The translations under genes were made by a program, and so were the position numbers. Positions 1 through 63,097 of a DNA stretch of 63,097 bases are shown here, piece by piece. The notes below the pieces were generated by a model. The model was given only the letters and a program-made list of their open reading frames with translations, did no database searches and had not been told where the DNA came from. The stretch's first letter is position 1; the number at the start of each line of letters is the position of its first letter. This stretch comes from Macrostomum lignano (Eukaryota), in contig NIVC01003022.1 in the NCBI GenBank assembly GCA_002269645.1, positions 1 through 63,097 on the forward strand, in the 5' to 3' direction.

Positions 1-821
1 CGCTGACAATGATTTATTGCTATGCGCTTTCGTCTATGGCATTCGAAGGAGTCGAGATGGGGGAGAGTGAGAACGGGGGTGTGGGGGCTTAATGGTTTAG
101 TCGTCCTTGGGTCATTAATTGGAAATCCTGTTTCGACCATAAACAATTCAATCAATGCAGCTATAAATATGAAGCTTCATATTAATATTCCATTAACATC
201 ACCAGAGCCTCGGCAGATAAAGTGTTGAGACATTTTGCTCGATCGGTTCAGCCGCTTATCACAGTAGTAGTTTATTCACATCTACAATCAATCTACAGAG
301 AAGATAGCTTCGACTTTTCAGAGAATAATCAATTGATTTGTGCAATTCCTTACATTATATTTTATATAGTTAACAAAACGCTATTCATACAAATACAATA
401 CGCAAATAGTAATACAAATACGTATGTTTAAGATATACTGTACAAGTAGCTTTGGCACAAACTAGCTCAGTATGCAATTAATTGGGGAACCAGAGGGAGA
501 GAGAAGACTCCAGGCTCCCTCTCTTTTCATTCAATGTACACAAAAACTCTTCACTTATTTCTATGTACATTCATTTCAACCCGTCCCCCACCCTCCGTTG
601 GTATGTACACACGGGGCGGGGAAAGCTCTTATTCCTATTGGACTGGCCAGCCCACCCTTCCTAGCGTCGAGTGAACATTTAGGCTTTACTTTATTCAAGA
701 GAGAGAAGGCCTTACCTCCGCTTTTCAGAGCTTCACATTCAGACGACCCTATTGGCATTAGCTCTTTAAAGCAGAATATTGGATACCAGACGCGAATAAA
801 AGAGAAATAAACTAATTAATA

Positions 822-3800
822 ATGGTTGTCAGCTACGCGTCAAAGATCTACACGAAAGATCGACTGTTCTTCCTGAAGCTGCTATTCCGATGGACTGGCA
901 GCGTATGGGAGATGCTCTGGGTCGACTACATTTTCTTTGTTACGGCCTACGTCATTTTGGCTGTGATTTATCACCAGGCCTTGGCTAATCACGAACATCG
1001 GATGATCACATTCGAGGCTGTAGTGCGCTGGCTGAGCAAAATTCGCACCTCTGTGCCGCTCTCATTTATGCTGGGCTTCTTCGTGTCGACCGTGTTTAGT
1101 CGGTAAGTAAGAAAACGCAGTTACTGGTATAAGCCAAGCAGTTCTATTTTTAACTATTGCATCATCCAATATACTAAAAATGAAATGCTTGGTTGCTTGC
1201 TTGTAATTGATTTTCTCCCGAACGGCTCAACCGATTTTCTTCAAACTTTTTTTACTAAAACTCTTGCTCCTCTGAGCCTCCACTGCTTCCTCTGCGCTCC
1301 ACTGTTTCCTTTTGGTGCTCCAGCCTCCACTGCTTCCTTTCGGTGCTCCAACTGCTTCATCAATCATCTCAGCCTTCCTCATTGCTTTCTCAGCGCCCAT
1401 TACCTCTTTGACACTCCAACTGGTTTATCAGTGCTCAAGCTGCTTCCATTGTGCTTTAAGTTTAATACAGTTATCATTGCCTGTTTCGACCCAGCTGCAT
1501 TTAATTCACAAAGCAACTTCACCCGCTACAACATGACCGCGCAGCTGGTGGAGCACGTGCATGGCCATCCCCTGGCTCAGCAGCATGTCGTTCTACACTC
1601 AGGCCCTAGTCGAGAGCACCCATCCGGTGAAAAGCGATATTGCAAGAAAAATTCGCATAACAATACTGCGCTATTCTAATCTATCCTGGATCCTGATGAT
1701 GGCCACAATATCGCAGCAAATCAAGGACCGGTTTGGTTTTAACCAGCCGCTCAAGGCCAAGAAGAGCAGTCAGGACCGTTCCGCCGGCACGACAGCTGCT
1801 GCGACAGCCGGGACCGGCAACGATTCCACTGACGGCAATAAGAATAGCAAGAAGCCCGAGTTTGAGCTCACCTGGCGCGAGAGGCTGGACCTCATAAATT
1901 TGGACGAGAAGGTGCGGAAACATTTTGGTCGATTGGTGACCGCTGAGGAAGTTGAAACTTTTGCCAGGTCGGCCGAGCTGTCGCAGAGCACTGATCTCAC
2001 CTACAGTCCGGAGTACTGGCTGCCCTCGCCTGGGCTACCCGGCTCATTAAGCGGTCTAGGATGTTGGGTGAGCGACTGGGGATGGTTGAAACCTATTTCT
2101 GGGAATGCATGCTTTTATTCAACAGTCATCTTGAGCTTTGCAGGGTTTCTGTTGTGACTTTTTTAGAGTTTAGGGTTCGTTGGATTTTGGGGGTTGTTGG
2201 AGTTTTGGGGTTATTGGATTTTGGGTATTGGGGATTGTTTGAGTTTAGGGGTTGTTGGATTTTGGGGGTTTGTTGAATTTGGGGGGTTTGTTGGATTTTG
2301 GGGGTTTTTGGAGTTTAGGGGGGTGTTGGAGTTTGGGGTTTGTTGGATTTTGGGGGCTTTTGGAGTTTAGGGGTTGTTTGAGTTTAGGGGTTGTTTGAGT
2401 TTAGGGGTTGTTTGAGTTTAGGGGTTGTTGGAGTTTGGGGGTTGTTGGATTTTAAGGGGTTTGTTGTATTTCGAAGGTTCGTTGGAGTTTAGGGGTTGCT
2501 GGAGTTCGGAGTTTATTTGAGTTCTTATCCTTGTTGGGGCAATAAAACGCTCCCAATTATCATAATAAAATCATTTAAGCCATAAAAACGAAGCGCTCAA
2601 TTACTGATAGCTGATAAGGTTATTAGAATTTATTTACACAATTTATAATATTCAACCGGAGTGTCTGGAGGATACAGAGATAAAAGAGGGGTAGCATAAA
2701 GTAATATATTTCTCTTAAGACTCAACATACTCGTACTCATACTGAATTTTCTCTAAGCAAACACATTTTGCCTAAAGTACTTACAGGCATTTATATGGAG
2801 GCACAATGAATGAAAATATATACCTGCAAGACTACTCGTTCAAGTACTATTTATGGTACATGAATGTTCATTGCGAGTGCAACAAAATGTGCTTAGAACA
2901 ATTTCATTCTAATCTCTAAGTCTACTGAAATTTATGTGTAAAGGGCACATATTTGTTTCGAATTCGCTTATGAGGGCCAACCTTCAAGGCAACACGGTTG
3001 CTTGTCAGTTAAGAATCTTAAATCCAACCAATACGCAAAAAAACTTTTGAAGGCCTAATCGCTGAGGAGCGTGAGCTGCTGTTCTTAGTGGAGATGATCA
3101 ACAAGTTCAGAGGCGACCTGGGAACCGTGTGGTCCTACACCGAGTTCAATGTGCCGCTGGTGTACACCCAGGTTGCGGTGGCCGCTGTGTACCTGTTCCT
3201 GTTCTCCACCCTGCTGTCAACCCAGTTGATCCGACCGGAGATGGTGCGTCAGGTAACGATGGCCCCAGCTGCCGAGTCCATCAACGAGACCCAGTCTTCA
3301 GTGATTGACACCGTGCTGGGCGTTGAGCTGCTGGCGTACTTTCCCATTCTCGGCTCGCTTGAGTTCATTTTCTACCTGGGTGAGGTTTTTTCAAAGCAAT
3401 AGCTTGCGTCTTTTTGAAACAGTTTGAAAAAGTGGTACAATACGGGTCAACAAGTTCAATCAGGGATTGTGTTTAGGATCTAGAGAAGGGTCAGCAAACT
3501 TGGTTACTTCAGGGGTCAGATAAATAATCTAGCTCATGGCTACGGGTCAGATGAGGGGAAAGAAGAGGAAATAGAGGAGAGAGAAGAGGAAAGAGACGAA
3601 GAGAGGAGTAGAGAGGCGAGAGGGGAAGAGGTGAGAAGAGAGAAGAGGGTTGAGAATAAAAAAGGGGGGAGAGAAGAGAGAAGAGGGTGAGAAGATAGAA
3701 GAGGGTGAGAAGAGAGAAGAGAGAAGAGAGACGAGGGTTAGAAGAAAGAAGAGAGTTGAGAAGAGGGGAGAGAAGAGAGAATATGGGAGAGAGAAAAAAA

Positions 3801-4966
3801 GAGAGCTGAGAAAAGAAAAACATTAAGCAGTCCGGATTACTTTTGTAAAGGCCTGCCAACTTAAGCTTATAAAGTAGAGTCGATAATTATGCCCTTGCTT
3901 GTTATTCCCTATCATCCCAAGTCTAATTTTTTGCCAAACCCAGCTTCCTGGTGTCACTGTCAGCAGAATGACGTATCATTTGCGTATATAGGTTACTCGG
4001 GCTCCACTTTGTGAGCTTAAGTTGACAGGCCCTTTCATAGGATTGAGATAGAGATTAGAGAGGATAGATAGGCTTTGCAGGGCACATGCGGCCTGCGGGC
4101 CAGGGTTTGGCGATCCCTGTTCTCGGGAGAAAAGAGATCGAGATAAGAGTATGAATTGTAGAAATTCAGTGCGTTTAAATATGGGGATTTCGGAAATTCG
4201 GATGCTGCAACTCTAGCGGTTAAAAAGAATGGTACTGGAAATAAATAAACCAATGGAGGAGTTACTCACCGACCCAGTCACCGCCCACTCCGACAGGCTG
4301 GTTCAAGATCGGCATCATGCTGCTGAACCCGCTGGGCAAGGACCGGGCCGACCTGCCCCTGTCAGACATTCTCAACTCCAACCTGAAGGCGTCGGTGAAG
4401 CTGGGCGGCGCCGAGGACAGCCTGTTTCCGCCGGGCCTCACAGACAATGGCGAGCCAGTTGAACAGCAGGTGTCTCTGCTGCTGAGAGCCTTCGACTTCA
4501 GCGAGGTGCACGCGCACGACAATTTCACGTCGGCTGAGGAGGTCGAAGCCCACCTGCACAAGCACCTGCTGCGCCGGCTGCAGGGCACCGGCAAGGAGAT
4601 CGTGAATACCCTCGACTTTCTGCAGCTGCGCAATGTCGGCAAGAAAAAGTCTACAGCCAAGGCAGCTGCTACGGCTGCGGCTGCTTCAGCTGCTGCGCCG
4701 AAGAAGTCGGCTTCTGGCAGTGACTTGCTGGACAAGAGCGGCAGCGTTGGGGGTCTGGTGCTGCCGCCGCCGCTGCCGCCGCCGCTCTGGCCGCGTCGCC
4801 ATCGACAGATTCGCTGACCTCGATGGAGGTGGCGGCCATGAGGGCGAGCGGTCTGTCCGCTACGGTGCGCAATCCGCGCCGCGAGAGCATGCCACTGCTT
4901 GGCCACCAGGGCGGCGGTGACGACGACTTTGAGCTGGGTGGCAAGTCTGCCGAAGAGCGAGTCTGA
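822..4966 (+). CDS. BEST: Bestrophin-family anion channel (4 coding exons; two -1 frameshifts in homopolymer runs)
   Basis: Exons 822-1102, 1545-2067, 3053-3379 and 4297-4966 join in phase at GT-AG sites. Family motifs: MVVSYASK..FLKLLFRWTGSVW, VPLSFMLGFFVSTVFSR|WW, RITILRYSNL, EYWLPLAWATRLIKRSR (needs one extra C at 2023-2025), KFRGDLGTVWSY..VPLVYTQVAVAAVY, GWFKIGIMLLNPLG. The C-terminus reads most naturally to the TGA at 4964-4966 if one G is restored at 4749-4753; as assembled it stops at 4817. Confidence 0.9.
2165..2520. repeat. Degenerate G/T-rich ~20-bp tandem repeat in bestrophin intron 2
   Basis: Repeated GGGGTTGTT(G/T)GA(G/T)TTT(A/T)G units. Confidence 0.8.
3550..3815. repeat. GA-rich low-complexity tract in bestrophin intron 3
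   Basis: AGAAGAGAG-type purine repeats; the 116-aa minus ORF over it is a low-complexity artefact. Confidence 0.8.
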
Positions 4967-5378
4967 GTAGTAAAGATCTTGGGGACCTGGGTATTTTATT
5001 AAAAAGGCCAAACTCCCGAAAGCCCGAAACCCAAAGCTCGAAGACTACTGGTCCTTGAAACCAAACCAAGGTGCCTTTGTATTGAAAAATGAATTGAATT
5101 TAGGAGCACAAGCACTGGTGGATCCCAGGGGGTCAAGGGGATCGGCTGACAGACCTCCCCTGGGAAAAATCTGGATCCGCCACCGCCACTGAGCACTGAG
5201 CATTGTACCGGGTCGTTAAAAACGGGAAATCTTTATTGCGGGCATTTGCTCGGCGGGCAGATCTCTCGGGGCAAAACGGTAAAAATGCAGTGGAGCAACG
5301 GCGGGCGATAATCCTGAACCAAGTGTGTATATTGAATGTAGAAAGATATAGACTTATTGGTTGAGAAGACAAGTCTAT

Positions 5379-5580
5379 TAGCTGATTTTATAACTGGCGT
5401 GGGGTGGGGCGATGCCTCTAGCCAATGAGCGCGCATTGGGTGAGGACGGCCTTTTAGCTGATTTTATTACTGGCGTGGGGTGAGGCAAAGCCGCTAGCCA
5501 ATGAGCGCGTTGGGTGAGGACGGCCTTTAGCTAGTTTTATTACTGGCGTGGGGTGGGGCAAATCCGCTAGCCAATGAGCG
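5379..5580. repeat. ~76-bp tandem repeat (about 2.7 copies) carrying GCCAAT and GGGGTGGGG motifs
   Basis: TAGCTGATTTTAT(T/A)ACTGGCGTGGGGTG..GCTAGCCAATGAGCG recurs three times; CTATAAATAG follows at ~5607. Confidence 0.75.
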
Positions 5581-6549
5581 AAGTTTACCGGTTGTAGAAT
5601 CGTGACCTATAAATAGTATCACACCTTGGCTTATGGTTAAATAAAAATTTATTAAGTTCATTGAACTATCTAATACATGTAGTGTCAATAATGCAATTAT
5701 TAATTAGCGGTATTTTTATGTCTAAAAAGGAAGTTTTCCATTGATTTATTTATTCTAATCGCTTTATTTGCCAAGCCGAATTTTACTTTTACGAATTTAG
5801 TTTTCACCTGAAGCCAGTTTGCTAATTGTATAGTAAATTATTCTTATCAGTTATTATGGTTATTGTACATGTACATGTATTCTCCCAAAAACTATATGCA
5901 AAAATGTTTCTCGTGTTATTCACCAATTTTGTTTGATATTATAATTATGCTAATCATTGATTACAATAACCCAATTCATTCGACCTGACCGTACCAATTA
6001 ACTAAATTAATAAATCGAATCGAGACCAGAATTCGGTAACATTCTTATAAGCAACGATAAGAAAAGATTGAAGCTGTGCCAAGAGGCTCGTCAATTAATT
6101 GTATGCATTGGTTGATTTATATTATTATACTCCTGCGTTAAAAGTGAAATCTGAAAACAGTATAGTATTGCTGCATCCTAGTCTTACGGATTTGCACTGG
6201 GTTTACGAGTACCCAAGGAAAGCGCCTGATTAAATATTTGCCTATATTGCTACTTGCAGTAGAGCAGCTGTGCAAATACTTCACTAAAATTATCACACAG
6301 GAAAATGACACAAAGTATAAAAGTTTTGAGCTTAAAGAGCAAATATTTCCGATAGTAACAAAACTCAACTAAGAATAAGGAAACAGAGCAAGTTGAGAGA
6401 GTAGACAAGTCGCGACAGACTTATAAAAAATCTGTATTTTAGCTTTGCTTGGCAGTAGTATAGCGTTATAAAACTTCTAGTAGCTACGCTCGTAATATCA
6501 GTTAGTTTAAGTTAAGAGAAAGAATGCAAAAATATTCAACAGGCGAACC

Positions 6550-9500
6550 TCAGCCAGGCATTTGGTAGGCTTCAAGCCAGAGCTCGCCGGACTTCTTCAA
6601 CGACCTGATGATGTCCGCTAGGGCGGTCGACAGCGGCTTCTCCACATAGGGGATGCCGTGCCTGGCGCACAGCTGCTTCACGTGCGGCTGCACCAGCGGG
6701 TAAGAGTGGCGCGGCATGGTGGGGAACAGGCTGCTCGGCGCGGTGGGGGGTCGAAAGTGAGCACAACTATACTGTTGAATGTCTGAGCCAAAATATGAAA
6801 CAATATTGACCCTGTGAGTTATGATCTGGGAGGCTGGCTCAGCAACTGACATTCTGGGAGGCTGGCCCAGCAGCTGAGGATCTGGGAGGCTGGCCCAGCA
6901 GCTGAGGATCTGGGAGGCTGGCCCAGCAGCTGAGGATCTGGGAGGCTGGCCCAGCAGCTGAGGATCTGGGAGGCTGGCCCAGCAGCTGAGGATCTGGGAG
7001 GCTGGCCCAGCAACTGAGGATCTGGGAGGCTGGCTCAGCAACTGACATTCTGGGAGGCTGGCCCAGCAGCTGAGGATCTGGGAGGCTGGCCCAGCAGCTG
7101 AGGATCTGGGAGGCTGGCCCAGCAGCTGAGGATCTGGGAGGCTGGCCCAGCAACTGAGGATCTGGGAGGCTGCCCCAGCAGCTGAGGATCTGGGAGGCTG
7201 GCCCAGCAACTGAGGATCTGGGAGGCTGGCCCAGCAACTGAGGATCTGGGAGGCTGGCCCAGCAACTGAGGATCTGGGAGGCTGGCCCAGCAACTGAGGA
7301 TCTGGGAGGCTGGCCCAGCAACTGAGGATCTGGGAGGCTGGCCCAGCAACTGAGGATCTGGGAGGCTGGCTCAGCAACTGAGGATCTGTGGAGGTGGCGG
7401 GCGGTCAAGCCCGAGCATCTGGGAGGCTTCAATAAGTAACCCGGACCAACGCGCACTAACAAGACAACGTTAAGTGGAGAAACCAGATGTAAGAACCCGG
7501 TTGCAGCAACTCACTGGTGCTCAATCTGGTAGTTAAGATGGCCGGTGAACCAGTCGTTAAATTGAAGAGTTTAAGAGTGGTGATCAGTCACTCAAAAACT
7601 CCCACTTCTAGACACGGGGGAACAAGTGCCTAGGTATTTATCAGTTCAAATAACTTACTTCAGCGGGTCCTCTTGGGGTCGGCAGCCGGTGGAGTTCTGT
7701 GGCGCGTCGGGATAGCAAGCTTGCTGAGCGGTTACGGCGACCGGTTCCGGTGAACCACTGTTTTTCTTTGGTGTCCTTAACTTTATCTGTGGGTCGACCA
7801 AACGAGAGCGAATCAGAACTTCTTAACGGTCCTCGAGCTCGGAATTCACAATAGAACGTGCGCCCTAATGAACAATTGAATTCTCTAATTTTCTGTGATA
7901 GGTCCTCCTGAAGGGCGGCTTCTTCGTTACGTCCGAAACGTAACGGATAACTCAATTAAATCAATAAATCCTCTAGGAATATCCTAGGAAACAAGGAGGC
8001 CTTTCTCAAATGTATCGACAATGAACTGCTCTCGTATACTCAATCAATCACTTTATTAGCGCTATTAACAATTAACTAAATCGGGTAAACGCTTACCAAT
8101 TGGACAGGGATGGTCCCTCAGAGATTGGTCTTCTTATTTCTTCGGTGTCTTCTTAGAGACCGCTCCGAGTCTGAATTTTGACTTGAATTTTCACTTATAT
8201 TTATAGCAAAATTTTGGAGAAAAACCGGTTTGGGATTGGGTATTTACTTAGGTCAAAAATGTTTGATTAAGCGGTCATGCATGTTTGAGCATTACCATAT
8301 ATGGAGTTAAACAAATACAGCTGTTGAAATCCGGTTCCTTGATCAAACAATGTAGGGTTCTAAATCATTCTGTTTGCGCGTGATTCCTAAAATAGATATG
8401 ACTCATTTTGAAAGAAATTGACTTCCTTAGAATATTACTTTAAGTAGAGCATTACGGTATGGTCTAATAACTCTCTACAATATCTCCCCTTTTCACGAAA
8501 AATTCGTCCCGAATTTTAAAGTTAAAGCGGTGAAGTGGGGTTTTATCTTCTAATAAACATGAAAATGTATTTAAGGATTAGAAATTTTGAACCAGTAGTA
8601 GTATAGTAGATGGATAGGTAGATAGGTAGGTCACATTGTTATTGTGTTGCTTGGCAGGATGCATTGTTATTGTTAATAGGAAAGCGTATTATTCAGTATA
8701 TCGTTTACTTTGGTTGTCATTATATTGTCTTGGATTGCCACGTGATCGGCAGTCTCTGGCGTAATGACCAATTCTTCCACAGGTGTAACAAGTGGGTGGC
8801 GGAGCGTATCTCTGTCGCTGTGGCATGATTGCAGAAGTTTGGTACTGCTGCATGAGTTTGCTCAATTGTTCTCCCAATTGTGTCGTATCACTACTACGAG
8901 AAGTCAGGAGTGGGGCACTTGCTTCCCATTGCATGCCGCAACGAATTAATTGTTCCTCTGTCTCAATGGTTTCTCTTAACAACCTGTCTCGCAGCGAAGG
9001 TTGAGCATTATTAATGACATGGAGGATTAGGCTTTGTTCTTGGTCAGCAAGGCGTTGTCTTTCTCGTGCAGCTAGTTCTGCTGGTCCGATAGGCTGAGCT
9101 CCTGGGTTCGGTGGTGGTGGCTGGTGCAACGCTTTAATAATTTTGCGGACGTCATCGACGAAAGTAAGGAAGGATTCCGTCGGACTCATTTTTCGATTAT
9201 GAAGTTTGTGTAGAAGCACAGATCGATTGGTTCCACATCTGGCGAATTGTGCTCTCAGTTGTGTAACTAAAGTATGATAGTCTTGCTGTGCGGCGGCATT
9301 TAGTTTGCCATAAATTTCTCGAGCAGTACCTTCTAACAGTGGAGGAAGAAGAAGTGCCTTTTCTGGATTTTGTAGTCCGTATTCGCGAGTTACAAGGTCG
9401 AAGTGTTCAATGAAGGTGTTAAAATCTTTATCCATGGTATACATTCCAACAGTTTCCTTGACATCGCGATGCACTGTAGGGTTTCTTCGAGCCATATTTT

Positions 9501-12500
9501 CAAATGGGAACGGCAAGAGGACCAGATCTGGATCAATTTCCAAAGGATTTTCCAGATTGGACTTTCAAAGTGGCGAACAAGTGTTGTGTGTGTGTGCAAG
9601 CTCTTATTTACTTAAAGGAAGAAAGGAAAATGGACACGGGGGCAAAAAAATTCTGTGTTGCCTTTACCAAAGAAAGAAATTGAGATAGGATATTCGCAAA
9701 TTTAACAAAAGTATAAAACGGTGCACGAAGAATCAAAGGGTCTCTATGCAAACAATGGCGGTTCGGTAAAAAGTTCAGAAAAATTTGCGCAAAGGACTTG
9801 TGTCAAAGTACTTTCAGCGATCTAGCCTGGTAGCGCTTGAGCCTGGGCGAGATCACCAGTTGAAGAGTTTAAGAGTGGTGATCAGTCACTCAAAAACTCC
9901 CACTTCTAGACACGGGGGAACAAGTGCCTAGGTATTTATCAGTTCAAATAACTTACTTCAGCGGGTCCTCTTGGGGTCGGCAGCCGGTGGAGTTCTGTGG
10001 CGCGTCGGGATAGCAAGCTTGCTGAGCGGTTACGGCGACCGGTTCCGGTGAACCACTGTTTTTCTTTGGTGTCCTTAACTTTATCTGTGGGTCGACCAAA
10101 CGAGAGCGAATCAGAACTTCTTAACGGTCCTCGAGCTCGGAATTCACAATAGAACGTGCGCCCTAATGAACAATTGAATTCTCTAATTTTCTGTGATAGG
10201 TCCTCCTGAAGGGCGGCTTCTTCGTTACGTCCGAAACGTAACGGATAACTCAATTAAATCAATAAATCCTCTAGGAATATCCTAGGAAACAAGGAGGCCT
10301 TTCTCAAATGTATCGACAATGAACTGCTCTCGTATACTCAATCAATCACTTTATTAGCGCTATTAACAATTAACTAAATCGGGTAAACGCTTACCAATTG
10401 GACAGGGATGGTCCCTCAGAGATTGGTCTTCTTATTTCTTCGGTGTCTTCTTAGAGACCGCTCCGAGTCTGAATTTTGACTTGAATTTTCACTTATATTT
10501 ATAGCAAAATTTTGGAGAAAAACCGGTTTGGGATTGGGTATTTACTTAGGTCAAAAATGTTTGATTAAGCGGTCATGCATGTTTGAGCATTACCATATAT
10601 GGAGTTAAACAAATACAGCTGTTGAAATCCGGTTCCTTGATCAAACAATGTAGGGTTCTAAATCATTCTGTTTGCGCGTGATTCCTAAAATAGATATGAC
10701 TCATTTTGAAAGAAATTGACTTCCTTAGAATATTACTTTAAGTAGAGCATTACGGTATGGTCTAATAACTCTCTACAAAATGAGCCGCCTTCGGCATTCA
10801 TGGTGGCCTTCAGCTGCATCGGCAGCCACTCGCGCCGTTGGTCGCGGTCGATGTCCATGGGAATGTGGCTCATCTGGGTGCAGGCCACGAACCAGTGCGA
10901 CTCCAGGTAGCTGCAGGAGTCCGTTTCATAATTATACAGGATATCTATTAGTACAGTATAATTATAATTACAGTAACCTATAGATAAAGCAAAGTGATGT
11001 CCATTTGGCGCCCCTGGTGTCTCTTTGGTGCCCCTAATCTCCATTTGGCGTCACTGGTGTCTTTTTGGCGCCACTCATGTCTGTTTGGTGCCCCTGATGT
11101 CTCTTTGGCGCGACTGATGTCCATTTGGCGCCACTCATGTCTTTTTGGTGCCTCTGATGTCTATTCGGCGTCACTGACGTCTGGTTGCGCCACTGATGTC
11201 TGTTTGGCGCCACTGATATCTGTTTGTTGCCCCCGATGTCTATTTGGCGCTCCTGATGTCTGTTTGCGCCACTGATGTCCATTTGGCGCCACTGATGTCT
11301 GTTTGGCGCCACTGATGTCTGTTTGGTGCCACTGATGTCTATTTAGCGCCACTGACGTCTGTTTGGTGCCACTGATGTCTATTTAGCGCCACTGACGTCT
11401 GTTTGGTGCCACTGATGTCTGTTTGGCGCCACTGATGTCTGTTTGGCGCCACTGATATCTGTTTGTTGCCCCCGATGTCTATTTGGCGCTCCTGATGTCT
11501 GTTTGCGCCACTGATGTCCATTTGGCGCCACTGATGTCTATTTGGCGCCACTGATGTCTGTTTGGTGCCACTGATGTCTATTTAGCGCCACTGATGTCTG
11601 ATTTGTGCCCCTGAAGTCTATTTGGCGCCACTGATGTCTGTTTGGCGCCACTGAAGTCTATTTGGCGCCACTGATGTCTATTTAGCGCCACTGATGTCTG
11701 TTTGGTGCCACTGATGTCTGTTTGGCGCCACTGATGTCTGTTTGGCGCCACTGATGTCTGTTTGGCGCCTATGGTGTCCATTTAGCGCCCCTGAAGTCTC
11801 TTTGGCGCCCCTGAAGTCTATTTGGCGCCACTGATGTTTATTTGGCGCCACTGATGTCTATTTAGCGCCACTGATGTCTATTTGGCGCTCCTGATGTCTG
11901 TTTGCGCCACTGATGTCCATTTGGCGCCACTGATGTCTATTTGGCGCCACTGATGTCTGTTTGGCGCCACTGATGTCTGTTTGGCGCCACTGATGTCTGT
12001 TTGGCGCCTATGGTGTCCATTTAGCGCCCCTGAAGTCTCTTTGGCGCCCCTAATCTCCATTTGGCGCCCCTGAAGTCTCTTTGGCGCCCCTGATCTCCAT
12101 TTGGCGCCCCTAATCTCCATTTGGCGCCCCTAATCTCCATTTGGCGCCCCTGAAGTCTCTTTGGCGCCCCTAATCTCCTTTTGGCGCCCCTGATGTCTAT
12201 TTGACTCACTTCGGTGCCTTTATTGTTCGACTTCCTTTAAAGACAATCTTTTAATTTCAGCCCTTTACGTTTATGGTGGCCCATCTAAAGCCTCACAACT
12301 GCCATAAACCGCAATAAGCACTCACCGCACAAGCATGTAGAATCCAAACGTGGCAAGCCAGGACGGAAAGAAATGATTAAAAACGTAGAAAAATTTCAAA
12401 AAGAACGACAGCGTCCAGACAAAATCGCGCCAGTCGCCTCGCTTGAAGATGAAGTAGATATTCTCGTAGTGAAAGTACAGCGGCAGCAGCATTGGCGGCC

Positions 12501-38016: not shown

Positions 38017-41000
38017 ATGCCGATTTTCGGTCCCCGCAAAAAGAAGGATAGCGCCAGGGACGCCTCCCAGATGGAGATCGGCCTGCCCACAGACGTCAAA
38101 AAGAACATTCACATAGAGATTGATCCCAGCACTGGGGAGTTCCGTGGCATCCCGGAGATGTGGCAGCGCTGGCTAGAGAATGAATTCGATGCAGACGCCA
38201 GACGCGAGAATCCGCAGCAGATTGTGAACGCGTTCAACTTGTTCAACGATAATGTTAATAAAATGGCTAAAGGCGACGTCAAGTACATGAACGTTGGCAG
38301 CGACGATAGCGGCTTGGCCACCGACTACAACGGCTCCAGGGAGGCGCTGAACGACACAGGGCGGGGACCCAGCCCGCCGCAGTCGCCGCCGCCGCCAGCT
38401 GCAGACAAGAAGCAGCAGCAGCAGCAACAGCAGACCGGGCAGGGCGATTCACCGGCGCCTGTCACAACGCACACACCGACCCCTGCCACTCGCCAGGTTG
38501 ACGAGACCGCCACCGCGGCGGCCTCCGCCGCTGCCATCTCGGCCGCCGCCGCCGCCAAAACCTCCGATTCCTCGTCAACAACCTCAGGCAATAAAACGCC
38601 GACAACGCCTTCGTCGAATCACGACGGCGCCGGCAAATCTGCCGCGCCTGCGGCGACGGCGACCGGCATTGATCACCATGGCAACGCTGCCGGGGCCGGT
38701 GGTGGAGCTGCCGGACCGGTGGCCACCCGGCGTAATCGAAAAAAGAAGATGACCGACGAGGAGTTCTACGGCGAATTGAAGTCTCTGCTGACATTCGGCG
38801 CCTACGAGGACAGCTACTCGCTGGAGAATAAGAAGCTGGGGTCCGGGTGAGTCAGCTGCATCTATTCAATTATCAACCCTGGTTCGATTCCCTGAAATCC
38901 CAAACCACAAAGAGTGTACACCCTGAGTGAGCGTGTCAGGTTAATGTTCTCATCCTAAGAGGTCGCAAGTTCGAGTTCGAGGACGTTTATAAAAAAAAAC
39001 ACAAAGTGCATTCTATAATTAGCAACATAAGCTCGTGTATGCATAAGTGACGCACAATAGGCTGTGTGGTGTGCCTGCTTCTGCTAAACGGAATGAATAA
39101 CACATTCACTGTATAGAAGTGTACAGTGAGCAATGGCCGCTATCTGTTGTTTCTCTTTCCATCTCTGCTCTGCGTACAATGCAATGTGAAAGTGAATACG
39201 GCAGCGCCTTGAAAATACTTAATTATCTATTTTCAAGTTCGTAGATTTTAGTATGTACAATGCGAGATATCGCCTCTCCTTCGGCTAAGCCCATCACTTG
39301 GATAGATTTTCAATCTAAATTTGTCAGCTAGCAGGTTGGCAGACTTGGCTAATGCATCTTATCTGTGTTGACGGTGCGCGCAGCCAGTCTAAAGCTTAGC
39401 TTTAGATCTATTGGGCCTTGTATAATTCCTTATTTAATCCATCTTTTTGCTCTGGCGAAATGGAAGGCCTATTGAAGTGTTTACTAAAATTTATAACTTC
39501 TCTTTAAGCTGCAAGCTCTTTCAGTTGTGTAAGTCTAAATATACAGATACCAAATTAGCTAATCCTGCTACCAAATCTGCCAACCCAGCTACCAAATCTG
39601 CCAATCCAGTCACCAAATCTGCCAATCCATCCACCAAATCTGCTAATCCAGCTACCAAATCTGCCAATCCAGTCACCAAATCTGCCAACCCAGCTACCAT
39701 ATCCGCTAATCCAGTCACCAAATCTGCCAATCCATCCACCAAATCTGCCAATCCATCCACCAAATCTACCAATCCAGTCACCAAATCTGCCAATCCATCC
39801 ACCAAATCTACCAATCCAGTCACCAAATATGCCAATCCATCCACCAAATCTACCAATCCAGTCACCAAATATGCCAATCCAGCCACCAAATCTGCCAACC
39901 CAGCTACCAAATCTGCCAATCCATCCACCAAATCTACCAATCCAGTCACCAAATATGCCAATCCATCCACCAAATCTACCAATCCAGTCACCAAATATGC
40001 CAATCCAGCCACCAAATCTGCCAACCCAGCTACCAAATCTGCTAATCCAGCCACCAAATCTGCTAATCCAGTCACCAAATCTGCTAATCCAGTCACTAAA
40101 TCTGCCAATCCACAAATCTGCCAATCCGCAAATCTGCCAATCCATAAATCTGCCAATCCACAAATCTGCCAATCCGCAAATCTGCCAATCCACAAATCTG
40201 CCAATCCGCAAATCTGCCAATCCATAAATCTGCCAATCCACAAATCAGCTAATCCAGCTACCAAATCCGCTAATCCAGCTACCAACTCCGCTAATCCAGC
40301 TACCAACTCCGCTAATCCAGCTACCAACTCCGCTAATCCAGCTACCAAATTCGCTAATCCAGCTACCAAATCCGCTAATCCAGCTACCAAATCCGCTCAT
40401 CCAGCTACCAACTCCGCTAATCCAGCTACCAACTCCGCTAATCCAGCTACCAACTCCGCTAATCCAGCTACCAAATTCGCTAATCCAGCTACCAAATCCG
40501 CTAATCCAGCTACCAACTCCGCTAATCCAGCTACCAACTCCGCTAATCCAGCTACCAACTCCGCTAATCCAGCTACCAACTCCGCTAATCCAGCTACCAA
40601 ATTCGCTAATCCAGCTACCAAATCTATTAAATCTTAGGCACCCAGCGCCCTTTATTCAGCAGATGTCGAAAGGGTTTAAATTTTCTTAAAACGTTGAAAA
40701 CGTCAGTAAGTAGGCAACACAGAAAGATGATTGAAATATTTGTGAATATTTCGGTGCTAAACAGAACACTGTTCATCATGTTTCAGCGGATGGCTTGCAG
40801 CTGTGCAATCGGATTGATAGTTAAACTACCTGGCCAAAAATTGAATGTACTTGATTTTGGTCGCTCTCTCCTCTTCTCTGCCACTGTACTGTGCATTTTG
40901 GCAGTGATAAGGAATCTTTTCAGATTTTAGTGTTTACTGGGCAGGCTTAAGTTGCCTTCCTGCAAATCGTCTGCATTGCATACGGCTGTGTATCTGCATA

Positions 41001-43325
41001 ACTTCTATCTATCAATGTATTTGTGTGTCATTTTGTACAAGGGTATAACCGGCTTTCATTTCCAGAATGCTTTCGGCTTTTCGCCTAGTTGAAATTGTTT
41101 TTCACACTGCTTCACTGGCATCTATCAGTTATTGTGCTGTCTTTACTTATATATTAGGTCTATCTAAGTATGGTTGCTTTTCGTTTCGGTATGAGTGTCT
41201 TGCTAAGTATTCGAATTGGGGTTCATTCAGGCTTGGGATTGGGGTTCATTCCTTCAGGCTTGGGGTTGGGGTTCATTCCTTCAGCCTTGGGGTTGGGGTT
41301 CATTCAGGCTTGGGATTGGGGTTCATTCCTTCAGGCTTGGGGTTGGGGTTCATTCCTTCAGGCTTGGGATTGGGGTTCATTCCTTCAGGCTTGGGATTGG
41401 GGTTCATTCCTTCAGGCTTGGGATTGGGGTTCATTCCTTCAGGCTTGGGATTGGGGTTCATTCCTTCAGGCTTGGGGTTGGGGTTCATTCCTTCAGCCTT
41501 GGGATTGGGGTTCATTCCTTCAGCCTTGGGATTGGGGTTCATTCAGGCTTGGGATTGGGGTTCATTCAGGCTTGGGATTGGGGTTCATTCAGGCTTGGGG
41601 TTGGGGTTCATTCCTTCAGGCTTGGGATTGGGGTTCATTCAGGCTTGGGATTGGGGTTCATTCAGGCTTGGGATTGGGGTTCATTCAGGCTTGGGGTTGG
41701 GGTTCATTCCTTCAGGCTTGGGATTGGGGTTCATTCATTCAGGCTTGAGGTTGGGGTTCATTAATTCAGGTTTTAGGGATTGGTGTTCATTCATTCAGGC
41801 TTGGAATTGGGGCTCATTAATTCAGGCTTGGGATTGGGCTTCATTCAGGCTTAGGATTGGGGTTCATTCATTTAGGCTTGGGGTTGGGGTTTATTCAGGA
41901 ATCAGGCCAGATAAGAGTTTATTCAGCTTCGTAGATAGTGATTCATTCAGGTATATTTATATTGGAGCTGTGGCATCGGGTTTCCTAAAAACAATGGCAA
42001 TATTATTATCCAACGCCGCTCCCTCCGCGCCAACCAAACAGGGCATCGGGCACAGTGAAGCTGGCCAGAGACCGCAAAACGCGCAAACTGGTGGCAATAA
42101 AATTCATGCAGCTGGCTAAGCAGCCAAAACGGGACATGATACTCACTGAGATTGCCGTCATGAAGAAGCTGCAGCACAAGAATATTGTCAACTACATCCA
42201 GTCCTATTGCGTTAATCAGCGTAGCGAGAGCGCCGAACTTCTAGTAGTCATGGAGTATCTTGACGGCGGCAGTCTGACTGACGTTGCCACGGAGACCATG
42301 ATGCAGGAGCCGATTATTGCCGGTGAGACATAAAAGCCATTTTACGCGTCTGCCTAACTTAAATAAGCAAATTCGTTCTCCTGGTTGGGCTACCAGTCAG
42401 AGAACCAGCTCGAGGAGATTGGGACTCTCCTGACCTTTGACCTCCCTTGACCTTTAACCTCCTCTTGACCTTTGACCTCCCTTAACCTTTAACCTCCCTT
42501 GACCTTTGACCTCCTGAGCTTTAACCTCCTATTGACCTTTGACCTCCCTTGATCCTCACACTAGAGAAGAATGAAAATCTTCAAAGCTCAAAGCTTCACA
42601 ATCTCGAGTCTTCACAAGCTCGAGTCTTCACAAGCTCGAGTTTTCACAATCTCGAGTCTTCACAAGCTCGAGTTTTCACAAGCTCGAGTTTTCATAAGCT
42701 CGAGTCTTCACAAGCTCGAGTCTTCACAAGCTCGAGTCTTCACAAGCTTGAGTCTTCACAAGCTCGAGTTTTCACAAGCTCGAGTCTTCACAATCTCGAG
42801 TCTTCACATGCTCGAGTTTTCACAAGCTCGAGTCTTCACAAGCTCAAAGCTTCATAATCTCAAAGCTTCACAATCTCGAGTCTTCACAAACTCGAAATTT
42901 TCATACCATCAAAATGATTTGAGCTTCAACGAGCTTGGGATAAATTCTTATCCAGCTAGTTTTGACCGCTTAACTCGCTTTGCGCCCGCTAAAATCCCCC
43001 CAGCCGTCACCCGCGAGTGCCTGGAGGCGCTGGAGTTTCTGCACGAGCACTACGTTATCCATCGCGACGTGAAGTCGGACAATGTCCTACTGGGGATGGA
43101 CGGCGAGGTCAAACTGACCGACTTCGGCTTCTGCGCCCAGCTGGGCGACCACAGCAGCACCAGGCAGACCATGGTTGGCACGCCCTACTGGATGGCGCCC
43201 GAGGTTGTCAACAGGACTGTCAGTTATAATAACAAGATTGACGTCTGGTCTCTCGGCATCATGGTCATCGAGATGGTTGACGGCGAGCCGCCCTACATGA
43301 ATGAGCAGCCTATCAAGGTTTGGCT

Positions 43326-43414
<89 letters not shown>

Positions 43415-43415
43415 G

Positions 43416-43496
<81 letters not shown>

Positions 43497-43599
43497 GCAT
43501 GCCTGGCTGTCTGTATGTCTGTCTGTCTGTCTGTCTGTCTTAGTGTCTTTGTCCGTGTCTGTCTGCCGTCTGTCTGTCTGTCTGTCCGTCTGTCCTAGG

Positions 43600-43651
<52 letters not shown>

Positions 43652-44095
43652 GTCTGTCTGCCTGTCTGCCTGTCTGTCTGTCTGTCTGTCTGTCTGTCTG
43701 CCTGTCTGTCTGTCTGTCTGTCTGTCTTAGTGTCTGTCTGTCTGTCTGTCTTAGTGTCTGTCTGTCTGTCTGTCTGTCTTAGTGTCTGTCTGTCTGTCTG
43801 TCTTAGTGTCTGTCTATCTGTCCGTCTCGCAGAAGGCAAGAAAGCTCGCATTTTCGCACTCCTGATTCCAGGCGATCTACCTGATTCAAACCAAGGGCAA
43901 GCCGGACTACAAAGACCCGGACAACATGTCGGCAGAAATGAAAGACTTCCTAGACAAGTGCCTGTCCGTTGACATTGCCAAGCGCCCCACCCCAACGGAG
44001 CTGCTGAGCCACCAGTTCCTGAAGAAGGCCTGCCCCTAGCCAAGCTCAAGGACTACATCCTGGCTGCCAGGAAGGTCACCGGTAAAACTTCTTGA
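38017..44095 (+). CDS. PAK: Group I p21-activated kinase (STE20 family)
   Basis: Exons 38017-38846, 42042-42322, 43004-43317 and 43872-44095 join in phase. PBD-like [33 protein letters not shown]|[61 protein letters not shown]. As assembled it stops at 44039; restoring one C at 44033-44036 gives the typical PAK tail [16 protein letters not shown] to the TGA at 44093-44095. Confidence 0.95.
39555..40625. repeat. 21-bp minisatellite in PAK intron 1
   Basis: Unit CCAGCTACCAA(A/C)TC(T/C)GCTAAT; the ATKSANP ORF is repeat-derived. Confidence 0.95.
41214..41895. repeat. 23/27-bp minisatellite in PAK intron 1
   Basis: Unit TTCAGGCTTGGG(A/G)TTGGGGTTCA(TTCC). Confidence 0.95.
42428..42552. repeat. 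TGACCTTTGACCT-type repeat in PAK intron 2
   Basis: At least four TGACCTTTGACCT plus T(G/A)ACCTTTAACCT variants. Confidence 0.85.
42590..42900. repeat. 16-bp repeat containing CTCGAG in PAK intron 2
   Basis: Unit CACAAGCTCGAGT(C/T)TT. Confidence 0.9.
43326..43825. repeat. (TCTG)n microsatellite in PAK intron 3
   Basis: Direct reading. Confidence 0.97.
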
Positions 44096-44744
44096 TTGCG
44101 CGCTTTGTCTATTCCGGCCGCTTATAACAAAGACTGCGCGGTAATGGAGATTGCACTGCTCACTGCAGGCCTTACATGATTCGGTCGCTCCTCCCACAAG
44201 CCCCTCTCTGCCCCTCTGGTTGGTTACAGTATTGCTATTTCTGTAACTTGTAAATGGTATCCAGTGAGGTACTATTAATTGTATAATCATCCACTGTAAT
44301 TATTGTATCGGCCCGTGTCTTTTTCCTTGCGCTTTTGAAAAATTAAATTTTCTTTCTACGTAAGTAACTGGTTAGTTTTTTATTTTAAAAAATCCATCGC
44401 TTCCAGTGATTAAAAGAATTCCCCAACTTAAATATTTGTGAGTTGGAATTTTTCATTTGAAATTTCTGAGTAATTTATTGAAGTAAATGTTATTGATTTT
44501 CTTGATGAAATGTACTTTTTATCCAGAATTTTAACTGGCTGGGTCTGGATATTCGCTTGCGTGAATTGCTCTTCTGATGTGTTCACTAATTGTTTGTTCT
44601 ATAATCAAAGAAATTTGCTGAACTTTAAACGCTAATATTACTACTTGCGTTAGTAGCCACTTGAGGAAACTGGCCATTTTTGCTACGCCAGGGCATTCGG
44701 CCATTTTATCAAGTAGGGAAACTAAAATTTACCGAGTTTTTCAA

Positions 44745-45060
44745 GCCCCACCCTCCTGACTTTCAGGACTGCTGCCCCCACCCTACTGACCTTCAGGACT
44801 GCTACCCCCACCCTACTGACCTTCACGACTGCTACCCCCACCCTACTGACCTTCAGGACTGCTGCCCCCACCCTCCTGACCTTCAGGGCTGCTGCCCCCA
44901 CACCTCTGACCTTCAGGGCTGCTGCCCCACCCTCCTGACCTTCAGGGCTGCTGCCCCACCCTCCTGACCTTCTGGGCTGCTGCCCCCACCCTCCTGACCT
45001 TCAGGGCTGCTGCCCCACACTCCTGACCTTCAGGACTGCCACCCCACCCTCCTGACCTCC
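44745..45060. repeat. ~30-bp minisatellite
   Basis: Unit CCCCACCCT(A/C)CTGACCTTCAGG(A/G)CTGCT. Confidence 0.9.
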
Positions 45061-45907
45061 GCTGTCCTGTCCTTCGGATCTGCCCTTCGGATTTAAAATG
45101 CTGTGTCCGGCTTTGAGATTGTGTTTTTGCTTTAATTTCCAAATTCTACACTAATAGTTTTGTATTGCTCTTGTTGACGATTAATTGAACTGTTAAAACC
45201 CAGTTTGTTTTATTTTACAGATATTTTTTATCGGTAACTCGTCCTGTTTTTCTTATTGCGCTTAATTCTTACCTTGTTAATTTTTCGCTCACTTGACAAC
45301 ATTCGCAGTAAAAGTTTTAGCTTTAACAATAATATTCGAGTTAATTAATTTTTGATACGAAAATGTCTACAACTCTTAGCCCTACTGTGAGTAGTTAAAA
45401 GCAGACTTTTGGTCCATGTATGAACGGCTGATTGTAGTAAGAAAGTATTCAATGTACTTTTAACACTGGCTGACTTTATATATGCTAATAAGTAGTAGTT
45501 TCTACGCATGTATGTCTATATTGTTCGGACATGTGCGGCTATTTTATCGTGTATGTTTAACCGTAGTTTTTTCCCAGCTTTTTGTGCGTTGCAAACGCAC
45601 ATGATAAATTCATTAAACGATACTGTTTGTTTTTACCTAAATTGTTGTGTTTGCATTGTTTTTTTTAAAGAAAAGAGTTGTTTTAATCTTGAATTTCTGG
45701 CTGTTTTGCTCACAGGCGGTTTGTTTACTGTTTTTTATATGCTGCACATTTGCGCACAAACTGCTTTATTTATATTGATTGAATCCGCCACTTTGTGTTG
45801 TACAAAGTAAGTTTTATGTACTGTTGTTCTTTTGTAGCTTAACCAGGGGCAGTTATTGCGCAATCGCTTTATATGAGGGTTTGGGGTTGACCAATTAGGT
45901 GGCTGTG

Positions 45908-46370
45908 TGGGTGTGGGGTTTGAGGTTGATGAGCAACAGTCAATCAGGTGGCAGTGTGGGGTGTGGGGGTTTGAGGTTGTTGAGCGACAGCCAATCAGGT
46001 GGCAGTTTGAGGTGTGGCGGTTTCAGGTTGTTGAGCGACAGCCAATCAGGTGGCAGTGTGGGTTGTGGGGTTTGAGATTGATGAGCAACAGCCAATCAGG
46101 TGGCAGTGTGGGGTTTGAGGTTGATGAGCAACAGCCAATCAGGTGGCAGTGTGGGGTTTAAGGTTGATAAGCAACAGCCAATCAGGTGGGAGTGTGGGGT
46201 TTGAGGTTGATGAGCAACAGCCAATCAGGTGGCAGTGTGGGGTTTGAGGTTGATGAGCAACAGCCAATCAGGTGGTAGTGTGGGGTTTGAGGTTGATGAG
46301 CAACAGCCAATCAGGTGGCAGTGTGGGGTTTGAGGTTGATGAGCAACAGCCAATCAGGTGGTAGTGGGGG
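45908..46370. repeat. ~43-bp minisatellite with one AGCCAATCAG per unit
   Basis: Unit GGGGTTTGAGGTTGATGAGCAACAGCCAATCAGGTGGCAGTGT, about 10 copies. Confidence 0.92.
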
Positions 46371-46934
46371 TGCAGGGTTGTGTCCATCATGTAATAGGAC
46401 TCTCACAATCGTTGCGTGTGTTGTGTTGTGTCCTGTAGGTTTTGTGAAAGATTTTTTTTACAATTTTTATAAGCCGCCAGTAAAATCAAGCTATAGTTCA
46501 TATTTATTCAATTGTACTTTCTGATTGTGCAGGCAGGCTATGTTTTGTCTGTCTGTGTGTTTTCTATCCGCCCGTCGGCCTGTTTTATTAATTTATTGCC
46601 TATTAACTAGCTATTCACTCTCGATCCATTTTGTGCGCGACTTTCGGTGAAACTATATGAAATTCAAATAAACTACAATGATCGATCCATAGACAAGTTA
46701 CCCCGGAGCCTGGTGGGCCCTCGGTCTTGGCTTTGACGGTGCCCGTTCTGGCTCTCTCTTAATGCTCTTGGCACTATATTTACAGTTTTGTGTGCTGCCG
46801 TTTGGTAGAAAAATATCTGAAATTCTAGCGGCTGGCTGGGGTGTTCTAAGTTCTTACCTTTTCATTTTATTGACTATTGAATTGAAGTTTTATTGTCGAC
46901 ATAACCTTGGCCATCGGTTATGCCTTTGTGTGCA

Positions 46935-47960
46935 TTCTATTAGTCAGTCCCCTCTGTCCCCCGTGTACATTCTATTAGTCACCCCCTCTGTTTCCCGTGT
47001 GCATTCTATTAGTCAGCCCCTCTGTCTCCCGTGTACATTCTATTAGTCACCCCCCCTGTCTCCGTGTACATTCTATCAGTCACCCCCCTCTGTCCCCGTG
47101 TACATTCTATTAGTCACCCCCCTCTGTCCCCGTGTACATTCTTTTAGTCACCCCCCTCTGTCCCCGTGTACATTCTATTAGTCACCCCCTCTGTCCCCCA
47201 TGTGTATTCTATTAGTCACCCCCTCTGTCCCCCATGTGTATTATATTAGTCAGCCTCTCTCCCTTGTTGTTTACATTCCATTAGTCAGCCCCCATTGTCC
47301 CTTCTGTACATTGTGACGCGACGCGGACAAGACTTGTTTTAGTTTGAACGATAATGCAGCGAACTGATATATTTGCTGAGTAGGAAAATCACAACGAAGA
47401 AAAGCTAGTTTCAGTTATTTAAATACGAAGTGGTATAAAACGATATTTGAGTTATCGATAAAATTTAGAGTAGAAAGTACGTTATGTACGCATTGATGTA
47501 CGCATGAGTGGGGTGCACGCTTGGCATGGAAAGCAGGGTACAAAATGAGTCAAAGTTTAATAGCTAGCCAGTCAGCGACAACCCCCCAATACGTCACATT
47601 GTATCAGTTAGCCCCCCCACTGTCCCTTCTGTACATTGTATTAGTCAGCCCCCCCACTGTCCCTTCTGTACATTGTATTAGTCAGTCAGCTGCCCACTGT
47701 CCCTTCTGTACATTGTATTAGTCAGCCCCCACTGTCCCTTCTGTACATTGTATTAGTCAGCCCTCTCCCTTCTGTACATTGTATTAGTCAGCCCCCACTG
47801 TCCCTTCTGTACATTGTATTAGTTAGCCCCCACTGTCCCTTCTGTACATTGTATTAGTCAGCCCCCCACTGTCCCTTCTGTACATTGTATTAGTCAGCCC
47901 CCACTGTCACTTGTGTACATTCCATTAGTCAGCCCCCGCTGTCCCCCGTGTACATTCAGT
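46935..47960. repeat. ~32-bp minisatellite interrupted by a 283-bp insertion
   Basis: Unit TGTACATT(C/G)TATTAGTCA(C/G)CCCCC(A/T)CTGTCCC on both sides of 47314-47596. Confidence 0.9.
47314..47596. mobile_element. Probable solo LTR (or small TIR element), 283 bp
   Basis: Starts TGACG and ends CGTCA; flanked by CATTG at 47309-47313 and 47597-47601. Removing it restores a normal minisatellite unit. Confidence 0.65.
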
Positions 47961-48732
47961 ATATACTCGTAATATCGGTCAATCCTCTGTCTCTTGCACA
48001 GAACTTGCATTTCGGAGTCATATACATAGACTGATTGAGCATTCTGTGTAAGTTCTGTGGTCTACTGGTCTAATCAAGTAGTTAATTAGCGAATCGAAAT
48101 ATTAAGTTGATAAATTTCGAATAATAAGCTGCAAAGAAGCAATAGTTAATTGGTTCGTATATTTCGCCAATATTGATGATTGATAAATTGTAACATTTTT
48201 TTCCAGCCAATGCTAGTTTCCTCACCTGTTTTGGGTGGACATGAATTGATTGCTCTGGGCCTGCGGGAGACTTGGCTTTTGGCAGGTGAATTTCAATTAA
48301 AAGCTTTTAACAGTTTGGGCAGTTTACAGTTAAATTGGTATAGTATCACTAGGCATTTACAGTTATTAGAAGCAATAAATTAAAGATTAACTAACAGGAA
48401 ATTGATTAACGAATGAGTATTCATCATTTAAACTACTGATCAGGCGAATCGGTGAGTAGTATTATTAGTCCGACATTTTTATTATTTGCTTCAGTCCAGA
48501 TGCTCAGCGGTGGTAATTTCTCTCGAATACATTTTTAATTGGCTTCTGTACTTGGAACTGGAGTGGCTGGATTGATGAAGTAGGGAAGAGAAATTGTCAG
48601 CTAATTTGGGAGACATTTCACTCTCTGTCACTTTTAATTACTTTTCGATTTAGTTATGCTATTAGTCCCCATTGGGCCATTCGCGTGTGTGGCCAAGTTA
48701 ACTGCTCACTTACTATGACTCAATCCCCACAC

Positions 48733-49305
48733 CATCTCCCCTATCCACTGTAGCATCTCCCCTATCCACTGTAGCATCTCCCCTATCCACTGTAGCATCT
48801 CCCCTATCCACTGTAGCATCTCCCCTATCCACTATAGCATCTCCCCTATCCACTATAGCATCTCCCCTATCCACTATAGCATCTCCCCTATCCACTGTAG
48901 CATCTCCCCTATCCACTGTAGCATCTCCCCTATCCACTGTAGCATCTCCCCTATCCACTGTAGCATCTCCCCTATCCACTGTAGCATCTCCCCTATCCAC
49001 TGTAACATCTCCCTTATCCACTGTAACATCTCCCTTATCCACTGCAGCATCTCATTATCCACTGTAGCATCTCCCCTATCCACTGTAACATCTCCCTTAT
49101 CCACTGTAGCATCTCCCCTATCCACTGTAGCATCTCCCCTATCCACTATAGCATCTCCCCTATCCACTGTAGCATCTCCCCTATCCACTGTAGCATCTCC
49201 CTTATCCACTGCAGCATCTCATTATCCACTGTAGCATCTCCCTTATCCACTGTAGCATCTCCCTTATCCACTGCAGCATCTCATTATCCACTGTAGCATC
49301 TCCCT
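48733..49305. repeat. 21-bp minisatellite
   Basis: Unit CATCTCCCCTATCCACTGTAG. Confidence 0.95.
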
Positions 49306-49553
49306 ATTCTCCCGCATCTCCCGCATCCCTACATCTCCCACTGTACATACCTAATGTACAAAAGTCTCTGAGCTCTGCATATCAAGAAACATCGGACTAA
49401 AGCAACAAAATGGACAACAGGCTTAACATCGAATTGACAGACTGAAAACAAATAGCAAATTGTAGATAAAGTCTATTTAAAGTTAGTCCTAGTTATAATA
49501 TTAATAAGTCTAAATGGGTTATGTAATAAAAGCAGTGGTCTGCCGATTGCCGC

Positions 49554-52500
49554 TTAGGCTGTCGCGGTCAGGACCAGCAGCCAGGTCGAGGCCGCTGCGG
49601 CGAGCCCCGGTGTCCACGAAGGCGGCGCCGTGACGGCGGTGACAGCAGATCCGCTGACAACCGTCTTGGGGCACCATTTGCCTGCAAACAGGTCAGGCGT
49701 AGATAAACAAGAGGAATTTCTCACAAGGATGCCTAGATAGATAAATAAAGGGAATTTCTCGCAAGGATGCGTAGATAAACAAGGGGGATTTCTCGCAAGG
49801 ATGCGTAGATAAACAAAGGGAATTTCTCGCAAGAATGCTTAGATAAACAAGGGGAATTTCTCGCAAGAATGCTTAGATAAACAAGGGGAATTTCTTGCAA
49901 GGATGCCTAGATAAAAAGGGGGAATTTCTCGCAAGGATGCGTAGATAAACAAAGGGAATTTCTCGCAAGGATGCGTAGATAAACAAGGGGAATTTCTCGC
50001 AAGGATGCGTAGATAAACAAGGGGAATTTCTCGCAAGGATAGACAGATGAGAATGGGGGGATTTTTCGTTAAGTTTGCACATAAATCATGGGAGAATTTC
50101 TTACATGGATACCGAAATCATGAGGGGAATTTCTCCCAAGTTATCTTCAATGAAGTTGCCGCGATTACCCGCTCAGAGTCTTCTAATTAAATTTGAGCTC
50201 CCAATCAATAAATCACATCTGACAGTTTTTGTGATTTTTTAAAACCCTATCGCTAACGGTTTAGCATCAGCTGTTCTGCAAATATTGGCCATGTAAAATA
50301 ATATACTTAATACCTGGCTATAAAACTGTGCGAGTCTATTTGATATTTTGCAGACATTCATCATGTCTCCAGCTCTGATCCCCCTGTGCCCCTTAACGCG
50401 CCAGATTAAGTCGGCCAATGTTGATAATGACGAGAACTATTTCACTTTCTGGGAAAGCCTCTCGGGAGACTGGGAAGTCGCTTCGTCACTTCATTACAGT
50501 CGGCAATTGATAAGGCCCAGCCCCGAGTCCCCCCCCCCCAGCCCCAAGTCCCCCCAGCCCCAGCAACTCCCCTCTTCCCCCTCTCTCTCGTCTCTCCTCT
50601 CCCCGCCCACTCCCACGCGATTCCAGTGCAAACATTTCAAATTCGAATTTATCGACTTGCTCAGCGGGGAGGTGACTGGGGAAACTCTGAGCCCTGGGTC
50701 CGGCGCTGCTTTCTGTCCCGAGCTTTCAGTAATAAGGATCTCTAAGGATAATAGAGTGCGGGAGAAATCCCTCATACTGGAATTGTTAAGGTTCCGGGAG
50801 GCTAAAAGTGCATGCTAAAGCGGTCATTCAAGATTGAGGGGAGCTAAAGTTCGAAAGGGGGTCATTTAGGATCTGGAGGATCGAGAGTCCTTCAAAAGGG
50901 GGTCATTTAGGATCTGGAGGGTTGACGGTCCTTCAAAAGGGGGTCATTTAGGATCTGGAGGGTTGACGGTCCTTCAAAAGGGGGTCATTTAGGATCTGGA
51001 GGGTTGACGGTCCTTCAAAAGGGGGTCATTTAGGATCTGGAGGTTCAACAGTCTTCTTAAAGAAGGTCAATTTGAGTCAGTGTGGGAGTTTTCACAAGTA
51101 TTTCGCTTTTCTATTCTCAATTCCAAGCTGTTTTGGATCCCTGAAGTGAGTTCGCCCATCAGTTCGGTGCGCACGCACTGCACAGCACAAAATCGAGTTT
51201 CGCACAGCTACGCTGGCCGTGCTTCCTTGAAGAGGCGCTAGAAAAAACACACAACTTGTTTGGGTGGCTGGTCCTGGGCGCTGCAGCAGAGGGGGATAAA
51301 GAGCTTACAGAAGGAGGCCAGCCCTCGGATATTCGATTTGAGCGAGAAAACACAATTTGCCTGCCGCTGCAGCTCTGCAACTCTGACTTTGTGTGTCTGT
51401 TCTCTCTGTTTGCTGGACTCCTGCCACCTTACTGCCCCTGATGAGGGCGCCCCTAAGTCTGTCTATCTCTGAAATCTTTCTCCCTCAATATCTTCTTCTC
51501 CCCTCTATTTTCCTCTCCTCCCCTCTATTTTCCTCTCCTCCCCTCTATTTTCCTCTCCTCTCCTCTCCTCTCCTCTCCTCTCCTCTCCTCTCCTCTCCTC
51601 TCCTCTCCTCTCCTCTCCTCTCCTCTCCTCTCCTCTCCTCTCCTCTCCTCTCCTCTCCTCTCCTCTCCTCTCCTCTCCTCTCCTCTCCTCTCCTCTCCTC
51701 TCCTCTCCTCTCCTCTCCTTCGTTTCATTTTTCTCTCCTCTCTTGGCCTAACGTCCATTTTCTACTCAGAAGTTTTTTCCTGCCTCCCACCAGCTGTTTT
51801 TCTAAATTTATCCCTAGAAAAAATCATTATGCTTTTTTCTGGCGCTAAACGAGACCTGCTTGTCGGGGCTCGATTTGATCTCAAGGTCTGAGCTGCTGGC
51901 TTGCTTGGGGCGTCAGTCCCGTCCCCACCTCGCCGCTGCCAGCAGTGAAAACACGTTGGAAGCGGGTGACGGGCACGCCAGCATCGGCCTGCTGCTGGAC
52001 ATCATCCGCCCGAACCGCAAACTCCCGATATCGATATTCGCGTGTGCATCTAAATTTAGATCATAACACACTTGAGCAACTGGCGCTGCGGCCACGGAGT
52101 CTCCAGGCCTTGCTCAGCTGCCCCCCCCCCTCTGGCAGGGAGATGGGATCAATCGCAACGCCACTCCCTTCCCTGTGCTCCCCTCGCAACAAACTTTGGG
52201 TGAACTTTGGTTCGGGACAAGTGTGTCTGTGTGTGCCTGTGTGTGTGCCTGTGTGTGTGTGTGTGTGTGTGCCTGTGTGTGTGCCTGTGTGTGCCTGTGT
52301 GTGCCTGTGTGTGCCTGTGTGTCTGTGTGTGCCTGTGTGTGCCTGTGTGTGTCTGTGTGTGTCTGTGTGTGCCTGTGTGTGCCTGTGTGTGTCTGTGTGT
52401 GTCTGTGTGTGCCTGTGTGTGTCTGTGTGTGCCTGTGTGTGCCTGTGTGTGTGCCTGTGTGTGCCTGTGTGTGCCTGTGTGTGTGCCTGTGTGTGTCTGT

Positions 52501-55500
52501 GTGTGCCTGTGTGTGTCTGTGTGTGCCTGTGTGTGCCTGTGTGTGTGCCTGTGTGTGCCTGTGTGTGCCTGTGTGTGTGCCTGTGTGTGCCTGTGTGTGT
52601 GCCTGTGTGTGCCTGTGTGTGCCTGTGTGTGCCTGTGTGTGTCTGTGTGTGCCTATGTGTGCCTGTGTGTGTGCCTGTGTGTGTCTGTGTGTGTGCCTGT
52701 GTGTGCCTGTGTGTGTGCCTGTGTGTGTGCCTGTGTGTGTGCCTGTGTGTGCCTGTGTGTGTGCCTGTGTGTGTGCCTGTGTGTGCCTGTGTGTGTCTGT
52801 GTCTGTGCCTGTGTCTGTGCATGTGTTTGTGCTTAGATTTGTGCCTGTGTGTGTGCCTGGGTTTGTGCCTGTGCCTGCATTGGAATTTCTTTTCTGTGGA
52901 TTCTTGTCTCTGTAGATACCTCAGTAATGCTCGCATGTGATAGAAAAATAAGTATATCATATGTATTGTCATATGTATTGCAGATTGCCCATATCAATGT
53001 GACTCCCCACAGACCAATGTGACTCTCCCCAAACCAGTGTGACTCCACTTAAACCAGTGTGACTCCCAAAGACCAGTGTGACTCCACTTAAACCAGTGTG
53101 ACTCCCAAAGACCAGTGTGACTCCCACAGACCAGTGTGACTCCCCACAGACCAGTGTGACACCCCACAGACCAGTGTGACTCCCCACAGACCAATGTGTC
53201 TCCCACAGAGCAGTGTCACTCCCCCGCAGAGCAGTGTGACTCCCCCGCAGAGCAGTGTGACTCCCCCGCAGAGCAGTGTGACTCCCCCGCAGAGCAGTGT
53301 GACTCCCCCGCAGAGCAGTGTGACTCCCCCGCAGAGCAGTGTGACTCCCCCACAGAGCAGTGTGACTCCCCCGCAGAGCAGTGTGACTCCCCCGCAGAGC
53401 AGTGTGACTCCCCCGCAGAGCAGTGTGACTCCCCTGCAGAGCAGTGTGACTCCCCCGCAGAGCAGTGTGACTCCCCCGCAGAGCAGTGTGACTCCCCCGC
53501 AGAGCAGTGTGACTCCCCCACAGAGCAGTGTGACTCCCCCACAGAGCAGTGTGACTCCCCCGCAGAGCAGTGTGACTCCCCCGCAGAGCAGTGTGACTCC
53601 TCACAGAGCAGTGTGACTCCACAAAGCAGATTATGATACAGAGTAGGCTGAAAAGAGAAAAGATATTCTTGATTCAAATTCAGCAGATCCGGATTAAAAG
53701 CAAAATCCTCATTCTAAGAAATCGGAAGCTCAGTAGGAAAGATGATTCAGCAATCCGAAGATTTGCGTTGTAAAGCGATATGGTGAGGGGCGGGGTTGGC
53801 AAGAAAGAAGAATGGAGAGAAGAGAGAAGAGACTGAAGTCTCCAAGGGACAACTGCGTGACCCGGAGACTGCTAAGTCAGATGAAGGAAGCTGGCTGCGT
53901 GTGGGACAGGGGGGGGGTCACGTAGTGTTGCCGTCAAGCAACCGTGAGAACTCGGCAACCGCTGGTTTTTGAAATCTGAGCTTACGGGTTGCGAAAGCCT
54001 TAAATAGCGTAGGCGGCCGCGTGTTTCTTTTGTTCATTGCATGTGGCAGTTGAGATGCTTGTGGAAGCAGAGCGTTTGTCACCGTAATTGAGCTCCATCA
54101 ATTAAGCCATCAAATCGCAGGGATCTTAAAACAGAAATTTTGGCTTTTGGAGACGGTGTGGATGCACCATAGAGACAGTGTGGGTGCACCATAGAGACAG
54201 CTGGGTGCACCATAGAGACAGCTGGGTGCACCATAGAGACAGTGTGGGTGCACCATAGAGACAGCTGGGTGCACCATAGAGACAGTGTGGGTGCACCATA
54301 AGCCCTCTCACCTTCTTCGATCATCTTCCTCCTGATTCGGTCGATCCTCTGCCAGAACTGGCACTGCCGCCTTCTCAAGTTGCTGCCCTTCTCGTAATTC
54401 ACGCCCCTCTTGATGTCCAGCACAAGGTGCGACCTGTTGTACCTGCGGTATTGCGGCCAGGTCATGAACGCCTCTTTGACTGGTCCAGAGTTCGAGTCGG
54501 CCTGGTTTGGGTTGCTATGGGAATAAAAATTGTTGAAGGTTAAATAGGAGAACAGGGGAGGTGAGGTGATACAGCCTCCCAGGACCCCCGGTTGGGACTA
54601 CTCATCAAATATTTGTGCGCTAGAAATGTGACAATCAATGACTAAGAGTTCTTTATTTCACCTTGTCTTCCTTTCAATCAATTTCTGTGGCCTCAGCTGA
54701 ATCCCTCCGTCTCACCTGCTTATTGATTGTCTCCTGCTTACTTAGCTGCCTGTTGTTTGACATTGTCAGCAGGTCGTCAGAACTATCTAAATCAATTCAG
54801 TATTCCCACTTCCACTTGTGCTTGCCAATAGAATACTTTGTTTATAGACAGGGGGAGCGTAGAAGCATTTCACACCACCCAGAATTTGTCATGAAGTGGC
54901 AGGGCCACTTCAGAGCAGTCGCACTGATTCCAAGGTTTCCTCAGCTTATCCTTAAACCGGTCTATTCACTGCCATTTCGAAGGCATCCGTCACCTAGATT
55001 GAAATCAAGGCATTCTCCTTCTTGGGAGGTCGCCGCTGCCCTCCTTCCTGTTTATTTCTGAGGTTCACCCACCATTGCCCTCCTTCCTGTTTATTTCTGA
55101 GATTCACCGCTACCCTCCTTCCTGCTTATTTCCGAGGCTCACTCACCATAATTGCCCTCCTTCCTGTTTATTCCTGAGGCTCATCCACCATTGCCCTCCT
55201 TCCTGTTTATTCCTGAGGCTCACCCACCATAATTGCCCTCCTTCCTGTTTATTTCTGAGGCTCATCCACCATTGCCCTCCTTCCTGTTTATTCCTGAGGC
55301 TCACCCACCATAATTGCCCTCCTTCCTGTTTATTCCTGAGGCTCACCCACCATAATTGCCCTCCTTCCTGTTTATTCCTGAGGCTCACCCACCATAATTG
55401 CCCTCCTTCCTGTTTATTCCTGAGGCTCACCCACCATAATTGCCCTCCTTCCTGTTTATTCCTGAGGCTCACCCACCATAATTGCCCTCCTTCCTGTTTA

Positions 55501-58500
55501 TTCCTGAGGCTCACCCACCATAATTGCCCTCCTTCCTGTTTATTCCTGAGATTCACCGCTACCCTCCTTCCTGCTTATTTCCGAGGCTCACTCACCATAA
55601 TTGCCCTCCTTCCTGTTTATTCCTGAGGCTCATCCACCATTGCCCTCCTTCCTGTTTATTCCTGAGGCTCACCCACCATAATTGCCCTCCTTCCTGTTTA
55701 TTCCTGAGGCTCACCCACCATAATTGCCCTCCTTCCTGTTTATTCCTGAGGCTCACCCACCATAATTGCCCTCCTTCCTGTTTATTCCTGAGGCTCACCC
55801 ACCATAATTGCCCTCCTTCCTGTTTATTCCTGAGGCTCACCCGCAATAACTGCCCTCTTTCCTATTTATTTCGGAGTCTTACCGCGGCCCTCCTTCCTGT
55901 AACCCTCCCCAAAACTCACCCTGTCTTGGCGAAGTTCGACCAGAACCGGATGACGTCCTCACTCAGCGTTCTCTCCAGGTCGCTGAAGGCGTAGAATTTC
56001 CGCTGGAACTCGGCATCGAACGGCATGCCGAAGATGTACTCCAGCTCGTAGCCGTGCATCGCTCCGGTCCAGGCGGGCAGCGGCAGCTGCTCGGTCCTGT
56101 GGTTGAAGGTGTACACCCACAGCTTGTGCACTCTGTCTCCCAGCTCTAGCAGCCGGTCAGTGTAATTATCGGCGAAGTCCATTGTCGGGCACTTGAAGCT
56201 TCGGTCGCTGGTCAGATCGTCGAATGCGTTGAGCACGTCCTCGCTGGTCCAGTGCTCGAAGCCGAACTGCTTCGAGGGCACCTGGTATTCGAAGGCCACG
56301 GAGTCCACCAGCCTGTCGTTGATGTTGTTGCTGAGGGTGAAGTACTGCGCGACCAGGTTGTAGGGGTCGTGCTCGAATGCCTGCGGCCGGGAGCCCGCTG
56401 GTGACCTCGGCTGACCCCAGTGGGCTGGCAGCGACCAGTTGTTGTCCTGCAGGAACAGCCTGGCGAGGGCGTACATGATCCAGAACACGCCTTCGTCCTT
56501 CATGACACCTGCGGGCGACGGCGGGGCTGGCTGTGTTAGTGGGAGCTTGAGGGCGAGTGCTCTGGTGGAGTCACTGATTAGAGTGACTGATTAGAGTGAC
56601 TGATTAGAGTGACTGATTAGAGTGACTGATTAGAGTGACTGATTAGAGTGACTGATTAGAGTGACTGATTAGAGTGACTGATTAGAGTGACTGATTAGAG
56701 TAATTGGATTGAATTTCATCTCAATAAAATCCTGTTTGCACTTTCCGAAACAGCCTTGTCCAGCCAGTTCGTCAAAAATCAGATTTTTTCACCATTCATT
56801 TGGATTCCCAATTTTCTTCCTTAATTCGTTGGTCCTCTTGTTAGCCCTAGAATGGCCCGTTGGTTCACCCGGGTTGGAGATGGAAATTGGTTAGAATTTT
56901 TACCTGACACAAGGACTGACTGGCGGATAGCGACAGGGTTCTGGGGGGGGGGGGGCGGGTTCGGCGACATTCGAACTGGGGTGCCTATTTTCGAAGGAGA
57001 AAAGGGCATTGAAGAAAGGAAGGCTCTTGTCCTGGTCTTTCCGTCTCCTTTTTGCCAATGGGGGGGGCGACACGGAATGCTAAATTTAGCTGGCCTTTAT
57101 TTGGCACCTGGTTAGTTTAGGTAGCTGGAATAGAAATTGTAACTTTCCATTCGGGTAACTTTCCATTCGGGTAACTTTCCATTCGGGTAACTTTCCATTC
57201 GGGTAACTTTCCTTTTGGGTAACTTTCCATTTGGGTAACTTTCTATTTTGGTAGCTTTCCATTTGGGTAACTTTCCTTTCGGGTAACTTTCCATTCGGGT
57301 AACTTTCCATTCGGGTAACTTTCCATTTGGGTAACTTTCCATTCGGGTAACTTTCCATTTGGGTAACTTTCCTTTCGGGTAACTTTCCTTTCGGGTAACT
57401 TTCCATTCGGGTAACTTTCCATTCGGGTAACTTTCCTTTCGGGTAACTTTCCTTTTGGGTAACTTTCCATTCAGGTAACTTTCCATTCGGGTAACTTTCC
57501 ATTTGGGTAACTTTCCATTCGGGTAACTTTCCTTTTGGGTAAATTTCCATTCGGGTAACTTTCCATTTGGGTAACTTTCCTTTCGGGTAACTTTCTGTTC
57601 GGGTAATTTTCCGTTCGGGTAATTTTCCGTTCGGGTAATTTTCCGTTCGGGTAATTTTCCATTCGGGTAACTTTCCATTTGGGTAACTTTCCATTCGGGT
57701 AACTTTCCTTTTGGGTAACTTTCCATTCGGGTAACTTTCCATTTGGGTAACTTTCCTTTCGGGTAACTTTCTATTCGGGTAACTTTCCATTTGGGTAACT
57801 TTCCTTTCGGGTAACTTTCCATTTGGGTAACTTTCCATTCGGGTAACTTTCCATTTGGGTAACTTTCCATTTGGGTAACTTTCCATTTGGGTAACTTTCC
57901 TTTCGGGTAACTTTCCATTCGGGTAATTTTCCGTTCGGGTAATTTTCCGTTCGGGTAATTTTCCGTTCGGGTAACTTTCCATTTGGGTAACTTTCCATTC
58001 GGGTAACTTTCCATTTGGGTAACTTTCCTTTCGGGTAACTTTCTATTCGGGTAACTTTCCATTTGGGTAACTTTCCTTTCGGGTAACTTTCCATTTGGGT
58101 AACTTTCCTTTCGGGTAACTTTCCATTCGGGTAACTTTCCATTTGGGTAACTTTCCATTCGGGTAACTTTCCATTCGGGTAATTTTCCGTTCGGGTAACT
58201 ATGGGTAATTTTCCGTTCGGGTAATTTTCCGTTCGGGTAATTTTCCGTTCGGGTAACTTTCCATTTGGGTAACTTTCCATTTGGGTAACTTTCCATTCGG
58301 GTAACTTTCCATTTGGGTAACTTTCCTTTCGGGTAACTTTCTATTCGGGTAACTTTCCTTTTGGGTAACTTTCCTTTCGGGTAACTTTCCATTCGGGTAA
58401 TTTTCCGTTCGGGTAACTATGGGTAATTTTCCGTTCGGGTAATTTTCCGTTCGGGTAATTTTCCGTTCGGGTAACTATGGGTAATTTTCCGTTCGGGTAA

Positions 58501-60696
58501 TTTTCCGTTCGGGTAATTTTCCGTTCGGGTAATTTTCCGTTCGGGTAATTTTCCATTCAGTCATGCACCCGATTCCCACGAGCTCAATGACCAAAGCAAA
58601 TTTACAAGCTCAACACTCACCAAGCAGCACGTCGGTCTTCTTGAAGTTGCCCATCTCGATGACAGTAGTGTGGTCGTACGGCAAGAAGTCGGTGCCAAAC
58701 ACCGGCCGAAATCGCAGGTCGAAGTACATGTAGGTCTCGTGCCCGCTGCTGTTCCTGTAGATGGCGTAGTTGTTTCGTCGCTGCTCCCTGTCTAACGAGG
58801 TCTGCCCGGCCGCCTCCTGGATGTTCTTCACGCTGACATGTCGAAGGCATTCAACAACGCGCGCCTTGTCTTTGTCGTTGTAGTAGCAGCCCACCGATTC
58901 AGCCAGACGCTTGGCGCGCAGCTCCCCCATGTAGCGGTTCTCGGCCGCCCACCAGGCCACCGCTGTGGCGCTCTGCATTATTGCCCGGCGGAAATAAGTC
59001 TGCGAGTACGGCGAGATCATGTGGAAATTCACCGACACGGCGCCGGCTGACTCGCCGAAAAGCGTCACTCGGTCCGGGTCGCCGCCGAATTTTCTGCGGG
59101 ATTTGTGCCGTTTGCTTGGCCACATTAATGTATAGAGTTGAGTGAGGTGGGGCAGGGAGTGAGGTGGGGCAGGGAGTGAGGTGGGGCAGGGAGTGAGGTG
59201 GGGCAGGGAGTGAGGTGGGGCAGGGAGTGAGTGGGGCAGGGAGTGAGGTGGGCAGGGAGTGAGGTGGGGCAGGGAGTGGGGTGGTGACAGGGAGTGAGGT
59301 GGGGCAGGGAGTGAGGTGGGACAGGGAGTGAGGTGGGGCAGGGAGTGAGGTGGGGCAGGGAGTGAGGTGGGGCAGGGAGTGAGGTGGGGCAGGGAGTGAG
59401 GTGGGCAGGGAGTGAGGTGGGGCAGGGAGTGAGGTGGGGCAGGGAGTGAGGTGGGGCAGGGAGTGAGGTGGGGCAGGGAGTGAGGTGGGGCAGGGAGTGA
59501 GGTGGGGCAGGGAGTGAGGTGGGCAGGGAGTGAGGTAGTGCAGGGGCAAGATGGTTAGTGTTGGAACTACTGGCGGAAGTGGTGGCAGGGGTAGCAGTAC
59601 AACAGACCCACCGTATGTTGGCGTTGACCCATTTCATGGCCATCAGCTGATCCGTGAGCCCCATGTTGCCGGGCGCCTCGCTGTCGTGCATCATCATGAA
59701 GCCAAGCGGGCCGGTGCGGTACTGCATGGACACCACCACCACCCCGCCCTTCGCGGCCAGTATGGCTCCGTCGTAGACTTCGAGTGAGGCCGAGCCGGTG
59801 CAGAAAGAGCCGCCGTATATCCAAACCATCACGGCTAGGGCTGCCCGGAGCTCTCAGCTGGTGTCCACACGTTCAAGTAGAGGCAGTCCTCGGACATCTC
59901 CGTGTTGTTCCACCACATTATTAGGGCCTTGTTCTGGGGGAATATGATGGGGAATTTCAGTGATGAAACTGGGGGTTCAAACGCTTTAGGAGGATGCAGT
60001 GGATCAAATGATGCAGGAGATGCAGGGGATGCAGTGGATGCTGGAGATGCAGTGGATGCTGGAGATGCAGTGGATGCTGGAGAAGCAGGGGATGCAGGAG
60101 ATGCAGGGGATGCAGGAGATGCAGGGGATGCAGGGGATGCAGTGGATGCAGAGGATGCAGGGGATGCAGTGGATGCTGGAGAAGCAGGGGATGCAGGAGT
60201 TGCTCACCGCCACCTCGTAGCCGCTGGGTACATGGGGTGATAATAGCAGGTCTTCGGCTTGTTGAAGGCCTTGAACGGCCGCTGCTGGCTGCCCAACGGT
60301 GCGTCCAGCGGCTCGGCGCGGCGAAACCGCAGCGGTCCGACAGGCGGCTTGGCGAACGGCACGCCCATGTAGTGCCAGACTGGGCGGGCAGCGGCTAGCT
60401 TCTTGTAGCCCAGCAGCACTGAGCCGTCGCCAAGGACCGTGCGTCGCGTCTCGGCGCCATTTGGTCCGGCAGCCTCGTCGCCGCCATCACCGCTGCCGAT
60501 GCCGCTGCCGCTTCTGGGCGTCGCTTCTGAGCACCATCGCTGAGCATTGTTGCGGAAGCAGAAGCAGCAGCAGCAGCGGCGGCAGCAGAAACAGTCCAGA
60601 CCCAAGACTTGAGTTCCTCGATGCTCGCCGAAGTATCGACGAATGCGACGATGAAAGAGCTGATGAAGCTGGTGACGTTGCGGAGATGGCGAGCAT
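49554..60696 (-). CDS. ace: Acetylcholinesterase-like cholinesterase with signal peptide and GPI-signal-like C-terminal exon
   Basis: Minus-strand exons 60696-~60208, 59933-59612, 59093-58621, 56508-55920, 54514-54312 and probably 49681-49554. Motifs: YMGVPFAKPPVGPLRF, MWWNNTEMSEDCLYLNVWTP, VMVWIYGGSF, FGESAG (catalytic Ser), GVMKDEG (Glu), WTGAMHGYE (His), FWSNFAKTG|NPN, QCQFW. Three single-base frameshifts (60516-60518, 60234-60237, 59838-59840) must be corrected. The last exon is the least certain part. Confidence 0.9.
49695..50045. repeat. ~35-bp minisatellite
   Basis: Unit GATAAACAAGGGGAATTTCTCGCAAGGATGCGTA. Confidence 0.92.
50855..51045. repeat. 41-bp tandem repeat (4-5 copies)
   Basis: Unit GGGGGTCATTTAGGATCTGGAGGGTTGACGGTCCTTCAAAA. 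Confidence 0.9.
51505..51720. repeat. (CTCTC)n pentamer array
   Basis: Direct reading. Confidence 0.95.
52221..52880. repeat. Compound (TG)n/GCCT microsatellite
   Basis: GTGTGTGCCT-type units; Cys/Val and His/Thr ORFs are artefacts. Confidence 0.96.
52995..53622. repeat. 21-bp minisatellite
   Basis: Unit AGAGCAGTGTGACTCCCCCGC grading from a related 20-bp variant. Confidence 0.95.
54155..54300. repeat. 22/24-bp repeat next to an AChE splice donor
   Basis: Unit GGGTGCACCATAGAGACAG(CT/TGTG). Confidence 0.9.
55040..55900. repeat. 42-bp minisatellite with an internal ~449-bp duplication
   Basis: Unit CCCTCCTTCCTGTTTATTCCTGAGGCTCACCCACCATAATTG; the variant order starting at 55075 recurs at 55524. 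Confidence 0.93.
56574..56700. repeat. 13-bp tandem repeat
   Basis: Unit GTGACTGATTAGA, about 9 copies. Confidence 0.95.
57137..58558. repeat. 15-bp minisatellite (~1.4 kb)
   Basis: Unit GGGTAA(C/T)TTTCC(A/T/G)TT(C/T); the 298-aa and 426-aa ORFs are repeat-derived. Confidence 0.97.
59137..59537. repeat. 17-bp G-rich minisatellite
   Basis: Unit GAGGTGGGGCAGGGAGT. Confidence 0.95.
60003..60197. repeat. 9/18-bp repeat in AChE intron 1
   Basis: GCAG(G/T)GGAT and GCTGGAGAT units. Confidence 0.9.
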
Positions 60697-60769
60697 TTTC
60701 TTGTTGCTGAGCTGCTGTCGATCATCTGCTGGGTCTGCGCGGAAAATGCAAGGGAGTGGGGTGGTTACA

Positions 60770-60945
60770 GGACTAGGGCAGGGAGTGGGGTGGCTGCTGG
60801 ACTGGGGCAGGGAGTGGGGTGGCTGCTGGACTGGGGCAGGGAGTGGGGTGGCTGCAGGACTGGGGCAGGGAGTGGGGTGGCTGCAGGACTGGGCAGGGAG
60901 TGGGGTGGCTGCAGGACTAGGGCAGGGAGTGGGGTGGCTGCTGGA
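60770..60945. repeat. ~29-bp G-rich repeat upstream of the AChE ATG
   Basis: Unit GGGCAGGGAGTGGGGTGGCTGC(A/T)GGACT. Confidence 0.9.
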
Positions 60946-61544
60946 CTAACTAAATGCTGCGAGCTAGTTTACGAGTATAACCTTCTTTTTTGCATTGCCT
61001 TATACATTGCACCCTAGAGAAGGGAGCAAACTTGACGCCCTCGCTAAAGAATTCGACTGGAACGCTTGGGGATTCCTTGCCGGGCAGCTGCGGCCGCACT
61101 AATGGGATCCGCAATCCGCTCGGATTGATAGCTGGCGCCAGCCAGTAGTAGAAACTAAAGGAAAATATCCTTTAGTCCTGTTTCTCTTTTACCAGGCGCG
61201 ATTCTCCTGCCTTTGCCAGTGCGGCCTGAGCTTAGTTTGAGCTTAGCGGTAATCCCCCAGTACCCTGCTAAACCGAGCGCTGGCTGACTGATCGACTGGA
61301 CGGATGGGGTGTGAAGGATGGAGGGAAGATTTCGCCCCTTTCCCCTGTCGGAATACGAGCGGATCAGCCTGAGTGATAAGCGCGACATGAAAAAATATTT
61401 TAATGCTATTTACATTCGTGCTCTTACCCGAGCCCCTGGGCCACGAAAGGAGTTCTGTGTGTCAATTTGTGCGTTAATTGTGCCCGCTGCTCACTGCTCG
61501 GGCTTGAAAAGGAATGAGTTGGCTTTAACATTCCGCTGAGGCAC

Positions 61545-61795
61545 CGGGGAGGGGTAGCACCGGTGAGGGGGAGGCACCGGTGAGGGGGCACCGGTAAGGG
61601 CGTGGCACCGGAGAGGGGATAGCACCGGTAAGGGGTAGCATCGGGTGAGGGGTTTGCACTGGCGAGAGGGTAACACCGGAGAGGGATAACACCGGTAAGG
61701 GGTTAGCATCGTTTGCACTGGCGAGAGGGTAACACCGGAGAGGGGATAGCACCGGTGAGATGGTAACACCGGAGGGGATAGCACCGGTGATGGGG
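61545..61795. repeat. Degenerate ~20-bp repeat with ACCGGT cores
   Basis: GGGATAGCACCGGTGA-like units. Confidence 0.8.
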
Positions 61796-62244
61796 TTAGA
61801 TGGAGTCACCGCTAGCAGCTCCTGAGCTCCGACTGATGGAGGACAGACCTCAGCGATTCTCAGCAGGAATGATGTCGCCACAGTTTCTCACCGTCAATAT
61901 CGTGCTGTCCAGTTCCTCATCAGATTCTGGAATTTAGTTGTCAAGTCCGACCTCGCTCAGCTGGCAGTTGTCGGCTCGGAGATATTTTGCTTCTTGTCTG
62001 CTTTTGTTTCTTTGGCGGCAGAAGACACACAGAGAGCGAGCGATATCATAGTGGCTTGGTATTCAGCTTGGGCTTTTTCTAGTGGACGATGCGAAGCCAG
62101 CCAATCAGAGCCCGATGAAAGCTTCCCCTGCTGCCTAGTTTCCAGGTCGGAATTCTCGCGTGTTGAGGGGTGCCAGAATCGCCAGGCAGAATTTATCAAG
62201 AAACAAAGAAACGTGAGAACTGCCGCATCCAGCGGCATTGATTA

Positions 62245-62428
62245 TTAACATAACATTAATCTGTGCCTGGCGCGTGACCGAGCCGCACGATAGCCATGGT
62301 GAAGCTGATCTGCAACTCTCTCTCCTGGATAAGGATGCTCAGTACAGTGTGTGCCTGCAGTGCCGCTTCCCTCCTTCTTCTTGTTTTTTTGTTTCTTCCT
62401 CTTAAAGACGGCCAGATGGCAGAGCAGG
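62245..62428 (-). other. Candidate terminal exon of an upstream minus-strand gene
   Basis: Strong 3' splice site (CTAAC branch, pyrimidine tract, CAG at 62431-62429) followed by LLCHLAVFKRKKQKNKKKEG...; the upstream exon is outside the window. Confidence 0.3.
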
Positions 62429-62459
62429 CTGTGGAAGGGAGAGTTAGAATAAGAACGTG

Positions 62460-63062
62460 AGCGGGAGGGGAGGGAGGGACAAGACGGAGAAGGAGGGAGG
62501 GAGAGACGGAGATGAAGGGTGGGGAGAGACGAAGATGAAAGGAAGTGAGAGACGGAGAAGAAGGGAAGTGAGAGACAGAGATGAAGGGAGGTAGAGACGG
62601 ACATGAAGGGAGGGAGAGACGGAGATGAAGGGAGGGGAGAGACGGAGATGAAGGGAGTGAGAGACGGAGATGAAGGGAAGTGAGAACGGAGATGAAGGAA
62701 GTGAGAGACAGAGATGAAGGGAAGTGAGAGACAGAGATGAAGGGAAGTGAGAGACAGAGATGAAGGGAGGAAGAGACGGAGATGAAGGGAGGAGAGAGAT
62801 AGAGATGAAGAAAGGAAGAGATGAGATGAAGGAGGGAAGAGACGGAGATGAAGGGAGGAGAGACGTACAAGAAGGGAAAGGAGAGACGGAGATGAAGGAG
62901 GGAAGAGACGGAGATGAAGGGAGGGAGAGAAGAGATGAAAGAAAGGAAGAGAAGGAGATGAAGGGAGGGAAGAGACGGAGATGAAGGGAGGAAGAGAGAC
63001 GTACAAGAAGGAAGGGAGAGACGGAGATGATGGAGAGACGGAGATGAGGAAGCAGAGACGAA
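62460..63062. repeat. GA-rich degenerate repeat
   Basis: GAGACGGAGATGAAGGGA-like units. Confidence 0.9.
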
Positions 63063-63097
63063 AATCAAGGGAAGTCCAGGTGCTGAGGTGCTCATGC

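Follow-up and report, generated by a model that had tools for sequence, protein, structure and literature searches.

Front-end (Delta5/Delta6-type, FADS-like) desaturases carry a cytochrome b5 domain, marked by an HPGG motif, at the N-terminus and a fatty acid desaturase domain with the histidine boxes HDYGH, HFLHH and QIEHH; they act between the carboxyl end and a double bond already in place (Delta4, Delta5, Delta6 or Delta8 activity). In the animal enzymes the block from FNDWF to the third histidine box is invariant. Our literature search found no paper on front-end desaturases of Macrostomum or of flatworms. Among mobile elements, the Ty3/Mdg4 (gypsy) elements of Macrostomum lignano belong to the Mag, CsRN1 and Gmr1/Osvaldo clades, and heat-inducible LTR retrotransposons of the same species carry in their LTRs, upstream of the transcription start site, a heat-shock element of three alternating nGAAn units (PMC12801592). 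TR-GAG elements, described in plants, are shorter than 4 kb; besides LTRs and a target-site duplication they have both a primer-binding site and a polypurine tract, but gag is their single ORF and pol is missing (PMC4350172). The subgenomes of M. lignano diverge by 1.9–2.4%, and heterozygosity inside a subgenome is negligible (PMC10733133).

We analyzed a window consisting of the whole 63,097-nucleotide contig NIVC01003022.1 of the M. lignano Mlig_3_7 assembly. On its minus strand lies a front-end (cytochrome b5 fusion) desaturase gene with six coding exons, compared with the twelve exons of vertebrate FADS genes. The fifth exon is interrupted by an LTR element (7563-10777, 3,215 bp) in sense orientation relative to the gene. 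This arrangement very probably reflects the recent integration of a 3.2-kb gag-only, non-autonomous element into exon 5 of one desaturase homeolog in line DV1. The features, in the order in which the gene is read, are:

14390-14551, minus strand: desaturase coding exon 1 (ATG at 14551; cytochrome b5 domain, HPGG; donor GTAAGT)
13409-13504, minus strand: desaturase exon 2 (acceptor ending in CATAG; donor GTAAGC)
12863-13191, minus strand: desaturase exon 3 (histidine box 1, HDYGH)
12326-12661, minus strand: desaturase exon 4 (histidine box 2, HFLHH)
10782-10910, minus strand: upstream half of desaturase exon 5 (YLESHWF...NAEGGS), running on into the LTR
10778-10781: target-site duplication, copy 1 (AAAT on the plus strand, ATTT in gene orientation)
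9861-10777, minus strand: 5' LTR in the orientation of both element and gene (917 bp, TGTAGAG...CTCTTCA)
near 10503, minus strand: TATAAATA within the 5' LTR
10355-10350, minus strand: AATAAA within the 5' LTR
9842-9858, minus strand: primer-binding-site-like TGGTGATCTCGCCCAGG, 2 nt past the 5' LTR
8689-9495, minus strand: intact gag ORF (268 aa; ATG at 9495, TAA at 8691-8689; CCHC zinc knuckle)
8483-8494, minus strand: polypurine tract GAAAAGGGGAGA, 3 nt before the 3' LTR
7563-8479, minus strand: 3' LTR (917 bp, 100% identical to the 5' LTR)
7559-7562: target-site duplication, copy 2 (AAAT)
7515-7558, minus strand: downstream half of desaturase exon 5 (histidine box 3; donor GTGAGT)
6550-6730, minus strand: desaturase exon 6, from (H)LFPTMPRH up to the stop codon TGA

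The split exon 5 extends on the minus strand from 10910 (acceptor ending in CTGCAG) to 7515 (donor GTGAGT). Removal of 7563-10777 and one AAAT yields ...GAA GGC GGC TCA TTT AAC GAC TGG..., a restored exon of 177 nt that encodes FNDWF followed by QIEHH, and an ORF of 1,281 nt (426 codons) in six exons, with GT/AG boundaries throughout and zero frameshifts. A previous sequence-only reading had placed the insertion in coding exon 5, had proposed that this same excision restores the exon, and had described all other exons and splice sites as intact and free of frameshifts; the six-exon model bears out these proposals, and the coordinates hold to the base. The restored protein matches PF00173 (Cyt-b5; E = 2.6e-18, residues 5-77), whose haem-binding HPGG motif falls at 14440 of the window (minus strand), and PF00487 (FA_desaturase; E = 4.5e-32), with HDYGH, HFLHH and QIEHH all present. 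Its sequence shares 52–57% identity with sequences from molluscs, nemerteans and echinoderms and 48–51% with vertebrate FADS2-like ones. The invariant animal block is also preserved in it, and the residues at the restored junction (F352, N353, D354, W355 and F356) do not vary among nine desaturases from flatworm to mammal. In contrast to other front-end desaturases, the copy on NIVC01003022.1 has its third histidine box cut off, as the earlier reading had recognized: HDYGH and HFLHH lie on one side of the insertion and QIEHH beyond it.

The two LTRs are direct repeats that agree at 917 of 917 positions (0 mismatches), with TG...CA ends on either strand. Protein similarity in the 1,381-bp internal region is confined to the gag part, whose ORF contains a zf-CCHC domain (E = 1.8e-7). 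No pol sequence (protease, reverse transcriptase, RNase H or integrase) was found in the element, and the internal region is too short to hold one. With gag as its sole coding capacity, the element is therefore non-autonomous, and we assume that it would be mobilized in trans by an autonomous partner. Such agreement between the 917-bp perfect repeat, the duplicated target site, the putative primer-binding site, the polypurine tract and the gag ORF lies far beyond coincidence. Scans of the window for tRNAs and Rfam families gave no match, and a tRNA gene for the putative primer-binding site is thus absent from the window. Neither a further copy of the element nor a solo LTR occurs in the window or in contig NIVC01002677.1 (L001), which is described below. 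Exact look-ups in public assemblies returned no record of the gag ORF or of a 103-aa ORF that crosses the junction between the upstream half of exon 5 and the LTR.

A word-indexed protein search with the gag sequence produced no match, and a full HMMER search recovered the distant relatives P0135 (E = 1.7e-24) and P0136 (E = 2.5e-18). The gag of the element is 28–33% identical to the gag regions of chimeric M. lignano polyprotein models, and the P0135 and P0136 models carry gag-asp_protease, RVT_1, RT_RNaseH, Integrase_H2C2 and rve domains. Judged from these similarities, the element is probably of Ty3/Mdg4 ancestry. Its 4-bp duplication and TG...CA ends are compatible with the Ty3/Mdg4 elements described from M. 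lignano (PMC12801592), but it differs from them in having no reverse transcriptase and hence no clade placement. The closest gag relative is fused to an uncharacterised transmembrane, Cys-rich env-like ORF, a possible sign of an autonomous or helper lineage of unusual kind; the env-like C-terminus of this protein (P0133) gave no Pfam match, even with the threshold at E = 1. P0133 lies on a transcript-like contig (L003), which was considered as a member of the same family and rejected, since it shows only ~65% nucleotide identity, in gag only.

Kinship with the published heat-induced families of M. lignano (PMC12801592) was likewise rejected, because the LTR has no canonical three-unit heat-shock element. 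Neither GAAnnTTCnnGAA nor TTCnnGAAnnTTC occurs in the LTR, and a single two-unit GAAAATTC lies at LTR nt 288. The architecture of the element, by comparison, is that of the TR-GAG elements in all of the structural respects listed above (PMC4350172). However, its host is an animal (a flatworm) and in sequence it is unrelated to the plant families, such that the likeness is structural only.

Contig NIVC01002677.1 carries the empty site. A single AAAT is present at L001:13554-13557, and both flanks of the window overlap exactly there. The contig encodes the same 426-aa protein as the restored gene, and the restored protein is 100% identical to PAA55994.1. The sequence-only reading had suggested searching for an uninterrupted paralog or allele and had guessed that a duplicate might buffer the loss; this contig, with its single AAAT precisely at the predicted junction, answers to both suggestions. 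The coding sequences of the two copies differ by eight synonymous and no non-synonymous changes (dS = 0.030), and SNP divergence in the flanking DNA is 414/17,546, or 2.36%. Because this flanking divergence agrees with the range published for subgenomes, the intact gene is probably not an allele but the subgenome (homeolog) copy of this neopolyploid, inbred line. The term heterozygous, which the earlier reading had offered, is therefore probably the wrong frame. Its word natural may not apply either, DV1 being a laboratory line. The two contigs may be homeologous or may derive from copies of the extra large chromosome. Two further groups of desaturase paralogs are present at ~80% and ~72% identity, and the 90% cluster of the desaturase protein has only four members, all of which were examined.

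The LTR pair is informative about age, although its 100% identity may be partly inflated by PacBio consensus polishing or by LTR-LTR gene conversion. The upper bound (95%) on LTR-LTR divergence is 0.33%; measured from the split of the two copies, the insertion therefore falls in about the final 15% of the elapsed time. Under neutrality, eight synonymous and no non-synonymous differences would be expected with P of about 5e-6. The interrupted copy was therefore under selection until recently: dN = 0, taken together with an intact ORF and splice sites, points to purifying selection over most of the interval that followed duplication. The identical LTRs, the dN of 0 relative to the sister copy and the intact remainder of the gene all agree with the previous description of a very recent event.

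Read as it stands, exon 5 continues into the LTR and encounters a TAA at 10735-10733. Transcripts would thus run from exon 5 into the 5' LTR, meet a stop after 15 LTR-encoded codons and probably end at the poly(A) signal of the LTR; the product would be a 366-aa protein without the third histidine box. As QIEHH is needed for the di-iron centre, we infer that the interrupted copy is null. PUFA desaturation would presumably go on through the intact homeolog or homeologs and the two other paralog groups, and the loss would be buffered. Physiology is expected to be unchanged, as the worm still has desaturases of identical sequence as well as paralogs, and the diatoms on which it is fed in the laboratory are rich in PUFA.

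Existing gene models bear the mark of the disrupted exon. The GenBank CDS PAA53791.1 comprises exons 1-4 only and ends at a TGA (12324-12322) within unspliced intron 4, a truncated 350-aa product that we attribute to the disruption of exon 5. The UniRef entry A0A1I8GMU3 (P0122) contains LTR-derived peptides as a result of the insertion. One such peptide is present twice, and thus both LTRs and the junction were in the assembly from which the model was made. Both entries should be flagged as the transposon-disrupted copy.

An assembly artefact, in which a chimeric read or mis-join placed the element in the exon and no such allele exists, might be suspected because the genome is polyploid and repeat-rich and its PacBio draft redundant (PMC5730564), and the window itself is full of minisatellites. 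Nevertheless, a mis-join would not yield a perfect 4-bp duplication that matches the single AAAT of NIVC01002677.1 at the same point, nor LTR ends that abut the duplication to the base around a coherent order of LTR, primer-binding site, gag, polypurine tract and LTR. The A0A1I8GMU3 model crosses the same junction and has both LTRs in another assembly, which we take to be the older ML2, although ML2 and Mlig_3_7 presumably share raw PacBio reads and are not fully independent. We consider an artefact barely credible. The same low standing is given to the idea that the element is spliced out of the mRNA and a functional enzyme retained. Correct mRNA would require ...GGCTCATTT to be joined straight to AACGACTGG, but no GT...AG pair at the borders of the element would restore ...SF|ND.... 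The ab initio model P0122 does link cryptic LTR exons onto exon 6, and skipping of exon 5 (177 nt) would stay in frame, yet both paths lose the invariant third histidine box, and the transcript-based GenBank model has no exon 4-exon 5 join here. Slightly less remote, though still very improbable, is that the copy had already become a silent pseudogene before the element arrived. Polyploids tolerate the loss of duplicates, but the absence of non-synonymous changes among the eight coding differences, with the ORF and splice sites intact, argues against prior decay.

The most serious competitor is an insertion that is polymorphic or heterozygous within one subgenome, possibly new in the DV1 culture, with an empty allele alongside it. 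Zero LTR divergence and the lack of secondary decay would allow an event only generations old, the sequenced DNA came from pooled worms, and LTR retrotransposons are transcriptionally active in M. lignano (PMC12801592). The older protein set, moreover, has several empty-site models of the gene, P0123 (n = 2) and P0004. Conversely, DV1 is a highly inbred line whose subgenomes show negligible internal heterozygosity (PMC10733133), the sole empty-site contig found is ~2.4% divergent and hence a different copy, and P0004 carries GTA141, the variant of that other copy. An unfixed insertion is therefore improbable, though it is the alternative that we discount least. The reading that we favor remains recent integration into one of two homeologs.

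The case is real but ordinary: in a genome that became polyploid recently, a mobile element disables one duplicate. As in homeolog fractionation by transposons, one subgenome copy out of two or three near-identical ones is disabled and the other keeps the identical protein (PMC10733133). Here, however, the event is caught very early, before any secondary decay, and in a laboratory inbred line. The insertion would represent an early step of duplicate-gene loss following whole-genome duplication, and the locus offers a clean, datable homeolog inactivation by a transposon in a model for regeneration and neopolyploidy. The intact gag ORF and identical LTRs mark the element as a candidate member of a recently active non-autonomous family. 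Published LTR screens could have missed such an element; one accepted only target-site duplications of 5 bp or more (PMC5730564), and the other took the RT domain as its seed (PMC12801592). Possible, but on balance rather unlikely, is the stronger proposal that an active animal family of the TR-GAG type has been caught near the moment of transposition, perhaps within the laboratory history of DV1, knocking out a PUFA desaturase homeolog. If true, duplicate-gene loss in a neopolyploid could be observed directly at its first step.

The eight diagnostic synonymous SNPs can be used for copy-specific expression tests. Variants proper to the interrupted copy include AAG27, GCT49, CTG74 and GTG141.

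The desaturase gene of this contig comprises six minus-strand exons, the fifth of which is interrupted by a 3,215-bp LTR retrotransposon at window 7563-10777.

Desaturase exons (window coordinates)
14551-14390, minus strand: exon 1
13504-13409, minus strand: exon 2
13191-12863, minus strand: exon 3
12661-12326, minus strand: exon 4
10910-7515, minus strand: exon 5, interrupted by the element
6730-6550, minus strand: exon 6

All introns are bounded by GT...AG. Excision of 7563-10777 together with one AAAT produces an open reading frame of 1,281 nt (426 codons) with no frameshifts. The restored protein carries a Cyt-b5 domain (PF00173, E = 2.6e-18) with HPGG and an FA_desaturase domain (PF00487, E = 4.5e-32) with HDYGH, HFLHH and QIEHH, and is 100% identical to M. 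lignano PAA55994.1. The restored junction, between GGSF and NDWF, falls within F352-F356, which is invariant in 9/9 desaturases compared from a flatworm, molluscs, a nemertean, a starfish, a coelacanth and a mammal. The sequence-only reading had placed an LTR element in this coding exon, with excision restoring exon 5, and is correct to the base in its repeats, AAAT and reading frame. Its description of the remaining exons and splice sites as intact also holds.

The inserted element lies in the same orientation as the gene. Its direct repeats (7563-8479 and 9861-10777) are 917 bp each with no mismatches and have TG...CA termini, and AAAT directly flanks the element on each side (7559-7562 and 10778-10781).

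Features of the inserted element, in element order (window coordinates)
10777-9861, minus strand: 5' LTR
2 nt: spacer after the 5' LTR
9858-9842, minus strand: primer-binding-site-like sequence TGGTGATCTCGCCCAGG
~350 nt: leader preceding the gag ORF
ATG 9495 to TAA 8691-8689, minus strand: gag ORF, 268 aa, with a CCHC zinc knuckle (PF00098, E = 1.8e-7)
~190 nt: non-coding stretch after the gag ORF
8494-8483, minus strand: polypurine tract GAAAAGGGGAGA
8479-7563, minus strand: 3' LTR

The LTR carries TATAAATA at nt 275 and AATAAA at nt 423. A canonical three-unit heat-shock element is absent from the LTR, and the element therefore falls outside the published heat-induced families. Only gag shows protein similarity in the 1,381-bp internal region, and nothing resembling protease, RT, RNase H, integrase or env is found there, marking the element, on its coding content, as non-autonomous. 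Around the primer-binding site, immediately internal to the 5' LTR, is a short inverted repeat, GATCT...AGATC (9815-9860, plus strand), that ends in ACCA and resembles a tRNA end; by-eye comparison with a set of tRNA 3' ends gave no match, and no tRNA genes were found in the window.

Whether the insertion might be an artifact of assembly can be judged from the uninterrupted copy that the sequence-only reading proposed to look for. This copy is present at L001, a sister locus on NIVC01002677.1 of the same assembly, which encodes PAA55994.1 and is collinear with the window over >20 kb, including the pair of NPY-like genes that lie upstream and the bestrophin gene that lies downstream. Aligned to L001, one exon-5 flank of the window ends at 13557 and the other starts at 13554, so that the two share one AAAT (ATTT along the gene) at the predicted empty-site junction, CAGTCGTT-AAAT-GAGCCG. 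As read from this alignment, the empty site bears the signature of a genuine insertion that duplicated 4 bp of its target, and mis-assembly is thus very unlikely. Further support comes from UniRef A0A1I8GMU3 (P0122), a 518-aa protein for the same locus, which we take to come from the older ML2 assembly; it reads from desaturase into LTR exactly as window 10777-10739 does and contains the same LTR-encoded peptide twice. The same structure is thus present in a second assembly, although ML2 and Mlig_3_7 presumably share raw PacBio reads.

The sequence-only reading also suggested that the insertion might be heterozygous, which would make the intact partner the other allele. The two copies differ at 414 of 17,546 flanking positions (2.36%, non-repetitive alignments). 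The inbred DV1 line of this free-living flatworm, from which the contig derives, contains three paralogous subgenomes with SNP divergence of 1.9-2.4% (1.1% in coding sequence) and negligible heterozygosity within a subgenome (PMC10733133). Given these values, the two contigs are best read as homeologous copies rather than alleles; the knockout interpretation is supported with one correction, in that its intact partner is probably a subgenome copy that has diverged and not the second allele. Their coding sequences differ at 8 of 1,281 positions (codons 27, 49, 74, 141, 308, 360, 376 and 425), and all eight differences are synonymous (dS = 0.030, dN = 0). Given 1,003 non-synonymous sites against 275 synonymous ones, neutrality would yield this outcome with a probability of ~5e-6, which argues for purifying selection on both copies over the greater part of the period since their split. 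The LTRs show 0 differences over 917 bp (95% upper bound 0.33%), although consensus polishing or LTR-LTR conversion could mask a few. By this bound the insertion would be no older than about 15% of the age of the split between the copies, in agreement with the proposal that it is very recent.

Transcription from the gene promoter would enter the 5' LTR in the sense orientation. The exon 5 frame is predicted to run into the LTR for 15 residues and stop at TAA 10735-10733, giving a 366-aa product without the QIEHH-bearing segment and C-terminus, and the LTR poly(A) signal (10355-10350) would probably terminate the transcript. No GT...AG pair able to restore the junction is present at the element borders; skipping of exon 5 keeps the frame and loses the third His box. 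The GenBank transcript-based CDS PAA53791.1 (BOX15_Mlig001381g2, 350 aa, 'partial'; window 12322-14677, minus strand) covers exons 1-4 and continues unspliced into intron 4, where it is ended by CGG TGA. It shares a 90% cluster with the restored desaturase, and its record gives no hint of a transposon. That the CDS is truncated here and the gene model at the sister locus is complete would fit defective expression of the interrupted copy without proving it.

Buffering by a duplicate, as had been anticipated, is borne out: the intact homeolog encodes a protein identical to the restored one, and two further groups of front-end desaturase paralogs (P0002 and P0003 at ~80% identity, P0006 at 72%) each occur on at least two contigs with all His boxes present. 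Laboratory worms are also fed diatoms rich in long-chain PUFA. A phenotype from the insertion is thus not expected.

Relatives of the gag protein were recovered by a full HMMER search. The closest, P0133 (58% identity; ORF 182-2365 of Logan contig SRR31628437_325687), is a single ORF running from gag through a proline-rich linker and a transmembrane segment to a Cys-rich env-like region of ~250 aa, which has no Pfam match. P0134 (68% identity, partial) is a chimeric model, presumably from M. lignano, with a sub-threshold match to PF24664, a viral fusion glycoprotein. Judged by these features, P0133 and P0134 may represent an env-bearing lineage related to the gag-only element. Two M. lignano models, P0135 and P0136, match gag at 30-33% identity (E = 1.7e-24 and 2.5e-18); P0136 has aspartyl protease, RVT_1, RT_RNaseH, Integrase_H2C2 and rve domains, and P0135 only aspartyl protease and Integrase_H2C2. 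Because of these gag relatives and the 4-bp duplication, Ty3/Mdg4 ancestry is tentatively suggested for the element, which itself lacks RT. Ty3/Mdg4 is the dominant superfamily in M. lignano (PMC12801592). In architecture the element fits the definition of the TR-GAGs described from plants, which are <4 kb long, have the usual hallmarks of LTR retrotransposons and encode gag in their single ORF (PMC4350172), although its host is an animal.

Insertion of transposons into exons is well known, as is the loss of a single duplicate following genome doubling, and the insertion, while real, is an ordinary kind of event. LTR retrotransposons make up ~21% of the M. lignano genome (PMC5730564). A literature search turned up nothing published on Macrostomum desaturases or on the present insertion. 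Mildly new are a specific, datable homeolog knockout and a gag-only, TR-GAG-like element with intact ORF and identical LTRs in an animal. Published screens could have missed this element, because one ran LTRharvest so as to accept target-site duplications no shorter than 5 bp (PMC5730564) and the DARTS screen that came later took the RT domain as its seed (PMC12801592).

Other genes on the contig (window coordinates)
1561-2157, plus strand: bestrophin exons
~23-24 kb: NPY-like (Hormone_3) gene
37999-38850 and 42571-43782, plus strand: PAK-like kinase (P21-Rho-binding and protein kinase domains)
55916-60725, minus strand: carboxylesterase-family gene

Minisatellite arrays stud the whole contig. 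They fill most of desaturase introns 4 and 5 (10995-12203 and 6823-7398), with units of 20 bp in ~60 copies and 28 bp in ~20 copies; intron 4 measures 1,415 bp versus 1,074 bp in the paralogous contig, and intron 5 measures 784 versus 565 bp. Upstream of the desaturase, a 33-bp array of ~82 copies (20417-23140) spans only ~790 bp in L001. Very long pure tetranucleotide arrays at 24610-26055, 26286-26477, 26791-27224 and 43326-43827, namely (AATC) in ~361 copies, (CCAA) in 48, (CTGA) in ~108 and (TCTG) in ~126, produce strong local composition skews.
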